DNA of 64,000 bases from Verrucomicrobiota bacterium (GTDB taxonomy: Bacteria > Verrucomicrobiota > Verrucomicrobiia > Limisphaerales > SIBE01): assembly GCA_016871535.1 (NCBI GenBank), contig VHCZ01000003.1, forward strand, positions 18,372 through 82,371, written 5' to 3'. Made by a program: the position numbers and the translations under genes. Positions 1 to 64,000 of the stretch are shown in pieces (the stretch's first letter is position 1; the number at the start of each line of letters is the position of its first letter). The notes below the pieces were generated by a model. That model saw only the letters and a program-made list of their open reading frames with translations, ran no database searches and had not been told where the DNA came from.

Positions 1-1
1 C

Positions 2-1525
2 ACCGTCACCGACAATGGCCCTGGGCCTGCGAAGTCCGCAAGCACGTCCTTCACCTTGACGGTGAAGGCCAACGAAGCACCGACGATCTCCGCAATCTTG
101 GGGCAGACGACCGAACGCAACAGACCGACCTCCTCCATCTCCTTTACGGTCGGAGACAAGGAAACTGAGCCGGCATCACTCGCGGTCGCAGCAACCACTA
201 GTGATGTGAACATCGTTGCTGTCTCTGGGATCGCGCTGGGTGGAAGCGGAGCAAACAGAACAGTCGTGGTGACTCCTGCATCAAACGCCGTAGGATCCGC
301 GACCATTACCCTTACGGTCACAGACGGCGGTGGGATTACCGCAAGCACCAGCTTTACGCTGAAGGTCACGCAGCCTCCTGCCGTGAAGGGCGATTTCAAT
401 GGAGACGGTCAATCCGACTTGTTGTTCCAGGACAACGATGGATTCTTGGCTGTCTGGCTGATGAATGGGACAACACTCTCATCAGCGGGCTTCACTCTGC
501 CGAGTAACGTTGGTGATGCCGCCTTTAGAGTCGCGACGACAGGCGACTTCGATCGCGATGGAAGTGACGATATTATCTTCCAGCATACCGATGGCAGCCT
601 CGCAATCTGGTTCATGAACGGCAGTCTGCAAAACAGCGGTGCGCTCATCAATCCCAGCAATCCAGGCGACAGCCGCTGGCGCGTGGTCGGAGCGGCCGAT
701 TTGAACCGCGATGGCAAGCTGGACTTGGTCTTCCAACACAGTGACGGCACGCTGGCCGTGTGGTACATGGACGGCACAAGCCTGAGTTCAGCGGCACTTC
801 TCAGCCCTGCTTCACCTGGTGACTCGAAGTGGAAGGTCGTTGGAGTGGGTGATCTCACGGGAGACGGTCGTGAGGATCTGGTCTTCCAATATTCCGATGG
901 CACCATGGCGCTCTGGGCGATGAACGGCACAACACTGACTACCGCCAGCCTGTTGAGCCCGTCAAATCCAGGAAGTGGCTGGAGAGTCGCTGGAACAGGC
1001 AAGATCTCTAAGGCGTTCTCCGTGGCGTTGACTGGGGCTGCGGAAAGGCCGAATCCAGTGACGACGACTGCGACCGGCTCAGGCAAACTGACAATCGTCG
1101 GAAATCAACTGTCGTTTAACATCACATATTCAGGTTTGTCCGGTGTGGCAACGGGCGCGCACATTCACTTGCCTGCCAGCACTGAACAAACAGCCGGTGT
1201 TTCCATCAACTTCCAGGCCTTCAACGGCGGCGCATTTGGCACATCAGGAAGCTTGGTTGGGACAGTTACACTGACGGCTGAGCAACTCGCAGCGATCGTC
1301 GGAGGACAAGCCTACGTCAATGTGCACACTGCGGCCAACGCCGGCGGCGAAATTCGAGGACAAATCGTTTCGGATGCGTCCGCAGCCAGCAAGGTGGACT
1401 TGATCTTCCAGAGCGCAACGCGCGACTTGGCGGTTTGGTTCTTGGATGGAACGAAACTAAGGTCCGCTCAACTCCTGACGCCGAGTAATTCCGGCGGCAC
1501 ATGGACCTTGGTCGCTCCGAAGTAA
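2..1525 (+). CDS. Secreted FG-GAP/VCBS-repeat protein with CHRD domain (5' end cut by window edge)
   Basis: Frame is open from nt 2. Nt 2-70 (TVTDNGPGPAKSASTSFTLTVKA) repeats the later Ig-like unit ITLTVTDGGGITASTSFTLKVTQ. FG-GAP-like units: GDFNGDGQSDLLFQ, GDFDRDGSDDIIFQH, ADLNRDGKLDLVFQH, GDLTGDGREDLVFQY. CHRD-like block GAHIHLPAS...NAGGEIRGQI. Confidence 0.8.
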   Translation, partial: TVTDNGPGPAKSASTSFTLTVKANEAPTISAILGQTTERNRPTSSISFTVGDKETEPASLAVAATTSDVNIVAVSGIALGGSGANRTVVVTPASNAVGSATITLTVTDGGGITASTSFTLKVTQPPAVKGDFNGDGQSDLLFQDNDGFLAVWLMNGTTLSSAGFTLPSNVGDAAFRVATTGDFDRDGSDDIIFQHTDGSLAIWFMNGSLQNSGALINPSNPGDSRWRVVGAADLNRDGKLDLVFQHSDGTLAVWYMDGTSLSSAALLSPASPGDSKWKVVGVGDLTGDGREDLVFQYSDGTMALWAMNGTTLTTASLLSPSNPGSGWRVAGTGKISKAFSVALTGAAERPNPVTTTATGSGKLTIVGNQLSFNITYSGLSGVATGAHIHLPASTEQTAGVSINFQAFNGGAFGTSGSLVGTVTLTAEQLAAIVGGQAYVNVHTAANAGGEIRGQIVSDASAASKVDLIFQSATRDLAVWFLDGTKLRSAQLLTPSNSGGTWTLVAPK

Positions 1526-1546
1526 TACCTGAAATCTAAAGAGCGA

Positions 1547-1584
1547 AGCCACCCCGGAACTCTGACCGGGGTGGCTTTTTGTTT
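1547..1584 (+). terminator. Intrinsic terminator after the FG-GAP/CHRD gene
   Basis: Perfect 11-bp stem agccaccccgg / aactctga / ccggggtggct followed by ttttgttt, about 20 nt after the stop codon. Confidence 0.8.
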
Positions 1585-1592
1585 CTGTGAGG

Positions 1593-2621
1593 ATGTTGAG
1601 CAATGCTCACACACAGAAACCGTTAGACAAACGACTCGGCTTGAGATCGGAAGCCTTATTAGAGTTGCGACAGGTTTGCCTTGATTTGGTGCTCGATGAT
1701 CGAGCTAAGCCAATTCTTACCAGTCTGAACCTCTCAATCCAGGAGAAGGAGATACTCTGCCTTGTTGGAGAGAGTGGATGCGGGAAGAGCCTAACCGCCT
1801 TGTCAATTGCTCGGCTTATCCCAACCCCCCCTTTTAAGTTTCGGGGCGGCGAGATCTTCATTCGAGGAGAAGACGTTTTGAGCATGACGGGATCGGATCT
1901 TCGGAGGATTCGTGGGCGTGTTGTCAGTTACGCGGTCCAGGAGACTGGTGGAGCGCTGAACCCAATGTTGAGAGTTGGCACCCAGATCGCGGAGGTCTTA
2001 GCCCTACAGGGTCGATCCGCGTACTTGAATGACGAACTGATCCGGTTACTGAAGCGCGTTGGGATCCCTGACCCTCATTTGCGCGCTCGGAGCTACCCTC
2101 ATGAACTTTCAGGCGGAATGCGACAGCGCATCTGCATCGCGGTGGCACTTGCCTCACGGCCCGAACTCTTGGTTGCTGATGAACCGACGACAGCCCAGGA
2201 CGCTACTGTGCAAGTCCAGATACTGGATCTCCTAAGGGAGCTAAGGGATAAGCTCGGACTGGCCGTGCTGTTTGTGACGCACAATCTGGCGATTGTTTGC
2301 GAGTTTGCTGACCGGCTCGCGGTTATGTATGCCGGTCAGATTGTCGAAATTGGACCTGCGAAACTGTTAGTAAGACGGCAATTCCACCCTTATACAAAGG
2401 CTCTAATTCAATGCACGCCTAAAGCGGGGAGTTCTAAACTAGCAGTTATTCCAGGCCAGGTTCCTCCAGTTGGTTTCTATCCATCTGGATGCCGCTTTCA
2501 TCCCCGTTGTTCTTGGGCGAAGTCTGAATGCTCAACAGTAGAACCCGATCTGGACCAAGTCCTGCCTGACCACTGGGTACGCTGTCCATATTGGAGTTTG
2601 ATTCCTGAGGGGACCGGTTAG
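1593..2621 (+). CDS. Peptide/nickel-type ABC transporter ATP-binding protein (OppD/DppD-like)
   Basis: Walker A GESGCGKS, signature LSGGMRQR, Walker B LLVADEPT, oligopeptide-type C-terminal extension HPYTKALI...CRFHPRC. ATG at 1593; GTG at 1587 is also possible. Confidence 0.9.
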   Translation: MLSNAHTQKPLDKRLGLRSEALLELRQVCLDLVLDDRAKPILTSLNLSIQEKEILCLVGESGCGKSLTALSIARLIPTPPFKFRGGEIFIRGEDVLSMTGSDLRRIRGRVVSYAVQETGGALNPMLRVGTQIAEVLALQGRSAYLNDELIRLLKRVGIPDPHLRARSYPHELSGGMRQRICIAVALASRPELLVADEPTTAQDATVQVQILDLLRELRDKLGLAVLFVTHNLAIVCEFADRLAVMYAGQIVEIGPAKLLVRRQFHPYTKALIQCTPKAGSSKLAVIPGQVPPVGFYPSGCRFHPRCSWAKSECSTVEPDLDQVLPDHWVRCPYWSLIPEGTG

Positions 2622-2632
2622 GAGGGCAAGCT

Positions 2633-3595
2633 ATGCCGGTGGTTGAAGTGCGCCATTTGACCGTTCGCTTCCATCCGTCGAATCGAGCTTTTCGAGGCGA
2701 CAGCCACATGATTCGAGCGGTGGACGATGTAAGCTTTGACCTGGCATCTGGGCAAACCTTAGGACTTGTTGGCGAGAGTGGATGCGGCAAGACGACGTTG
2801 GGATGCGCTGTGGTGGGGTTAACAAAAGCAACGTCGGGCGGCGTCTGGTTCGATGGAGAGGACATCACGACCTTGAATCGAACGGCCTTGCGATCGCGGC
2901 GGCGCAAGTTTCAAATGATCTTCCAAGATCCTCAGACTACACTGGACCCTTGCATGACGGCCGGAGAGATTGTGAGTGAGGCACTCGAAATCCAGAAACT
3001 CGTGCAGAGTAAACAAGAGCGGCGTGACCGCGTCCTTGCTTTGCTGGAGAGCGTCGGGCTGGACTCGACGCAGCTTCATCGCTATCCGCACGAATTCAGC
3101 GGCGGCCAAAGACAACGCATCGGAATCGCCCGCGCCCTTGCGGTTCGGCCCAGATTGATTGTTTGCGACGAACCGGTCAGCGCTCTGGACGTGTCCGTGC
3201 AGGCGCAGATCATCAACCTGCTTCGTGATCTGCAACGTTCGCACGGCATCGCTTATTTGTTCATTTCGCATGATTTGGCTGTTGTTGAACACATCAGCCA
3301 TCGAATGATGGTGATGTATTTTGGAAAGCTGGTCGAGATCGGCGACACGAAGGCGATCTGCAAAGCACCGAGACATCCCTACACGCAGGCATTGATGTCG
3401 GCGGTTCCTGAAATTGATTCGGAATCCAAGCGTCGCCGAATTATCCTTCGCGGAGAACCGCCTTCACCGATGTCCCCACCGCCAGGTTGTCCGTTCCATC
3501 CGCGCTGTCCCGTTGCCATAGAGCGGTGTCGGACCGTCGTTCCTGAACTGCGGGAGGTTGGGGAGGATCACCAAGTTGTTTGCCACCTGGCCTAA
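2633..3595 (+). CDS. Peptide/nickel-type ABC transporter ATP-binding protein (OppF/DppF-like)
   Basis: GGAGGG 7 nt upstream of the ATG. Walker A GESGCGKTT, signature FSGGQRQRIGIARAL, Walker B IVCDEPVSALD, C-terminal HPYTQALMSAVP...GCPFHPRCP. Confidence 0.92.
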   Translation: MPVVEVRHLTVRFHPSNRAFRGDSHMIRAVDDVSFDLASGQTLGLVGESGCGKTTLGCAVVGLTKATSGGVWFDGEDITTLNRTALRSRRRKFQMIFQDPQTTLDPCMTAGEIVSEALEIQKLVQSKQERRDRVLALLESVGLDSTQLHRYPHEFSGGQRQRIGIARALAVRPRLIVCDEPVSALDVSVQAQIINLLRDLQRSHGIAYLFISHDLAVVEHISHRMMVMYFGKLVEIGDTKAICKAPRHPYTQALMSAVPEIDSESKRRRIILRGEPPSPMSPPPGCPFHPRCPVAIERCRTVVPELREVGEDHQVVCHLA

Positions 3596-3643
3596 TTTCC
3601 CGTCGCTTTTCATCCGCGCCGGCGTTATGAATCAGCATGAAGT

Positions 3644-4423
3644 ATGGCTGAAGACTTGGCTCATCGAGCGCCAGAGAATCGCACTCCCCGAAGCACCTGG
3701 GCGAAAGCCACGGCCTGGATGGTAGTCGTTTTTCTTTTCGTGGCCGCGAGCATCTATGTATTTCGTTCGCTTCGGAATCTGCCGGGAGAACTCATCGAGA
3801 AGACTGGCAGCACCGTTGAACTGGCCAGCGCGGCGTTGAGGGACATCGCGGCGGCGTTCAGCCAGGGCACGGTGACGACCTCGTTTATTAGTTACGCCAC
3901 CAGCCTGCACGCGAATCACTATTTGCAGTTTGCCACATTGAGGCAGATGGAGTCTTTCACGAGAACTGACGAAGCAAGCACGGGTTTCGGCTATATCCCC
4001 CTTCCAGATGTGGTGATCGAGGCCCGCGCGCCTGTGGAATACACCTTCTACATCGATTTCAATGCCCGGTGGGATCTCATTCTGCGCAACAACGTCGTCT
4101 ATGTTTTGGCGCCTTCGATCCAGTACAACGAGCCTGCCGTGAACGCTTCAGAGATCACTTACGAGGTTAAGAAAGGGAGCCTGTTCAGGAGTACGCAGCA
4201 AGCCAAAGAGAACCTCAAGAAATCCGTCATGTCCATGGTGCATCGTCGAGCGAAAGAAAATGTCGCGCTGGTGAGGGAAACGGGCCGCAAGGAGGTCGCT
4301 GATTTCGTTGAGAAATGGCTGGTCAAATCGTTCGCCGATGGAAGCAAGTACCCGGTGAAAGTATTCTTCGCGGATGAGACCTTGCCGGCGGATTTGCAGA
4401 TGCTGCCGAAGGCTGCGGACTGA
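3644..4423 (+). CDS. Membrane-anchored hypothetical protein (DUF4230-like by recollection)
   Basis: Single N-terminal TM segment AWMVVVFLFVAASIYVF and coding-like composition. The family assignment is unverified. Confidence 0.55.
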   Translation: MAEDLAHRAPENRTPRSTWAKATAWMVVVFLFVAASIYVFRSLRNLPGELIEKTGSTVELASAALRDIAAAFSQGTVTTSFISYATSLHANHYLQFATLRQMESFTRTDEASTGFGYIPLPDVVIEARAPVEYTFYIDFNARWDLILRNNVVYVLAPSIQYNEPAVNASEITYEVKKGSLFRSTQQAKENLKKSVMSMVHRRAKENVALVRETGRKEVADFVEKWLVKSFADGSKYPVKVFFADETLPADLQMLPKAAD

Positions 4424-4429
4424 GCCGGG

Positions 4430-5284
4430 TTATTGACCGGGCAAGCGCGGAATCCGCTGAACTCCAGGCAGAGGCGCAGTTGGGTCAGGAATGCCTGGCG
4501 GTGCCGGTGCGAGCGTCGTGTTGGGCAGGCCCGGAGTGGGAGGAAGCGAAGGGTTCGCCATTCGGTTAATCTCCATCATGATCACTTGCTCCTCGGAACT
4601 CATCGTGCTCTTGGGCATTGGGGGCGGTGGCAAGTTCGATACCGGCGTCCCGCTGAATCCATACGCGGTAGAACCCGGTTGTCCCGTCTGAAGCCTGGGT
4701 GTGCGGGAAGGAATTGTCGTTATTCCCGGACCGGAGGAAGGCGCCGGCGCGATACCTGTGGTGACAGGCATGACATTGACTCCTCCTGGGACTGGCGCGG
4801 ATCCGGGCGCCATACCCGGGACTCCAGGCCCGCCAGGTGCTCCGGCGATCGCGGGTGGCGGCGTGGTGGGCGGTGGGACTCCGTGCGTGGCAAAAGTCAT
4901 GACGGTTTCCGCGCCAGCAGTGCGGATGCGGACACTCTTTGAGGCGTCATCTATGGCCACGACTTCAATCCCATCCTTTTTCTCTTCAATCCCTAGACTG
5001 AAGTATTCGGGAGCTTTGGTCTTAGGGTCGCTCGCCATGAAGTAGGCCTTAAGAGATCCAAACGAAGTAATTCCCGTCAGTTTCAGATCGCTCTTGGCCT
5101 GTTCCACGACAGGTTGTGGCGGCGGCGCGGGTGGCGGCGGCGGTTTAAGTCCAAATGGATTTCGTTCGGCGATCGTCTTGTACGGATGGTCCGCCGGGCT
5201 GGTCTCATTCGTTGGCACATCAGCGCGGCAAAGCACCGTCAGGCAGCCGATGAGGCAGGCCACTCTGATTCCATCTCGATTCAT
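4430..5284 (-). CDS. Secreted proline-rich hypothetical protein
   Basis: ATG at 5284 gives the signal-like N-terminus MNRDGIRVACLIGCLTVLCRA. A small folded region (LKLTGITSFGSLKAYFMASD...VRIRTAGAETVMTF) is followed by a long P/G/A-rich tail. The ORF-track start at 5413 is probably too far upstream. Confidence 0.6.
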   Translation of the reverse strand: MNRDGIRVACLIGCLTVLCRADVPTNETSPADHPYKTIAERNPFGLKPPPPPAPPPQPVVEQAKSDLKLTGITSFGSLKAYFMASDPKTKAPEYFSLGIEEKKDGIEVVAIDDASKSVRIRTAGAETVMTFATHGVPPPTTPPPAIAGAPGGPGVPGMAPGSAPVPGGVNVMPVTTGIAPAPSSGPGITTIPSRTPRLQTGQPGSTAYGFSGTPVSNLPPPPMPKSTMSSEEQVIMMEINRMANPSLPPTPGLPNTTLAPAPPGIPDPTAPLPGVQRIPRLPGQ

Positions 5285-5433
5285 GAGCGAAATATAGCGC
5301 ACAGTTCCAATAAACACCAACTCCAGCACTTGGTTGCCAGACCGCAACCGTGGTTTGCTGACGGACGGCGGGCGATTCAGATCATCCAGTAATCCACGAA
5401 TCCACCTATCCAATATCCAATCCGCTCATCCGT

Positions 5434-6459
5434 TCAATATGCGGCCTGCACGCCCTTGACAGAATGCTTCTTCATCCAGGGCATCAATGACCGCAGACGG
5501 GCGCCGACTTTCTCGATAGAGTGCTTTTCCCCCTTCTTCAGCAGAGCGTTATATTTCTTGTAGCCAGTTTGATATTCCTTGACCCACCCTTTGGCGAACT
5601 TTCCGGATTGAATTTCCTTCAACGCCGCCTTCATGCGCTTTCTCACGCTGGCATCGATGATCTTTGGTCCGATGCTCACGTCGCCCCACTTGGCGGTTTC
5701 CGAGATGGAAAAGCGCATTCCGCTGATCCCTGACTCATTAATCAGGTCCACAATCAACTTTAGTTCGTGGAGGCACTCGAAGTAGGCCATTTCGGGCTGG
5801 TAACCCGCCTCGACCAACGTCTCGTATCCGGCCTGGATCAACGCCGTGGTTCCACCGCAAAGCACGGTTTGCTCCCCGAACAAGTCGGTTTCCGTTTCCT
5901 CCTTGAAAGTGGTCTCGATCACGCCTGCCCGTGTGGCTCCAATTCCCTTGGCCCAGGCCAAGGCGACGTTCTTGGCCTGCTTGCTTGGATTCTGGTAAAC
6001 GGCAATCAACGAAGGCACGCCTTTGCCCTCGGCGTATTGTCGGCGCACAATGTGTCCAGGGCCTTTTGGCGCCACCAAGATGACGTCCACTTGCTTTGGC
6101 GGCAGAACGGTTTTGAAGTGGATGGAGAAGCCATGCGAAAACAGGAGCGTCTTGCCTTTGGTCAGGTTCGGGGCGATGTCCTTTTCGTAAGCAGCCGGCT
6201 GTTTGGTGTCGGGCAACGCCACCATGATCACGTCGCCGCGCCGAACTGCTTCGGCGGTGCTGACGACCTCAAAGCCCCTTTCTTTGGCAACAGGAATGGA
6301 CTTGCTCCCTTCGTATAGGCCAACAATCACGTTAAGTCCGCTATCCTTCAGATTAAGTGCGTGAGCATGGCCTTGGGAGCCGAAGCCCAAGACCGCCAGG
6401 GTCTTTCTCTGGAGGATATTCAGGTTTGCGTCGCGGTCAGTATAGACTTTAGCAGGCAT
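5434..6459 (-). CDS. ilvC: Ketol-acid reductoisomerase (class I)
   Basis: 341 aa. Rossmann motif [18 protein letters not shown]. Full-length similarity to KARI, including the C-terminal knotted domain ([11 protein letters not shown]...). Confidence 0.95.
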
Positions 6460-6485
6460 TTGTTGCTTTCCAGGTTAAGGGTGGA

Positions 6486-6608
6486 GTCAGTTGTCAGTGG
6501 TCAGTCTTCAGTAATCAGTATTCGGTATCGGCCACGTATCAGGAATCTCGTTTTCTTACGCGCCACAAGATTGCAACTGGATACTGATCACTGAATACTG
6601 CATACTGA
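6486..6608. repeat. Inverted pair of 7-nt-period tandem arrays between ilvN and ilvC
   Basis: 6486-6527: gtcagtt gtcagtg gtcagtc ttcagta atcagta ttcggta. 6574-6608: caactgg atactga tcactga atactgc atactga, the reverse-complement motif. The spacer is 46 nt. Confidence 0.85.
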
Positions 6609-6620
6609 CGTCTGGCCCAA

Positions 6621-7094
6621 TCATTTTCGAGGCAGCGCCACTTTGCCGGTCCGGGTGAGCCCCAGAATTCCGAATGATCCCATCAATTCCACGAATTTCT
6701 CAACTTTGCTTTCCCCGCCGGTAATTTCGATCGCCAGGCTTTCCGGTTGCACATCGACGATTTTGGCTCGGAAAATATCCGTAATCTGCATCACTTCCGC
6801 CCGGGAAGCCGAGTTCACGGAAACCTTCACAAGAACCAGCTCCCGGTCGATATATTCGTAATCCCGGAAATCCTGGACTTCGAGAACGTCGATTAGCTTG
6901 TTGAGCTGTTTGACGATCTGTTCCAGCGTGGCGTCATCCCCTCGGGTGACGATGGTCATCCGTGAGGTGTTCGGATCGTGCGTTGGTCCGACGTTCAGGG
7001 TGTCGATGTTGTAGCCGCGTCCGCTGAACAGTCCAGCGATGCGCGTGAGCACGCCGAACTTGTTTTCCACCAAAACCGAGATTGTGTGCCTCAT
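6621..7094 (-). CDS. ilvN: Acetolactate synthase small (regulatory) subunit
   Basis: 157 aa. N-terminal ACT domain HTISVLVENKFGVLTRIAGLFSGRGYNIDTLNVGPT followed by an AHAS small-subunit C-terminal domain. Confidence 0.93.
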   Translation of the reverse strand: MRHTISVLVENKFGVLTRIAGLFSGRGYNIDTLNVGPTHDPNTSRMTIVTRGDDATLEQIVKQLNKLIDVLEVQDFRDYEYIDRELVLVKVSVNSASRAEVMQITDIFRAKIVDVQPESLAIEITGGESKVEKFVELMGSFGILGLTRTGKVALPRK

Positions 7095-7131
7095 AAAAAA
7101 CTAAACCCGCCTTCCGGCTGGAATAGCGGGC
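7095..7131 (-). terminator. Terminator/attenuator hairpin abutting the ilvN start codon
   Basis: Minus-strand RNA: CCCGC-UA-UUCC[AGCC]GGAA-G-GCGGG followed by UUUAGUUUUUU, then the ilvN AUG at 7094. Confidence 0.7.
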
Positions 7132-7167
7132 GACCTGTGAGCAAGATACCGAAGCCTCAAGGCCGCG

Positions 7168-7221
7168 TTAGTCAACGACGACTACCACGACTGGCTCAAG
7201 AGCTTCGGCGGAAATTTGCAT
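7168..7221 (-). CDS. Candidate ilv leader peptide MQISAEALEPVVVVVVD
   Basis: 17 codons plus TAA. Six consecutive Val codons (GTC GTG GTA GTC GTC GTT). Lies 36 nt upstream of the terminator hairpin. Confidence 0.6.
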   Translation of the reverse strand: MQISAEALEPVVVVVVD

Positions 7222-7228
7222 CGGCGCG

Positions 7229-7257
7229 AAAGTAACAATCACCCCACCATCGGTCAA
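7229..7257 (-). promoter_or_regulatory. Possible sigma-70-type promoter for the leader transcript
   Basis: Minus strand: TTGACC - 17 nt - TACTTT, with the -10 box ending 7 nt before the leader ATG. Eye match only. Confidence 0.3.
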
Positions 7258-7333
7258 CAGGTTTTTCGGGTGGGGGGCGTTTGAACGCGTTTGAACGTCA
7301 GCCGAGAGGGGGAGAGTGATAGTCGCGAGTCAG

Positions 7334-7365
7334 CCACTACTCCATTACTCCAGCACTCCATTTCC
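7334..7365. repeat. Tandem 8-nt-period array (CCANNACT x4)
   Basis: ccactact ccattact ccagcact ccatttcc. Same ACTCC-type motif as at 57437-57464. The complementary partner upstream (about 7308-7332) is weak. Confidence 0.6.
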
Positions 7366-7488
7366 GAAAACAAATAGGCGACCCCACTCAGGGTCGCCTT
7401 AGCGTGGAACGAGGGACTGCCTATTCGTTCTATCTGTCAGGTGTTTCTTAAGCAGACGGTGTACCTTCTCAAGTTTGAGATTCTAAAC

Positions 7489-7893
7489 TCATTTTGCCCG
7501 ATTTGCCGTATCTTCTGTTGAAGCCGACACCGCTTCGGCGTCCGTGAATACGACAGTTCCGCCTTGGTTTTTGAGCTGAGCAAGGACCTTCCAGTGGTGC
7601 AGGTCTTCGGAAGCTTCGAGCAGGTATTGCTCGCCCGATTGGCTGTCGATCTGGATGGTGGCCGCACCGTTCTCGTCGAGTTCGCTCGCGGTGAGCTTCG
7701 GCGACCGGATTGCCAGGATTCCTTGCGGCGAACCCGTCGAGAAGAGCGCCAGGCCACCCTGTCTCTCCCCCCTCGGCGGAGGAGACGGTGGGGTAGGACG
7801 ATGAGGGGACGTTCGTGGGAGAGAGAACGAGTTCCAGCGCTCGGCGCGAATGATGCGTCGCGGCTGGCCGAAGGTGCGAACAGTGATTAGCAT
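7489..7893 (-). pseudogene. Orphan fragment resembling the C-terminal beta-sandwich domain of large secreted proteins
   Basis: The tail ...IQIDSQSGEQYLLEASEDLHHWKVLAQLKNQGGTVVFTDAEA looks like the terminal domain of big PVC surface proteins. The sequence upstream of it is low-complexity. ATG at 7893; the longer ORF-track version overlaps the DUF1802 gene. Confidence 0.3.
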
Positions 7894-7899
7894 GCAAGC

Positions 7900-8478
7900 A
7901 TGCGTATCGCTTTCAAAGAATGGGCCGTGGTTGTGGACGCCCTCGGATCCGGAGAACAAATCCTGATCTTGCGCAAGGGCGGAATCAAAGAGGGGCGCGG
8001 CGGATTCCAGGTCGAGCATCCGCAGTTCCTGCTTTTCCCGACTTTGTTTCATCAGCAGCGGGAGTCCGTAATCGCGCCTGCCCAGGCGAGGTTCGATCAA
8101 ATCGCACCGGGATTTGCGCGGCCCGACAGGCTCAGGATTGAATTCTTCGCGGAAGTCGCCGCCTGGCAACGGCTGGATTCATTGGCCACGGCCGAGCAGC
8201 TTCGCGGACAGCACATCTGGCGCGATGAAGTGATTCGGCAACGTTTCGATTGGGGGCGGGACAAGACCATCCACGGGCTGGCCGTGCGGGTTCGCCGTTT
8301 GCCGCGAGCCGTCGAACTGCCGATGCTCGCTGGCTACGGCGGATGCAAGTCCTGGGTTGAACTGGCCGAGGACATTTCAATTCAAGGCTCGCCGGTGGTC
8401 CTCAGCGACGATGCATTCGCCGGCAAACTCGAACGATTTCGGGAAACGCTTCAGGCGTCTTCCGTGCTACCGCCGTAG
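7900..8478 (+). CDS. DUF1802 family protein
   Basis: The N-terminus IAFKEWAVVVDALGSGEQILILRKGGIKEGRGGFQVEHPQFLLFPT matches my recollection of DUF1802. Confidence 0.75.
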   Translation: MRIAFKEWAVVVDALGSGEQILILRKGGIKEGRGGFQVEHPQFLLFPTLFHQQRESVIAPAQARFDQIAPGFARPDRLRIEFFAEVAAWQRLDSLATAEQLRGQHIWRDEVIRQRFDWGRDKTIHGLAVRVRRLPRAVELPMLAGYGGCKSWVELAEDISIQGSPVVLSDDAFAGKLERFRETLQASSVLPP

Positions 8479-8530
8479 ATTTTGAAAACCGAGCTAACCT
8501 GTGGCCCAGCCCTGCAATGAAGAAAACCCG

Positions 8531-9865
8531 TCAGAACCGCGGCATCACGCCGCCCATGCGCTTCATCATCTTTTGCAACTTGCCCATCTTCCGCATCATC
8601 TGCTGCATCTGATTGAAGCGATTCAGAAGGTTGTTCAGTTCGGCGACCGTGACGCCGCTGCCTTTGGCGATCCGTTGCCGGCGTCGGGCATTCAGGATTT
8701 GCGGATGCCGGCGTTCCTGCGGCGTCATCGCGCAGATCATGCCTTCCATCCGCCGGAATTCCTTTTCGCTCTTGCTCAAATCGGCGCCCTGAAGCATCTC
8801 CGAGCCGCCGGGCAGCATGCCGACAATGCTTTCGAGGGAACCGAGCTTTCGCATCTGGCGCAACTGATCCAGAAAATCCTCCAGCGTAAACTGGCCTTTC
8901 CGCATCTTTTCTTCCATGCGCTTGGCTTCGTCCAAATCCACAGCCTCGGCCGCGCGTTCCACCAGACTCACGACGTCGCCCATCCCCAAAATCCGCGACG
9001 CCATGCGTTCGGGATGGAACGGCTCGAAGTCCTCGGACTTTTCGCCGACGCCGACGAATTTGATCGGCTTGCCCGTGACCGCTTTCAGGCTCAACGCCGC
9101 ACCGCCGCGCGCGTCGCCATCCAGCCGGGTGAGCACAATGCCGGTGAGCTGCAGCGCGCGGTCAAAATGAGTCGCCACGTTGACGGCTTCCTGTCCGGTC
9201 GCGGCGTCGAGGACGAGCAGGATTTCCTGGGGCTTCACCAGATCGCGCAAGCGAACCAGCTCCCGAACGAGCGGCTCGTCAATCTGGAGGCGGCCCGCCG
9301 TGTCGAAGATGACCGCGTTGCGGTGGTTGGTGCGGGCAAAATCGAGCGCTTCGCGTCCGATCTTCAACACGTCCGTCTCGCCCTTGCGGACAAAGACCGG
9401 CAATTCGAGTTGCCGGCCGAGTGTTTCGAGCTGGTCCATGGCCGCCGGACGATACACGTCGCAGGCGACGAGGAGCGGGCTGCGGCCTTGTTTGTTGAGC
9501 CAGCGCGCCAATTTGCCGGCGGAGGTGGTTTTGCCGGAGCCGTGCAGACCCACAAGCATCACGCAGCCGGGATTCCCGCCCAGTTCGATTTCCGCGTTGG
9601 CTGAGCCAAGCAGGTTCACCAGTTCGTCGTGAATGATTTTGATGATTTGCTGGCCGGGCTGAATGCTCTGGATGACTTTCTGCCCGATGGCTTGTTCCTT
9701 GACCTTTTCGATGAAATCGCGGGCGACCTTGAAATTGACATCGGCATCGAGCAACGCCAGCCGGACGTCGCGAATCGAGTCGCTGATGTTCGACTCCGAA
9801 ATCTTTCCCAGTCCGCGCAGGTTCTTGAAGACATTTTGCAGCTTGCCGCTCAGCGTATCAAACAT
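8531..9865 (-). CDS. ffh: Signal recognition particle protein Ffh
   Basis: NG domain with GLHGSGKTTSAGKLA, DTAGRL and TRLDGDARGG. Met-rich M domain (MQQMMRKMGKLQKMMKRM). Confidence 0.96.
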   Translation of the reverse strand: MFDTLSGKLQNVFKNLRGLGKISESNISDSIRDVRLALLDADVNFKVARDFIEKVKEQAIGQKVIQSIQPGQQIIKIIHDELVNLLGSANAEIELGGNPGCVMLVGLHGSGKTTSAGKLARWLNKQGRSPLLVACDVYRPAAMDQLETLGRQLELPVFVRKGETDVLKIGREALDFARTNHRNAVIFDTAGRLQIDEPLVRELVRLRDLVKPQEILLVLDAATGQEAVNVATHFDRALQLTGIVLTRLDGDARGGAALSLKAVTGKPIKFVGVGEKSEDFEPFHPERMASRILGMGDVVSLVERAAEAVDLDEAKRMEEKMRKGQFTLEDFLDQLRQMRKLGSLESIVGMLPGGSEMLQGADLSKSEKEFRRMEGMICAMTPQERRHPQILNARRRQRIAKGSGVTVAELNNLLNRFNQMQQMMRKMGKLQKMMKRMGGVMPRF

Positions 9866-9955
9866 ATCGGGGACGTTAGGCCAGAGCGGTTGGCAAGTTC
9901 AAGGTTCAAAGTTCAAGGCGAAGGCGCGGCAAATATGCCCATGAAGCTGTCGATG

Positions 9956-10030
9956 GTAGGGCGGCGCTGCTGCGCCGCCGCATCGACTGAAGACTGGCTG
10001 CGCGGCAACGCAGCCCCACCAGGTTCATGG
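9956..10030. repeat. REP-like doublet with GT[AG]G heads
   Basis: gtag-ggcggcgc-tgct-gcgccgcc at 9956-9979. Reverse complement of 9996-10020 is gtgg-ggctgcg-ttgccg-cgcagcc. Followed by the aggttcatgg flank shared with family B. Confidence 0.7.
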
Positions 10031-10354
10031 GCAGAGTTCCTCTGAGCTGTCCCGTATCTTGACAGCGGTGTACGGAAATTCACGACGCGCCCAGAGTCGT
10101 TCTTGCACGCACAGGCGGTCGCGATTGCCTAACCCCCTTTGAAACAAGGGGTACTGCCGCTGAGGCCACAGATGATCGGAGTTGGCCCGCCAGTAGCTTC
10201 AAGGCGCCAGAATCTCCGGGCTGTGTCGTACGGAGACTGCCATGACACTGGCAAACCGCGGTCGTTACGCTAATGATGCTGCTCCTGGCCTCGCTGAAAG
10301 AATCCCACAGGCCGCCGTCGGAGTGAATGGTTTCGAAACAAAACGTTTCAGCGG

Positions 10355-10762
10355 TTAGCTCTTGGAATCCTTCTTCTCGTCACCGGACTCCAATTTCTCG
10401 CCGGCTTGTTTCCAACCAGAAATACCTGCAGAGAGATGTTTCACATTGGAATAGCCGAGTTCTTTGGCCGCACGGGCCGCGCTTTGGTAAGCCATTCAGG
10501 TAGGCCCCGTGCAATACGCCACGATCAGGGCGCTCTTGTCTTTGGGCAGAACCTTCGCGAGGTCGTTTCTGTGCGTGGCGAAGTCAATCGCTGTAGGGAT
10601 GCGGCCATTCTTCCATGATTTCGTTCCCATGACGTCAATCACGGTGACTTTCTTGGCTTCGATGGCGGCTTTCAGTTCCTTGATGCTGACATCCGGGAAC
10701 TCGCCCGCCCAGAGGGTGGCGGCGAACGCCAGAGCTGTGACGAGAGTAAGGACTTTTTTCAT
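10355..10762 (-). CDS. Periplasmic single-domain rhodanese with in-frame TGA (candidate selenocysteine; otherwise a nonsense pseudogene)
   Basis: Signal peptide MKKVLTLVTALAFAATLWA. The ORF-track ORF stops at TGA 10496-10498 after ...LIVAYCTGPT. The same frame continues MAYQSAARAAKELGYSNVKHLSAGISGWKQAGEKLESGDEKKDSKS to TAA at 10355-10357, which completes the rhodanese fold. Confidence 0.65.
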
Positions 10763-10896
10763 TGTTGCTTAACGTTTCTGGTTTTGTTGATTCGAACTTG
10801 CCTCCTATAAGACCAAATCTCGGCCAATTGGTTACACAATGATTAAGTTCAGGGAGCCCCTCAGTTAGCGACGGTGGAGGGGATACAAGTTCACGC

Positions 10897-11610
10897 TCAA
10901 CGAGGCCGGATCAGGATTTCCTCCACGATCGCGTGAGGCGGCAGGTTGATGGCCAGCAAGACGCACTCGGCCACGTCCTCCGGCCGGAGCATTTTCGTGC
11001 GCGCCTCCGCCGTGGGAGGAGTCGGGCGCCGTTCCAGCAACGGCGTGTCGATGTCTCCCGGCAAAACGGAACACGCGCGGACCCGGCGGCCGCGTTCTTC
11101 CGCGTTGATGGATTGAGTCAGCCCGCGCAGCCCAAACTTGGACATCACATAGGCCGGACCGGACTTGGCGCTGGCCTGGATGCCCGCGTCGGAGCCGATA
11201 TTCACGATGGTGCCGGACTTATTTTCCCGCATCGACGGGAGGAAGGCCTGGATACAGTAGTAGGCGCCGTTCAGATTCGTATCGAGCATGAGGTTGTAGT
11301 CCTCAATCGAGAGAACCTCCAGGCTTCGGTTCGGGACGTTCGTCCCGGCGGCGTTCACGAGTGCCTCGACCCGACTGAACTTCTCGAAGATGCGTTTGGC
11401 CGTTTTCTCCACGGCTTTGCGCTGGCCGATGTCGCACGGACATATTAGCCAGTCCTCGGAATAAAACTGGCGTGCGAGCTGGGCGGTTTCTTGAAGCGCG
11501 GCTTCGCGGCGACCCAGGACCGCGATCTTCCAATTCTGTTTGGCCAGCGCGATGGCCACGGCGCGGCCCACGCCGCTCCCGGCACCGGTGACAACAGCAA
11601 CTTTGTTCAT
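10897..11610 (-). CDS. Short-chain dehydrogenase/reductase (SDR) family oxidoreductase
   Basis: Start MNKVAVVTGAGSGVGRA at ATG 11610 (alternative ATG at 11634). Catalytic YVMSKFGLRG (YxxxK). The ORF-track start at 11841 runs into the upstream gene. Confidence 0.88.
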   Translation of the reverse strand: MNKVAVVTGAGSGVGRAVAIALAKQNWKIAVLGRREAALQETAQLARQFYSEDWLICPCDIGQRKAVEKTAKRIFEKFSRVEALVNAAGTNVPNRSLEVLSIEDYNLMLDTNLNGAYYCIQAFLPSMRENKSGTIVNIGSDAGIQASAKSGPAYVMSKFGLRGLTQSINAEERGRRVRACSVLPGDIDTPLLERRPTPPTAEARTKMLRPEDVAECVLLAINLPPHAIVEEILIRPR

Positions 11611-11624
11611 GCTCGACTTGACAT

Positions 11625-12722
11625 TCACTTCCATGGTTCCGCGTAACGCACTTCGATCCAGCGCCGTTCCTTGGCCGATTGCATGGCGGTGTCCATCACC
11701 TCCTGGACGCGGGCGCCGTCGAGGAACGACGGCACGCACGGCCGCTGGTTGACGATGGCATCGACGAATTCGAAATTCTGGTCGTAGCGGAAATTGAACA
11801 ACGGGTCGCCCTGGCTCGGATCGCGCGGCGAGCCTGGCCACTTGAGGAATTCCTTTGGCACCGGCACGGATTCCAAGGTGCTGGAGCCGCGCTTCCCCAC
11901 GTGCAATTCGGGCTTGGCGCTCATGAAATAGACCACCGTGCCTTCACTGCCGTTGACTTCACAATAGTCCTGGCTGCGCGCGCTCTCACCGCGTCCCGTC
12001 GCGACCTTGGTGCTCTCGAACACGCCGGTCGCCATGCTCGTGAATCGCGCGAGAAGCGCCACCCAATCCTCCAAATCGGAGGCCTGGCTTTCCCGCACGT
12101 CGTGGAACCGGTGCAGATCCGCAACCAGCGATTTCATCTGCCCCATCAACACGTGGGCGTAGTCCAGACGATGCGAAAGCATGTCGCCGAGTTCGCCCGA
12201 CCCGGCCAGCCGCGCCACTTGCCGCCAGCCGAGGTGGCGTTGCCCCCAGTCCTGGAAGCGTTGCACGCGGAGATGATACGGCTGGCCAATCGCGCCCGAC
12301 TTCACCAAATGCGCCAGGTAACGAAACGCCGGCACGAACCGGTAAGTGAAGGCCGTCATGTGCCGGACCCTGGCGGTTTCCGCGGCGCGGACCATTTCCA
12401 ACGCTTCCGCCGAATTCATGGCGATCGGCTTTTCGCACAGAACATGTTTGCCCGCTTTGATGGCGGCCAGCGCGATGGGCGCGTGAACGACATTCGGCGT
12501 GGCGATGATGACCGCGGTGATGTCGTCGCGTTTGAGCAATTCGTGGTAATCCGTGGAACACGCCGTGACGCCGCATTGCTGGCTGGCGCGCTGAAGCGTG
12601 CCGGGGTCGCTGTCGCATAGCGCTACGACGCGCGTTTGCGGGCACAGCGCGAGGCCGGGCAAGTGATTTTGCAGGGTGATCCCGCCGCAACCGATAATAG
12701 CAATCCCAATCTTTTCCATCAT
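11625..12722 (-). CDS. Gfo/Idh/MocA family oxidoreductase
   Basis: N-terminal Rossmann motif KIGIAIIGCGGITLQNHLPGL, and EKP motif (VLCEKPIA). Confidence 0.88.
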   Translation of the reverse strand: MMEKIGIAIIGCGGITLQNHLPGLALCPQTRVVALCDSDPGTLQRASQQCGVTACSTDYHELLKRDDITAVIIATPNVVHAPIALAAIKAGKHVLCEKPIAMNSAEALEMVRAAETARVRHMTAFTYRFVPAFRYLAHLVKSGAIGQPYHLRVQRFQDWGQRHLGWRQVARLAGSGELGDMLSHRLDYAHVLMGQMKSLVADLHRFHDVRESQASDLEDWVALLARFTSMATGVFESTKVATGRGESARSQDYCEVNGSEGTVVYFMSAKPELHVGKRGSSTLESVPVPKEFLKWPGSPRDPSQGDPLFNFRYDQNFEFVDAIVNQRPCVPSFLDGARVQEVMDTAMQSAKERRWIEVRYAEPWK

Positions 12723-13141
12723 TCAATCCAGGTTTTCAGTCTTTGCCTGGGCGAGCCTGTTCTGCCGGCAGCCCATTTCGTCAGTCAACTCTTTGACAAT
12801 TCAAGTTGCAACGGACTGCGGCAGCAATGCGCCGCGCCAAGCCGGGCGAGTATGTCTGGACGCCGGGTAAAGACAAGGCCGGGGAGGAGGTAACGCCCTT
12901 GGCGGATCCCTGCGACACCGCTTCAGGGAGCCTGGCCAGCGCGGCCAAAGCGGCGTGGCGCTTCGCTTCCCGCCGCAGTCCAAAAAGAATTTGCGCGTCT
13001 CGCGAGGATTTCCAGAGATACTGATAGATTGAAAATCTGCGCTGCGCGACGAAGAATTCCGTCCTGCGTGAACCGCGCCGGAACGAACCGTATTCAGAGA
13101 ACCATTGCAGAAAAGCCCGGCTGCGCCATTATCGGCAGGGC

Positions 13142-13558
13142 ATGAACATCCAAATGGCGGTCCTATGCGACGCGGCGGCGGATTACGGCGGCAAACTCAA
13201 CGTTCTCGGCACGTTCGACACTATCGTTACCAACCATTTGCCCGCGGTTCACCCGCAGTGTTCCATCGCGCTCCGGATCACGTTCAACAAAATCGAGGAG
13301 GGCGCCCACAAGGTCAAAGTGAACTTCGTCGATGAAGACGGGAAGTTCGTCATGCCGAGCATCGAGATGCCCGTCGAAATCACCATGCCTGCGGAGGTCA
13401 ATTTCCTGGTCCGCAACTTTGTGATCAACATCCAGCAGCTCAAGTTCGACAACCCCGGCCAATATTCAATCGACATTGCGATCGATGGCCGGCAAGAGAC
13501 GAGCATTCCACTCTCGGTCCGGCATCAGGAGCAATCCAAAAGCGAGTCCGGGAATTAG
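13142..13558 (+). CDS. Conserved-looking hypothetical protein (138 aa)
   Basis: Clean ORF with coding-like codon use and beta-rich sequence (KVKVNFVDEDGKFVMPSIEMPVEITMP...QYSIDIAIDG). I do not recognise a family. Confidence 0.6.
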   Translation: MNIQMAVLCDAAADYGGKLNVLGTFDTIVTNHLPAVHPQCSIALRITFNKIEEGAHKVKVNFVDEDGKFVMPSIEMPVEITMPAEVNFLVRNFVINIQQLKFDNPGQYSIDIAIDGRQETSIPLSVRHQEQSKSESGN

Positions 13559-13570
13559 CTTCAACTGGTT

Positions 13571-13720
13571 GGGGAGCGCACGCGCCCTCGCGTGCCGTGG
13601 GCGGCGCCCTCGCCGACCACCGTCTTCCGTCCGAAAAAACGATCGCTTGATGAGATGGCTTCTCCGACGTCCGACCGGCGAGGGCGCCGGTCGGCACACG
13701 CGGGGGCGCGTGTGCTCCCC
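13571..13720. repeat. Family A palindromic element, copy A1 (about 150 bp)
   Basis: Left arm ggggagcgcacgcgccctcgcgtgcc..ggcggcgccctcgccgacc. Right arm ccgaccggcgagggcgccggtcggcacacgcgggggcgcgtgtgctcccc. Lies between convergent genes. Confidence 0.9.
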
Positions 13721-13732
13721 AGATCCTCCCGA

Positions 13733-14698
13733 TCAATCAAAGGCGTGGCCGGCGCAGCAGAGGACGTTTTTGACTTTGTGCCGGACGAGTTCTTTGACCT
13801 TGTTGCGGGCCGGGTTCAGATATTTGCGCGGATCGAATTCCTTCGGGGATTCGGCGAAGAATTTTCTGAGCGCGGCTGTGAACGCCAGGCGCAAATCGGT
13901 ATCGATGTTCACTTTCGTGCAGCCGACGCGACGGGCGACTTCGATGTCCGCTTCCGGCACGCCCGCAGTATCCTCGCCAAGCTTGCCGCCATAGCGATTG
14001 ATTTCGACCGCCAGCTCTTTCGGGACGCTGGAGGCTCCGTGCAACACAAGCGGGTAATCGCCCAGGCCGGCGTCCATCAACGCCTTTTTGATCGCCTTGA
14101 GCCGTTCCAGGTCGAGGCGTTGCTGGCCTTTGAATTTGTACGCGCCGTGCGAATTGCCGATGGCCACGGCCAGCGAGTTCACGCCGGTCTGCTTGACGAA
14201 TTCCACCGCTTCATCCGGGTGGGTATAGACGCCCCCCTTGGAATACCCGCCGCCTTCCTCGCCGTCGTCGTGTTGGGCGCCCACGAGCATCCCCAGCTCG
14301 CCCTCGACGACGCAGTTGTGCTTGTGCGCGTAGTCCACGACCTTCTTGGACACCTCGGCATTTTTCTCAAACGGGAGGTGGCTGCCGTCGATCATCACGC
14401 TGGTGAAGCCTTCATCGATGCATTCCTTGCACAGCTCGTAGGAGTCGCCGTGGTCAAGATGGACGGCGATGGGGATGGTCGAAAGACTGACGGCGGCTTC
14501 GATGAGTTTCTTGAGATAGACCGGATTGGCGTATTGGCGCGCGCCCTTGGAGATTTGGAGCATGACCGGCGCTTTTTCCTCTTCGCAAGCCTCGACGATG
14601 GCCTGCAACAATTCCATGTTGTTGACGTTGAAGGCGCCGAGGGCGTATTTGCCTTTCAGGGCTTTGGCAAATAAATCTTTGGTATGGGTGAGTGGCAT
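13733..14698 (-). CDS. fba: Class II fructose-1,6-bisphosphate aldolase
   Basis: 321 aa. LGAFNVNNMELLQAIVEA, HLDHGDS, EGELG and HGASSVP motifs. Confidence 0.93.
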   Translation of the reverse strand: MPLTHTKDLFAKALKGKYALGAFNVNNMELLQAIVEACEEEKAPVMLQISKGARQYANPVYLKKLIEAAVSLSTIPIAVHLDHGDSYELCKECIDEGFTSVMIDGSHLPFEKNAEVSKKVVDYAHKHNCVVEGELGMLVGAQHDDGEEGGGYSKGGVYTHPDEAVEFVKQTGVNSLAVAIGNSHGAYKFKGQQRLDLERLKAIKKALMDAGLGDYPLVLHGASSVPKELAVEINRYGGKLGEDTAGVPEADIEVARRVGCTKVNIDTDLRLAFTAALRKFFAESPKEFDPRKYLNPARNKVKELVRHKVKNVLCCAGHAFD

Positions 14699-14777
14699 AG
14701 TGTGATTCTTTCAAGTCTAAGTTGCGAAACGCTATCGGGGGAGCATCCTAGAAACCCGCCCCGAAAAAGAAACAAAA

Positions 14778-16268
14778 TTAAATCTCCTCCTCTGAGAGCT
14801 TGCGGTAAAGCGTGGCCAGACTGATGCCCAGGAGTTGCGCGGCTTTCTCTTTGTCGCCGCCGGTCTGGGCCAAGGCGCGATTGAGGTAGGAAACTTCCTG
14901 ATCTCGGAGGAAATCTTTGAGCGAACCGAGGGATTCCGGGGAAGGCGGGGGTTCCGATGGCTCCAAGGATGGATGGTCCTTCTTTGCTTCCGTGTAACTC
15001 AACGGGTAGAGGGATTCGGAGATGACCATCATTGATTGCGGCGGGCCGCCCGGACGCGTTTCCACCACGGTGTCCGCCGCGCTTTGACTCACCAGACGCT
15101 GCAAGGCCATCGGGAGATCACCGACCTGGATCACCTGGCTCTCGCAAAGCGCGCACGCCCGCTGGATCGCGTTTTCCAGCTCGCGGACATTGCCCGGCCA
15201 AGGATGAGCCGTGAGCGCTTCCATCGCCTGGCGCGTGATCTGATACGGCTTGCCCGTGCGGGGATGCGTCTTCTCCCGGAGGAAATGGGAAACGAGCAAA
15301 GAAATATCCTCCGGGCGCTCCCGCAAGGGGGGAAGTGGAATCGGGATGACGTTCAACCGATAATACAAATCTTCCCGGAACGTGCCGTCCGCGATGCGTT
15401 TTTCCAACGGTTCGTTGGTCGCCGCCAGCACGCGCACATTGACGTAAATGGGGACGTTGTCGCCGACGCGCCGGACTTCCCGTTCCTGCAACACGCGCAG
15501 CAGCCGGCTTTGCAGCATTTGAGACATGGACCCGACCTCGTCGAGGAAGATCGTTCCGCCGTCCGCTTCCTGGAACAGTCCCTTCTTGTCGTTGATCGCC
15601 CCGGTGAATGATCCTTTCCGATGCCCGAACAATTCGGATTCCAGGAGGTTTTCCGGCAAGGCGCTGCAATTCACCGGCACGAAAGGCGCGAATTGCCGGC
15701 GGCTGTTGTAATGCAGGGCGCGAGCGATGAGTTCTTTCCCCGTGCCGCTTTCGCCCAGGATCAGGATGGTGGCATCCGAATTCGACACGCGTTCCACCAT
15801 TCGGAAGACTTCCTGCATCTTCGCCGAATTGCCGATGATCTGGTTAAACTGATATTTCTTCTTGAGCTGCTTGCGGAGATACACGTTCTCCGAAACGGCA
15901 TCGCTATACGAAAGCGCCCGCTGGACGCAGAGATTCAATTCTTCCAGCTTGAATGGTTTCTCCAGATAATCGTAAGCGCCTTTCTTCATCGCCTCCACCG
16001 CGGTCTCAATCGAGCCAAAGGCGGTGATCACGATGACGACGGGCGGGGGATTCAACGCGCGGGCCTTTTGCAGAATCTCCAGGCCGTGCGCGCGGGTTTT
16101 GTCGAGGTAAAGGTCGGTGACGACCAGTTCCGGGCCGACGGTCTCCAGCGCTTCGACGGCGGCATTGAAATTGGTGAACGGAAAAACTTCATGGCCTTCG
16201 GAACGGAACAGTTCAGTGACCATCTGCACCATCGTCATCTCGTCATCTACGAGAAGAATTTTTCCCAT
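14778..16268 (-). CDS. Sigma-54-dependent response regulator (NtrC family)
   Basis: Receiver domain (ILLVDDE...VVTDLYL), AAA+ domain GESGTGKE and GSFTGA (GAFTGA-type), C-terminal Fis HTH AAQLLGISLATLYRKL. Confidence 0.93.
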   Translation of the reverse strand: MGKILLVDDEMTMVQMVTELFRSEGHEVFPFTNFNAAVEALETVGPELVVTDLYLDKTRAHGLEILQKARALNPPPVVIVITAFGSIETAVEAMKKGAYDYLEKPFKLEELNLCVQRALSYSDAVSENVYLRKQLKKKYQFNQIIGNSAKMQEVFRMVERVSNSDATILILGESGTGKELIARALHYNSRRQFAPFVPVNCSALPENLLESELFGHRKGSFTGAINDKKGLFQEADGGTIFLDEVGSMSQMLQSRLLRVLQEREVRRVGDNVPIYVNVRVLAATNEPLEKRIADGTFREDLYYRLNVIPIPLPPLRERPEDISLLVSHFLREKTHPRTGKPYQITRQAMEALTAHPWPGNVRELENAIQRACALCESQVIQVGDLPMALQRLVSQSAADTVVETRPGGPPQSMMVISESLYPLSYTEAKKDHPSLEPSEPPPSPESLGSLKDFLRDQEVSYLNRALAQTGGDKEKAAQLLGISLATLYRKLSEEEI

Positions 16269-16387
16269 TGAGAAAAGCTATAGTGAAGTCAAGGAACAGA
16301 GCAAGCTGGATTGTGCTGGCCGAAGCGCCTTGTATTTCCGTCACGACCGAGATAGTTCGAATTCTCATCGATCAAAAGGGCAATTCC

Positions 16388-16413
16388 AGGGACGCGGTGG
16401 ACCGCGTCCTTAC
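16388..16413. repeat. Family C hairpin (single)
   Basis: agggacgcggtggaccgcgtccttac. Confidence 0.8.
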
Positions 16414-16498
16414 CTTCGACTTGCTATTGTGGATCGTCGCCAAGACTCGCTACATCGACTCATCGGCGCCGCGTCTGCTCACGATCATTCCCGCGGGC

Positions 16499-18412
16499 AT
16501 GGTCATGTTTGTTGTGGACCTGATCGCGTTGCGTTGGGTCGCGCTGTGGTTGGCGTTGACCTCGAAAAATCTCAGCCAGGCCATGGGCGGGGCGTGGGTC
16601 CGCATTCTGGGGCTGCCCTGGCTAATCTACCTCGGACTCTATTGGTCGTGGACCCTGCTGTTCCAATTCGCGGGCCGGCCCGGTCCCGATCTGACTCTGC
16701 AGGCGTGGACGATTTGCTGGCTGACCATTGGGCTGTTGTTCGATGCAGTATTTGGCTTGCAAGCCAGGCGTGGCTTCTTGATGGAATTTCGCGCGCTCGC
16801 ATCGGAACGGAGCGATTCGAGGAAATCGGATGCCGTGCGACCCGCAGCGAGGAATCTACTTCGCGGTGCGCTCAATTCATTGACACGCATCATTTCCCCT
16901 TCCAGGGGAGCACACGCGCCTCCGCGTGTCCCGTCCGGCGCCCCCGCCGGTCGGCCATCTCACAGTAACGATCTACAAACCGCAGATCAGCCGGCGGCTT
17001 CGTTGGCCCAAACGCGCGCGCCGCGTGCGTTTCCCGGTTTTGCGTCGCGGCGGCACGCACTTGCTGGAGCGTTGATTGGCGCCGCATTGTTAGGGGCAAG
17101 TTGGTTCGGGTGGTATCGATGGTCGCTCAGCCGGCAAATCAAAGTTCATTTCGCGGCGATTCAAAAAGCCGGAGAACCCGTGACGGAGGCGGACTTGCTC
17201 AAGTGGCATCCGCCGATTCCAGGTGAGGAGAATGCCGCGAGCGTGGTCGAGCGTGCGGCCCTCGCTCTGTTTTCAACCCAGTGGCTGCCGAAGCCCGCGC
17301 AAGACCTCGTCAGAAGCCTGCCAACCGCGGGGCCGTCCCTTCGCGCCGAGCGGTTGAGTGAGGAATGCAGGGAAGTGCTCGCGGGCTTCATCTCCAGCAA
17401 TCAAACCGCGTTGCGCGTCGTTCATGAAGTTCCGCGTTATCCGAAAAGCCGCTACGACTCCGTCTGGAACCGCACGCAAAACCCGGTCTGGTCCTGGTGG
17501 GTGCCAACTTTGCGCGGCGCGCACGAATTGATGCATGTGTTGCGGATCGAGGCTCTGCTGCAAATCGACGAGAACCAACCCGGTCCGGCATTGCGCTCCT
17601 TGAACGCGCTGCTGGCGGTGTCCCGGACGCTCGCCCAGGAACCGCTGCTGGGACCGCGGGGGCTGCAAAACACCGGGCTGAACTCCGCGGCTTCGTTGCT
17701 CGAATGTCTGCTCACGCGCCACGCGCTCTCGGACGGCGAACTGCGAGAGTTATCGGCGCGCTTCAATCTGCTCCAAACCTCGAACCGGCTTGCGCGCGCC
17801 ATGGCTGGCGAACGCTACGAACGCATTCATCTGTTTGAAATGCCGGCGCCCCGGTTGCTCGCGCTCTGGATGCCGGGGATGTCGGGTTGGCAGACGGCCG
17901 CCCTGGGAGCGATCCAGAGCGTGCGCGCCTGGACCGGATTGCGGGATCGCGATCTGCTGGAGTTCCTGGAATTGACCGAACAGCAGATCGAAATTGCGCG
18001 GCTCCCATTTCCGGAATGCTTGAGCAAGGCCGCCGCAGTATCGGGGGCAATCCGCGACCCGTCGAGGTCGCCGCTGGCGATTCCATCCGGCATGGGTCTG
18101 GATCTGCCAGGGATTCTGGTGGGGGAAGCGGAAAAGGAATCCCGGTTAAGGGCGGTGCTGGTCGGGTTGGCGGTCGAACGCTATCGCGTGGCCAAGGGCG
18201 GCCGGCTTCCGGAAAACCTGGGGGAACTGATTCCGGAGCAACTCCAGGCCATTCCCCTCGATCCGTTCGACGGAAAACCGATCCGCTACAAACGGCTCGC
18301 CCGCGGTTACGTGACTTACGGTATCGGCAAAGACAACACGGATAATGGCGGCCAGGAATACACAGGATTCGCGAGACGCCCCATGGACGTCACGTTCACC
18401 GTGGAACGGTGA
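16499..18412 (+). CDS. Large hypothetical membrane protein; possibly two ORFs joined in frame through repeat A2
   Basis: TM-rich N-terminal part (VMFVVDLIALRWVALWLAL..., WTICWLTIGLLF). After the repeat comes a TM anchor LAGALIGAALLGASWFGWY, a helical region and the tail PLDPFDGKPIRYKRLARGYVTYGIGKDNTDNGG. Start is uncertain: ATG at 16499 or TTG at 16421. The ORF-track start at 16268 reads through a family C hairpin. Confidence 0.6.
   Translation: MVMFVVDLIALRWVALWLALTSKNLSQAMGGAWVRILGLPWLIYLGLYWSWTLLFQFAGRPGPDLTLQAWTICWLTIGLLFDAVFGLQARRGFLMEFRALASERSDSRKSDAVRPAARNLLRGALNSLTRIISPSRGAHAPPRVPSGAPAGRPSHSNDLQTADQPAASLAQTRAPRAFPGFASRRHALAGALIGAALLGASWFGWYRWSLSRQIKVHFAAIQKAGEPVTEADLLKWHPPIPGEENAASVVERAALALFSTQWLPKPAQDLVRSLPTAGPSLRAERLSEECREVLAGFISSNQTALRVVHEVPRYPKSRYDSVWNRTQNPVWSWWVPTLRGAHELMHVLRIEALLQIDENQPGPALRSLNALLAVSRTLAQEPLLGPRGLQNTGLNSAASLLECLLTRHALSDGELRELSARFNLLQTSNRLARAMAGERYERIHLFEMPAPRLLALWMPGMSGWQTAALGAIQSVRAWTGLRDRDLLEFLELTEQQIEIARLPFPECLSKAAAVSGAIRDPSRSPLAIPSGMGLDLPGILVGEAEKESRLRAVLVGLAVERYRVAKGGRLPENLGELIPEQLQAIPLDPFDGKPIRYKRLARGYVTYGIGKDNTDNGGQEYTGFARRPMDVTFTVER
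16905..17037. repeat. Family A element, copy A2, embedded in an open reading frame
   Basis: Left arm ggggagcacacgcgcctccgcgtgtcccgtccggcgcccccgccggtcggcc. Degenerate right arm ..gccggcggcttcg..gcgcgcgccgcgtgcgtttccc. Translates as GAHAPPRVPSGAPAGRPS. Confidence 0.7.
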
Positions 18413-18421
18413 ATCGTGGAG

Positions 18422-19453
18422 CTAACGTTTCCCAGGGTAGCTCGTTCCTCGCAACCCTGGGCTTTGCGTCGGAATTCCGTTTGGATCCTCGTCCAAATCA
18501 AGACCCCTCAATCCCCTACCCTCAACCAGCGACGCCGCCTGCCGGCTCGCGCGCAGCAGCGAAGCGAGGACCGCCACGGCTAACAGCGCGACAATGACCA
18601 GAAGTGAGGTCAGCGTCGGAATCTTGTAAAGGCCGGACACCAGCATCTTCGCGCCGACGAAGACCAGCACCGCCGCCAGCCCGTAGTGCAGATAGGAGAA
18701 GCGTTGCATGACGCCGGCCAGCGCGAAGAACATGGAGCGCAATCCCAGGATGGCGAATACGTTCGACGTATAGACGATGAACGGGTCCGTCGTGATGGCC
18801 AGCACGGCGGGCACGGAGTCCACGGCGAACACCAGATCGGTCGTCTCCAGCATCAGGAGAACGACGAAGAGCGGTGTGGCCAGCCACAGCTTGTCCTGTT
18901 TCACGAAGAATTTGCCGCCCTGAAACGCCGCCGTGACCGGCATGAACCGCCGAAAAAGCCTCAGCACAGGATTCTTCTCCGGATGCACATCGTGGTTTTT
19001 CTGCACGATCATCTTGATTCCGCTCACGACGAGCAACGCGCCAAAGAGATAGGTAATCCAGTGGAACCGGTGGAGGAGCGTGACCCCGGCGGCGATGAAC
19101 ACGGCGCGCATGGCCAGCGCGCCCAGAATTCCCCAGAACAAAACCTTGTGCTGATACTGCGCCGGCACCTTGAAGTAAGCGAAGATCAGCAGGAACACGA
19201 AGAGGTTGTCCACGCTCAGCGACAGTTCGACCAGATAGCCGGTCAGAAATTCCAATCCTTTTTCGCCCCCGCGCCAGTGCCAGACTCCGGCGTTGAAGAG
19301 CAAGGCGAGAGCGACCCAAAGCCCGCTCCACATCAACGCCTCTTTCATGCCGACCGCGCGCGTCTTGCGGTGAAACACGCCCAGGTCCAGCGCCAGCATT
19401 GCCCCGACGAAGAGCGCGAATCCAACGCAAAGCCAAGTGGAGTATGTATTCAC
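18422..19453 (-). CDS. TerC family integral membrane protein
   Basis: 343 aa, multi-TM. Shows the duplicated ELSLSVDNLFVF and ETTDLVFAVDSVPAVLAIT motifs typical of TerC/Alx. Confidence 0.9.
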   Translation of the reverse strand: MNTYSTWLCVGFALFVGAMLALDLGVFHRKTRAVGMKEALMWSGLWVALALLFNAGVWHWRGGEKGLEFLTGYLVELSLSVDNLFVFLLIFAYFKVPAQYQHKVLFWGILGALAMRAVFIAAGVTLLHRFHWITYLFGALLVVSGIKMIVQKNHDVHPEKNPVLRLFRRFMPVTAAFQGGKFFVKQDKLWLATPLFVVLLMLETTDLVFAVDSVPAVLAITTDPFIVYTSNVFAILGLRSMFFALAGVMQRFSYLHYGLAAVLVFVGAKMLVSGLYKIPTLTSLLVIVALLAVAVLASLLRASRQAASLVEGRGLRGLDLDEDPNGIPTQSPGLRGTSYPGKR

Positions 19454-19467
19454 TGGATGGAAATAGA

Positions 19468-19552
19468 GGGGATGGCCGGTTATGGCAGGATGCAGAGAGA
19501 CGTCGCGAGCGGCTTCTGAATCGTCAGCGGAACTTCGCTCGCATTCATCCCC
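19468..19552 (-). promoter_or_regulatory. Structured 5' leader of the TerC gene (riboswitch candidate, unconfirmed)
   Basis: Minus-strand RNA: outer stem GGGGAUG...CAUCCCC encloses an inner stem GCGAGCG-N24-CGCUCGC, ending about 15 nt before the GTG start. Confidence 0.3.
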
Positions 19553-19699
19553 GCCTCCGGGAGAAACGGGCCGCTTCGCCCCTGGTTCTTCCCTTGAACC
19601 GTTCCTCCGGACCGTGGCCTTTAGGCCGCTTCAACGCTCGACTCCGGAGAGTGCGCGGAAGCAGTCTGAAGGCTGCGGTCCGCACGGTTTTCGATTCAA

Positions 19700-20015
19700 G
19701 GGCCATGTGCATGGCCCTGAGGCCAAGAAAGCTTCCCATGAACGTCGGTTCGTAGCCGCCGAGGTAACATGGCGGACACTTTGGTTAACCCGGAAATCCG
19801 CCTCCTCCCGTCGTCGGCTACGGTTCATGGCCCCAATGCGCGCTTTTTGGGCGTGGAAGCTTCCCATGAACCGGACGGCGGGGCGAGCCTGTCCCCAGCG
19901 AGCCGCGTCGGACGTGTTCCACGCATGTCGAGCGGCTCGCCGGGGTGGACTCGCCCTTCGGCGGTCGTGAACCGAGTGCAGATCCGAAAGGAACAGGGCC
20001 CTTTCCATGAACCGG
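19700..20015. repeat. Cluster of three repeat modules, each ending in (a)agcttcccatgaac; includes degenerate family B core B1 (19879-19958)
   Basis: The gcttcccatgaac-type motif ends at about 19743, 19870 and 20010. Module 2 holds the palindrome gtagccgccga...tcgtcggctac. B1 is gcggggcgagcctgtccccagcgagccg...cggctcgccggggtggactcgccctt. Confidence 0.75.
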
Positions 20016-20121
20016 AAGACGCGGGTAATCGCAACCGCCTCGGGGGCGGACGCCGTGTATTCAAAAGGAATCCACGTGAGTTCAGCCTCATCGCCACCTC
20101 GGTGTGCGATCTCTTTCCTTT

Positions 20122-20427
20122 TCACGCGAGTTCCCTTTTGAGCAAAAAGCTCCTGCGAATTCGCCGGAGCAGAAATGCGATGCCTCTGCGAAGAGATTGC
20201 ACCGTGATCCTCCTGATCCTTGTGGAAGGTTCGCTCTTTGATTTCTTCGGCACCATCGCGCGCGCCGACCGCAGCCAGCGTCTGGCCCAGGCAAACTCAA
20301 CCGCGAGAATCGCCAGCCCGAGTGGAATCACAATGAAGGCCGGACCGGGAAGCACGACGAGCGCCAGACCGAGGAGCAGGACCGTGCCGCCCAGTACGAC
20401 CACTAAAATGCGCCGGATGTAGTTCAT
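20122..20427 (-). CDS. PGPGW-domain small membrane protein
   Basis: MNYIRRILVVVLGGTVLLLGLALVVLPGPAFIVIPLGLAILAVEFAWARRW. ATG at 20427 overlaps the upstream stop (ATGA). Confidence 0.7.
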   Translation of the reverse strand: MNYIRRILVVVLGGTVLLLGLALVVLPGPAFIVIPLGLAILAVEFAWARRWLRSARAMVPKKSKSEPSTRIRRITVQSLRRGIAFLLRRIRRSFLLKRELA

Positions 20428-20609
20428 GACGCTCCCTGCGCTGCGCTCAGAGGATTGCCGGGTTGCCGGCCCGCGATCTGCCTCCAGTCCCGGAGCAGCG
20501 CGGCCATTCCCGCGGGGACCAGCAGCAGTGCCAACAACAAAAGCACTGCAACCAAAGCGGTCTTCGCCAGGGCCGAGGAACAGAGCTTGATCGAGAGCCA
20601 TGTCGTCAT
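20424..20609 (-). CDS. Small hydrophobic protein (61 aa), translationally coupled to the PGPGW gene
   Basis: TM segment TALVAVLLLLALLLVPAGMAALL. 4-nt ATGA overlap with the downstream gene. Confidence 0.45.
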   Translation of the reverse strand: MTTWLSIKLCSSALAKTALVAVLLLLALLLVPAGMAALLRDWRQIAGRQPGNPLSAAQGAS

Positions 20610-20704
20610 CGCTTCACGCGGCCACTTTCTCGTCAGTCGGAGGATTAGACTAATACGATTTCTCGATTGGACTTTTAGGTTTAAGTGAAAGATGGTGCCG
20701 GGGC

Positions 20705-21610
20705 ATGGAATTCTTGAACTACCACCACTTGCGCTATTTCTGGTCGGTCGCGCGGGAAGGCAGCCTGACCAAAGCCGCGGCGAAGCTTCGCGTTTCGCAA
20801 CCTACCATCAGCGCGCAAATTCAGGCTCTGGAAGGCGTGCTCGGAGAGAAGCTATTTCGGCGGGCGGGCCGTGGATTAGCCCTGACGGACGTGGGCCAGC
20901 AAGTGTTGAGTTACGCGGAAGAAATTTTTTCGCTGGGGCAGGACTTGCTGAACTCGGTGAAGCAGCGGCCCACGTCGCGCCCCTTGAGGTTGCATCTCGG
21001 CGTGTCGGACGCGCTGCCCAAGCTGGTCGTTTATCGCATCATCGAGCCGATCTTTCGCTTCCCGCAGCCCGTCCAGGTTTCCTGCTGGGAAACCAAACTC
21101 ACGGACATGCTCATCGAGTTGGCGGCGTACCGGCTGGACGTCGTGCTGGCCGATGAACCGGCCTCCACGGGAGTCACCACGCGCGTCTTCAACCATTTTC
21201 TGGGCGAATGCGGGGTGACGTTCTGCGCGTTGCCGGTTCTGGCGGACAAGCTCAAGCGCGGCTTTCCGCGCTCCTTGAATGGCGCGCCGGCTCTGTTGCC
21301 GATGTCAAGCAGCGGGCTACGCCGCTCGCTGGAAAAATGGTTTCAGGCTACGGGCGTCCGGCCGCGGCTAGCCGCAGAGATCGAGGATCCGGCGCTGGTG
21401 AACGTCCTCGCGCTCCACGGCCTGGGCTTTATGCCGGTGCCGACCTTTGTGGTCGAAGAGGTCATCAATCGGTTTGGGTTCCGCGCCATCGGACGGACGG
21501 ACGAGTGCCAGCAGCAATTCTACGCCATTACGCCGGAACGCAGACTAACCCATCCCGCCGTGACCGCGATTACCTCGGACGCGCGCGGCAGAATGTTTCC
21601 CGGCGCATGA
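20705..21610 (+). CDS. LysR-family transcriptional regulator (NhaR-like)
   Basis: N-terminal HTH LNYHHLRYFWSVAREGSLTKAAAKLRVSQPTISAQIQALEGVLGEKLFRRAGRGL resembles NhaR. Divergent from the PGPGW pair. Confidence 0.88.
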   Translation: MEFLNYHHLRYFWSVAREGSLTKAAAKLRVSQPTISAQIQALEGVLGEKLFRRAGRGLALTDVGQQVLSYAEEIFSLGQDLLNSVKQRPTSRPLRLHLGVSDALPKLVVYRIIEPIFRFPQPVQVSCWETKLTDMLIELAAYRLDVVLADEPASTGVTTRVFNHFLGECGVTFCALPVLADKLKRGFPRSLNGAPALLPMSSSGLRRSLEKWFQATGVRPRLAAEIEDPALVNVLALHGLGFMPVPTFVVEEVINRFGFRAIGRTDECQQQFYAITPERRLTHPAVTAITSDARGRMFPGA

Positions 21611-21674
21611 AACTCTCGATCTGTTTAGTGTTCCGGATAATTCTGGAAAGATGAGGAGGCCTTCCCGATGCGCT

Positions 21675-22514
21675 TCACTTCTTGGGCGCAGTATCCGTTT
21701 TGGGAAGCTGATCCGCTTTGATGACCTCGATCTGGGCGCCTTTCTTGAGTTCCTCGGCCGATGGGACCTTGATGATGTCGCTCGTGACCGGCTGAGGCAC
21801 GGGAGCCGGGACCGGCGGGGGCACCGTGGTGGAAACCAAATCGATTTCGAAGGTCAGCAGGGAATTCGGTCCAATCTGAGATCCGTAGCCGCGCTCGCCG
21901 TACGCCAGGTCCGGCGGGATGAACAACTGCCATTTCGAGCCAACCTTCATGAGCTGCAAAGCTTCGGTCCAGCCCTTGATCACCCCGGTGACGGGGAAGG
22001 TGGCAGGCTGGCCTCGTTTATGCGAACTGTCAAACTCGGCGCCGTCAAGCAGCGTGCCCCGATAATGAACAGTGACCGTGTCGTTGCTGCCGGGCGTTGG
22101 GCCGTTGCCGGCGGTGAGCACCTTGTATTGCAGACTGCTGGGCAAAGTCACGATGCCGGGTTTGCCTTTGTTTTCAGCCAGAAATTTCGCGGCTTCGGTT
22201 TTGTTTTTCTCGCCGAGTTGCTTTCGCTTTTCCTCCTGCCTGACGCGATGCTCGGTTCGGTAGGCGGCCAGGACGTCGCGCATTTCCTGTTCGGTCAGGA
22301 GCAACTTGGCTCCGGACAGCACGTCTTTGATCCCTTTGAGAACTTGCTCGGGATCGAATTCCGTATAGTCCTGTTGCTTCCAATTCTGGCCAATGTTGAC
22401 GCCCACGCTGTAGCTGATCTGGGCGTTTTTGTCCGGAAGCACCGGTTTGTCCGCGGCGTGGAGAGAGACCAGGCCTGAGACGGCCACCAAAAAAGCGACT
22501 GAGAATGATTTCAT
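21675..22514 (-). CDS. FKBP-type peptidyl-prolyl cis-trans isomerase (FkpA/Mip-like)
   Basis: Signal peptide, N-terminal dimerisation-type helices, and FKBP domain VTVHYRGTLLDGAEFDSS...GWTEALQLMKVGSKWQLFIPPDLAYGERG. Confidence 0.9.
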   Translation of the reverse strand: MKSFSVAFLVAVSGLVSLHAADKPVLPDKNAQISYSVGVNIGQNWKQQDYTEFDPEQVLKGIKDVLSGAKLLLTEQEMRDVLAAYRTEHRVRQEEKRKQLGEKNKTEAAKFLAENKGKPGIVTLPSSLQYKVLTAGNGPTPGSNDTVTVHYRGTLLDGAEFDSSHKRGQPATFPVTGVIKGWTEALQLMKVGSKWQLFIPPDLAYGERGYGSQIGPNSLLTFEIDLVSTTVPPPVPAPVPQPVTSDIIKVPSAEELKKGAQIEVIKADQLPKTDTAPKK

Positions 22515-22610
22515 AACGATATTTCTTTTGGGTTAGAGTTCCCAAAAAGTCTCCTGGTTTCAATAGAATTATCTGTTGCTCCGGCCCGGCCCGTCGTTAG
22601 ATTCCGTTTC

Positions 22611-24257
22611 GTGAAATCCTGGAACGCGGGCAAAGTAGGACAGGCTTCCAGCCTGTCTCCTTCCGATGAAGCGAACGGTAGGGCGAGCCTGTCTCCAGCG
22701 AGCCGAGTCGGACGTGTTCCACGCACGTCGAACGGCTCGACGGGACGGACTCGCCCTGCCGGGTTCATGGGCCGTGTGCAGGTCCGAAAGGAACAGGAAG
22801 CTTCCCATAAACCAACCCACCCCTCCACCCCTCCCAGCAGGGGAAGGGGTAGGTTCACGGGCTGTCTGCACTTCGGCTTCGTCGTCGCTTCCCTGCTGCT
22901 CTTCTCCTTTTCCCTGGCTGCGCAAACTCAAGAGGTGAAAACACCGGGTGATGACCGGAATCACTCCGTCAGTTTCGCCAAGGACATCGCTCCTATCTTT
23001 TCCAAAAAGTGCTTCAAATGCCACAGCGCCGAGAAACCCAAAGGCAGTTTTCAACTCCACACGTTCGATCTGTTGCTGAAGGCCGGAGACAGCAAATCCC
23101 CGCCGATCGTTCCAGGCGACGCCAGCCAAAGCGAACTTTACCGGCGCCTGGTTGCCTCGGACGGGGACGACCGAATGCCGCAAAAGGATGATCCGCTCCC
23201 GGCCAGCCAAATCGCATTGATCGAACGCTGGATCAAGGAAGGCGCGCGCTTCGACGGGCCGGACTCCAAAGCTCCGATTGTCTCATTGATCCCGCGCGAC
23301 CCGTATCCGGATCCGCCGGCGAAGTACCGTTTTCCGGTCCAGATCACCGCGCTCGCGTTCAGCCCGGATGGAAGCGAACTGGCGGTCGCAGGCTATCATG
23401 AAATCACCGTCTGGGATCCCGTCGCGGGAAAGCTTCTGCGCCGAATCAAAAACGTGGCCGAAAGGACTTATGCTTTGGCCTACAGGCCGAATGGCGCCGT
23501 CCTGGCGGCGGCAAGCGGCGTTCCGGGCCAGACCGGGGAATCGGCGCTTTACGATCCGAAGGAAGGCAAGCTGATCAAGAGTCTTGGCACAACGACGGAT
23601 GTGATGCTGGCCCTTAGTTTCAGTCCGGACGGCGCACGACTCGCCGTCGGCGGCGCGGATAATGCCATCCGCGTTTACGACGCGGCCAGCGGCAAGGAAA
23701 TGCTGCTGATCCAGCAACACGCCGATTGGGTGACGGCGCTGGCGTTCAGCAAAGATGGGAGCCATCTGGCCTCGGCGAGCCGGGATCGCTCCGCCCGCGT
23801 CTATGACAGCAAGAGCGGCGAACTCGAAACCACTTACAACGAGCACGCCGGGTCGGTTCTGGCCGTGGCGTTCGCGGAGGATGGCAAACAGGTTTTCAGC
23901 GCGGGCAAAGAAAAGAAGATTCTCGTCTGGAACGCCGCCGACGCTCGAAAAGCCGGCGAGTTGGTCGGCTTCGAAGGCGACATCGTCAAACTCCTGGCCG
24001 ATGGACCGAATCTGTTCAGTTGTTCAAGCGACAAAACGGTCCGGCAACACGACGCCGCGGATCGCAAATTGATCCAGACGTATTCCGGGCACAAAGACTG
24101 GGTTTATTCGCTGGCGTACCATCCACAGACCCGGCGCCTCGCCAGCGGCAGCCACGACGGTGAAGTGCGCATTTGGACGACGGAAGACGGGAAGCTTCTC
24201 GCGTCCTTCACCGCGGCGCCGGGCTACTTCGCCGCCAGAGATCAACAGAAGCCGTAG
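22611..24257 (+). CDS. PSCyt1 (planctomycete cytochrome c-like) plus WD40-repeat protein; start codon uncertain
   Basis: FAKDIAPIFSKKCFKCHSAEKPKGSFQL...RMPQ is followed by about 7 WD40 units. The signal-like segment CLHFGFVVASLLLFSFSLAAQ starts near 22866. The first roughly 80 codons of the ORF are read-through of repeat B2. Confidence 0.8.
   Translation: MKSWNAGKVGQASSLSPSDEANGRASLSPASRVGRVPRTSNGSTGRTRPAGFMGRVQVRKEQEASHKPTHPSTPPSRGRGRFTGCLHFGFVVASLLLFSFSLAAQTQEVKTPGDDRNHSVSFAKDIAPIFSKKCFKCHSAEKPKGSFQLHTFDLLLKAGDSKSPPIVPGDASQSELYRRLVASDGDDRMPQKDDPLPASQIALIERWIKEGARFDGPDSKAPIVSLIPRDPYPDPPAKYRFPVQITALAFSPDGSELAVAGYHEITVWDPVAGKLLRRIKNVAERTYALAYRPNGAVLAAASGVPGQTGESALYDPKEGKLIKSLGTTTDVMLALSFSPDGARLAVGGADNAIRVYDAASGKEMLLIQQHADWVTALAFSKDGSHLASASRDRSARVYDSKSGELETTYNEHAGSVLAVAFAEDGKQVFSAGKEKKILVWNAADARKAGELVGFEGDIVKLLADGPNLFSCSSDKTVRQHDAADRKLIQTYSGHKDWVYSLAYHPQTRRLASGSHDGEVRIWTTEDGKLLASFTAAPGYFAARDQQKP
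22634..22812. repeat. GTAG hairpin plus family B core B2 plus conserved flank
   Basis: gtaggacaggcttccagcctgtctcc at 22635-22660. Core gtagggcgagcctgtctccagcgagccg..cggctcgacgggacggactcgccctgc at 22678-22759. Flank gggttcatgggccgtgtgcaggtccgaaaggaacaggaagcttcccataaacc. Confidence 0.85.
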
Positions 24258-24317
24258 CAAGGTGGGCGACGCTCCCGCGCAGCCTCGTCAACTGATGGAA
24301 GCTTGAGGGGGGTGCGA

Positions 24318-24598
24318 CTTAGAGCGTGTCCGAAAATTGCGCGGGGTCCTGCGGCGAGGGATTTTGGCTGTGGCCAAGGCGGCGAGGTCCGAGCATCCCC
24401 AACGCGGGCTGTAAGGACCGAGCCAACGCAGGCCACGGACAAAAGACCCGCCGCCCGGAGGGTTTTCGCGCCAAAGGCCGCCTGGCTTCGTTGCTCCTCA
24501 GTCGAAGATCCAGGGAGGATATTCTCCTTCGTCGCGCCTCGCCATCCGGCCTTTGGCGCGAAAACAGGACCCCGCGGAATTTTCGGACACGCTCTTAA
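24318..24598. repeat. Family F structured element, copy F1 (281 bp)
   Basis: 34-nt terminal inverted repeat: cttagagcgtgtccgaaaattgcgcggggtcctg versus caggaccccgcggaattttcggacacgctcttaag. The internal core is homologous to 32311-32525. Confidence 0.85.
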
Positions 24599-24616
24599 AG
24601 TGTAGGTCATTGACTT

Positions 24617-24730
24617 CCCTCTCCCCGCGAGGAAACGAGTCGGGAGAGAGGGGTTTCCTGGAAAATGAGAAGCGAGCCAACGCCCCTCCTCTCCCCAGCC
24701 CTCTCCTCCCTTCGGGAAGAGAGGGAGAAG
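24617..24730. repeat. CT-rich/GA-rich hairpins (family E)
   Basis: ccctctccccgcgaggaaacgagtcgggagagaggg, and cccctcctctccccagccctctcctcccttcgggaagagagggag. The latter is homologous to 50987-51027. Confidence 0.75.
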
Positions 24731-24804
24731 ATTTCGTTGACCGACAGTATTAATCGTACCCAGCTTGGCGGAGTCCTCGCGTCACCGCCGGTAGGACCGC
24801 GGAT

Positions 24805-24827
24805 AGAGTTCAACTCTGCGCTACGAG
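24805..24827. repeat. Partial family D end
   Basis: agagttcaactctgcgctacgag matches the right end of D1 and D2. Confidence 0.6.
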
Positions 24828-24842
24828 AGCAGCTTGGCTGAG

Positions 24843-25412
24843 TTACTTCGCGTTAACGTTCTCGGACATCTGATAAATGCACTTGCCGTTCGAGGCATAG
24901 TAGATCGCGCTGATCATCCGGCCGTCTCGGTAAGTGCGCTGGGATTTTGCGGTTCCGTCAGGCCAGTATTCCGCGACGCTGCCGTTGTGCGGGACCGCAT
25001 TGTCATGAATGTGAGGCAACTCTACCGCATGCGTCCGAGCTTCTTTCGGTGCGGGAGACTTGGGGCTTTTCTTACGAAGGCTTGGCCCTTGTTCTGAGGC
25101 CAGAATTCTCTCCTTCACGTTCCGAGCTTTCTCCTCGGCGCGCTCGGCTTCTTCGTGTCGCCCTTGCGCATGGAGTTCCTTGACGTGCTGCCGGAGTTGC
25201 AACAGGTGTTCTTTGGCTTGGGCCATCTCTGCCTTCCGCGGCACGCGGCCGTGGGCTTCCTTCAACTCGGTGATCTGATTCTTCAACTTGCTGGCCTGTT
25301 CCATTTGGCCAGCGGCAACCAGATCTTCCAATTTGGCGTGAAGTCGTTTGACGTGTTCCTGGTGCTCCGCGTGGATCACTTCCGCATCCTTACGTTCGGC
25401 AAATTGTCGCAT
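24843..25412 (-). CDS. Coiled-coil protein with C-terminal MORN-variant (YwqK-like) repeat
   Basis: ATG at 25412 (MRQFAERKDAEV...). Charged helical region. Tail NGSVAEYWPDGTAKSQRTYRDGRMISAIYYASNGKCIY. The ORF-track start at 25532 reads through repeat D1. Confidence 0.6.
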   Translation of the reverse strand: MRQFAERKDAEVIHAEHQEHVKRLHAKLEDLVAAGQMEQASKLKNQITELKEAHGRVPRKAEMAQAKEHLLQLRQHVKELHAQGRHEEAERAEEKARNVKERILASEQGPSLRKKSPKSPAPKEARTHAVELPHIHDNAVPHNGSVAEYWPDGTAKSQRTYRDGRMISAIYYASNGKCIYQMSENVNAK

Positions 25413-25430
25413 CCACGAGTTTGTCGGTGG

Positions 25431-25546
25431 CCGTAGCGCAGATTTCCAATCTGCTGTATCGCCGATTTGCAATCGGCATGGCGTCGGCAAGCTCCCAGGT
25501 CCGTGGACTTGTCGGCGGTTCGCAGAATGCAACTCTGCGCTACGAG
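25431..25546. repeat. Family D element, copy D1
   Basis: ccgtagcgcagatttccaatctgctgtatcgccgatttgcaatcggc...gcagaatgcaactctgcgctacgagg. Built from 6-bp-stem hairpins (gcagat-ttcca-atctgc, gccgat-ttgca-atcggc). Confidence 0.85.
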
Positions 25547-25575
25547 GACAGAATCACCGTAGCCCTACGGTCAGG

Positions 25576-25726
25576 TTTGATGGGAAGTTTCCTGTTCCTT
25601 TCGGACCTGGACTCGGCCATGAATCCGGCAGGGCGAGTCCGTCTCGTCGAGCCGTTCGACGTGCGTGGAACACGTCCGACTCGGCTCGCTGGGGACAGGC
25701 TCGCCCTACCGTCCGGTTCATGGGAA
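25576..25726. repeat. Family B core B3 (reverse orientation) with flanks
   Basis: tttgatgggaagtttcctgttcctttcggacctgg...catgaatccgg, then core cagggcgagtccgtctcgtcgagccg..cggctcgctggggacaggctcgccctac, then cgtccggttcatgggaag. Confidence 0.85.
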
Positions 25727-25756
25727 GGGCAGGCCGCGGGAAAAGCGACGGGCTAT

Positions 25757-26404
25757 TCAAGGCACTTCCAATCGCCTCAGCTCAATCGTCTGCCCGTCCA
25801 AATCGTAAATGGCGTAGGTGGCTTTCCGTTGCCCGTCGCGCGGATGGCCGACGCTTCCGACGTTCACGAAATATTGCCGGTTCGGCTCGATCTTGAACTT
25901 CGTGTAGCTGCCGCCCCGAACGGTGGTGTCCCGCACAAAAACCACCGGCACATGGGTGTGCCCGAAGAAACAAACCGGCGTCGTCTGATGATCGAATTGA
26001 AAACGCGCGGAGACGCGGTCGAACACGTAAGCCCATCGCCGCGGCTCGTTCAGGCTGGAGTGAACGATGGAGAAACCGTGCAACACTTCCACATAGGGTA
26101 GCGCACGCATCCAGGCGCGGTCGTCCTCCGTCAGTTGGTCGTGAGTCCATTGGATGTATTCCAGCGCCTTCGGATTCAAGCCCTCCGGGTGCGTCTCCAT
26201 GCAGCAGTACTCGTCGAAATTGCCCTTCACACAGGGGATGCCCAGGCGGCGGATGGCATCAACGCATTCTTTGGGCTGGCGGTTGTAGCCGACCAGGTCT
26301 CCCAGACACGCCAGGTGCGTGCAGTGGTGGGTTCGCGCGTCCTCCAGAACAGTTTCGAGCGCCTTGAGATTGGCGTGGATGTCAGCGAGGAGCGCGTATT
26401 TCAT
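25757..26404 (-). CDS. Metallophosphoesterase family protein (YfcE/MJ0936-like)
   Basis: ALLADIHAN, CLGDLVGY, KGNFDEY, FFGHTHVP and NVGSVGHPRDG motifs. Confidence 0.85.
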   Translation of the reverse strand: MKYALLADIHANLKALETVLEDARTHHCTHLACLGDLVGYNRQPKECVDAIRRLGIPCVKGNFDEYCCMETHPEGLNPKALEYIQWTHDQLTEDDRAWMRALPYVEVLHGFSIVHSSLNEPRRWAYVFDRVSARFQFDHQTTPVCFFGHTHVPVVFVRDTTVRGGSYTKFKIEPNRQYFVNVGSVGHPRDGQRKATYAIYDLDGQTIELRRLEVP

Positions 26405-26435
26405 GCACGCCGGCTAGACTAGGACTAGACTAGGA

Positions 26436-27632
26436 CTAGTTCCGCGCCGCAGGCATTTCGGCGATGCGGATTCGGCGGAAGGAAAGATCGGTCGTCGGAT
26501 CGTGGCCTTGCAAGCTGATGACGCCGGGCTGGGCGCGGTAACCCTGGCGCGCGTTTTCATTCGGAGCGCGTGTGTCCGTGAAGTCGCTGACCTGGATTCC
26601 GTTGATCCACACCGCCATGTGCGGCCCGTGGGCCACGATGGTCTTGGTGAACCATTCGCCGTCGCTCGAAACAACTCGCCGAGCCGGCTGGCGATTGTAA
26701 ATCCCGCCGGTGCCGTAATCGACCGGTTTAGTGCGGTCGTCACCCTGCCATTGATTGCGAATCTGGCTTTCGTAACCGCTCCAGAATTGGCCGGCCAGCG
26801 CGCGGAAAAAGACGCCGCTGTTCAAGTGCTTGCCGTTGGAGATGATGTCGAGCTGGAAGGTGAAATCGCCGTAAGCCGCTTCCGTCTGCAAATCGCCGTT
26901 TCCGTTCTTGACGTTAAGCCGGCCCTCCGGCGTCACAGAGTACACCGACTTGCGGCCCGGGATTTCTTTCCAGCCGGTGAGGTCTTTGCCGTTGAAAAGG
27001 CTGCTCAGGCGAATCGGCTGCAAACGGAGGTTGCGGAATTTCAATTCGCCCTGGCCGTTGTATTGGAGCGCGAGGGTGCCGCGCGCTTGTTTGGGATCAT
27101 TCTTCGCCACCAGTTTTTCGCCATCCAGCCCGACAACCAGATATTGCTGGTCGGTCATGATGTCGAACCGGCACCAGCGGCCCACGGTAGGAACTTTTTT
27201 CGTGGCGCGCGCCACTTCATTGATGCTGCCGGTCGGCCACTTGTCGTGCTTGTCGTAAATGTTCACCTCGTAAGCATTGGTCGCGGTGATGGCTCCGGCG
27301 GGCGGGCAACGGAGAAACACGCCGCTGTTCGCGGTGTCGTCGATCCAGAACTCGACGCTCAAATTGTAGTTCGCGAACTCGGTCGTCGTGCTCAAGTAAC
27401 CGATGCCGCTCCCTGGGACGGCCTGGATCGTGCCGTCGGTCACGGTCCATTTGGCATCGCCGCGCGGCGCCCAGCCGAACTGCGTTTCGCCGTCGAAGAG
27501 CAGAAGCCAGCCTTGGGAGGCTTCATTGGGGGTGAGCGTGTTCGGTTTGCGCTCCGCGGCCAGAGCAGTCAGAGGCAAACAAATCGCTCCGGTGAAGAGG
27601 ATGAACCAGATTGAATTCGTTGATTTCTTCAT
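26436..27632 (-). CDS. Secreted protein with two DUF1080 (3-keto-disaccharide hydrolase-like) domains
   Basis: ATG at 27632 gives the signal peptide MKKSTNSIWFILFTGAICLPLTALAA. Two similar halves with GW..L.NG..L..W and NSGVF(L/F)R motifs. The ORF-track start at 28109 is too far upstream. Confidence 0.8.
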   Translation of the reverse strand: MKKSTNSIWFILFTGAICLPLTALAAERKPNTLTPNEASQGWLLLFDGETQFGWAPRGDAKWTVTDGTIQAVPGSGIGYLSTTTEFANYNLSVEFWIDDTANSGVFLRCPPAGAITATNAYEVNIYDKHDKWPTGSINEVARATKKVPTVGRWCRFDIMTDQQYLVVGLDGEKLVAKNDPKQARGTLALQYNGQGELKFRNLRLQPIRLSSLFNGKDLTGWKEIPGRKSVYSVTPEGRLNVKNGNGDLQTEAAYGDFTFQLDIISNGKHLNSGVFFRALAGQFWSGYESQIRNQWQGDDRTKPVDYGTGGIYNRQPARRVVSSDGEWFTKTIVAHGPHMAVWINGIQVSDFTDTRAPNENARQGYRAQPGVISLQGHDPTTDLSFRRIRIAEMPAARN

Positions 27633-28214
27633 AGCCCGGGAAGGGGTCGAGTTTTCGATGTTGTCTTGAAGAGAGATGTTTTCGGTTTCGCGGAGGAAAT
27701 GCAATGCTTCGTTTGGGATTGAGCGTGTGCTTGTGGGGCAAGCCAGGGATGCTACGGTGCCCTCCGACCTGGCTTCAGCAAGTCTGAACAGGATCGAAAA
27801 AATACGCAGGCGTCTGGAAGCGTTGTCCTCCCGCGCTCCAACGCCGCTTGCCCTCGCCGGTTGCGAACTGGCCGCGATTTCATCAATCCGTCGCCGACGT
27901 GCTGCTCCGAATCGTCTCTTCGGAATGCCATCGAACCGATCTGAACGGATATCGGCTGCCACGCGAAGTCCATCAGGCGATCGCAGCGTTGAGCGAAAGG
28001 CTCGCGGCGACGAACGCGCAAGGCCGCGCTTTCCCTGCGGAGTCCATTGTCCGCTATGTGCTGGCACTGGGTGAACTAGGTCGAGGGGCCGAGAGATCAG
28101 TTCCGGCATTGATTATTGGGCGACGAGAATCGAAATGTCGCGGACCGGGCGAGAAAGGCCCTTCAGGAAATCGCTCCGGAAATCGAGGTTTCTCGCTGAG
28201 CTCTGGCGTGGCGT

Positions 28215-29183
28215 CTATACTGAATGCCGCTCCGCCGCTCGCGGATCAAAAGCGTCGCGCAGGCCATCGCCGATGAAATTCAAGGCGAGCAAGACCGACG
28301 CGAGAAAGCCGCCGGGAAATACGATCAGCCACCAGTAAATCCGAATCGGATTGATCTGCGACGCCCCCTCTGCGATCAGCGACCCCAGGCTGGCCTGCGG
28401 CGGCTGGATGCCCAAACCCAGAAAGCTCAGGAACGATTCGTAAAGAATGATCGAAGGCACGGAAAGCATCAGATAAACGACGATCACCCCATACACGTTG
28501 GGCAAAATGTGCCGGAAGATAATCCGCGTCGTGGTCGCCCCCAGCGCAACGCTCGCGAGGATAAAATCCTGCTGGCGCAACGAGAGCACCTGGCCCCGCA
28601 CGATGCGCGCCATCGTGAGCCATGACACGGCGCCGAGCCCGGCGAACAGAAACAACATCCGCCCCATCGACGCGGCTTCCGGAGAAAAGACCTTCGCGAG
28701 CCAACTCTTGAATAATTCCTCCAGCGTGGTGATCAGCACGATGACAAAGACAATCGACGGCGTCGCATACAGGATATCCACGATCCGCATCATGATTTGA
28801 TCGCACCGTCCGCCCAGATATCCGGCTACCGCGCCCCACAATACGCCGATGAACAAGCTGACGCCTGCGCCCACCAACCCCACGAGCAGTGAAATCCGCG
28901 CGCCATAAACGATCCGGCTCAGCAGGTCGCGGCCATGGACGTCCGTGCCGAACCAATGGGTGGAGCCAGGCGGCTGGAACTGGGCGTCCGACAGCGCGAG
29001 GGGAGAATGCCGCATTCCCGAAGGCAGCCCGGAAGCGATGCGGGCCGTGTTGAAGATGGGCCAACACAAGATCAAGACGATGATGAGGCCGAGAAACCAG
29101 GCGCCGCCGCACGCTGCGCGGTTCGCTTTGAATCGGCGCCACGCGGCCTGGCCGGGGCTCAGGTGCAAATCAGCGCTCCTCAT
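28215..29183 (-). CDS. Peptide-type ABC transporter permease (OppC/DppC-like)
   Basis: N-terminal OppC-type region, six TM segments and an EAA-like loop (ASVALGATTTRIIFRHILPN). ATG at 29183 overlaps the upstream gene end by 14 nt. Confidence 0.88.
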   Translation of the reverse strand: MRSADLHLSPGQAAWRRFKANRAACGGAWFLGLIIVLILCWPIFNTARIASGLPSGMRHSPLALSDAQFQPPGSTHWFGTDVHGRDLLSRIVYGARISLLVGLVGAGVSLFIGVLWGAVAGYLGGRCDQIMMRIVDILYATPSIVFVIVLITTLEELFKSWLAKVFSPEAASMGRMLFLFAGLGAVSWLTMARIVRGQVLSLRQQDFILASVALGATTTRIIFRHILPNVYGVIVVYLMLSVPSIILYESFLSFLGLGIQPPQASLGSLIAEGASQINPIRIYWWLIVFPGGFLASVLLALNFIGDGLRDAFDPRAAERHSV

Positions 29184-30141
29184 AGCGCACGCGCGGATCC
29201 AGCCAGGCGTAAGCCAGATCCACAATCAGATTCAGAACCAGCAGCAAGACCGCATAGAGAAGGACCAGGCCCACGGCCAGCGTGTAGTCTTTGTTCAGCG
29301 AACTGTTCACCATGAGGACGCCAATGCCAGGGAGCTGAAAAATCGTTTCGACCACGAACGACCCGGTCAGCAGATCGGCGAGCAACGGTCCTGAATAGGA
29401 CACCACCGGCAAGACCGCGTTGGGAAAGGCGTGCCGCCAGAGCACCGCGGCTTCGCTGAGCCCCTTCGCGCGCGCCATCAGGATGTACGGGGCGGGGAGC
29501 GTGTTGAGCATGCCCTCGCGCATCAGCCTCGAAATGCGCCCGGCGAAAAATAGTCCCAAGGTGATCGTCGGCAAGATCGCGTGCAGTGGCGACCCCCACA
29601 AAGCGACTGGAAACCATTTGAGTTCGATGGCGAAGAGCATCGCCAGCACCGGTCCGACGACGAGCGCGGGAACGCACACGGCCAGGAACGCAAAAAAGCT
29701 TGCGGCGTATTCGTCCCAGTACCCTTTGCGGACCGCCGTGTAAACCCCTAGCGGAATCCCGATCCCCATCGCCAGACAAAAGGCCAGCGCGCCGATCGCC
29801 AGCGACACCGGGAGTCCCTGGGCAATGATCTCGTTGACCGTGTGATTGCGGTGTTTGAGCGAAGGTCCCAGATCGCCTCGGATCAACCCGCCCTGGAAGA
29901 GCTGAAGTTTCCCATCGTTGAACTCCCAACCCACGCCGAGGTAGCGCAGATATTGTTTCCAGACCGGTTCATCGAGGTGAAATTTCGCTTTGAGCGCCCG
30001 TTCAATTTCCGGCGAAGCCGGCGCACGATCTCTATCGAACGGCCCGCCCGGCGCCACCCGGACCAGGACAAACGCGAGCAGGCTGATGATCAGGAGCAAC
30101 GGGATCATCAACAGGAATCGCGTCAGGAAATACCAGCGCAT
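29170..30141 (-). CDS. Peptide-type ABC transporter permease (OppB/DppB-like)
   Basis: MRWYFLTRFLLMIPLLLIISLLAFVLVRVAPGGPF, and EAA-like MARAKGLSEAAVLWRHAFPN. Confidence 0.9.
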   Translation of the reverse strand: MRWYFLTRFLLMIPLLLIISLLAFVLVRVAPGGPFDRDRAPASPEIERALKAKFHLDEPVWKQYLRYLGVGWEFNDGKLQLFQGGLIRGDLGPSLKHRNHTVNEIIAQGLPVSLAIGALAFCLAMGIGIPLGVYTAVRKGYWDEYAASFFAFLAVCVPALVVGPVLAMLFAIELKWFPVALWGSPLHAILPTITLGLFFAGRISRLMREGMLNTLPAPYILMARAKGLSEAAVLWRHAFPNAVLPVVSYSGPLLADLLTGSFVVETIFQLPGIGVLMVNSSLNKDYTLAVGLVLLYAVLLLVLNLIVDLAYAWLDPRVRYEER

Positions 30142-30150
30142 CGGACGAAT

Positions 30151-30337
30151 CGTAAGGCGTAAAACGTAAAACGTAAAACGTAACGAATGCGGCTTCGTAA
30201 TCCCCGTTGCGAAGGCCGGTGGGGCGAGTGTCCTCGCGAGCCAAATTCAATCGAACTCTGCGATGGACCGGCTCGGCAGGAGTCCTCGCCCCACCAAGAC
30301 CGAGGCATTACCTCCGACTTACGTTTTACGTTTTACG
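30151..30337. repeat. Inverted CGTAAAA heptad arrays flanking a GTGG-headed palindrome, between oppA-like and oppB-like genes
   Basis: 30151-30185: cgtaagg cgtaaaa cgtaaaa cgtaaaa cgtaacg. 30319-30337: ttacg ttttacg ttttacg. Centre: ggtggggcgagtgtcctcgcgagcc ... ggcaggagtcctcgccccacc. The oppA-like stop TAA lies inside a heptad. Confidence 0.85.
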
Positions 30338-31943
30338 GATTCCGGTCCGTTTGCTTCCAAATCGCCCGGAGCGGATGTTCGCCGCGGACGTTGGGATAGA
30401 CGCCTTGAATGCGCGTCGCGTCGTAGCCTTCCAAACCGGCGTAAACGTAGAGCGGCACGATGGGGACTTCGTCACGGATCAGGAGACCTTCGGCGGCTTG
30501 CAGCAATTGAGCCCGTTCCCGCCGGTCTATTTTGGCGTTGGCTTCGCGCAGGAGTTGGTCGTAGCGCGCGTTTTTCCAACCCGTCCGGTTGTTGCCGCTC
30601 GTGCTCAGGAACACGTCGAGAAACGTGTTTGCGTCGTTGTAATCGCCGATCCAACTGCTCCGGCAGACGTCGTAATCGAGCCGGGCTTGCGCATTCAGAT
30701 AAATCTGCGAGTCCAGATTGCGCAGTTCGACGTGAAGTCCCAGTTCGCGTTTCCAAAGAGCCTGGAGTTCGACCGCGATCTGTTCGTGGTTTTTGCCCGT
30801 GTTGTTGTACATGTAATGGAAGCGGGGAAAATTCTGGCCGCCCGGATAGCCGGCTTCGGCCAGCAAGCGCCGGGCTTCGGCAGGATTGAATTCAAGCCCC
30901 GGCGGCGGCGTATAATCCGGCACGCCGGGAGGCACCAGATGTTGCGCGACTTTTTCACCCGCCTTGAGGACTTTCGACACGATGTGCCGCTTGTCGATGG
31001 CCAGGGCGAGGGCTTTGCGGACGCGCACGTCATCGAACGGCTTCCGGGTCACGTTGAAGCGGATGAAATACGTGCCCAGATAGTCGGAGCTGTGAAAATC
31101 GGGGCGCCGGCGCAGGAGGTCCATCAATTCCAGCGGCATGAGCTCTTTGTCCCAAATAATGTCCGCCTGACCGGTTTCGTAGAGATTCAGCGCGGTGCTG
31201 GCGGAGGAACATCGCAGCAAGTCCACAAGGGGCGAGCGCGTATTCGCCGCGTCCCAGTAACGGGAATTCTTCCGAAGCCGAATCCTGTCGTTCAGCCGCC
31301 ACGCTGCCAATTCGTACGCGCCGCTGACGGGGACCGGATGAACCAGGACCCAGCGGTCGCCGTGTTTTTCAATCGCCTGCCGAGGAACGATTCCCAGCGC
31401 GGGCAGCGCGCAGAGATCCAGGAAGAACGGCGTGGGATCGTTCAGTTCGACGCGAAAGGTGTGCAGTCCGACCGCCTTCAATCCGAGGGCGTCCGGTTCT
31501 TTGAGTTTGGCGGTTGCGAAGGCTTCGGCGTTTTTGATGTAAAACAACAAGCCCGAATACACGCAGCCCGTCGCGGGATCGAGGACGCGACGCCAGGTGT
31601 ACGTGGCGTCCGCGGCAGTAATCGGCTCGCCTGTGGACCACACAGCGTTGGTACGCAAATGGAACGTGTAAACGAGGCCATCGTGGGAAATGTCCCAGCG
31701 TTCCGCCAGGCCCGGCTCGGGTTTCGCGGTTTCGGCGTTGAAACGAGTCAGGCCTTCGAACAACGAAGCGACGATCCGTCCGTCCGCCACGGCGCTCACA
31801 AGGGCAGGGTCGAGCGACTCAGGTTCGGGTCCGTTAATGATGGTCAGGTCGGCTGGTTCTTCGAGACGCGCGCAACTGGCAAGGCAAGGGAGTAAAACGT
31901 AAAGCGCAAGGCGTAAAAGATGAATGTGAAGAGAGCTACGCAT
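30333..31943 (-). CDS. Peptide/nickel ABC transporter substrate-binding lipoprotein (family 5, OppA/DppA-like)
   Basis: ATG at 31943 gives MRSSLHIHLLRLALYVLLPCLASC, a lipobox-like sequence. The rest matches SBP family 5 over its full length. Confidence 0.88.
   Translation of the reverse strand: MRSSLHIHLLRLALYVLLPCLASCARLEEPADLTIINGPEPESLDPALVSAVADGRIVASLFEGLTRFNAETAKPEPGLAERWDISHDGLVYTFHLRTNAVWSTGEPITAADATYTWRRVLDPATGCVYSGLLFYIKNAEAFATAKLKEPDALGLKAVGLHTFRVELNDPTPFFLDLCALPALGIVPRQAIEKHGDRWVLVHPVPVSGAYELAAWRLNDRIRLRKNSRYWDAANTRSPLVDLLRCSSASTALNLYETGQADIIWDKELMPLELMDLLRRRPDFHSSDYLGTYFIRFNVTRKPFDDVRVRKALALAIDKRHIVSKVLKAGEKVAQHLVPPGVPDYTPPPGLEFNPAEARRLLAEAGYPGGQNFPRFHYMYNNTGKNHEQIAVELQALWKRELGLHVELRNLDSQIYLNAQARLDYDVCRSSWIGDYNDANTFLDVFLSTSGNNRTGWKNARYDQLLREANAKIDRRERAQLLQAAEGLLIRDEVPIVPLYVYAGLEGYDATRIQGVYPNVRGEHPLRAIWKQTDRNP
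31891..31918. repeat. CGTAAAA-type heptads inside the oppA-like signal-peptide coding region
   Basis: agtaaaa cgtaaag cgcaagg cgtaaaa. On the minus strand these encode LLRLALYVLL. Confidence 0.7.
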
Positions 31944-32001
31944 AGGGGCTACCGCATCTGGATTCCAACGACTCCCACGATCTTCTGACCGCACCATGAA
32001 T

Positions 32002-32088
32002 GGTAAGGACGCGTTCCACCGCGTCCCTGAGATCGCTTATTCGCTCGCTGAGCAGATAGTCAGGGACGGAGTGGAATCCGTCCTTACC
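32002..32088. repeat. Family C hairpin pair (REPIN-like)
   Basis: ggtaaggacgcgttccaccgcgtccctga ... tcagggacggagtggaatccgtccttacc. Confidence 0.85.
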
Positions 32089-32197
32089 AGGTTCAATGGA
32101 AAGTCCTGATGCTTGCGGCCGTGAATGCCCACAAACCGAAAATCGTGCTGAACGCAGTCTTCAGGCTCAGAATTCCTGCTCACGGCCTGTGAGCAAG

Positions 32198-32279
32198 GTA
32201 GGGCGAGTCCGTCCCGGCGAGCCACTCGACGAGCTTGGAACACGTCCAGTGCGGCTCGCTGCGGACAGGCTCGCCCTAC
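32198..32279. repeat. Family B core B4
   Basis: gtagggcgagtccgtcccggcgagcc...ggctcgctgcggacaggctcgccctac. Both GTAG heads are intact. Confidence 0.85.
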
Positions 32280-32281
32280 CG

Positions 32282-32558
32282 CTAGTGATGTGTCTCACAA
32301 ATGGCTGGAGTTATGCCGCAAGGGATTTTGGCCTCCCGCGAGGCGCGAGCGACGCGCATACCCCTGGTGGGTCTGTAAGGCGCGAGCAACGAAGCGGGAG
32401 GCCAAAAGACCTGCGGCCCGAAGGGTTGCGCCGAAAACGGTCTGGGGCTGCGTTGCTCCTCGGTCGCAGAGCACCGGGGCTATGCTCCCTTGTCGCGCCT
32501 TGCCCCAGGCCGTTTTGGGCGCAACATAACTCCAGCCATTCGTGAGACACATCACTAG
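32282..32558. repeat. Family F structured element, copy F2 (277 bp)
   Basis: Terminal inverted repeat: ctagtgatgtgtctcacaaatggctggagttatg versus cataactccagccattcgtgagacacatcactag. The right end contains the secG stop codon (cta at 32555-32557). Confidence 0.85.
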
Positions 32559-32995
32559 GGTTTCGCGGGGGGCGCTGTCGCTGCCGCAGGCGAGCTTGTC
32601 GTGGCCGTGATTGCGGGCAGATTCGTCAAAGTCTGCGGGGAAACGGGCAAAGACTGATTAGGCGCGCCGCTCAGGTCTCTCATGGGATTGGACTGGTCGG
32701 ACGCGGCGGCCTTCTTGCGCAGTTCCTCATCCAGGAGGCGTTTGCCCGCCTGGGCATGGCGCGAATTCATCAAGGAAAGGCTGAACGCCAACACGATAAA
32801 GACGGTCGCCGTATATTTGGTCATTTTGGTCAGCGCGTTGCCGGACCCGGCGCCAAACAGGGCGTCCGTCGCCCCTCCCCCGAAGGCCACGCCCGCGCCC
32901 GCTTCTTTCTTGGGCAGTTGAATCAGGATCAACAGCATCAACAGGAAACAGTCCACCACCATGATGAACGTCAGAAAACCAATCACTAAACTCAT
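32555..32995 (-). CDS. secG: Preprotein translocase subunit SecG
   Basis: [37 protein letters not shown], two TM segments, and an extended low-complexity C-terminus. Confidence 0.88.
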
Positions 32996-33007
32996 AGCAT
33001 CGTTCGG

Positions 33008-33772
33008 TTAAATCGAATTCTTCACAATGTCAGAAAACCCCCGGGCTTCCAACGAAGCGCCGCCCACCAAAGCTCCATCCACATCCGGCTGGCCCATGAT
33101 CTCGCGGGCATTGCCCGGTTTGACGCTGCCACCGTATTGGATTCGCACGCGTTTGGCAATCGCTCCATCGAACAACTCCGCCAGCGTTTTGCGAATGAAC
33201 GCGTGCGCTTGCTGGGCTTGCTGCGGCGTGGCATTGCGCCCCGTGCCGATGGCCCACACCGGTTCGTAAGCGAGGATCGTGTCGGCCATTTGCTCTTTGG
33301 CCAGTCCGGCCAGGCTGCCCCGGAGTTGCTTGCTCAATACGTCGTCCATTTTGCCGGCTTCGCGCTCCTGGAGCGTCTCCCCCACGCACACGATGGGTTT
33401 CAGCGACGCGGCATGCGCGGCGAGCGTCTTCTTGGCTACCAGCGCGTCGCTTTCCTGCTGATACTGCCGGCGCTCAGAGTGGCCGAGGATCACGTACCGG
33501 ACGGAGAACTCCTTGAGCATGCCCGCCGAAACTTCGCCGGTGTACGCGCCGCCGTTCTGCTCGCTCATGTTCTGCGCCCCCAGCCGAATATTGGAGTCCA
33601 GAATCTGCTTCGAAACCTCGCCCAACGCCGTGAACGGCGGGCAGACGACAAGGTCGATTTCCTTGACCGCGCCCAATTCCCGCTTCAAGCCCTGGACCAG
33701 GTCCAACGCCTCGGCGACGGTCTTATTCATCTTCCAATTGCCGGCAATAATGAGCTTGCGTTCCTTTTGCAT
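33008..33772 (-). CDS. tpiA: Triose-phosphate isomerase
   Basis: [28 protein letters not shown] and [10 protein letters not shown] motifs. Confidence 0.96.
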
Positions 33773-33789
33773 GGGACCGGGGCTAGATT

Positions 33790-33830
33790 CCCTCTCCCTG
33801 AGGGAGAGGGCCAGGGTGAGGGGAAAGGAT
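33790..33830. repeat. Family E hairpin
   Basis: ccctctccc-tga-gggagaggg followed by ccagggtgaggggaaagg. Confidence 0.7.
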
Positions 33831-33870
33831 GCGTTGTTGGGACTGTGAACTCATCGAATCTGCAAACGCG

Positions 33871-35127
33871 TCACTTGCTCGAAAGGGCTGCCACGCCCGG
33901 CAGTTCTTTTCCTTCCAGAAATTCCAGGCTCGCGCCGCCGCCCGTGCTCATGAAAGTGACCTGTTCGCCCAGGCCCGCCGCGTTCAAAGCTTTCACGCTG
34001 TCTCCGCCCCCAATGATGCTTTTGGCGCTGTTCTGTTTCGTGGCTTCGGCGACGGCGCGCGCGATGGCAAAGGTGCCTTCCGCGAAACGTTTGTCTTCAA
34101 AAATCCCCATCGGGCCATTCCAGAGAATCGTTTTGGCGGTCCGGATTGCCTCGCCGTAAGCTCGGATTGTCGCGGGACCAATATCGACCCCCGCGCCGTC
34201 CTCCGGCAAATCTGCCGAGCTGTTCACGCGCGGGTTTTGCATTTCGATCACAGGCTTGCCTTTTTTGTTCAATTTGCCGGTGTCCACGGGCGTGGCGATC
34301 ACATCGTCGGACGGCAGCAAAAACTTCACGTCGCGCGCGGCCGCTTTGCTCAGCGCGGTCTTGGCCACGTCCGTCTTGTCCGGTTCGACCAGAGACTTGC
34401 CCGTCTTGCGCCCTTGAGCCAGCCGGAAGGTGTAAGCCATCGCGCCGCCGATCAGGATGCAATCCGCTTGCTCGATCAACCGGTCGATGACGCTGATTTT
34501 GTCCGAAACTTTGGCGCCGCCCAGAATGACCACAAAGGGGCGGGCCGGCTTTTCCAATTCGTCGCCCAGGAATCGCAGTTCGCGTTCCATCAGGAGCCCG
34601 CCTGCGCACGGATCGCCCCGGCGGGCAACGGCGCGCGCCATGCCTTCGGTCGATGCATGAGCGCGATGCGCCGCGCCGAATGCATCGTTGATGTAAAAGT
34701 CCGCGAGCTGCGCGAGCTGCTCGGAGAACGCGGCATCATTGGTTTCTTCTCCGGCGTAAAACCGGAGATTCTCCAGCAACAACACATCGCCCGGTTGCAG
34801 CAGCCCAATTGTCTTCTCGACCTTTTCGCCCACGCAATCATCGACGAACGCCACGGGCCGGCAGATCAAATCCGCCAGCTTCGCCGCCACGGGCCGCAGC
34901 GACATAGAAGGCTCGCGTTTGCCCTTGGGACGTCCGAGATGCGACGCGAGAATGATTCGCGCGCCCTTCTCGATCAGCCATTCCAGCGTCGGCAGCGTCT
35001 CTTTGATGCGGGTGGTGTCCGTGACGATCATCTGCCCGTCCTTCTCTTCCATGGGCACGTTGAAATCGACGCGCACGAAGACGCGTTTGCCCCGGACGTT
35101 CAGATCATGGACGGTTAACCTGGCCAT
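33871..35127 (-). CDS. pgk: Phosphoglycerate kinase
   Basis: [28 protein letters not shown] and [14 protein letters not shown] motifs. Confidence 0.96.
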
Positions 35128-35180
35128 AAAGCGAAATAGGCGCGAAGCATAGCGAAGCCGCCCATCGAGTCAAAGGGGAA

Positions 35181-35795
35181 TTAGAACTGCTTCGTTGCCT
35201 CCCAGGCCCCAGTCCGCAGATACGGCTTGAGCTTCAGTTTGAGCGATTCCCGTCCGCGATGGATCAACGATTTGGTCGCGGAAAGCGAACAGCCCAGGAC
35301 CTGGGCGATTTCCTCGTAGGACATTTCGTCCTCCTGAAACAACAGGATGGCCGTCCGCTGGTTCTCGGGGAGGTCCGCCAGGGCTTCTTCGATCTTACGC
35401 GTCAATTCATCCCGCAGGACAAGATCAGGGGGGAGCGCGTTCTTGGTATCTTCGTACTGGCGGATCGGTTGGTCTTCGTTGTCTGGATGCGGCGCGTCCA
35501 GAGAATCCGCCGGGTGCCGCGAGCGCCGACGGATTTCGTTCAGGCAAAGGTTCCGGGCGATCGTGTACAGCCAGGTGGAGAATTTCGCCGACACGCGATA
35601 GCGATGCGCGGATTTGAATACCTGCAGAAAGACGTGCTGCGCCAGGTCTTCCGCTTCGGTCGCGTCGGGCAGGGTCCGGAAAAGAAGATTGATAACCGGC
35701 TGCTTGTACTTTTCGACTAGTTCCTCAAAAGCGGCCATATCGCCCTGTTTGACGCGAAGCATCAGGGCGGCATCGGGATCGAGGTTGGCAGCCAT
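35181..35795 (-). CDS. ECF-type RNA polymerase sigma-70 factor
   Basis: Region 2: AEDLAQHVFLQVFKSAHRY..FSTWLYTIARNLCLNEIRR. Region 4: MSYEEIAQVLGCSLSATKSLIHRGR. Confidence 0.9.
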   Translation of the reverse strand: MAANLDPDAALMLRVKQGDMAAFEELVEKYKQPVINLLFRTLPDATEAEDLAQHVFLQVFKSAHRYRVSAKFSTWLYTIARNLCLNEIRRRSRHPADSLDAPHPDNEDQPIRQYEDTKNALPPDLVLRDELTRKIEEALADLPENQRTAILLFQEDEMSYEEIAQVLGCSLSATKSLIHRGRESLKLKLKPYLRTGAWEATKQF

Positions 35796-35838
35796 CGGGT
35801 ATCAACGTAACAGACCGCAACTCTGGCACAAGCCGGTT

Positions 35839-35859
35839 AGAGCCTGTCAGACAGGCTCT
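35839..35859. repeat. Short perfect hairpin
   Basis: agagcctgtc-a-gacaggctct. Related to the GGACAGGC..GCCTGTCC hairpins at 22635 and 47921. Confidence 0.7.
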
Positions 35860-36280
35860 TAAGCCGAAGCCTTGGCAAACACCGGCGGGGTGGAAGAGTT
35901 TTGGGAGGTGTTCAGGATTTCGATTTTTGCTGATCTCGGCCTTTTGATGAAGCTGGGGAGCGCGACCGTCTCGGTTGCTGTGTTTGGCGTCGCGCCGCGT
36001 CCTTTTCGACGAAGATGCGAGCCGGATTGAAACGTCGCCGGCTCAACAGCGGTTTGCCGTTTCCGCTGACGCTTGTTTGCCGCAGTTCGGTCGCACAATC
36101 ATGGCGCTGCGTGCTTATGCGCCCCATGAAAGCGCATTTCCCGCGCGGGGCTCTTCAGGGCGCTGAACAATCGGACGCAAGCGGAAAGCTGCTTGGGTGC
36201 GTCCAAAATGCGGAGGCCACAAAGGCCACAAAGGGCATCTTGCGCAACCATCCCGCTCTCGAGTAAAGTTTCTTTCAGCA

Positions 36281-37801
36281 ATGCAGGTGCTTGATTCATC
36301 CCGAAGCCGCATCCTTGAACCTCTCCGTTCCAAGGCGTCCGTCGAGTTTGATGCCGAACGGAAACAGGAGTTGGGGCAATTCTTCACGCCGGAATCTATC
36401 GGGGCTTTCATGGCGTCGTTATTCGAGAAATGCCCGGCCGAAATCCGTCTGCTTGACGCCGGCGCGGGAGACGGTGCACTCATCGCTGCTTTTGTGAAGC
36501 AGTCATGCGGCGGCGGGCGTCCGCCAAAACGAATTGCCGTGACAGCCTACGAGCTTGACGACGCAATCCTTCCGGCTCTTGAGCGGACATTGCGGTTGTG
36601 CCGGACCGAGTGTGAGCAAACCGGAATCGCGTTCACTGCGGACTTGCACCACGAAGATTTCATTGGGGCTGCGGTTACACTCACGCGCCAAGACTTGTTC
36701 GATTCATCCAAGACACCGTTCAACGCGGTCATCCTCAATCCACCCTATCGCAAGATCAACAGCGACTCACACGCGCGACGGCTGCTGCGTGAGACTGGAA
36801 TTGAAACGAGCAACCTCTACACAGGCTTTCTTGCGCTCGCCGCGAAACTTCTGTGCGAAAGCGGCGAGATGGTGGCGATTTGCCCGCGCAGTTTCTGCAA
36901 TGGGCCTTACTTCCGTCCGTTCCGCGAACAGTTCCTTGCGGTGATGTCGCTCCGCCGACTCCACGTTTTCGAATCGCGGTCGGTGGCGTTTCAACATGAT
37001 GACGTGTTGCAGGAGAACATCATCGTTCATGCCGTTAAGTCGCCGAAGAAGCCGGAGTTGGTCGTCATTTCGACGAGCAGCGGCGAGACCGGCGGCAAAA
37101 TGACGGCCCGAACCTGTCCATTCAGCGAGGTTGTTTCGCCGCGCGACCCCGAGCAGTTCATTCACCTTGTCGCTGCCGAGTCAGACGAAGCGGTTCGCCA
37201 GAAGATGCGGAGATTCACGGCTCCGCTCGCGACGCTCGGCTTGGAAGTTTCGACGGGACGCGTCGTAGATTTCCGCGCGAAGCAGTTTCTCGTTCGCGAG
37301 CCTCAGGACGATACCGCGCCGCTGATTTACCCGTGCCACCTTAACGGCGGCTTCGTGCATTGGCCGAAGCCGGGCGGCAAGAAGCCGAACGCCATCCGCG
37401 ATACCGAACGCACGCAGGAACTGCTCGTGCCGGGCGCGATTTACGTCCTGGTGAAACGCTTCACGTCGAAAGAGGAGCGTCGGCGAGTGGTGGCTTGCAT
37501 TTACGACCCACACCGCATCCGCGCAGAGCGTGTCGGCTTTGAAAACCATCTGAACTATTTCCATGCTCGTGGACGCGGGCTGCCGATGGACGTGGCGAAG
37601 GGGCTCGCCGCCTTCCTGAATTCAACGCTGGTTGATGTTTACTTCCGCCAGTTCAATGGTCACACACAGGTCAACGCGACCGACTTGCGGAACATGCGCT
37701 ACCCGACGCGCGCGGAGCTCGAATCGCTTGGCCGCAAAATCGCCGATGCGTTCCCCGACCAGGCCGAGTTGGACGCGCTCGTTGAAAGGGAGCTTGTTTG
37801 A
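36281..37801 (+). CDS. N6-adenine DNA methyltransferase of a BsuBI/PstI-type R-M system
   Basis: ATG at 36281 (MQVLDSS...). GQFFTPESIGAFMASLF, motif I LLDAGAGDGALIAAF, motif IV AVILNPPYRKI. TGATG overlap with the next gene. Confidence 0.85.
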   Translation: MQVLDSSRSRILEPLRSKASVEFDAERKQELGQFFTPESIGAFMASLFEKCPAEIRLLDAGAGDGALIAAFVKQSCGGGRPPKRIAVTAYELDDAILPALERTLRLCRTECEQTGIAFTADLHHEDFIGAAVTLTRQDLFDSSKTPFNAVILNPPYRKINSDSHARRLLRETGIETSNLYTGFLALAAKLLCESGEMVAICPRSFCNGPYFRPFREQFLAVMSLRRLHVFESRSVAFQHDDVLQENIIVHAVKSPKKPELVVISTSSGETGGKMTARTCPFSEVVSPRDPEQFIHLVAAESDEAVRQKMRRFTAPLATLGLEVSTGRVVDFRAKQFLVREPQDDTAPLIYPCHLNGGFVHWPKPGGKKPNAIRDTERTQELLVPGAIYVLVKRFTSKEERRRVVACIYDPHRIRAERVGFENHLNYFHARGRGLPMDVAKGLAAFLNSTLVDVYFRQFNGHTQVNATDLRNMRYPTRAELESLGRKIADAFPDQAELDALVERELV

Positions 37802-38778
37802 TGGCCGCCGCCAATGCCCGCGCGAGCGCCGCAGCGAGGAAGGGAAAGCTGGGCGAAGCGATGGAAATCCTCAAAGCAATCGGCTTCGGTCCGAGACAGA
37901 GCAGCGAAGTCGCGGCCTACACTTTCCTCGCGCTGCTCGACCTTGTCGCGAACGCCCCGTGGAGCGCCGCCTCAAATCCGCTCCGTGGCATCACGCCCAT
38001 CATTGGGTTCATTGCGAAAGCCTACGGTGTCCGATACGCGCCGAACACGCGCGAAACCATTCGCGACGAAGCCGTCAAATACTTCGTCGAAGCGGGATTG
38101 TTGCTGCGCAACCCGGACAATCCGAACCGCCCCACGAACAGCGGCCAAACCGTTTATCAAATCGAACCGACGGCGTTAGCGCTGGTGCGCACGTTTGGAA
38201 CGAAGCCGTGGTCCGCGCAGTTGAAGGAGTATCTGGCGAATCGCGCAAAGATTCGTGAATCTGTCGAGCGCGAGCGCAAGCTGGCGCGCATTCCAGTGAA
38301 GCTTCCTTCTGGCGAAACGGTAACAATCTCGCCGGGCGGCCAGAATCCGCTCATTAAACAAATCATCGAGGAGTTTTGTCCACGCTTCGCGCCGGGCGCG
38401 ACAGTTGTTTACATCGGCGACGCCGAGAGCAAGTTTCTGCATCTGGAAGCAGCCTACCTCGAAGGCTTGAGGGGTGTGATTGCGGCGTCGGCGAAAATGC
38501 CCGATGTCGTGGTGCATGACACGAAGCGCAACTGGTTGCTGTTGGTTGAAGCTGTCACGAGCGCTGGGGCGGTGGATTGGAAGCGTCGGAATGAACTCAA
38601 AGACCTTTTCAAAAGCTGCAAGGCCGGCCTGGTGTTCGTTACCGCGTTCGAGACGCGGCGCGCGATGCAGAGTTTTCTGCCGCTGATTTCCTGGGAGACA
38701 GAAGTTTGGGTTGCTGAAGCTCCGGATCATTTGATTCACTTCGACGGGGAACGGTTTCTCGGCCCTTATCCAGATTGA
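37801..38778 (+). CDS. BsuBI/PstI family type II restriction endonuclease
   Basis: LGEAMEILKAIGFGPRQSSEVAAYTFLALLDL plus YAPNTRETIRDEAVKYFVEAGLLLRNPDNPNRPTNSGQTVYQI match my recollection of this family. Size about 325 aa. Confidence 0.8.
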   Translation: MAAANARASAAARKGKLGEAMEILKAIGFGPRQSSEVAAYTFLALLDLVANAPWSAASNPLRGITPIIGFIAKAYGVRYAPNTRETIRDEAVKYFVEAGLLLRNPDNPNRPTNSGQTVYQIEPTALALVRTFGTKPWSAQLKEYLANRAKIRESVERERKLARIPVKLPSGETVTISPGGQNPLIKQIIEEFCPRFAPGATVVYIGDAESKFLHLEAAYLEGLRGVIAASAKMPDVVVHDTKRNWLLLVEAVTSAGAVDWKRRNELKDLFKSCKAGLVFVTAFETRRAMQSFLPLISWETEVWVAEAPDHLIHFDGERFLGPYPD

Positions 38779-38787
38779 AAGGCTTTT

Positions 38788-38910
38788 ATGCAACGCTGCC
38801 CGACAACACAAGACGTCGGTTGGTTTTTGGACCTCTACAAAAACGGCCAACTTGATTTGACCCACCGTATCAGCGGCGCTCCTAAACCCGACTCTGTCCT
38901 CGTTCGACGG
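38788..38910 (+). pseudogene. N-terminal relic of a DUF262 (GmrSD/ParB-nuclease-like) gene
   Basis: ATG at 38788: MQRCPTTQDVGWFLDLYKNGQLDL. The hallmark FDPPYQRRS then appears one frame off (about 38862-38885) and hits TAA. No further DUF262 sequence follows. Confidence 0.5.
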
Positions 38911-38955
38911 CGAGAGGCGGAATCAAGTTGCGCGACGTGAATGCGCGGTGGCTCT

Positions 38956-39140
38956 CTGGCCACAACGGCGGGTTGGTGTTCAGTTTGAACGGTCAGCGCT
39001 CTCCGTTTTCTGGCGCTCGATTTCGCGTTGTTTCGCGCTGTCCTTGGACTGGATGACGACGATGGTAACCGTGCGTCGGCGAGGCAAGTCCTGCGATGCG
39101 GGTGAGCGGGAGGCCCGTGCTGCCTTGTGACGAAAGTCAG
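38956..39140. repeat. Left copy of partial direct repeat bracketing the GNAT-like cassette
   Basis: ctggccacaacggcgggttggtgttca (38956-38982), caagtcctgcgatg (about 39085-39098) and gaaagtcag (about 39131-39139) recur in the same order at 40145-40212. Confidence 0.55.
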
Positions 39141-39331
39141 CGAGCAGTGAGTTTGCGGCGGCGGGCGACGCCGTTGCGGTGGACGCGGCGGTGCGGACGG
39201 CGGGCCTTGTCCATTTCCGCAATCATGCGGGCTTCCAGCAAGGCGCGAGGCGAGGCGAACGCGATTTCGTGCGTGCGCTCGTATTCCAGCAGGTCATCCA
39301 GCCAATCTTTCGGCGTCAGCTTCCGTTTCAT
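39137..39331 (-). CDS. Small basic hypothetical protein (64 aa) downstream of the GNAT-like gene
   Basis: MKRKLTPKDWLDDLLEYERTHEIAFASPRALLEARMIAEMDKARRPHRRVHRNGVARRRKLTAR. GC3-rich codons. Starts 17 nt after the upstream stop; an alternative ATG at 39367 overlaps it. Confidence 0.45.
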   Translation of the reverse strand: MKRKLTPKDWLDDLLEYERTHEIAFASPRALLEARMIAEMDKARRPHRRVHRNGVARRRKLTAR

Positions 39332-39347
39332 ATTGGATAGAGTGCGT

Positions 39348-39962
39348 TCAGTGTTTCGCTTTTGCAAGACGGCGCTTCCGATCGGTTAAGTAGTAATCCC
39401 GGATGCCGCGCATGGTGTCCCGACGGATGATGAACAAATCCTGCACAGGGCGGGTTTGCAGAATCTTTTCGTAAAACGGGGCGGAACTGCCCGTGGCCTC
39501 GCCCCAGATCATTTCGATGCCGAGGAAAGCGGCAATCCCCGTGAGGCTGAAAAGCATTCCAGTGCCGATCCCGGAAATGGGCTGATTCGCGAACATCAAG
39601 CCTGGACGGACGGCGAGGAAGTCCAGAACAAGATGATGACACCAAGTGCGGCGGCAGTAGGCGAGCGCGAGGAACTTGTATCGCTTGGCCCAGTCCGCGG
39701 ACGCGACGAGGAGGAATGCAAGTTCGGCGCGGTCGTTGCGGCGGACGGCGGCTTGCAGGTCTTTGAGACTGGCTACAGTCGCGCCCTCACGGGTGTAGTA
39801 GAACCAGCGTTTGGCGGCGAGTGCGGCGAACTCCGCCGCGTCCGTTCCCGGTGTCATCTTCCGCCAAGCCCGCACGCGTCGGACTTCCGCTTCTGTAGCG
39901 AACGTCAATTCGACAGGCCGGAATTCGCCCGCCGCTTCGGCGTGGAAGATGATGGGTTTCAT
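39348..39962 (-). CDS. Hypothetical protein with GNAT-like acyltransferase C-terminal half
   Basis: 204 aa. HLVLDFLAVRPGL...ISGIGTGMLFSLTGIAAFLGIEMIWGEATGSSAPFYEKIL resembles the GNAT beta4-alpha3 / alpha4 region. I do not recognise the N-terminal 90 aa. Confidence 0.6.
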   Translation of the reverse strand: MKPIIFHAEAAGEFRPVELTFATEAEVRRVRAWRKMTPGTDAAEFAALAAKRWFYYTREGATVASLKDLQAAVRRNDRAELAFLLVASADWAKRYKFLALAYCRRTWCHHLVLDFLAVRPGLMFANQPISGIGTGMLFSLTGIAAFLGIEMIWGEATGSSAPFYEKILQTRPVQDLFIIRRDTMRGIRDYYLTDRKRRLAKAKH

Positions 39963-40063
39963 GCTTTCGCGCGGCGGGCGGCGCCTCTCGACGGAACCCG
40001 CTGACCGTTGCGCTTTCCATGCGGGTCAATCTGATCGGAATCCCGGACGAAACCAAGCGCCAT
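39959..40063 (-). CDS. Possible 34-codon upstream ORF coupled (ATGA) to the GNAT-like gene
   Basis: MALGFVRDSDQIDPHGKRNGQRVPSRGAARRAKA. Its stop overlaps the GNAT-like ATG. There is no other support. Confidence 0.2.
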   Translation of the reverse strand: MALGFVRDSDQIDPHGKRNGQRVPSRGAARRAKA

Positions 40064-40144
40064 TCTCGCCCTCCGGATCCTCTCCACGGTTTTGGGAAAG
40101 ATGAACTATTCCGTGTGACGCGAACCCGGCTCGTTCGTCCCCCT

Positions 40145-40212
40145 CCGGCCACAGAGGCGGTTGGTGTTCAATCGGAAGGGCGATTCCTGCGATGATCAAA
40201 GTCAAAAGTCAG
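40145..40212. repeat. Right copy of partial direct repeat bracketing the GNAT-like cassette
   Basis: ccggccacagaggcggttggtgttca...cgattcctgcgatg...caaaagtcag. Confidence 0.55.
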
Positions 40213-40319
40213 TTTCAGTTTCATTCACGCTCTGGAAATACCGGTGACTGAGTGTTCAGTTGGAAAGACTTCTCAGGTTCACTTGCGTTTTCGCGGACTT
40301 CTGACCTATCGTGCGTCGG

Positions 40320-43097
40320 ATGCGGAACCTGTTGGAAAAGATCGAAGCGCACGCCGCGCAGCGGCTGGTCTTGCCGCAAAACCGCGCGCCCAGCAGCGAA
40401 CTGGCGCGCTACAAGAACTTCCTCAAAGTCGAACGCCATCGCCTCAAGATGCAACATCGCGCCGGCGCCGGCGGGCGCGCGGTCTGCCAGGGGCAAGCCG
40501 CGGTGCTCGATGTCCTCTTGCGCTACCTCCTGGACGCCGTCCGAAACAGCGCGCCGCTAGATGCGTCCGCCCGGAGAGTAACCTTTGCTCTGGTCGCGCT
40601 CGGTGGCTATGGCCGGGGCGAACTCAATCCCCAGAGCGACATTGACATCATGTTCCTGCATTCGGGGGAACTGGTTTTCAACGGCAAGCCGCGTCCGTAT
40701 CTCTCGGCCCTCACGGATGGGTTGCTTTACACGCTCTGGGACATCGGACTGAAGGTTGGCCATTCCGTCCGCAGCGTCGATGACTGCGCGCGGATTGCCA
40801 ACACGGACATGCAATCCAAAACGTCGCTGATCGAAGCGCGGTTGATCGCCGGGGACGAGGAGTTGTTCCAGCGCATGCAGGCCGTCGTCCTGGCCAAATG
40901 CGTGCGGGGTTCGGAAGCGAGCTACATCAAGGCGCGAATCGAAGATCAGGAGGCTCGCCGCGCCAAGTTCGGCAATTCCGCCACCATGCAGGAACCCAAC
41001 ATCAAGAATGGCTGCGGCGGATTGCGCGATTTCCAGAACCTGGTCTGGATGTCCTTCTTCAAATACCGCGTACGCACGCTGCGCGAAATGGAGACGCGGG
41101 AATTGATCGGCGCCGGCGAATCCAAGCAACTCGAAGCCGCTTACGATTTCCTGCTCCGGACCCGGAACGAGCTGCACTACCAGACCAACCGGCCCGTGGA
41201 CGCGCTGTCCAGGAGTCTGCAGCCGGTTGTGGCGCACCACCTGGGCTACACCGACCGTTCGCCGAGCAAGCGGCTCCAGCGGTTCATGCGCGATCTGTAT
41301 TCGCACATGCGCAACATTTACCTGATCACGCGCACGGTGGAGCAGCGGCTGGCGCTGCTGCCGCAACCGCAGCGGCTGCCTTCGCTGCGCCAGATCATTC
41401 GCAGCGGCCGCCAGCGCGCGCTGCAGCAGTTGTTCGACGGCTTCAAGCTGATCGACCGCGAGATTCACGCCGCCACGCCGCGCGTCTTTCGCGACCAGCC
41501 GCGGCGGTTGATGCGCGTGTTTCTCTACGCGCAGCAACGCGGATTCACGCTGCACCCCGACCTGACGCAGCTCGTCCGCAACCATCTGTCGCTGGCCGGC
41601 AAAACCTTCCTGCAGGACCGGCACGTTCACGAAACGTTTCTCGAAATCCTCAACCAACGCGGAAACGTCGCGCCGATCCTGCGCGCCATGCACGACGTCG
41701 GACTGCTGGGGCGGTACCTGCCGGAGTTCGGGCGTTTGACGTGCCTGGTCCAGCACGAGTTCTATCACCGTTACACCGCCGACGAGCATACACTGATGTG
41801 CCTCGAAAAGCTGGACCAGGTCTGGGAAGCGAAGCAACCACCCTTCAACCGTTACACCGAAATCTTCCAGCGCATCGAGCGGCCGTTCGTCCTTTATCTG
41901 GCGTTGCTGCTGCACGACGCGGGCAAAGCCTATGACGACGGCAAGCACGAGGTGCTCGGCGGGAAACTTACCCTGAACGTCTCCCGGCGCCTGGGCCTGG
42001 ACAGCGCCACCACCCACGCCCTGCGCCTGCTCGTGGAACAGCACCTGGCCATGATTCAAATCTCGCTGCGCCGCGACCTGGACGACCCGGTGGTGATTCG
42101 GAATTTTGCCGCGCTGGTCCAGTCTCCTGAAAACCTGGACATGCTCCTGCTGCACACCTTTGCCGATTCCCTGGGGACCAGCGAACAACTCTGGAACGGA
42201 TTCAAGGATACTCTGCTCTCGACGCTTTATCACAAGACCATGAACCTGCTCTCGGGCGGGACGGACTTTCTTCGTGCCGAAGAAAAACATCGTGAACTGC
42301 TGGCCGCGGAGGTTCGCAAGCTGATGTCGTCTCACCTCGGGGAAGACGAACTCCAGGCTCACTTCGCGCATTTGCCCGCGCGTTATTTCCAGATTCATTC
42401 CGCCCGGCAAATCATGGCCGACCTGGACCGCGAGCAGCGATTCCTGCAACTGCAAATGCACGAGGAGGACAAAGCGCTCGAACCGGTCATCGACTGGCAC
42501 AACGAGCCGGACCGCGGCTACACCGCCGTGCACGTCTGCACCTGGGACCGCGCCCGCCTCTTCAGCAAGATCACCGGCTGCCTGACTGCGGCGGGCCTCA
42601 ACATTCTCAGCGCGCAAATCTTCTCACGCACGGATGGCATCATTCTGGACACGTTCTTTGTGACCGATGCCAAAACCGGTTTGCTGCCGGTCCGGGAGGA
42701 ACGCGAGAAGTTCGAGCGATTCTTGAAAACGGCGCTCACCGGCCATCTGGATCTCTCGCCGCTGATCGCCCGCCAGAAAGTGACCGTGCCGATCTATCGC
42801 GCGCTCGAAGGCGAGCAAATCCCGACCGTCCTCCATTTTGACAACGATACCTCCGATTACTACACGGTCATCGACATCCAGACCGAGGACCGGGTCGGGT
42901 TGCTTTACATCATCTCGCAGGCGCTGGCAGACTTGAGCCTCGACATCGCCCTGGCGAAGATTTGCACCGAGAAAGGCGCGGCCATCGACAGCTTTTACGT
43001 GTCCCAGGCCGACAGCCGCAAGGTCACTTCTCCCGAATACCAGAAATTCATTTCGGACAAACTCAAAGCCGCCATCGCCAGCCTTGATCCAAGCTAA
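40320..43097 (+). CDS. glnD: [Protein-PII] uridylyltransferase / uridylyl-removing enzyme
   Basis: Nucleotidyltransferase motif GGYGRGELNPQSDIDIMFL, HD domain (LLLHDAGK), two C-terminal ACT domains. ATG at 40320 or GTG at 40311. Confidence 0.93.
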   Translation: MRNLLEKIEAHAAQRLVLPQNRAPSSELARYKNFLKVERHRLKMQHRAGAGGRAVCQGQAAVLDVLLRYLLDAVRNSAPLDASARRVTFALVALGGYGRGELNPQSDIDIMFLHSGELVFNGKPRPYLSALTDGLLYTLWDIGLKVGHSVRSVDDCARIANTDMQSKTSLIEARLIAGDEELFQRMQAVVLAKCVRGSEASYIKARIEDQEARRAKFGNSATMQEPNIKNGCGGLRDFQNLVWMSFFKYRVRTLREMETRELIGAGESKQLEAAYDFLLRTRNELHYQTNRPVDALSRSLQPVVAHHLGYTDRSPSKRLQRFMRDLYSHMRNIYLITRTVEQRLALLPQPQRLPSLRQIIRSGRQRALQQLFDGFKLIDREIHAATPRVFRDQPRRLMRVFLYAQQRGFTLHPDLTQLVRNHLSLAGKTFLQDRHVHETFLEILNQRGNVAPILRAMHDVGLLGRYLPEFGRLTCLVQHEFYHRYTADEHTLMCLEKLDQVWEAKQPPFNRYTEIFQRIERPFVLYLALLLHDAGKAYDDGKHEVLGGKLTLNVSRRLGLDSATTHALRLLVEQHLAMIQISLRRDLDDPVVIRNFAALVQSPENLDMLLLHTFADSLGTSEQLWNGFKDTLLSTLYHKTMNLLSGGTDFLRAEEKHRELLAAEVRKLMSSHLGEDELQAHFAHLPARYFQIHSARQIMADLDREQRFLQLQMHEEDKALEPVIDWHNEPDRGYTAVHVCTWDRARLFSKITGCLTAAGLNILSAQIFSRTDGIILDTFFVTDAKTGLLPVREEREKFERFLKTALTGHLDLSPLIARQKVTVPIYRALEGEQIPTVLHFDNDTSDYYTVIDIQTEDRVGLLYIISQALADLSLDIALAKICTEKGAAIDSFYVSQADSRKVTSPEYQKFISDKLKAAIASLDPS

Positions 43098-43142
43098 TAA
43101 TACTGTGCAGACCGTGGGATTGACGACAGATCGACCGGAGAA

Positions 43143-43281
43143 CCGTAGCGCAGATTTTCAATCTGCTGTATCGCCGATTTCCAATCGGCAGGGCGCCGGC
43201 CAGTCCCAGCGGGCTCGGACTGGGAGACGCCCCGCAGAATACAATTCTGTGATACGGCAGAGTGCAACTCTGCGCTACGAG
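43143..43281. repeat. Family D element, copy D2
   Basis: ccgtagcgcagattttcaatctgctgtatcgccgatttccaatcggc...gcagaatacaattctgt..gcagagtgcaactctgcgctacgag. Confidence 0.85.
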
Positions 43282-43335
43282 CTTTGTCGTCCATCCCGTG
43301 GACCAAGCAGTAAGCAGCGACGATTCAGATCGGAC

Positions 43336-43483
43336 GGGGAGCACACGCGCCCTCGCGTCCGGGAGTCGGCGCCCTCGCCGACTCTATTCAATCGAACTGA
43401 ACCGTCCCACTCAGTGCGACGGTTTCAACGAGGATCCGACCGGCGGGGCGCTGGTCGGCACACGCGAGGCGCGTGTGCTCCCC
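43336..43483. repeat. Family A element, copy A3
   Basis: ggggagcacacgcgccctcgcgtcc..gtcggcgccctcgccgac ... ccgaccggcggggcgctggtcggcacacgcgaggcgcgtgtgctcccc. The outer cgattcag / ctgaatcg pairing extends it to 43321-43498. Confidence 0.9.
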
Positions 43484-43562
43484 AGTTCAACTGAATCGTT
43501 CCGGCTAAGCCAGGCTCGCTAAAATGCGTGCCTGGCGCTCCCTGATCGGCTAATTAGAGAAC

Positions 43563-44141
43563 GTGAGTCAGTCGCGGCCTCTGCACAACATCGCGCTGGT
43601 TGGTTTCATGGGCACGGGGAAAACTTCCGTCGGCCAACTGCTCGCGCGCATCCTCCACTTTCGCCTGGTGGACACGGACGTCCTGATCGAACGCCGGACC
43701 GGCAAGAAGATCAGCGCGATTTTTGCCGAAGAAGGCGAAGTGAAGTTTCGCGAGCACGAGCGCGCGGTGGTGGAAGAATTGGCGCGTTACCGGCGGACGG
43801 TCATTGCCGCCGGCGGCGGGTTGGTGACGCATCCGGCCAACCTGGCCAGCCTGAAAACGCACGCGCTCGTCGTCTGTCTTTGGGCCGCGCCGGAAGTCAT
43901 CTGGCGCCGCGTCCGCCACCAGGCCCATCGCCCGCTCCTCAACACCCCGGATCCGCTGGCGACCATCCGCAAGTTGCTGGCGGAACGCGAGGGATTTTAC
44001 CGCCAGGCCGACGTGTTGATCGGCACCGACATTCGGTCCGTCAAAGAGGTCGCGCTCCAGGTGGCGCATCAATTCCGGGCCGCCCAGGCCCGCCCTCGTG
44101 AAAAACCGCATTCTGAGCCGAGCGCTGGCACTGGGCTTTGA
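43563..44141 (+). CDS. aroK: Shikimate kinase
   Basis: GTG start. NIALVGFMGTGKTSVGQLLA, DTD, and GEVKFREHERAVV. Confidence 0.88.
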   Translation: MSQSRPLHNIALVGFMGTGKTSVGQLLARILHFRLVDTDVLIERRTGKKISAIFAEEGEVKFREHERAVVEELARYRRTVIAAGGGLVTHPANLASLKTHALVVCLWAAPEVIWRRVRHQAHRPLLNTPDPLATIRKLLAEREGFYRQADVLIGTDIRSVKEVALQVAHQFRAAQARPREKPHSEPSAGTGL

Positions 44142-45162
44142 CGCCTGCCGATTCACCACGGCTGATCCCCCGCTGGCCGCAGCCGAGTTCCGCCGTTGGC
44201 TCGCGGCCCGCCGCCACGGCGAAATGGCTTACCTGGAGCGCAACGCCGCCAAACGCGTCAACCCTCAAGAAGTGCTCGCGGAAGCCAAAACCATCATCAC
44301 CCTGGCCGTCAACTACGCCAATCGCCGCGATTCTGCTAGCGCTCCTGACGATTCACGTTTTACGCCCCCCGCCCCCCGCCCCACCGGAATTGTCGCCCGC
44401 TACGCCCGCTACACCGACTACCACGAAGCATTGGCCGAGCCTTTGAAGCAGCTTACCCAGCACGTCAACAGCCTCGGCGGACCAGGAACCCGTTCGCTGT
44501 GGTATGTCGATACCGGCCCGTTGCTCGAACGGGATCTCGCGCAACGGGCGGGCCTGGGGTTCATCGGAAAACACACAAACTTGATCAACCGGCAACTGGG
44601 CAACTGGTTCTTCCTGGCCGAAATTCTCACCACGCTCCCGCTCGAACCCGACGCCCCCGCCAAAAATCTTTGTGGCTCGTGCGCCCGCTGCCTGGCGGCC
44701 TGCCCGACGCAAGCGATCGTGGCCCCGTTCCAACTCGACGCGCGGCGGTGCATCTCCTACCTCACCATCGAACTGCGCGGGGCGATCCCGGTCGAACTGC
44801 GTCCCGCCCTCGGGGCGCGGATTTTCGGTTGCGATGATTGCCTGGAGGTTTGTCCGTGGAATCGGTTCGCCCGCGAAGCCAACCTGATGAGGGAACACGC
44901 GCGGCCAGACCTGGCCGCGCCGGACTTATTGGATTTGCTTGCGCTGGACGACGCGGCGTTCAAACGCCGCTTCGCCAACACGCCCATTCTCCGCGCCAAG
45001 CGCCGCGGCCTCTCGCGAAACGTATGCGTCGCGCTGGGGAACGTCGGGGATCAAAGCGCGCTGCCGGCCTTGGAGCGCGCGGCGAGGGAGAACGAACCGC
45101 TCATCGCGGAGCACGCGCAATGGGCGATTCATCAGATTCGGAGTCGCGGGGGCAAGCCGTAA
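44098..45162 (+). CDS. queG: Epoxyqueuosine reductase
   Basis: GTG start overlapping aroK by 44 nt. 4Fe-4S motifs CGSCARCLAACP and CDDCLEVCPWN. HEAT-like tail ALGNVGDQSALPALERAA. Confidence 0.9.
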   Translation: MKNRILSRALALGFDACRFTTADPPLAAAEFRRWLAARRHGEMAYLERNAAKRVNPQEVLAEAKTIITLAVNYANRRDSASAPDDSRFTPPAPRPTGIVARYARYTDYHEALAEPLKQLTQHVNSLGGPGTRSLWYVDTGPLLERDLAQRAGLGFIGKHTNLINRQLGNWFFLAEILTTLPLEPDAPAKNLCGSCARCLAACPTQAIVAPFQLDARRCISYLTIELRGAIPVELRPALGARIFGCDDCLEVCPWNRFAREANLMREHARPDLAAPDLLDLLALDDAAFKRRFANTPILRAKRRGLSRNVCVALGNVGDQSALPALERAARENEPLIAEHAQWAIHQIRSRGGKP

Positions 45163-45177
45163 CGATTCAGTGAAGAA

Positions 45178-45325
45178 GGGGAGCGCACGCGCCTCGCGTG
45201 CCGTGGTCGGCGCCCTCGCCGACCCAAGGGTTCCGTCCAACCTGTCGCCCTCGAGTGGCCTTCTGACGCGTTCCATCCGACCGGCGAGGCGCCGGTCGAA
45301 ACACGCGAGGGCGCGTGTGCTCCCC
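45178..45325. repeat. Family A element, copy A4
   Basis: ggggagcgcacgcgcctcgcgtgccgtggtcggcgccctcgccgacc ... ccgaccggcgaggcgccggtcgaaacacgcgagggcgcgtgtgctcccc. Starts 16 nt after the queG stop. Confidence 0.9.
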
Positions 45326-45517
45326 GGTTCGGACGGCCTGGTTCTGGCTAAGCTTTCCCGGCCAGAAGAACGGCCAGAGTGCCACGGTACGAATACCAAA
45401 GCCACCGCTACCGGCGAAACCGGATTTGGAGATCAGGGATTCTCCGAGCCGTCAGACTGCCAAAAGCAATTTCCGAAAAGGGGGCCGACACCCTGCCGGG
45501 CGGTATCTGTTTAGCGT

Positions 45518-45684
45518 GGGTAGGGACGGATTCCACTCCGTCCCTGATTAATCCTTGAGGCGTCTCTTGAAGGGGGAAACGGGTAACGGAAAAACCAGGA
45601 GCCTCCGTTGGGCCATCGTCTCTTCCTGGGCGGCGGTCTGCCTCAAGGCTTGATTTGGGACGGAGTGGAATCCGTCCCTACCAC
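45518..45684. mobile_element. Roughly 165-bp MITE/REPIN-like element bounded by family C hairpins (copy 1)
   Basis: gggtagggacggattccactccgtccctg ... gggacggagtggaatccgtccctacc. Its reverse complement is about 85 percent identical by eye to 61021-61184. Confidence 0.8.
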
Positions 45685-45758
45685 GCAAACACGTATGCCG
45701 TCGTGGCAAACCGGCAAGTTTGCCCCACGTTTCGGAAATTGCTTTTGGCAGGTGGTCT

Positions 45759-46811
45759 CTAAAACTGAAACACCGCCACGACCGGGCGATGGTCGCTGGG
45801 GCGGTCGTCGCGAGTTTTTCCCTTGTTCACGACGTGCTGCCCGTAAGCTTGATGATCCACCTTGCCGGCGTCGCGTAGCGATTTGAGTTTGGTCGTGCCG
45901 TTGAAAATGCCCGTGGTGACCAGGATGTGGTCGGTGAGCGTCCGGATCATTTTCCCATCGCGCGTCGGGTCCGAGAACTCGGCGGAGTAAGCGTGGTCGG
46001 CGTCGGGTTCCAGATAAGCTTGCGGGAGCGCGTGGTGCATGAGCGCGGCTTCGCGATGAAAACCGCCGCGCAATTCATCGACGATGTTGTGGATAAGGAA
46101 ATGCTCCTCGAAGACATCGCGGTGCGGCCCATCGTTCAGGTCGCCCATGAGAATGCAGCCGTCGGTGCGCAGGCTGAGAATGGCGTGGCTGAGGTAGCGG
46201 CGCACCGCGGCCATCTCCGCCGAAAGCTTCTGGCGGGAACGCAACGCATCGACGATGACCTCTTTGTCGCGCCGGGTGAAATGCTCTTTCCGCTTGAGAC
46301 TGGAGATTTGCGACTTGGTGTGGAACAGCATCAGCTCGTACGTCTCAGTCTGGATTTTGAAGCGCAGGACTGCGGGCTTGCGCGTGAACTTCTCCAGGGT
46401 CGCCTTTTTGACCTCGTCCTAGTGGTAATACTCCACCTTGCGCGAAAGATGTTTGTAGATGTCGTTGGTCTCGGGGACTTGCACCGCCTTCACCGGGCAA
46501 TCGTCGCGCACGAGGAGATGATTGGATTGCGGCCCGCTTTCCGCGCTGAAAACCTTGTAGCGATTGCCCAGGTATTCTTTCACGAACAATTCCATCTGGG
46601 CCTTGCGCGGCGGGCCTTCGACGATGCCCACGACGTGGCAATCCACGGTCTTGACGACGCCCGCGATGCGTTTGCACACGCCCGGGCAATCCTTGGGTTT
46701 GCCGCCCAATCCGCCCTTCTTGGATTCGGCCGGGTAAATTCTGGCTTCGTTGCCGACGAACAGATTCGGCATCCATTCGGCGTTAAATGAGGCGATTCTG
46801 AGTTTTGGCAT
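45759..46811 (-). pseudogene. Endonuclease/exonuclease/phosphatase (EEP) family gene interrupted by one in-frame TAG
   Basis: MPKLRIASFNAEW...VEYYH-TAG(46419-46421)-DEVKKATLEKF... The same frame continues to GDLNDGPH and SDHRPVVAVFQF. Confidence 0.7.
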
Positions 46812-47000
46812 AATGGACTCCTTGCAATGACATGGCCTCGCCTCGAAATTCACGGAGAAAGCCCTTGTTCCAGCGCGCTGACGGCGAGCAGGTAAAAGAG
46901 ATTGTGCACGACAGGTACTCATTGGTCATCCCTCTTGGCCACGAACCTCGCGCCATCTTCGAACGACCCGTTCGGGAGAACGGCGACCACGAACTTCAAG

Positions 47001-47082
47001 GTAGGGCGAGCCTGTCCCCAGCGAGCCGCCCCGGACGTGTTCCGGGCTCGTCGAGCGGCTCACCGGGACGGACTCGCCCTAC
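47001..47082. repeat. Family B core B5
   Basis: gtagggcgagcctgtccccagcgagccg..gagcggctcaccgggacggactcgccctac. Confidence 0.85.
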
Positions 47083-47147
47083 CAGCGATAAGCTCAAGAG
47101 CCGCGCGCACGGCTCGGAGGCCGTCCGAGCTTTCCGTTGTCGTCATT

Positions 47148-47912
47148 TTAGTGGGACTCCAGAATCAAACTCAAGCAAGTGACACCGCCTTCCGCCTTGG
47201 CAAATTCGGACAAATCCGTTGTTTGAACCGTGAAGCCAAGTTTGGCAATTGCCTCAGCCGTTCGCGGGTACACGGCGGCCATGCAAACGATATCGCCGAT
47301 GCTCAACACGTCCGCCGCCCAGGGTTCGGATTCGGGCACAGGAACGGTTTCAAACCCAGCCAAATCTCGAGCATTCACCCACGCCGGATTGATGAGCAGC
47401 CGTCCATCGGGCAAAGCCGTGCAAGCCGACTTCAAGTGCAAACATTCCCGGATCGGCACGCCCCGGACGCGGTAATTGTGGAACACCGCGATGGCCGCCA
47501 ATGCTTCCAGCCCGGCCGGGTTCGTCCTCGACGACAGACCCACGAGCAACGTCTGCCCCACGCGCACTACGTCTCCGCCTTCAATGGTTGCGGGAAATTC
47601 CACTCTCTGGACCTCCCGGTATTTGCGAAGCACCGGTTCGATCCCGGCCGGCTCGGCGCGCCGGGATTCCGCGCCCATCGAGGCGAGGACGGCCACTTCA
47701 TCCAGAATGATCGCTGTGTCTTCGATAAACACACCATCCGGGAAATCGCGATTCACGTCCAGCACGCGGACCTCGGCGCCGCATTCGCGCAGCATCCGGC
47801 AATACGCTTCGTGTTGAAGGAGCGCCCGGCGGTAGTCGATGGCGGTGCGAGCAACGAAAGTCAGTTCGCACCGGCTCAGCTTCGGCGAAGGAATGTGAGT
47901 GATTGCGAGCAT
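47148..47912 (-). CDS. Dimethylarginine dimethylaminohydrolase-like (amidinotransferase superfamily) enzyme
   Basis: ATG at 47912 (MLAITHIPSPKLSRCELT...). FPDGVFIEDTAIILD. C-terminal catalytic Cys context EGGVTCLSLIL. Confidence 0.8.
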   Translation of the reverse strand: MLAITHIPSPKLSRCELTFVARTAIDYRRALLQHEAYCRMLRECGAEVRVLDVNRDFPDGVFIEDTAIILDEVAVLASMGAESRRAEPAGIEPVLRKYREVQRVEFPATIEGGDVVRVGQTLLVGLSSRTNPAGLEALAAIAVFHNYRVRGVPIRECLHLKSACTALPDGRLLINPAWVNARDLAGFETVPVPESEPWAADVLSIGDIVCMAAVYPRTAEAIAKLGFTVQTTDLSEFAKAEGGVTCLSLILESH

Positions 47913-47917
47913 TTCAA

Positions 47918-48032
47918 CGTAGAACAGGCTTCCAGCCTGTCCCAATTTCAGTCCAGGATCGCGTTGCGTTTTCGGATGGTCGTTAGCGACGCGTCACTGG
48001 GCAGGCAGGATGCCGGCAGGATGCCTGCCCTA
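47918..48032. repeat. Two GTAG-headed hairpins
   Basis: gtag-aacaggc-ttcc-agcctgtcc at 47918-47941. Reverse complement of 47998-48032 is gtagggcaggcatcctgccggcatcctgcctgccc. Confidence 0.75.
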
Positions 48033-48041
48033 CATTGTTGT

Positions 48042-50681
48042 TCACTGCGAATCCTTTCCCTCCAGCGCGGCTCTTAACGCCTCTCTCTGACTCGCCGAGA
48101 AGATGAAGAGGTTTTCCGGAAACTTCCGGTGAACGATCATTTGCTCGAAAATGCTCCAACCCTCGCTGGCATTGAGTCCCAGTCCAGCCAGGTATTGGAG
48201 CCGGAGGTTGCGGTCCTGATTGATTTCCGCGTCCTTCAGCCACGGCTTCAGGTCCGGTCCCTGGCCGCCATAGGTCGCGAGCAAACTCACCGTCGATTTG
48301 AAACCGACCTCGCCGAGGGATTGGCTGACGGCCTCGTGGTGTTCCAGCCGCCGATCCAGCTCGTCCACGTTGATCTTGATCGGGTCGCTTTGGCCGAGCA
48401 GAACCACGTCGTAGCCTTCGCCGCCCAGATCGTTGCTCCAGATCGTGCCGTGGGGAAACACTTCAAAGAAAGTCGCGATCTCGCTTTTCACGACGTCCAT
48501 TCGGCTCTCGTAAAGCGGCACCCATTGGGTCACCAGCCCGCCCGGATTCAAATGCCGTTTGCACAACTCGAAATACTCCTTCGTGTAAAGCGTCGCCGCG
48601 CCTTTGACCCAGGGATGGATCGGATCGGAGGTGATGATGTCGAACTTTTCCGCGGTCGTGAGCACGTAATGCCGGGCGTCGTCATAAACGATCTTTACGC
48701 GGGGATCTTTCACGACGTTGTAGTTTTCTTTGCCGAAATACTGAGCGACGACCTTCGGAATGAGCGGTTCAATCTCGCAAACGACGATCTTCTCGATGCC
48801 GGGATGCACGATGAACGAGCCGGCCGTCACGCCCGCGCCGCAGCCGACAATCAAGACGGATTTGGGCTGCGGATGGAACAAGGCCGGGATGTGGCCCAGC
48901 ATGCGTTGCAGCCGCATGTCCTGGGGTTCGGTGGACGCTTCGATTTTGCCGCTGACATGGAAATTCCGCACCTGGCCGCTGGACTCGGTGACCGCGACCG
49001 ACGAGTTCATTCCCTCGCCCAGGTAAAGCGGCTTCGAAACCTCGTCTTGAATCGCGAGGTTGCGGCCATACGCGACCAGGCCCCACGGGACCTTGGGCAC
49101 GTGCCAGATCAACCACGCGGCCAACACGCCCGCGAACAACAGAGCCAGAGAGCCCGAGATTCTGCCGAACATCGTTGGCACGGTTTGGCCGGGGGCGGAA
49201 TGCGGAGTGCGGAGTGCGGAGTGGGCCGGGCCTTCGGCTTCAGAGGCGTTGTTCCGTCTTGCCCAGAGCAGAGGAGTCAAAACCAACACCGCAGCCACCA
49301 CGGAGATTCCCATCAACACTTGCTGCGAATGCTGCGTGCCGATCCATGGAATCAGGCCGACACTCGCGCCGATTGCGCCCAGGATCGCGCCGACCGTGTT
49401 CGCCGCGTACACGCCGCCGACCAGCCGGCCTGGGTCGCGTCCGCGCGAGGCCACGGCCGCGAGCGCCAGCGGGAAGCTTGCGCCCCAAAGGAGCGTCGGC
49501 GGCAGCACCGCCCAAAAACATCGCGCCAGATCTAATTGGAAACCGATCCACGGATTGGTGGAAAGCGCCGGTTTGATCGGCCAATTGGGAAGCGAATTGG
49601 CCAGCATGTATGCGGTCCACGCCGTCGCGGCGGCCAACAGCAGTTGACAGCCACCCACCGCCAGCCGTGCTCGAACGGTTTCGCGCGCCAGGATCGACCC
49701 GACGCTGCTGCCGATTCCCAATCCGACGAGGAACACTGCAAGAATAATGGAGAACGTATAGACCGTCCCACCGAGGAGCAGCGACAAGAGCCGCGTCCAG
49801 ATCACTTCGGCGCCCAACGCGCAGAATCCGGAGAGCGCGATGGCCACATACACCGGCCAGGAAGCCGCGGTATCAGCAGCAGAGCCTGTTTCACTGGAAT
49901 CGGGCGTACTCGTAGCCGCGGACGTCAGGAGGCTCTGATCCACTTCGGATTTCGGATTTCGGATTTCGGATTTGAGAGAATGAGCCTCCTCGCGTCGGCT
50001 GCTGCGCGAAGCAAAGGATTGGTCGCGCTCGTAACGAGCCAGCGCCGCAAAGGCCAAGGCACCCAGAGCCACAGCTCCGTTGATCGCAGCCGCGACGTAC
50101 GTGGCCGTCGCCATGTCATGGACGCGGAGCAAATAGAATCCCGCCAGCAGACAACCAAACACGGCCCCGGCGATGTTCCCTCCGTAGAAAAAGCCCAGCC
50201 ACGAAATACCGTGCGGCGTTGCTTCGACCCAACGCGCCATGGCCGGGAGCGTCGCGCCCATCAGAATGGTCGGTGGCAGCAAACACCCGGCGCATACGAC
50301 CCCGCGAAGCAGGATGCCCGTGAAGCCATGGCCGGCGCCTGCCACATAGAGCCGGGCAACTTGAGGGACCAGAAGCAAAACCAGAATGCCAAGAACTCCG
50401 ATCGCCAACTCCAGACCGGCATACACCCGCAAAGGATGGCGATTAGCGGAAACGATCCGCGGCAAGACCACGCTCCCCAGACACATCCCGCCCATGAACG
50501 TCCCCAGCAACACGCCCAAGGAAACCGCCGACGACCCGATCACGAGTTGGAGCAACTGGAACCAGACAATCTCGTAGATCAACGCCGCGCACCCGCTGCC
50601 GACGAAGAACAGGAGCAGCACGGGAAGAAATCTGCCTGCGCCGGAATCGCCGCTCCGCGAGGTTTGCTTCTCTTCACTCAT
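48042..50681 (-). CDS. Fused polytopic membrane / spermidine synthase-like protein
   Basis: About 12-14 TM segments in the N-terminal 520 aa. C-terminal aminopropyltransferase fold (VLIVGCGAGVTAGS, DIITSDPIHPW), then a TPR-like tail. Confidence 0.85.
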   Translation of the reverse strand: MSEEKQTSRSGDSGAGRFLPVLLLFFVGSGCAALIYEIVWFQLLQLVIGSSAVSLGVLLGTFMGGMCLGSVVLPRIVSANRHPLRVYAGLELAIGVLGILVLLLVPQVARLYVAGAGHGFTGILLRGVVCAGCLLPPTILMGATLPAMARWVEATPHGISWLGFFYGGNIAGAVFGCLLAGFYLLRVHDMATATYVAAAINGAVALGALAFAALARYERDQSFASRSSRREEAHSLKSEIRNPKSEVDQSLLTSAATSTPDSSETGSAADTAASWPVYVAIALSGFCALGAEVIWTRLLSLLLGGTVYTFSIILAVFLVGLGIGSSVGSILARETVRARLAVGGCQLLLAAATAWTAYMLANSLPNWPIKPALSTNPWIGFQLDLARCFWAVLPPTLLWGASFPLALAAVASRGRDPGRLVGGVYAANTVGAILGAIGASVGLIPWIGTQHSQQVLMGISVVAAVLVLTPLLWARRNNASEAEGPAHSALRTPHSAPGQTVPTMFGRISGSLALLFAGVLAAWLIWHVPKVPWGLVAYGRNLAIQDEVSKPLYLGEGMNSSVAVTESSGQVRNFHVSGKIEASTEPQDMRLQRMLGHIPALFHPQPKSVLIVGCGAGVTAGSFIVHPGIEKIVVCEIEPLIPKVVAQYFGKENYNVVKDPRVKIVYDDARHYVLTTAEKFDIITSDPIHPWVKGAATLYTKEYFELCKRHLNPGGLVTQWVPLYESRMDVVKSEIATFFEVFPHGTIWSNDLGGEGYDVVLLGQSDPIKINVDELDRRLEHHEAVSQSLGEVGFKSTVSLLATYGGQGPDLKPWLKDAEINQDRNLRLQYLAGLGLNASEGWSIFEQMIVHRKFPENLFIFSASQREALRAALEGKDSQ
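49205..49232. repeat. In-CDS heptad array GCGGAGT x4
   Basis: gcggaat gcggagt gcggagt gcggagt. Encodes HSALRTPHSA in a loop of the membrane protein. Confidence 0.85.
49946..49973. repeat. In-CDS heptad array CGGATTT x4
   Basis: cggattt x4, flanked by the inverted aggaggctc / gagcctcct pair (49927-49935 and 49983-49991). Encodes KSEIRNPKSE. Confidence 0.85.
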
Positions 50682-50986
50682 AGCTCAATTCAGGCAATGA
50701 GACCGACTCGATGTCAGGTTGGTTTCAGGATTCATCCAGGCAGCGCAGATTTGTAATGATTATCGCGGCATTGCCGGCTGCCTGCACTAGAAATTGGACG
50801 TTGGACCGCGGAAGCTCTCCCGGAGGGAGACTTGAAAATAGCCCGGCAGTTTACTGCCGGGTTTTGAGCACCAGCCGCCCAAGTCCCGAAGACGGAGTGA
50901 AGGAGTTCTTTGGAGTTCTCTGCCTCTCCCCACGAGGCACCAGTGGGCAGAGGACCAAGGAGAGGGGGAACGCATAAAGACGGACC

Positions 50987-51027
50987 TCCCCTCTCCAGCC
51001 CTCTCCTCCCTTACCGGGGAAGAGGGT
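50987..51027. repeat. Family E hairpin, homologous to 24684-24730
   Basis: cccctctccagccctctcctcccttaccggggaagagggtg. Confidence 0.75.
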
Positions 51028-51044
51028 GATCCGAACCCCGGTCT

Positions 51045-51611
51045 TCAGGATGCGCTGGGCTCCAAGCGAAGCTGGAACTCAAAAACAATCGCCACGGAAC
51101 AGTCCGCGGTGTTCAGGACTTTTTCGGGCATTTCGGCGATCCGTGTCGAGTTGTCGATCAGCGTGCGCAGTTCCAAGCCGAGGAAGCGGGGTGTGGGGCC
51201 AGACGCGGGTTGAACTTTCATTGGCTCGAAAATACTGCGCGCGCGCTGGGCATGTTGTTTGACTCCGCCGGCCCGCCCCTCGCGGGCTTTCACGCCTGCG
51301 GCCGCCAGCGCGATCAGTCCTTTGAGAAATTCCGCCACCGGCCCTCGCCGGCCCGAGGCGTGCCAGAGACTTTCCCAGGCTTCGTGCGCTTCCCAGTAAT
51401 AGCCGTGATTGAAAAGATCGATTCCCCGGACATACGGCCGGCATTCGCGCCAATGATCCGGATCGAGTGGCGCAGGGGATGCATGAGGTTTGTCGCTACC
51501 GCGGTGCGCGGCGTTGCGCGTCGGATGCGGCGATTTGCCCGGAACATACGCATAGGCAGGAAATGGCTCCTCGGGAACCAGGCGCGGAATGGGATGGCCC
51601 GGGTCGGGCAC
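51045..51611 (-). CDS. DUF309 domain protein
   Basis: GIDLFNHGYYWEAHEAWESLW is the DUF309 signature. Start is uncertain: GTG at 51611 or TTG at 51638. The ORF-track start at 51803 reads through repeats. Confidence 0.7.
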   Translation of the reverse strand: MPDPGHPIPRLVPEEPFPAYAYVPGKSPHPTRNAAHRGSDKPHASPAPLDPDHWRECRPYVRGIDLFNHGYYWEAHEAWESLWHASGRRGPVAEFLKGLIALAAAGVKAREGRAGGVKQHAQRARSIFEPMKVQPASGPTPRFLGLELRTLIDNSTRIAEMPEKVLNTADCSVAIVFEFQLRLEPSAS

Positions 51612-51638
51612 GGATTCAACGTTTCTTGGTGTCTTCAA

Positions 51639-51725
51639 GTTCAGCGTTCGATGTTCGGCGTTCGATGTTCGATGTTGAGATTCCAAACTTTGAACATCCA
51701 ACCTCGAACGCCGAACGTCGAACCA
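51639..51725. repeat. Inverted pair of 7-nt-period arrays (GTTCGAT type)
   Basis: gttcagc gttcgat gttcggc gttcgat gttcgat gttgaga / ttccaaactt / tgaacat ccaacct cgaacgc cgaacgt cgaacca. Confidence 0.85.
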
Positions 51726-51760
51726 ACCATCTTTACCCCTGGCATTCCATGACGAAGAGG

Positions 51761-51893
51761 CAGGGCGAGCCTGTCTCAGCGAGCCGAGTCGGACGTGTTC
51801 CACGCACGTCGAGCGGCTCGCCGGGACGGACTCGCCCTACCTGGTTCATGAGCCGTGTGCATGGCCCCGTGACCAAGCCGGATTTCCATGAAG
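51761..51893. repeat. Family B core B6 plus flank
   Basis: cagggcgagcctgtctcagcgagccg..gagcggctcgccgggacggactcgccctac, then ctggttcatgagccgtgtgcatggcc...gatttccatgaag. Confidence 0.85.
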
Positions 51894-51896
51894 ACG

Positions 51897-52058
51897 GTAG
51901 GGACGCATTCCACTGCGTCCCAAATCGAACCTGGCGGCGTTCGGCTGCCAGGGAGGCAACGATGGAAACAGAGAGCCGCTCAGGGTACCCATCGTTCGCT
52001 CTCGGTTCGGCCGGCGCGCTCAGGATAATCCAGGGACGCGGTGGAACGCGTCCTTACC
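51897..52058. repeat. Family C hairpin pair with about 110-bp spacer
   Basis: gtagggacgcattccactgcgtccc ... agggacgcggtggaacgcgtccttacc. Confidence 0.8.
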
Positions 52059-52061
52059 CGG

Positions 52062-54203
52062 TCAGGGTTCCCGAAGTTCCTTTACCAGGAAGGTGTAGGC
52101 CAGAGCTGACATGTAAGCGGCTTGCTTGTTGTTCGCCGCGCCGCCGTGGCCGCCTTCGATGTTCTCATAGTAAAGCACGTCATGGCCTTGTTCCTTCATC
52201 TTCGCCACCATTTTGCGGGCGTGGCCAGGGTGAACGCGGTCATCACGCGTCGAAGTCGTGAACAGCACGCGCGGATATTTTTTCCCCTTCACGACATTTT
52301 GATACGGAGAGAACTTGCTGATGTAGGCCCAGTCTTCGGGCTTGTCCGGATCGCCGTATTCGTCCATCCAGCTCGCGCCGGCCAGCAATTTGTTGTAGCG
52401 CTTCATGTCCAGGAGCGGCACCTGGCAAACGAGCGCTTTGAAAAGATCCGGCCGTTGCGTGAGCATCACGCCCATCAGCAATCCGCCATTGGACCCGCCT
52501 TGAATGCCGAGGTGCTTCGCCGACGTGATCTTGCGCGCGATCAAGTCCTCGGCCACGGCAATGAAATCGTCGTAAGCGCGCTGGCGATTCTCCTTTCGGG
52601 CAGCGTAATGCCACTTCGGTCCGAACTCGCCGCCGCCGCGAATGTTCGCGAGCACATACACGCCGCCGCGCTCCAGCCAGGCCGAACCGACGGCCGGGTT
52701 GTAGCTGGGCAGCATCGGGATCTCAAAACCGCCGTAGCCGTAGAGCAAAGTCGGGTTCTGCGCGTTCAACGCCAGCCCCTTTCGGCTGACCTGGAAGTAA
52801 GGAATCCGCGTGCCGTCCTTTGATGGCGTCTCGTGCTGGCTGATTTCCAGACCTTCCGCATTGAAGAAGGCGGGCAACTGTTTCAGCAGCTCGCGTTTTT
52901 CCTCGCCGACGGTTCCCAGATAAAAACTGTAAGGCGTGAGAAAGTCCGCGACGTTCAAAAAATAATTGTCGGATTCGTGTTTATCGACGCCGTTGATATT
53001 CAGCGAGCCGAAAGAAGGCGCCGGCAACGGGGCTTTCCTCCACTGGCCGTTCTCGCGCTTGAGCGAGTACAGCTTGTTCCGCACGTTCTCCAGCTCGTTC
53101 AAGATCAGATAATTCTTCGTTTGCGTGGTGCTCGCCAGAGATTTGCGCTCCGTCGGCTCGAACAGAATCTCGAACGTGCGATCCCCGTTCACATAGGCTT
53201 CGAAGTTGGCCGCCAGCAGCGCTCCCGCCGCGTAAGTCTTCCCGCCGACCGTCCAATCCGAACGCAGCCGGAACAGGATTTGGTCGCCGAAGGTCTCGAC
53301 TCGCGCGTCGGCCGGTTTCTCGATCTTGATCCATTGCTCCCCGCGACGCCAATACCTCTCGCTGGTGAAGAAGGTGACTCCCCGATCGATGAATTCGTAG
53401 GTGCGCCCGTGATCGTGGATGACGTTCACCTGCATCCCGACGTCTTCAGTCTTCCCCTCATGAACCGTCCGCGCTTCCTGGAGCGGCGAATGGCGCTTCC
53501 ACTCTTTGATAATCCGCGGATAACCCGAACTGGTCAGAGAGCCGGAGCCAAAGTCGGTTCCCACATAAAGCGTGTCGCGATCTTTCCAACTCAAGTCCAC
53601 CTTCGCTTCGGGAAGCGAGAATCCCTGCGGCACGAACTCTTTGGTGTTCAGGTCGAATTCGCGCACCACAACGGCGTCGGCGCCGCCTCGGGAAAGGAAG
53701 ACCAGGGCGCGGTCGTAAGTTGGATGGAGCGCATCGTAGCCCTTCCAAACCCAATTCTCCTTTTCCGTCGCCGCCAAGCGATCGAGATCCAGCACGGTCT
53801 CCCAGGCGGGATTGGCTTTTTTGTACTCCTCCAGCGTCGTTCGGCGAAACAAGCCGCGAACATTTTTGTCATCGCGCCAGAAGTTGTAGTAGAACGCGCC
53901 GTGCTTGGCCGGGTAGGGAATTCGCTCCTTCGAATCGAGAATGGACAGCAGCCGCTGCCGAATCTTCTCGAAGTCCGGCGAAGCTTCGAGTTCCCGCGTG
54001 CTCACGGCGTTCTGTTCCTTGGCCCAGGCCAGGGCCTTCTCGCCCGTGACATCTTCCAGCCACAGGTACGGATCGGGTGAAGTCAGGGCGCCCGCATCGC
54101 GGCCGGAAGCCGGGACGGATTCGGCGGCTTCAATTCGATTGGACATGATGGAACCGGTGGCGAGCGCGGCGCTCAAGCCCGCCAGAATTGTGATCTTGGT
54201 CAT
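52062..54203 (-). CDS. Prolyl oligopeptidase family (S9A) serine peptidase
   Basis: ATG at 54203 gives the signal peptide MTKITILAGLSAALATGSIMS. Beta-propeller N-terminal part. Catalytic GIQGGSNGGLLMG, D and H (GGHGG) in the C-terminal domain. Confidence 0.9.
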   Translation of the reverse strand: MTKITILAGLSAALATGSIMSNRIEAAESVPASGRDAGALTSPDPYLWLEDVTGEKALAWAKEQNAVSTRELEASPDFEKIRQRLLSILDSKERIPYPAKHGAFYYNFWRDDKNVRGLFRRTTLEEYKKANPAWETVLDLDRLAATEKENWVWKGYDALHPTYDRALVFLSRGGADAVVVREFDLNTKEFVPQGFSLPEAKVDLSWKDRDTLYVGTDFGSGSLTSSGYPRIIKEWKRHSPLQEARTVHEGKTEDVGMQVNVIHDHGRTYEFIDRGVTFFTSERYWRRGEQWIKIEKPADARVETFGDQILFRLRSDWTVGGKTYAAGALLAANFEAYVNGDRTFEILFEPTERKSLASTTQTKNYLILNELENVRNKLYSLKRENGQWRKAPLPAPSFGSLNINGVDKHESDNYFLNVADFLTPYSFYLGTVGEEKRELLKQLPAFFNAEGLEISQHETPSKDGTRIPYFQVSRKGLALNAQNPTLLYGYGGFEIPMLPSYNPAVGSAWLERGGVYVLANIRGGGEFGPKWHYAARKENRQRAYDDFIAVAEDLIARKITSAKHLGIQGGSNGGLLMGVMLTQRPDLFKALVCQVPLLDMKRYNKLLAGASWMDEYGDPDKPEDWAYISKFSPYQNVVKGKKYPRVLFTTSTRDDRVHPGHARKMVAKMKEQGHDVLYYENIEGGHGGAANNKQAAYMSALAYTFLVKELREP

Positions 54204-54284
54204 AAATGCGTTTCTCGTTAATGGCTGCCAGGCACACGAACTTGGATCAGTTGCAATCACCCTGGCTCCTGCGGAGTTCGAGCC

Positions 54285-54395
54285 CGTAAACGGCAGAATC
54301 ACCAGCAAATCCACGTCCGAATCCGGACGAGGTGTGCCATAGGCATGGGAGCCAAAGAGGATGATCCGCTCCGGATTAAACTCTTTCGCGATCCG
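54285..54395 (-). pseudogene. Relic of a nucleotidyltransferase (MNT/Pol-beta superfamily) gene
   Basis: RIAKEFNPERIILFGSHAYGTPRPDSDVDLLVILPF carries the hG[GS]-x9-13-DxD signature. It is preceded by an in-frame TAG (54396-54398), has no usable start, and runs in frame into the peptidase ORF. Confidence 0.55.
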
Positions 54396-54529
54396 CTACG
54401 CCATTTGTCGAATTTCCGCGTTGGCTATCCTTGTCGCAACGGCGGAAAATCTAACCAGTGTGCATCGCTCTGACGAGGCAAATTCATTGGTTCTTCACCG
54501 GCACCGGCATGAAACTCATTGGACAAACA

Positions 54530-56149
54530 TCACGGAATCACGCCCGGAAACACGTAAGCATAGAGCATCACCACCAGTCCGACGAGCACCGCCAGCACGA
54601 TGCTGTGTTTGAAGACCGCCTTGAAAATCGCCGCTTCGTTCCCTTCCTGGTGCGTGGAAGTGCTGGCGACGACGATGGATTGCGCGTCGATCATTTTGCC
54701 CATCACGCCGCCGGCGCTGTTGGCCGCGGCCATCAGGACCGGACTCAGATTGAGTTGTTCGGCAGTGACCTTTTGCAGGTTGCCGAACAATGCGTTGGAA
54801 CCCGCGTCGGTGCCGGTCAACGCCACGCCCAACCAGCCCAGCAGCGTGCCAAACAGCGGGAACAGCCAGCCGGTGTGCGTCAGGCTCAATCCTAACACCG
54901 TATCCATCCCCGAATACCGCGTCACGTAAGCCAGGCCGACCATGAAACTGATTGCCAGGAGCGAAGGGACAAGCTGCCGAATGGTCCGTCCGAGAATCGC
55001 CAGCGCCCGCGAAAATGCCATCCCCGACAGCATGGCGGAGAGAAATGCGCCCGCCACAACCGCCGTTCCCGGCAGCGCAAAGATGTTCAAGTCCAGCATC
55101 GCCGGCTCTGGCGTCGGCGTGGGAACGACTGGCGGAACGCGAATCACCGCGTTGTGCAAGCCCGGCATAGGAAACGAGAGCGCGGCGATCTTCAGATACT
55201 TGTTCAACGAGGGCATGCCGCAAACGAAGATGAACACGGACGACAGCAAAAAAGGCGACCACCCCTTCACCACGCCGAGAAAGGAATGGCGGCGCATTTC
55301 AATTTGGACCTTCCCGTTTTCCACGAGCATCAGGTTGCGCGGCTTCCAGAGTTTGAGGAAGCCCACCATGACGAGCAGGGAAAAGATCGCCGCGATGATA
55401 TCCACCAGTCCGCTTTCCTGATAATTCGACCAGTAAAATTGCATCCCAGCGAACGAGGCGCCGCTCACCAGCAGCGCTGGAAGGACTTCGCTCGTCTGTT
55501 TCCAGTTCACCATGCTGCGCACCAGCCAGAGCGGAAGAATCAGCGAGAAGGGCGGCAGAATTCGGCCAACCATCGCGTTCAACTCATGTTCCGGCAGACC
55601 CGTCACCAGGTTCAGAACGCGAATCGGATTGCCGACGCCGCCCCAGGCAACGGGAGCGGTGTTCGCCAGCAAGCAAATGGTCGCCGCCTGAAACGGCGGA
55701 AAACCCAGGCCGATCAGAAACGATCCCGCAATCGCCACCGGCGCGCCGCCGCCGCCGGTGCCTTCGAGAAACGCGCCGAAGCAAAACGCGATCAGGATGA
55801 CTTGAATCCGCCGGTCCGAAGACAGGGTGGCGATGGACTCCTTCATGACCTGGAACTGGCCCGTCTCGACCGCGATGTTGTAGAGAAAGATCGAGGCGAT
55901 GATGATCCAGGCAATGCGGAGAAATCCAAAGATGAAGCCCATCAACGTGGCCTGGGAAATCAGCGCCACCGGCATGTGAAAGACGGTGCCGGCGAGAAGC
56001 ACGGCCATGATCATGCCGCTCAACGCTGAAATCCAGACGCGCTTCTTCAGAACCAGCAGAACGAAGAACAAAGTCAGGACCGGGAGGGCGGAAACCAGCG
56101 TGGAAAGGATCCAATGCGGCAGGGGATTGTAATCCTGGTTCCAGGTCAT
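54530..56149 (-). CDS. L-lactate permease (LctP family)
   Basis: ATG at 56149 (MTWNQDYNPLPHWILSTLVSALPVL...). About 13 TM segments and length typical of the LctP/GlcA family. Confidence 0.88.
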   Translation of the reverse strand: MTWNQDYNPLPHWILSTLVSALPVLTLFFVLLVLKKRVWISALSGMIMAVLLAGTVFHMPVALISQATLMGFIFGFLRIAWIIIASIFLYNIAVETGQFQVMKESIATLSSDRRIQVILIAFCFGAFLEGTGGGGAPVAIAGSFLIGLGFPPFQAATICLLANTAPVAWGGVGNPIRVLNLVTGLPEHELNAMVGRILPPFSLILPLWLVRSMVNWKQTSEVLPALLVSGASFAGMQFYWSNYQESGLVDIIAAIFSLLVMVGFLKLWKPRNLMLVENGKVQIEMRRHSFLGVVKGWSPFLLSSVFIFVCGMPSLNKYLKIAALSFPMPGLHNAVIRVPPVVPTPTPEPAMLDLNIFALPGTAVVAGAFLSAMLSGMAFSRALAILGRTIRQLVPSLLAISFMVGLAYVTRYSGMDTVLGLSLTHTGWLFPLFGTLLGWLGVALTGTDAGSNALFGNLQKVTAEQLNLSPVLMAAANSAGGVMGKMIDAQSIVVASTSTHQEGNEAAIFKAVFKHSIVLAVLVGLVVMLYAYVFPGVIP

Positions 56150-56259
56150 TCGCTTCGGATGCGGATTGTGAACTTCCGAGCCGCGCCAGATCAATTGAAA
56201 ATTCGATATTTCAATCGTAAATCTTCAACTGGGTCCAATGCTCTCCCTCTCCCACTGGC

Positions 56260-56350
56260 AAGGACGGATTCCACTCCGTCCCTGACTTTCCTGACTTTAC
56301 TCACCGATCGAAAGAGCAATTTCAGAGACGCGGTGGAACGCGTCCTTACC
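56260..56350. repeat. Two family C hairpins
   Basis: aaggacggattccactccgtccctg and agagacgcggtggaacgcgtccttacc. Confidence 0.8.
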
Positions 56351-56438
56351 GTTCAAGGGCTGTGCGCATGGCTCCGAAGCCGCGGCAGTGCAGCTTTCAG
56401 GATAGACACGACGACTCAGCCCGTTATTTTCCTCCCCC

Positions 56439-57353
56439 ATGCCCGAAGCGCAGCAAGCTGCCTCACTGTCGCCGTCCAAGCACCACGTCTTGCTGCGGCG
56501 ATTGGCAAGTTCCGTGACGTTGTGGGCGCTCGTCATCGGAACCTTGTTCGTGAAGAACAAGGTCATTTCGGATTACGTCTTCCTGATCACGATGATGGCC
56601 ATTGCCGGAATTGGTCTGGCGGAATTCTACGATCTGGTCGGGCGGCGGCAGTTGGCTTGCTTCAAAGGCCTGGGCGTATTCGGCGGACTGCTGCTCATGA
56701 CGAGCACGTTCGTGTATCTCTCCGACGCTTTTCCGCTCCATCTGCACCCGGCCAAGGCGAACGATTTTGAGACGAGCGTTCTGATCGTTTTCGTGCTCGG
56801 TCTTTGCCTCCGCCAATTGGTCTCGCGCACGAACCCTGCCGGGATCACGGCGATCGCCACCACCTTGTTCGGTTTGATGTACGTGCCCTGGCTTCTCAAC
56901 TTCATTCAGAAGATCAAGTTCTTTCCCGACATCCACGCGGCGCACTACGTGCTCTATTTCATTCTGGTCACGAAATTCAGCGATCTGGGCGCGTACGTCG
57001 TCGGCTCGTTGATTGGCAAGCACAAGATGTGTCCGCGGATCAGCCCCGGCAAAACCTGGGAAGGATTCGCCGGCGCCCTCGCCGTTTCGACGCTGGCCAG
57101 CGTCCTTTTCTTTCAAGCGGCGCAAGCGAAGTTGGTTCATATGAACCTCGGTCACGCGATCATTTTGGGAATTCTCCTGGGCGGCGCGGCGGTGGTCGGA
57201 GATTTGATTGAATCGCTTTTCAAACGCGAAGCCGGGGTCAAAGATTCGGGGCGGCTGTTTCCCGGCATCGGCGGAATGCTGGACCTGATGGACAGTCTGC
57301 TTTTTAATGCCCCGCTGATGTATGTGTACCTCCGGCATGTTTTAACGGCATGA
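56439..57353 (+). CDS. cdsA: Phosphatidate cytidylyltransferase
   Basis: Multi-TM CTP-transferase 1 family. C-terminal signature region SLFKREAGVKDSGRLFPGIGGMLDLMDS. Confidence 0.85.
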   Translation: MPEAQQAASLSPSKHHVLLRRLASSVTLWALVIGTLFVKNKVISDYVFLITMMAIAGIGLAEFYDLVGRRQLACFKGLGVFGGLLLMTSTFVYLSDAFPLHLHPAKANDFETSVLIVFVLGLCLRQLVSRTNPAGITAIATTLFGLMYVPWLLNFIQKIKFFPDIHAAHYVLYFILVTKFSDLGAYVVGSLIGKHKMCPRISPGKTWEGFAGALAVSTLASVLFFQAAQAKLVHMNLGHAIILGILLGGAAVVGDLIESLFKREAGVKDSGRLFPGIGGMLDLMDSLLFNAPLMYVYLRHVLTA

Positions 57354-57374
57354 GAACGCTTGATCGGTTCAGAT

Positions 57375-57464
57375 TGGAGTGGTGGAGTCCTGGAGTAACG
57401 GGGATCCATTGTTGGAGGTCGAAACACTGGATCGAGTCACTCCAGCATTCCATCACTCCACTCC
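57375..57464. repeat. Inverted pair of 8-nt-period arrays between cdsA and dxr
   Basis: tggagtgg tggagtcc tggagtaa ... tcactcca gcattcca tcactcca ctcc. Confidence 0.8.
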
Positions 57465-57480
57465 TTCCCTCCTTCCTGGC

Positions 57481-58632
57481 ATGAAACACGTCGTCCTCCT
57501 TGGCAGCACGGGATCGATCGGCACCAGCACGATCAAGGTCGTGACGGACCTGCCCGATCACCTTCGCCTGCTCGGCCTGGCCGCCGGCGGCAATGCCAAG
57601 TTGTTGCTCGAACAAGCCCGGCAGCATCTGCCCGAAGCTGTTTCCGTGCGCGATCCGGGAGACGCCAAAGAACTCAGCGCCGCGCTCGGCACAACGACGA
57701 AAGTTTTCTGCGGCGACGAAGGTTTGATTCGTTTGGCGACTCTGCCTTCCGCCGACATCGTCTTGATCGCCATCGTTGGAACCGCCGGACTGGCGCCGGC
57801 CCTGGCCGCGATTCGCGCCGGGAAAGACATTGCCGTCGCGTCGAAAGAAATTCTCGTCATGGCGGGTGAGACCGTGATGCACGAGGCGCGCCAGCATGGC
57901 GTGCGGGTCCTGGCCGTGGATAGTGAGCATTCCGCCATCTTCCAATGTCTCCAGGACAAACCGGCGCATTCGGTGCGCCGCCTCTGGCTCACGGCTTCGG
58001 GCGGCCCGTTCCGCACCACGCCGAAAGAGGATTTCGACGGCATCACGCTGGAGCGCGCGTTGAAACATCCGTCCTGGGTCATGGGAACCAAAATAACCAT
58101 CGACTCGGCCACGCTCTTCAACAAAGGCCTGGAGATGATCGAAGCGCGCTGGCTGTTCGACATCGAAATTGGCCGCGTCCAGGTCGTGGTCCATCCGCAA
58201 AGCATCATCCATTCGATGGTCGAATTCATCGACGGCTCGATGCTGGCGCAACTTTCGACTCCGGACATGTGCTTGCCGATTCAATACGCGTTGACCTATC
58301 CCGAACGCATCGGCAGCGACCGCGTGCAAACGAATCTGGCGCGGCTGGGCACGCTGACCTTCGAAGAGCCGGACCTGGAACGGTTCCCGGCGCTGGGCCT
58401 GGCGCGGCGCGCCGGCGAACTCGGCGGCACCATGCCAGCCGTCTTGAATGCAGCGAACGAAATCGCGGTCGCGGCCTTTTGCCAGGGCAAGATCGGCTTT
58501 CCGCAGATCAGTGAGACGGTGCGCAGGACCATGGACCGGCATCGGCTCGTGTCGCATCCGTCGCTCGAGGACGTGCTGAAGGCCGACGCCTGGGCGCGTG
58601 CCGGAGCGCTGGGTGGCGTTGCAGGGCCATAA
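57481..58632 (+). CDS. dxr: 1-deoxy-D-xylulose-5-phosphate reductoisomerase
   Basis: ATG at 57481 (MKHVVLLGSTGSIGTSTIKV). DSEHSAIFQC, and HPSWVMGTKITIDSATLFNKGLE. Confidence 0.95.
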   Translation: MKHVVLLGSTGSIGTSTIKVVTDLPDHLRLLGLAAGGNAKLLLEQARQHLPEAVSVRDPGDAKELSAALGTTTKVFCGDEGLIRLATLPSADIVLIAIVGTAGLAPALAAIRAGKDIAVASKEILVMAGETVMHEARQHGVRVLAVDSEHSAIFQCLQDKPAHSVRRLWLTASGGPFRTTPKEDFDGITLERALKHPSWVMGTKITIDSATLFNKGLEMIEARWLFDIEIGRVQVVVHPQSIIHSMVEFIDGSMLAQLSTPDMCLPIQYALTYPERIGSDRVQTNLARLGTLTFEEPDLERFPALGLARRAGELGGTMPAVLNAANEIAVAAFCQGKIGFPQISETVRRTMDRHRLVSHPSLEDVLKADAWARAGALGGVAGP

Positions 58633-58639
58633 TGGGATT

Positions 58640-58788
58640 GGGGAGCACACGCGCCCTCGCGTGTGCCGACCGGCGCCCCCGCCGGCCGGAGGAAGGCGCA
58701 GGAGGATAGCAAGACGCTGGATATTTCGGACGCGTTCTTGTGTTCCGCGAGGGCGCGGAACACGGCACGCGGGGCGCGTGCGCTCCCC
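58640..58788. repeat. Family A element, copy A5
   Basis: ggggagcacacgcgccctcgcgtgtgccgaccggcgcccccgccggcc ... cgcgagggcgcggaacacggcacgcggggcgcgtgcgctcccc. Starts 8 nt after the dxr stop. Confidence 0.9.
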
Positions 58789-58872
58789 AAGAATCGCATG
58801 GACTCAGGCAGGGAATTGCATTAGAAAATGGCGCGAAGGACTGCTGGAGAAATGCGGATGCACCGACCAAAG

Positions 58873-59310
58873 ATGAAGAAGCCCAAGCGAGGATTCACTC
58901 TGATCGAACTACTGGTCGTCGTCGCGATTATTGCGATTTTGGCGGCGCTGCTTTTACCGGCGCTGACCAAAGCGAAATCGCAAGCCTGGCGCGCGAAGTG
59001 CCTCCACAACCACAAACAATTGGTCCTGATTTGGACATTTGTACCAGGATGACCATAATGGCTTGATCCCGTCGAACGTTCGCGGCAGTCCTTTGCCCAA
59101 TTCCGGATATGGCGCCAATTGGGTCGAAAGCACGATCCACGGTGTCACTTCGGGTTACGTCGATCCGGAAGCGTTCACCGATTCCAAACGCGCCGCCTTC
59201 GCGCCTTACCTCAAGACCGTCGAGACGTACAGTTGTCCGGCTGATCGCAGCGTGTTCACCGCCGGAAACCGCAACTTCCAAGAATCCACTGATCCGCGAA
59301 TCCATTCCCG
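58873..59310 (+). pseudogene. Prepilin-type N-terminal methylation-domain protein (DUF1559-like), frameshifted
   Basis: [54 protein letters not shown] stops at 59050-59052. The expected continuation (L)[12 protein letters not shown]...SCPADRS is in another frame from about 59039. The 3' end is unclear and runs into the convergent M20 gene. Confidence 0.6.
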
Positions 59311-59311
59311 G

Positions 59312-60889
59312 TCACGGCCTTCGCACGGTCGGATACTTGATGCCGAGTTGTTCGAGGTAGGTTTTGTGCTTCGCCGAGTCGAAGTAGTACTTCTTCACTT
59401 CGGGAAGGAACTTCGCCATTTTCTCCCGGTTCAATTCGATCGCGGGCCGGTCGCTCGGACCAATCAAGGGCACGTATTTCGTTTCCTTGGTTTGAACTTC
59501 GTGGAAATACGCCCAGGCGCGCTTGACTAATTCCGGCGAAAGCAGGAAGTCGAGCGCCGTCGCGGCCTGAACCTTCGCGCCGGCGGTCGAACCCTTGTGC
59601 GCAATCGGGGTCGCCATCGCGACCGCGTTCTCCCAACTGTGCCCGGGAAGATTCGGAATGTTGGCCGGGTAATAGAGATAAACGGTCGGCACGTTCCAGG
59701 AAATGTCGCCGATATCATCCGAGCCTCCCCCGGTGGATTCCTTGGGCTCGGAGAGCGGCTCAACCTTGAGTTTCAGTCCCTCGGGTTTGGCGCGGATTTC
59801 CTGCTGGAGCCCCTTGGCCAGCGTTTGATCGGCGTCGCTCCACTCCGGCATTCTCACGCGCTCGATGTTTTTCTGCTGAGTTTCCGCGACGACTTTGTTG
59901 AAGTGTGCGGGCCAGGCGGAACCGATCAGCCGCTGCGTGACTTTCGTGTCGGTCATCATCGTCGCGGCATTGGCCATGGTATTGCCGAGGTCGTAGAGGT
60001 CTTTGATCCGCGCGTAATCGAGCTCGCGAAAGAAATACCACACCGCGGCTTCGGACGGGACGACATTGGGCTGGTCCCCGCCATTGATAATCACGTAGTG
60101 GGACCGATGCTGCCAGCGGAGGTGCTCCCGTCGGAAATTCCAGGCCGTGTTCATCAATTCGACGGCGTCCAGGGCACTGCGACCTTCCCAGGGCCGGCCG
60201 GCCGAATGCGCGGCTTTGCCAGAGAAAACATACTGCACCGAAACCAGGCCGCTTGAGGTCACAGGCTGGCCGTACGCCGTGGAGAATTTGTCGCCGACGT
60301 GCGATCCCAGGACAATGTCCACGTCCGCAAAGAGGCCTGCCCGAACGTAAAAAGCTTTGGTGGCGAGTTGCTCCTCCGCGATGCCGGGAAAGAGTTTGAG
60401 CGTTCCGGGCAAGCGATGCTTTTGCATCAATTCCTTCAAGACCAGCGCCGCCGTGACGTTGACCGCCTGGCCGGAATTGTGTCCTTCCCCGTGGCCGGGC
60501 GCGCCTTCGATGAGCGGATCGTGATACGCAACGCCGGGTTTTTGCGAAGCGCGTGGAATGCAGTCGAGATCGGTGATGAAAGCGATCACTGGCTTTCCGG
60601 AACCGAACGTGGCGATCCAGGCGGTGGGAATCCCGGCCACGCCGTGTTCGATGCCGAACCCGTGCCGGGCGAGAATCCCCGTGACGTATTTCGAGGTCTC
60701 GTACTCCTGGAAACCGAGTTCGCTGAAACTGAAAATCTGATCGACCATCTGCTGCGTGAGCGTGCGCAGGTCGTCCACTTTGGCGATGGCTTCGCGTTTG
60801 AGATCGTCGAGGGACGGTGGGACGCCGGGCTGAGACTGGAGCTGCAAGGGCAGAAGCAGGAGAGGCAGGAGGAAGCAATGCGTTTTCAT
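59312..60889 (-). CDS. M20-family amidohydrolase/peptidase (AbgB-like)
   Basis: Signal peptide MKTHCFLLPLLLLPLQLQS. PGHGEGHNSG metal site. Length and layout of M20D-type amidohydrolases. Confidence 0.85.
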   Translation of the reverse strand: MKTHCFLLPLLLLPLQLQSQPGVPPSLDDLKREAIAKVDDLRTLTQQMVDQIFSFSELGFQEYETSKYVTGILARHGFGIEHGVAGIPTAWIATFGSGKPVIAFITDLDCIPRASQKPGVAYHDPLIEGAPGHGEGHNSGQAVNVTAALVLKELMQKHRLPGTLKLFPGIAEEQLATKAFYVRAGLFADVDIVLGSHVGDKFSTAYGQPVTSSGLVSVQYVFSGKAAHSAGRPWEGRSALDAVELMNTAWNFRREHLRWQHRSHYVIINGGDQPNVVPSEAAVWYFFRELDYARIKDLYDLGNTMANAATMMTDTKVTQRLIGSAWPAHFNKVVAETQQKNIERVRMPEWSDADQTLAKGLQQEIRAKPEGLKLKVEPLSEPKESTGGGSDDIGDISWNVPTVYLYYPANIPNLPGHSWENAVAMATPIAHKGSTAGAKVQAATALDFLLSPELVKRAWAYFHEVQTKETKYVPLIGPSDRPAIELNREKMAKFLPEVKKYYFDSAKHKTYLEQLGIKYPTVRRP

Positions 60890-61020
60890 GGGATGTCGGA
60901 TGTGTTTGTCGAGAGGGGAATTTACAGGACGGCACGAATTCGTTTCGACAACTTTCTCCAGCGGTTTTGAGATTCCTCCCCGGGCAGGGCGGAACTGCCG
61001 CTCCGTACGGATTTAGCCTG

Positions 61021-61184
61021 GTGGGGACGGATTCCACTCCGTCCCAAGTCAGGCCTTGAGGCAGACCGCCGCCCAGGAAGAGACGGCGGGCCAACGGAGG
61101 CTTCAGGTTTTTCCGTTGTCCGTCTCTCCCTGCAGGAGACGCGTCCAGGATTAGCCAGGGACGGAGTGGAATCCGTCCCTACCT
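61021..61184. mobile_element. Roughly 165-bp MITE/REPIN-like element bounded by family C hairpins (copy 2, inverted relative to 45518-45684)
   Basis: gtggggacggattccactccgtccc...ccttgaggcagaccgccgcccaggaagagacgg..ccaacggagg...cagggacggagtggaatccgtccctacc. Confidence 0.8.
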
Positions 61185-61470
61185 CGCTAACAGATACGCC
61201 GCTCCACCGCGACTTGGAAACGACCAGGCCAAATGAAGATCTTTCCAAGAGATCCATAGACAAGGCCGCTGCAGGGGGCGACGTAAGATCGGCAGACCGG
61301 CAGGTCTGCCCTACCGTGCCTCCGCGCGGTGAATCAATTCGGATTTGACAAATCCATTTCAGAGGCGTAAGCACGCACTCGAAACGCCGACGGGAGGCGA
61401 TCACACAAGCGCGACACGCAAACGCTCGCTCACCAGGCGCTTTCTCGCCGGCCAAACCAAAGGAGGTTCT

Positions 61471-63936
61471 ATGTTCAGAAATATTGTCGGCTCAGTAGGG
61501 CTCTCATTGGCGCTGTGGAGCGGAAACGCCCGCGCCGCCGTAATCTTGTCCGAATCGTTCGAATACCCGGACGGAGTTCTGCAAACCGTGTCATCCGGCA
61601 GATGGACCGGCCACAGCGGCACGACGAACCAGGTCGATGTCGCCCAGGGCGCCCTCAATCTCACGGGCGCGGAGACCCAAGATGTCAACGCGCTCCTGAG
61701 CGGACAACCTTACGCTCCCTCCGATGGCACGGTGCTTTACGCGCGCTTCGATTTGAAGATGGCCACGCTGCCGTCGCGGACGGGCGCTTACTTCGCGCAC
61801 TTCAAAGACGCGACGGACGGCTTTCGCGGCCGCATTTGGGCGCTGACCAACGGCGCCGCGCCCGGTTCATTTCGATTGGGAATCAGTTCGGGATCGGGTT
61901 CATCCGCGGCCGTGGTCCTGAACACGGACCTTCAGCCCGGAATCCGTTACAAAGTTGTTTGCAGCCTGGCGGTGAGCAACGCCGCGGTTTCACTCTGGCT
62001 CAATCCCGTGGTCGAGGCCGACGCTCATGTCTCGGCGGAACCCAGCAGCGGCGTTTCCGTCGCGGCATTCGCCTTCCGACAGGCCACGGGCATCGGCGCG
62101 ATGGCCATCGACGATTTGGCGGTCGGGACCAGCTTTCGCGACGTGGTGCCCCCGAACGAAACGGCTTCTTCGCCATCCCCGCCGGACGCGCACGAAACCG
62201 CTCCGACGGCGCCGGCACCGGTGATCGTTGAACCCCCTGCGCCCACTCCGGTTTCGCCGCCCTCCACAGTGGGCCTCGCCATCACCGTTCAACCCGAAAG
62301 CCAGACCGTCTTGGCCGGACAGGAAGTTTCCTTCAATGCGCGGGCGCAAGGCGCCGAGCCAATGCGCTTCCAATGGCAGTTCAACCAGGCTGACATTCCC
62401 GCGGCGACGAACCAGATCCTGCGCATTGCCAGCGCCAGTCCCGCGCAGCAGGGCGATTATCGGTTCGTCGTGAAGAACGCCTCAGGCCAGGCCGCCAGCG
62501 TCGCTGCGCGGTTGACGGTGATTGGCCCGGAGCCGCCTCAGATTATCAGCCAGCCGGTCAGCCTGACGATTAACCAGGCGCAAACCGCCAGCTTCGCCGT
62601 CGCGGCGTCGGGCAGCGCGCCGTTGGATTATCAGTGGCGCTTCAATGGCGCTGACATCGCCAGCGCGACGGCATCGACCTTGACCCTGACCAATGTGCAA
62701 CCCAATCAGACCGGCACTTACCGCGTCGGCGTGCGCAACAGCGGCGGGTCGGTGGAAAGTGAACCGGTCGCGCTCACCGTTCTCTTGCCCGTCGTGGAAC
62801 CCCTGCCTGATCCAGCCAAACTGCCGGTCATTCTTTTCACCAACTACCTGGCGAATGTGATCCGCCGGGGCGACCAACTCACGAACACTTTCATCGAACA
62901 CGCCTTGCTCCCCGGGGAATCTCTCACCCTGCGAGTCCGTGTGTCGGCTCCGGCCGAACAAGGGGTCAGGCTTTCCGCGGACACTCGTGGATTGCCGGCT
63001 TCGGCCCGGTGGGAACTCAGCGAAACAACGGGAACGAATTGGGTTGCGACCTTCCGCTTCTCTCCCACGGCCGGCGAAGCGGGCTCGAACTTCGTGGCCA
63101 GCCTTCAGGCCTGGAACGGCGCCGGCACGAATTCGAGTTCGTGGTGGTTCTATGTTCCGACCGAACGGGAACAGCAAATCGTGCTCAGCGAGTTTCTTCC
63201 GAATCCGGCGGCGAGCGAGGCGGCGCCGCATTTCAATCCACTCCGCCGCGCTGAGCCTGCGCCGAATCCCACGTGGCAGGATGAATACATCGAACTGGTC
63301 AACGATTCGGGACGCGACGCCGATCTCTCCCGCTGGGCCCTTTTCGATTCCGAGCACGTGCGCCATCGGTTCGAAGAGCCATTCGTCCTGGGAGCCAGAG
63401 CGGCAGTGGTCATTTATGGCGGCCCGCGAACTGGCTTTCCACCGATGCTTCCTGCACCCACCATTTGGGCCAACGCCAACGCCACCGGGCTTGGTCTGAA
63501 TAATTCCGGCGGCGACACGATCATCCTTCGTAATGCCGAGGGCCGGATGGTGAGCCGCATCGTGTATTCGGCCAGTTCGACCAATGGTTCGCTGACGCGA
63601 TTTCCCACGTTACACGACGATTTCCTGCCGCACGCGAGCGTATCCGTGAACCCGGCTTCGCCGGGGCTTCACTACGACGGACAAAAGTTCAGCGAGATTT
63701 CGCTACGGGCGCCTGCGCCAATCCGGCTTGGGGTGACGCTGGAAAGCCGCACGCGAGCCGTGCTGACGTGGAACGCGGAGCGGAACCAGAGTTACTCCGT
63801 GCTCCAGGCAGAAAATCCGGCCGGGCCATTCTCCGTGCTCGCCACCGGCCTGCGTTTCCCCGATGCAACAGGAAAGTACGAGGTGGAACCATCGAACGCC
63901 GAGACCGCGCGGTTCTACCGAATCAGCCTTCCGTAG
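61471..63936 (+). CDS. Large secreted protein with Ig-like repeats and a lamin-tail-like (LTD) domain
   Basis: AAGGAGG then ATG at 61471 gives the signal peptide MFRNIVGSVGLSLALWSGNARA. Two Ig-like units (QPESQTVLAGQEVSFNARAQGAEPMRFQWQFN; SQPVSLTINQAQTASFAVAASGSAPLDYQWRFNG). LTD-like LSEFLPNP...DEYIELVNDSGRDADLSRWAL. Confidence 0.8.
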   Translation: MFRNIVGSVGLSLALWSGNARAAVILSESFEYPDGVLQTVSSGRWTGHSGTTNQVDVAQGALNLTGAETQDVNALLSGQPYAPSDGTVLYARFDLKMATLPSRTGAYFAHFKDATDGFRGRIWALTNGAAPGSFRLGISSGSGSSAAVVLNTDLQPGIRYKVVCSLAVSNAAVSLWLNPVVEADAHVSAEPSSGVSVAAFAFRQATGIGAMAIDDLAVGTSFRDVVPPNETASSPSPPDAHETAPTAPAPVIVEPPAPTPVSPPSTVGLAITVQPESQTVLAGQEVSFNARAQGAEPMRFQWQFNQADIPAATNQILRIASASPAQQGDYRFVVKNASGQAASVAARLTVIGPEPPQIISQPVSLTINQAQTASFAVAASGSAPLDYQWRFNGADIASATASTLTLTNVQPNQTGTYRVGVRNSGGSVESEPVALTVLLPVVEPLPDPAKLPVILFTNYLANVIRRGDQLTNTFIEHALLPGESLTLRVRVSAPAEQGVRLSADTRGLPASARWELSETTGTNWVATFRFSPTAGEAGSNFVASLQAWNGAGTNSSSWWFYVPTEREQQIVLSEFLPNPAASEAAPHFNPLRRAEPAPNPTWQDEYIELVNDSGRDADLSRWALFDSEHVRHRFEEPFVLGARAAVVIYGGPRTGFPPMLPAPTIWANANATGLGLNNSGGDTIILRNAEGRMVSRIVYSASSTNGSLTRFPTLHDDFLPHASVSVNPASPGLHYDGQKFSEISLRAPAPIRLGVTLESRTRAVLTWNAERNQSYSVLQAENPAGPFSVLATGLRFPDATGKYEVEPSNAETARFYRISLP

Positions 63937-63952
63937 GGGAACATTCTTAACA

Positions 63953-63979
63953 GGAGGCAACGGAGGCAACGGAGAGCAA
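63953..63979. repeat. Tandem 9-nt-period array at window edge
   Basis: ggaggcaac ggaggcaac ggagagcaa. Any partner would lie beyond the window. Confidence 0.6.
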
Positions 63980-64000
63980 TGGGAATCAAATTGGCGGCGC

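Follow-up and report, generated by a model that had tools for sequence, protein, structure and literature searches.

Rhodanese sulfurtransferases are one of the established classes of bacterial selenoproteins, as the initial annotation of this locus had stated, and several sulfurtransferase selenoprotein families were recorded in earlier metagenome surveys. As listed in a 2026 review, the catalogued rhodanese selenoproteins comprise five forms, which carry the motifs UxxS, UxxG, CxU, UxxG and UxxxxU for forms 1 to 5, respectively (PMC13188914, PMC1088965, PMC1976440). The CxU form is represented by the family NF041203 (rhodanese_LYCAU), of which a UxU variant exists, and the UxxxxU form is TsoB (NF045694), a rhodanese/DsbD fusion of 572 positions that contains two selenocysteine (Sec) residues. 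In forms 2 and 4 the motif suggests that the catalytic cysteine itself has been replaced. Common to all of these systems are the PF00581 fold, a Sec within or at the active-site loop, the existence of Cys homologues and a SECIS-like hairpin after the UGA, and these properties, with Sec as the proposed residue, are shared by the gene described here, which encodes a protein of 135 amino acids with one UGA. It differs in that the proposed motif is C-x4-U, which retains the catalytic Cys and would have Sec as the sixth residue of the loop. C-x4-U is not among the motifs listed for the catalogued forms and, because the convention in the selenoprotein literature is to treat the same domain with another Sec site as a separate subfamily, it would count as a further form, set apart by these motif descriptions. 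The second U of the TsoB motif has the same spacing as Cys84 to Sec89, and the two positions may be equivalent, as judged from spacing and not from an alignment. The two dedicated NCBIfam profiles do not claim the protein, which scores 47.9 bits with NF041203 against a cut-off of 115 (having AYCTGPTU in place of LYCAU) and 48.1 with the TsoB model NF045694 against a cut-off of 805, covering only positions 78-162 of the 572 in the profile.

The closest relatives of the protein are single-domain Verrucomicrobiota rhodaneses of the Cys type with a YCxGPxC loop (such as proteins P0001-P0120 and GTDB loci L069-L146), orthologues that are 65-81% identical and have in common with it their length, the signal peptide, the loop and the C-terminal helix. 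They differ in that the codon corresponding to the UGA is TGC or TGT, residues 85-86 are Gly-Gly, and the GGCC-CGUGC-GGCC hairpin is missing. Among solved structures the nearest are BH2092 of Bacillus halodurans (PDB 3nhv, 3o3w), a Francisella rhodanese-like protein, Alr3790, YgaP and GlpE. BH2092, whose structure is solved and which is otherwise uncharacterised, has the loop YCWGPAC and provides the best match both in sequence (E 1e-9) and in fold (E 4e-8), with 26-30% identity in the fold alignment. The Escherichia coli proteins GlpE, PspE and YgaP (Foldseek hits 1gmx, 5hbl and 2mrm) share the fold and the loop position of the catalytic Cys, but this is their single Cys, set in a C-x5-[R/S/T] loop without a second redox residue, and the GlpE model NF001195 gives 20.4 bits against a cut-off of 102. 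PspE is periplasmic, as the protein described here is predicted to be. In classical rhodaneses the sixth loop position is usually occupied by Arg, Ser or Thr, which is the position of the proposed Sec89.

The gene lies within the window, meaning the whole 64-kb stretch of DNA that was analysed, and its features are collected in Table 1. The initial annotation had described an ORF ending in ...ALIVAYCTGPT-TGA (10496-10498) with a continuation in the same frame to TAA (10355-10357), and its coordinates are all correct. Beyond the TGA the frame reads MAYQSAARAAKELGYSNVKHLSAGISGWKQAGEKLESGDEKKDSKS before reaching the TAA at 10357..10355, and the peptide that spans codon 89 is SALIVAYCTGPT-U-MAYQSAAR. 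The 135-residue read-through product aligns with positions 2 to 102 of the 102-position PF00581 profile (E 1.6e-15, 57.8 bits against a cut-off of 22.2), whereas the 88-residue piece by itself is a weak rhodanese match only. The domain is thus complete only when the TGA is decoded, as had been proposed. An open stretch of 46 codons is in itself not rare at the base composition of the window (P ~0.22) and, since the open frame is unremarkable when taken alone, the weight of the argument is placed on the completeness of the domain and on comparative data. No overlapping gene in another frame is seen at the locus.

Table 1. Features of the rhodanese gene and of its candidate SECIS element, in window coordinates.
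Feature	Coordinates	Strand	Remarks
Read-through CDS, single-domain rhodanese	10355..10762	(-)	135 codons including UGA89, plus TAA stop
88-aa ORF	10762..10496	(-)	ATG at 10762 to TGA; C-terminus ...ALIVAYCTGPT
Predicted Sec-type signal peptide MKKVLTLVTALAFAATLWA	10706..10762	(-)	predicted cleavage before GEFPD; read from the sequence
Cys84 codon (TGC), canonical catalytic rhodanese Cys	10511..10513	(-)	invariant column; opens loop C84-T-G-P-T-U89
In-frame UGA, codon 89, proposed selenocysteine codon	10496..10498	(-)	aligned to invariant Cys89
Candidate bSECIS (lower stem, internal loop, upper hairpin)	10449..10497	(-)	RNAalifold consensus
Lower stem	10490-10495 with 10451-10456	(-)	extendable to 10497/10449
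Invariant 17-mer GCGGCCCGTGCGGCCAA	10464..10480	(-)	codons 95-99 and first two bases of codon 100
Upper hairpin GGCC-CGUGC-GGCC	10466..10478	(-)	4-bp stem, 5-nt loop, G-U at loop positions 2-3
Terminal TAA	10355..10357	(-)	position identical across all TGA lineages

Comparison by blastn with the other loci that carry the TGA form shows that their homology to the window is confined to 10341..10805 (-). This shared block extends ~43 nt upstream of the gene and ~14 nt beyond its end, and outside it the flanks are unrelated. In the window the rhodanese gene has adh_short and ffh as neighbours, neither of which is found beside the gene in the other TGA loci, where its place is among other genes; given that the neighbours vary by lineage, the context provides no hint of function. 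The gene content of the window is that of an ordinary chromosome, including ffh, ilvC, ilvN, tpiA, secG, glnD, queG and cdsA, together with an oligopeptide ABC transporter, a PstI-like restriction-modification pair and others.

A search of 5.8 billion proteins returned 1105 homologues, of which the best 120 are 126-135 residues in length and 64-81% identical, with the named sources among these 120 being Verrucomicrobiota or Chthoniobacter. A scan of GTDB with one genome per species gave 566 relatives, and the codon was read for the best 80, in 79 of which it was readable. The initial annotation had named a rhodanese subfamily with a YC-x-G-P-x-C loop, placed the TGA on its second Cys and called for an alignment of orthologues at this column. 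The alignment bears this out: the column is Cys in all 167 of the full-length homologues from the protein searches, with the loop YCxGPxC, and in 77 of the 79 GTDB loci (72 TGC and 5 TGT), the remaining 2 being TGA. Cys84 and Cys89 are both invariant columns, such that the UGA is aligned with a Cys of its homologues, a usual hallmark of selenoprotein genes. Around the column, Met90 is present in 64 of the 167 homologues and the closest Cys forms read C-M-A-Y, while residues 85-86 are TG or SS in the TGA clade and GG in 162 of the 167 Cys forms. There is no Cys version of the TGA clade in the 5.8-billion-protein database, where the best full-length matches are at most 81% identical, and the read-through product was absent from every source searched.

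The N-terminus of the protein resembles a cleavable Sec-type signal peptide, with a KK n-region, a hydrophobic core and L-W-A followed by G, and the family conserves the motif AGE[FY]PD after the predicted signal peptide. For the closest Cys orthologue, P0001, an AlphaFold model is confident in the core, with a mean pLDDT of 83, most blocks above 90 and residues 1-20 below 50. The model contains a strand at 79-83, a loop at 84-91 and a helix at 92-101, which would place the invariant Cys84 in a loop between a strand and a helix, the arrangement of the catalytic Cys in a rhodanese domain.

The TGA form recurs widely. Independent JGI metagenomes and SRA runs contain 22 contigs on which the 88-residue product is called without a difference, and over all 408 nt the ten contigs whose DNA was read match the window at 100% identity. 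In addition there are five further, diverged TGA lineages (L021; L041 = L065 = L068; L067; L147; L148-L150), which have 46 to 92 differences per 408 nt with respect to the window. A degenerate scan of metagenome DNA for Y-C-x-G-P-x-TGA-x-A-Y yielded 56 loci, of which 3 are true relatives (L021 and L041 = L065); the GTDB scan added L067, from a groundwater MAG with the loop CSSPT-TGA, and L068, from a Lake Tanganyika MAG and identical to L041; and L147 and L148-L150 were found when proteins were searched with the 88-residue fragment. The MAGs with the TGA form include VHDE01 (isolate K_Offshore_80m_m1_157) and JACQWK01 (NC_groundwater_1487). In all six lineages, including the window, the TGA is at codon 89, the frame is otherwise free of stops and frameshifts, and the gene ends at the same TAA. 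When the Sec/Cys column is masked, neighbour-joining places the six TGA forms together in 200 of 200 bootstraps, nested among the Cys forms, which indicates that the TGA forms have a single origin. A seventh TGA (L151) is found on one contig, lacks the hairpin and falls within the Cys clade beside P0006 and P0010, as would be expected of a simple nonsense mutation or of an error.

The pattern of substitution among the six lineages shows what is under selection. Estimated by the Nei-Gojobori method, dN/dS is 0.044-0.114 for codons 90-135, downstream of the TGA, and 0.085-0.154 for codons 1-88, upstream of it, at a synonymous divergence (dS) among the TGA lineages of 0.44-1.5. As dN/dS is equally low on the two sides of the TGA at high dS, the downstream part must be translated. 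There are hence homologues with UGA in other lineages, six in all, in which the coding sequence is conserved on both sides of the codon, a second property expected of a selenoprotein gene.

The hairpin that the initial annotation had seen 17 nt past the UGA (GGCC-CGUGC-GGCC, 10466-10478) is confirmed, with its loop starting 21 nt past the UGA, and its candidacy as a SECIS element is now stronger, resting on invariance at the nucleotide level, on five frozen silent sites, on restriction to the TGA clade and on agreement with the bSECIS model. The 17-mer GCGGCCCGTGCGGCCAA encodes Ala-Ala-Arg-Ala-Ala-Lys and is identical in the six lineages. Third bases are invariant in 10 of the 44 four-fold codons that have a conserved amino acid, and 5 of the 10 are the consecutive codons 95-99; outside the hairpin block only 5 of 39 four-fold silent sites are invariant across the six lineages. 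Given 10 invariant sites among 44, a run of five would fall on the hairpin block with a probability of 2.3e-4 and anywhere with a probability of 0.008. All 19 TGA-clade loci contain the 13-mer GGCCCGTGCGGCC, which is missing from L151 and from every Cys-form locus, and within the sequences examined GGCC-CGUGC-GGCC was absent outside rhodanese genes.

Beneath this hairpin a lower stem is predicted to pair AUGGCY with RGGYUAU, starting directly 3' of the UGA, to give a consensus fold of -13.7 kcal/mol with RNAalifold. Paired cells make up 98% in the consensus as against 15-45% with slid partners. The codons of the lower stem encode residues that are invariant in the family, with Met90-Ala91 pairing with Gly103-Tyr104, and the stem can also form in Cys forms that have Met90. 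There is no compensatory covariation in the element, in that the hairpin is invariant and the changes elsewhere are one-sided only (G-C to G-U, U-G to C-G); with one-sided changes and no double pairs, the structure is compatible with the data and unproven by covariation. The initial annotation had judged the SECIS evidence weak by eye, and in terms of folding energy this holds: the 76 nt that follow the UGA have a minimum free energy (MFE) no better than that of shuffled sequences (z = +1.0), and over the same stretch the TGA forms show no gain in stability relative to the Cys forms. It is because stability fails to discriminate that silent-site conservation is relied on instead.

How, then, does the element compare with known bacterial SECIS elements? 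In the bSECISearch model the loop is 3-9 nt, the upper stem 4-16 bp, the distance from UGA to loop 16-37 nt and the MFE -7.5 kcal/mol or lower, with a G within the first two positions of the loop, mostly followed by G or U (PMC13188914). The candidate element lies within these limits, with a 5-nt loop of C-G-U-G-C, the 21-nt spacing, a stem of 4 bp and single-sequence MFE values of -9.7 to -17.3 kcal/mol. With the bSECIS consensus, whose archetype is the E. coli fdhF SECIS, it shares a stem-loop placed in the coding region just past the UGA and a small loop with G and then U. It differs from the consensus in that the stem is at the minimum length, the hairpin alone (-5.7 to -6.9 kcal/mol) is weaker than -7.5 kcal/mol and covariation is lacking, and it is a candidate by sequence.

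The genetic code of the organism is the standard one, since half of the larger ORFs in the window (21 of 42, ffh and ilvC among them) are terminated by TGA, the commonest ordinary stop. No tRNA or Rfam family was detected in the 64-kb window, Pfam annotation of 40 window ORFs gave no SelA, SelB or SelD, and no tRNA was present in 10 loci from TGA-carrying organisms. A scan of the window for in-frame extensions past TGA brought up no second selenoprotein gene; a DUF309 gene at 51045-51803 was considered and rejected, its extension being of low complexity and not protein-like. In Verrucomicrobia, three genomes were recorded as Sec users in a 2016 survey.

On this evidence the gene at 10762..10355 is very probably a genuine selenoprotein gene in which UGA89 is decoded as Sec, a reading that is founded on the Cys/UGA pair, the long-term retention of the UGA, the purifying selection downstream of it and the frozen, clade-specific hairpin. 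The selenoprotein interpretation put forward by the initial annotation is thereby supported, by the retention of the TGA in six lineages and by the selection beyond it. What other residue might be inserted at UGA89? The codon could be read through without Sec, either by leaky decoding with a near-cognate tRNA (inserting Trp, Cys or Arg) or by a variant tRNA that inserts Cys in a SelB-like, SECIS-dependent manner, and tRNAs that recode UGA as Cys are known. The comparative data speak to the translation of the downstream part and to a conserved RNA element and not to the inserted residue, and the Sec machinery is absent from the window and from the short loci examined, both of which leave room for such decoding. 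Nevertheless it is unlikely: the column is Cys in 244 homologues, so that only Sec or Cys would be chemically acceptable; leaky read-through, at ~1% or less, would be a poor supply of enzyme, yet the gene is under strong selection; the hairpin fits the SECIS model in both position and loop sequence; and if Cys were being inserted, a single change of TGA to TGY would restore a Cys codon, yet there is none in the clade.

The initial annotation had itself named a TGY-to-TGA nonsense mutation as the alternative, which would make the gene a pseudogene, a Cys-type rhodanese truncated by the change of TGC or TGT to TGA. One base change would be enough for this, and L151, together with the frameshifted copies P0150 and P0163, demonstrates that broken copies do occur in the family. 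Against it, the TGA is kept in six lineages with dS of up to 1.5, without further stops or frameshifts and with the same TAA, and the 46 codons downstream (dN/dS 0.04-0.11) are selected just as those upstream, which are not relaxed either. The equally low values on the two sides thus exclude a pseudogene for practical purposes, and we regard one as very unlikely.

Selection on both parts would also be accounted for by a split gene, in which ribosomes terminate at the TGA and start anew at the adjoining ATG, the 88- and 46-residue pieces then reassembling into one domain. An ATG follows the TGA directly in all six lineages, and gene callers do call the 46-residue ORF. However, the closest Cys forms also have Met90, as do 64 of 167 homologues; the residue is ancestral and was therefore not created for a restart. 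Moreover, the predicted signal peptide belongs to the N-terminal piece only, such that the two pieces would probably reach different compartments, the break falls within the active-site loop and always at the Cys column, and the frozen silent sites 17-32 nt downstream are left unexplained, all of which makes a split gene highly improbable. Finally, although metagenome assembly errors occur and UGA is read as Trp in two Verrucomicrobiota endosymbionts of ciliate hosts (AT-rich, 0.16 Mb in the table; PMC13462651), it is barely credible that the TGA arose through faulty sequencing or assembly, as it is identical on the 22 contigs from independent samples and assemblers and present in five other lineages, or that UGA has been reassigned as a sense codon, as it terminates 21 of 42 larger ORFs in a window of 59.6% GC, as against the AT-rich, tiny genomes of the endosymbionts.

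If the gene is indeed a selenoprotein gene, its expression can be envisaged as follows. A ribosome arriving at UGA89 would encounter SelB with Sec-tRNA(Sec), recruited by the GGCC-CGUGC-GGCC hairpin (10478..10466) atop the lower stem, whereupon Sec would be inserted and translation would run on to the TAA at 10357..10355. The signal peptide would then be cleaved and the mature protein would act outside the cytoplasm by means of the loop Cys84-Thr-Gly-Pro-Thr-Sec89. Within this loop Cys84 would be the usual persulfide-carrying cysteine of rhodaneses, with Sec89 in place of the second invariant Cys of the subfamily's C-x4-C loop. Sec89 would most likely act as a resolving or relay residue, either by forming a selenenylsulfide with Cys84 or by attacking the persulfide on Cys84. 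In this scheme we infer the identity of the inserted residue as Sec, the binding of the hairpin by SelB, the export of the protein and the chemistry of Sec89.

The distribution of the elements between Cys and TGA forms suggests a route by which Cys could have been exchanged for Sec. The lower stem would have pre-existed in the Cys forms, the SelB-binding hairpin may have needed little beyond the fixing of Ala and Arg codons (AAKAA to AARAA), and lastly the loop residues would have changed from GG to TG or SS. Taken to its full extent, the gene would be a sixth, uncatalogued form of Sec-rhodanese with a periplasmic Cys-S-Se-Sec relay, in which the build-up of a Cys-to-Sec exchange has been captured together with one of the smallest SECIS elements, a proposal that is, at present, somewhat doubtful. 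Most probably the gene is a variant within the established class of rhodanese selenoproteins and involves no new principle.

The finding has consequences for annotation as well as for the biology of the family. In every public assembly examined the gene is miscalled, as an 88-residue "rhodanese (weak)" and an orphan 46-residue ORF, and the protein that is thus mis-annotated belongs to freshwater and groundwater Verrucomicrobiota. The gene offers a natural Cys/Sec pair at a non-catalytic position of the C-x4-C rhodanese loop, and Sec at the site of the second Cys argues that this site has a redox-active and not a structural role in the C-x4-C subfamily, which is a large one with its 566 relatives in GTDB species genomes. 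The hairpin of 13 nt and 4 bp, if it is a working SECIS, would be among the smallest natural ones, and it provides a compact and comparatively well-defined candidate SECIS for a phylum whose Sec decoding has received little study.

The window is homologous to the other loci of the TGA-bearing rhodanese clade (L021, L041, L067, L147 and L148) only over 10341-10805. This segment comprises the gene with some 43 nt of upstream and 14 nt of downstream sequence, and the gene neighbours are unrelated. In the window the gene is accompanied by adh_short and ffh, and in L021, L067, L147 and L148 by genes for a 415-aa protein and for prepilin-type N_methyl proteins, while the neighbours in L041 differ from both of these sets. 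On comparison of these contigs, the small rhodanese gene is apparently either repeatedly relocated or placed at sites that are prone to rearrangement.

The window and L021 also share a non-coding element, some 275 nt long and bounded by 18-nt terminal inverted repeats that match perfectly (AGAGCGTGTCCGAAAATT ... AATTTTCGGACACGCTCT). The element is 88% conserved in L021, a contig of another species with otherwise unrelated flanks, and each of the two genomes holds a second, diverged copy with common core motifs. Its predicted fold is branched and extremely stable (MFE -177 kcal/mol; z = -13.3 on the plus strand and -10.6 on the minus strand), ORFs across it give nonsense translation and it has no Rfam family. 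These sequence features suggest either a structured RNA or a MITE-like repeat.

Elsewhere, the window carries a type II restriction-modification pair (36197-38778), the genes of which overlap by 4 nt. At 7489-8478 the longest-ORF map and the public gene calls disagree, with the former giving a single 226-aa ORF and the latter two genes on opposite strands, which shows how long spurious antisense ORFs originate in the GC-rich DNA of the window; a further example lies opposite ffh.

Features of the window and of related loci
Feature	Locus	Position	Strand
226-aa ORF (longest-ORF map)	window	7489-8169	-
134-aa gene (public gene calls)	window	7489-7893	-
DUF1802 gene (public gene calls)	window	7900-8478	+
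Spurious antisense ORF	window	8501-9604	+
Inverted-repeat element	window	24321-24595	
Diverged related copy	window	~32315-32525	-
Element copies	L021	1844-2124; 13956-14171	
Eco57I/N6_Mtase-type methylase (first of pair)	window	36197-37801	+
BsuBI/PstI-family endonuclease (second of pair)	window	37798-38778	+
Independent TGA	L151	623-625	

Broken copies of the rhodanese gene, whether genuine or assembly errors, do occur as singletons. Two Cys-type family members from metagenome contigs, P0150 and P0163, are frameshifted and diverge directly after YCGGPG or YCG; unlike these singletons, the TGA clade is conserved.

A separate TGA at the same Cys column is found in L151 (ENA ERZ27284379, contig k139_882112), a CGGPT-type gene that clusters next to P0006 and P0010, both of them Cys forms. 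This TGA is known from one contig only, the frame 3' of it is still open, and the GGCC-CGUGC-GGCC hairpin is absent from the locus. Possible readings are a nonsense mutation that arose recently, an error in the assembly and a Cys-to-Sec conversion of very recent date.

In the candidate SECIS, the lower stem pairs 10490-10495, the codons of Met90-Ala91, with 10451-10456, the codons of Gly103-Tyr104, and the equivalent positions are present in loci encoding Cys forms, such as L069. Since these four residues are conserved in the rhodanese family, Cys-type genes with Met90 are already able to form the lower stem, and this existing structure may be a pre-adaptation that eases the switch from Cys to Sec.
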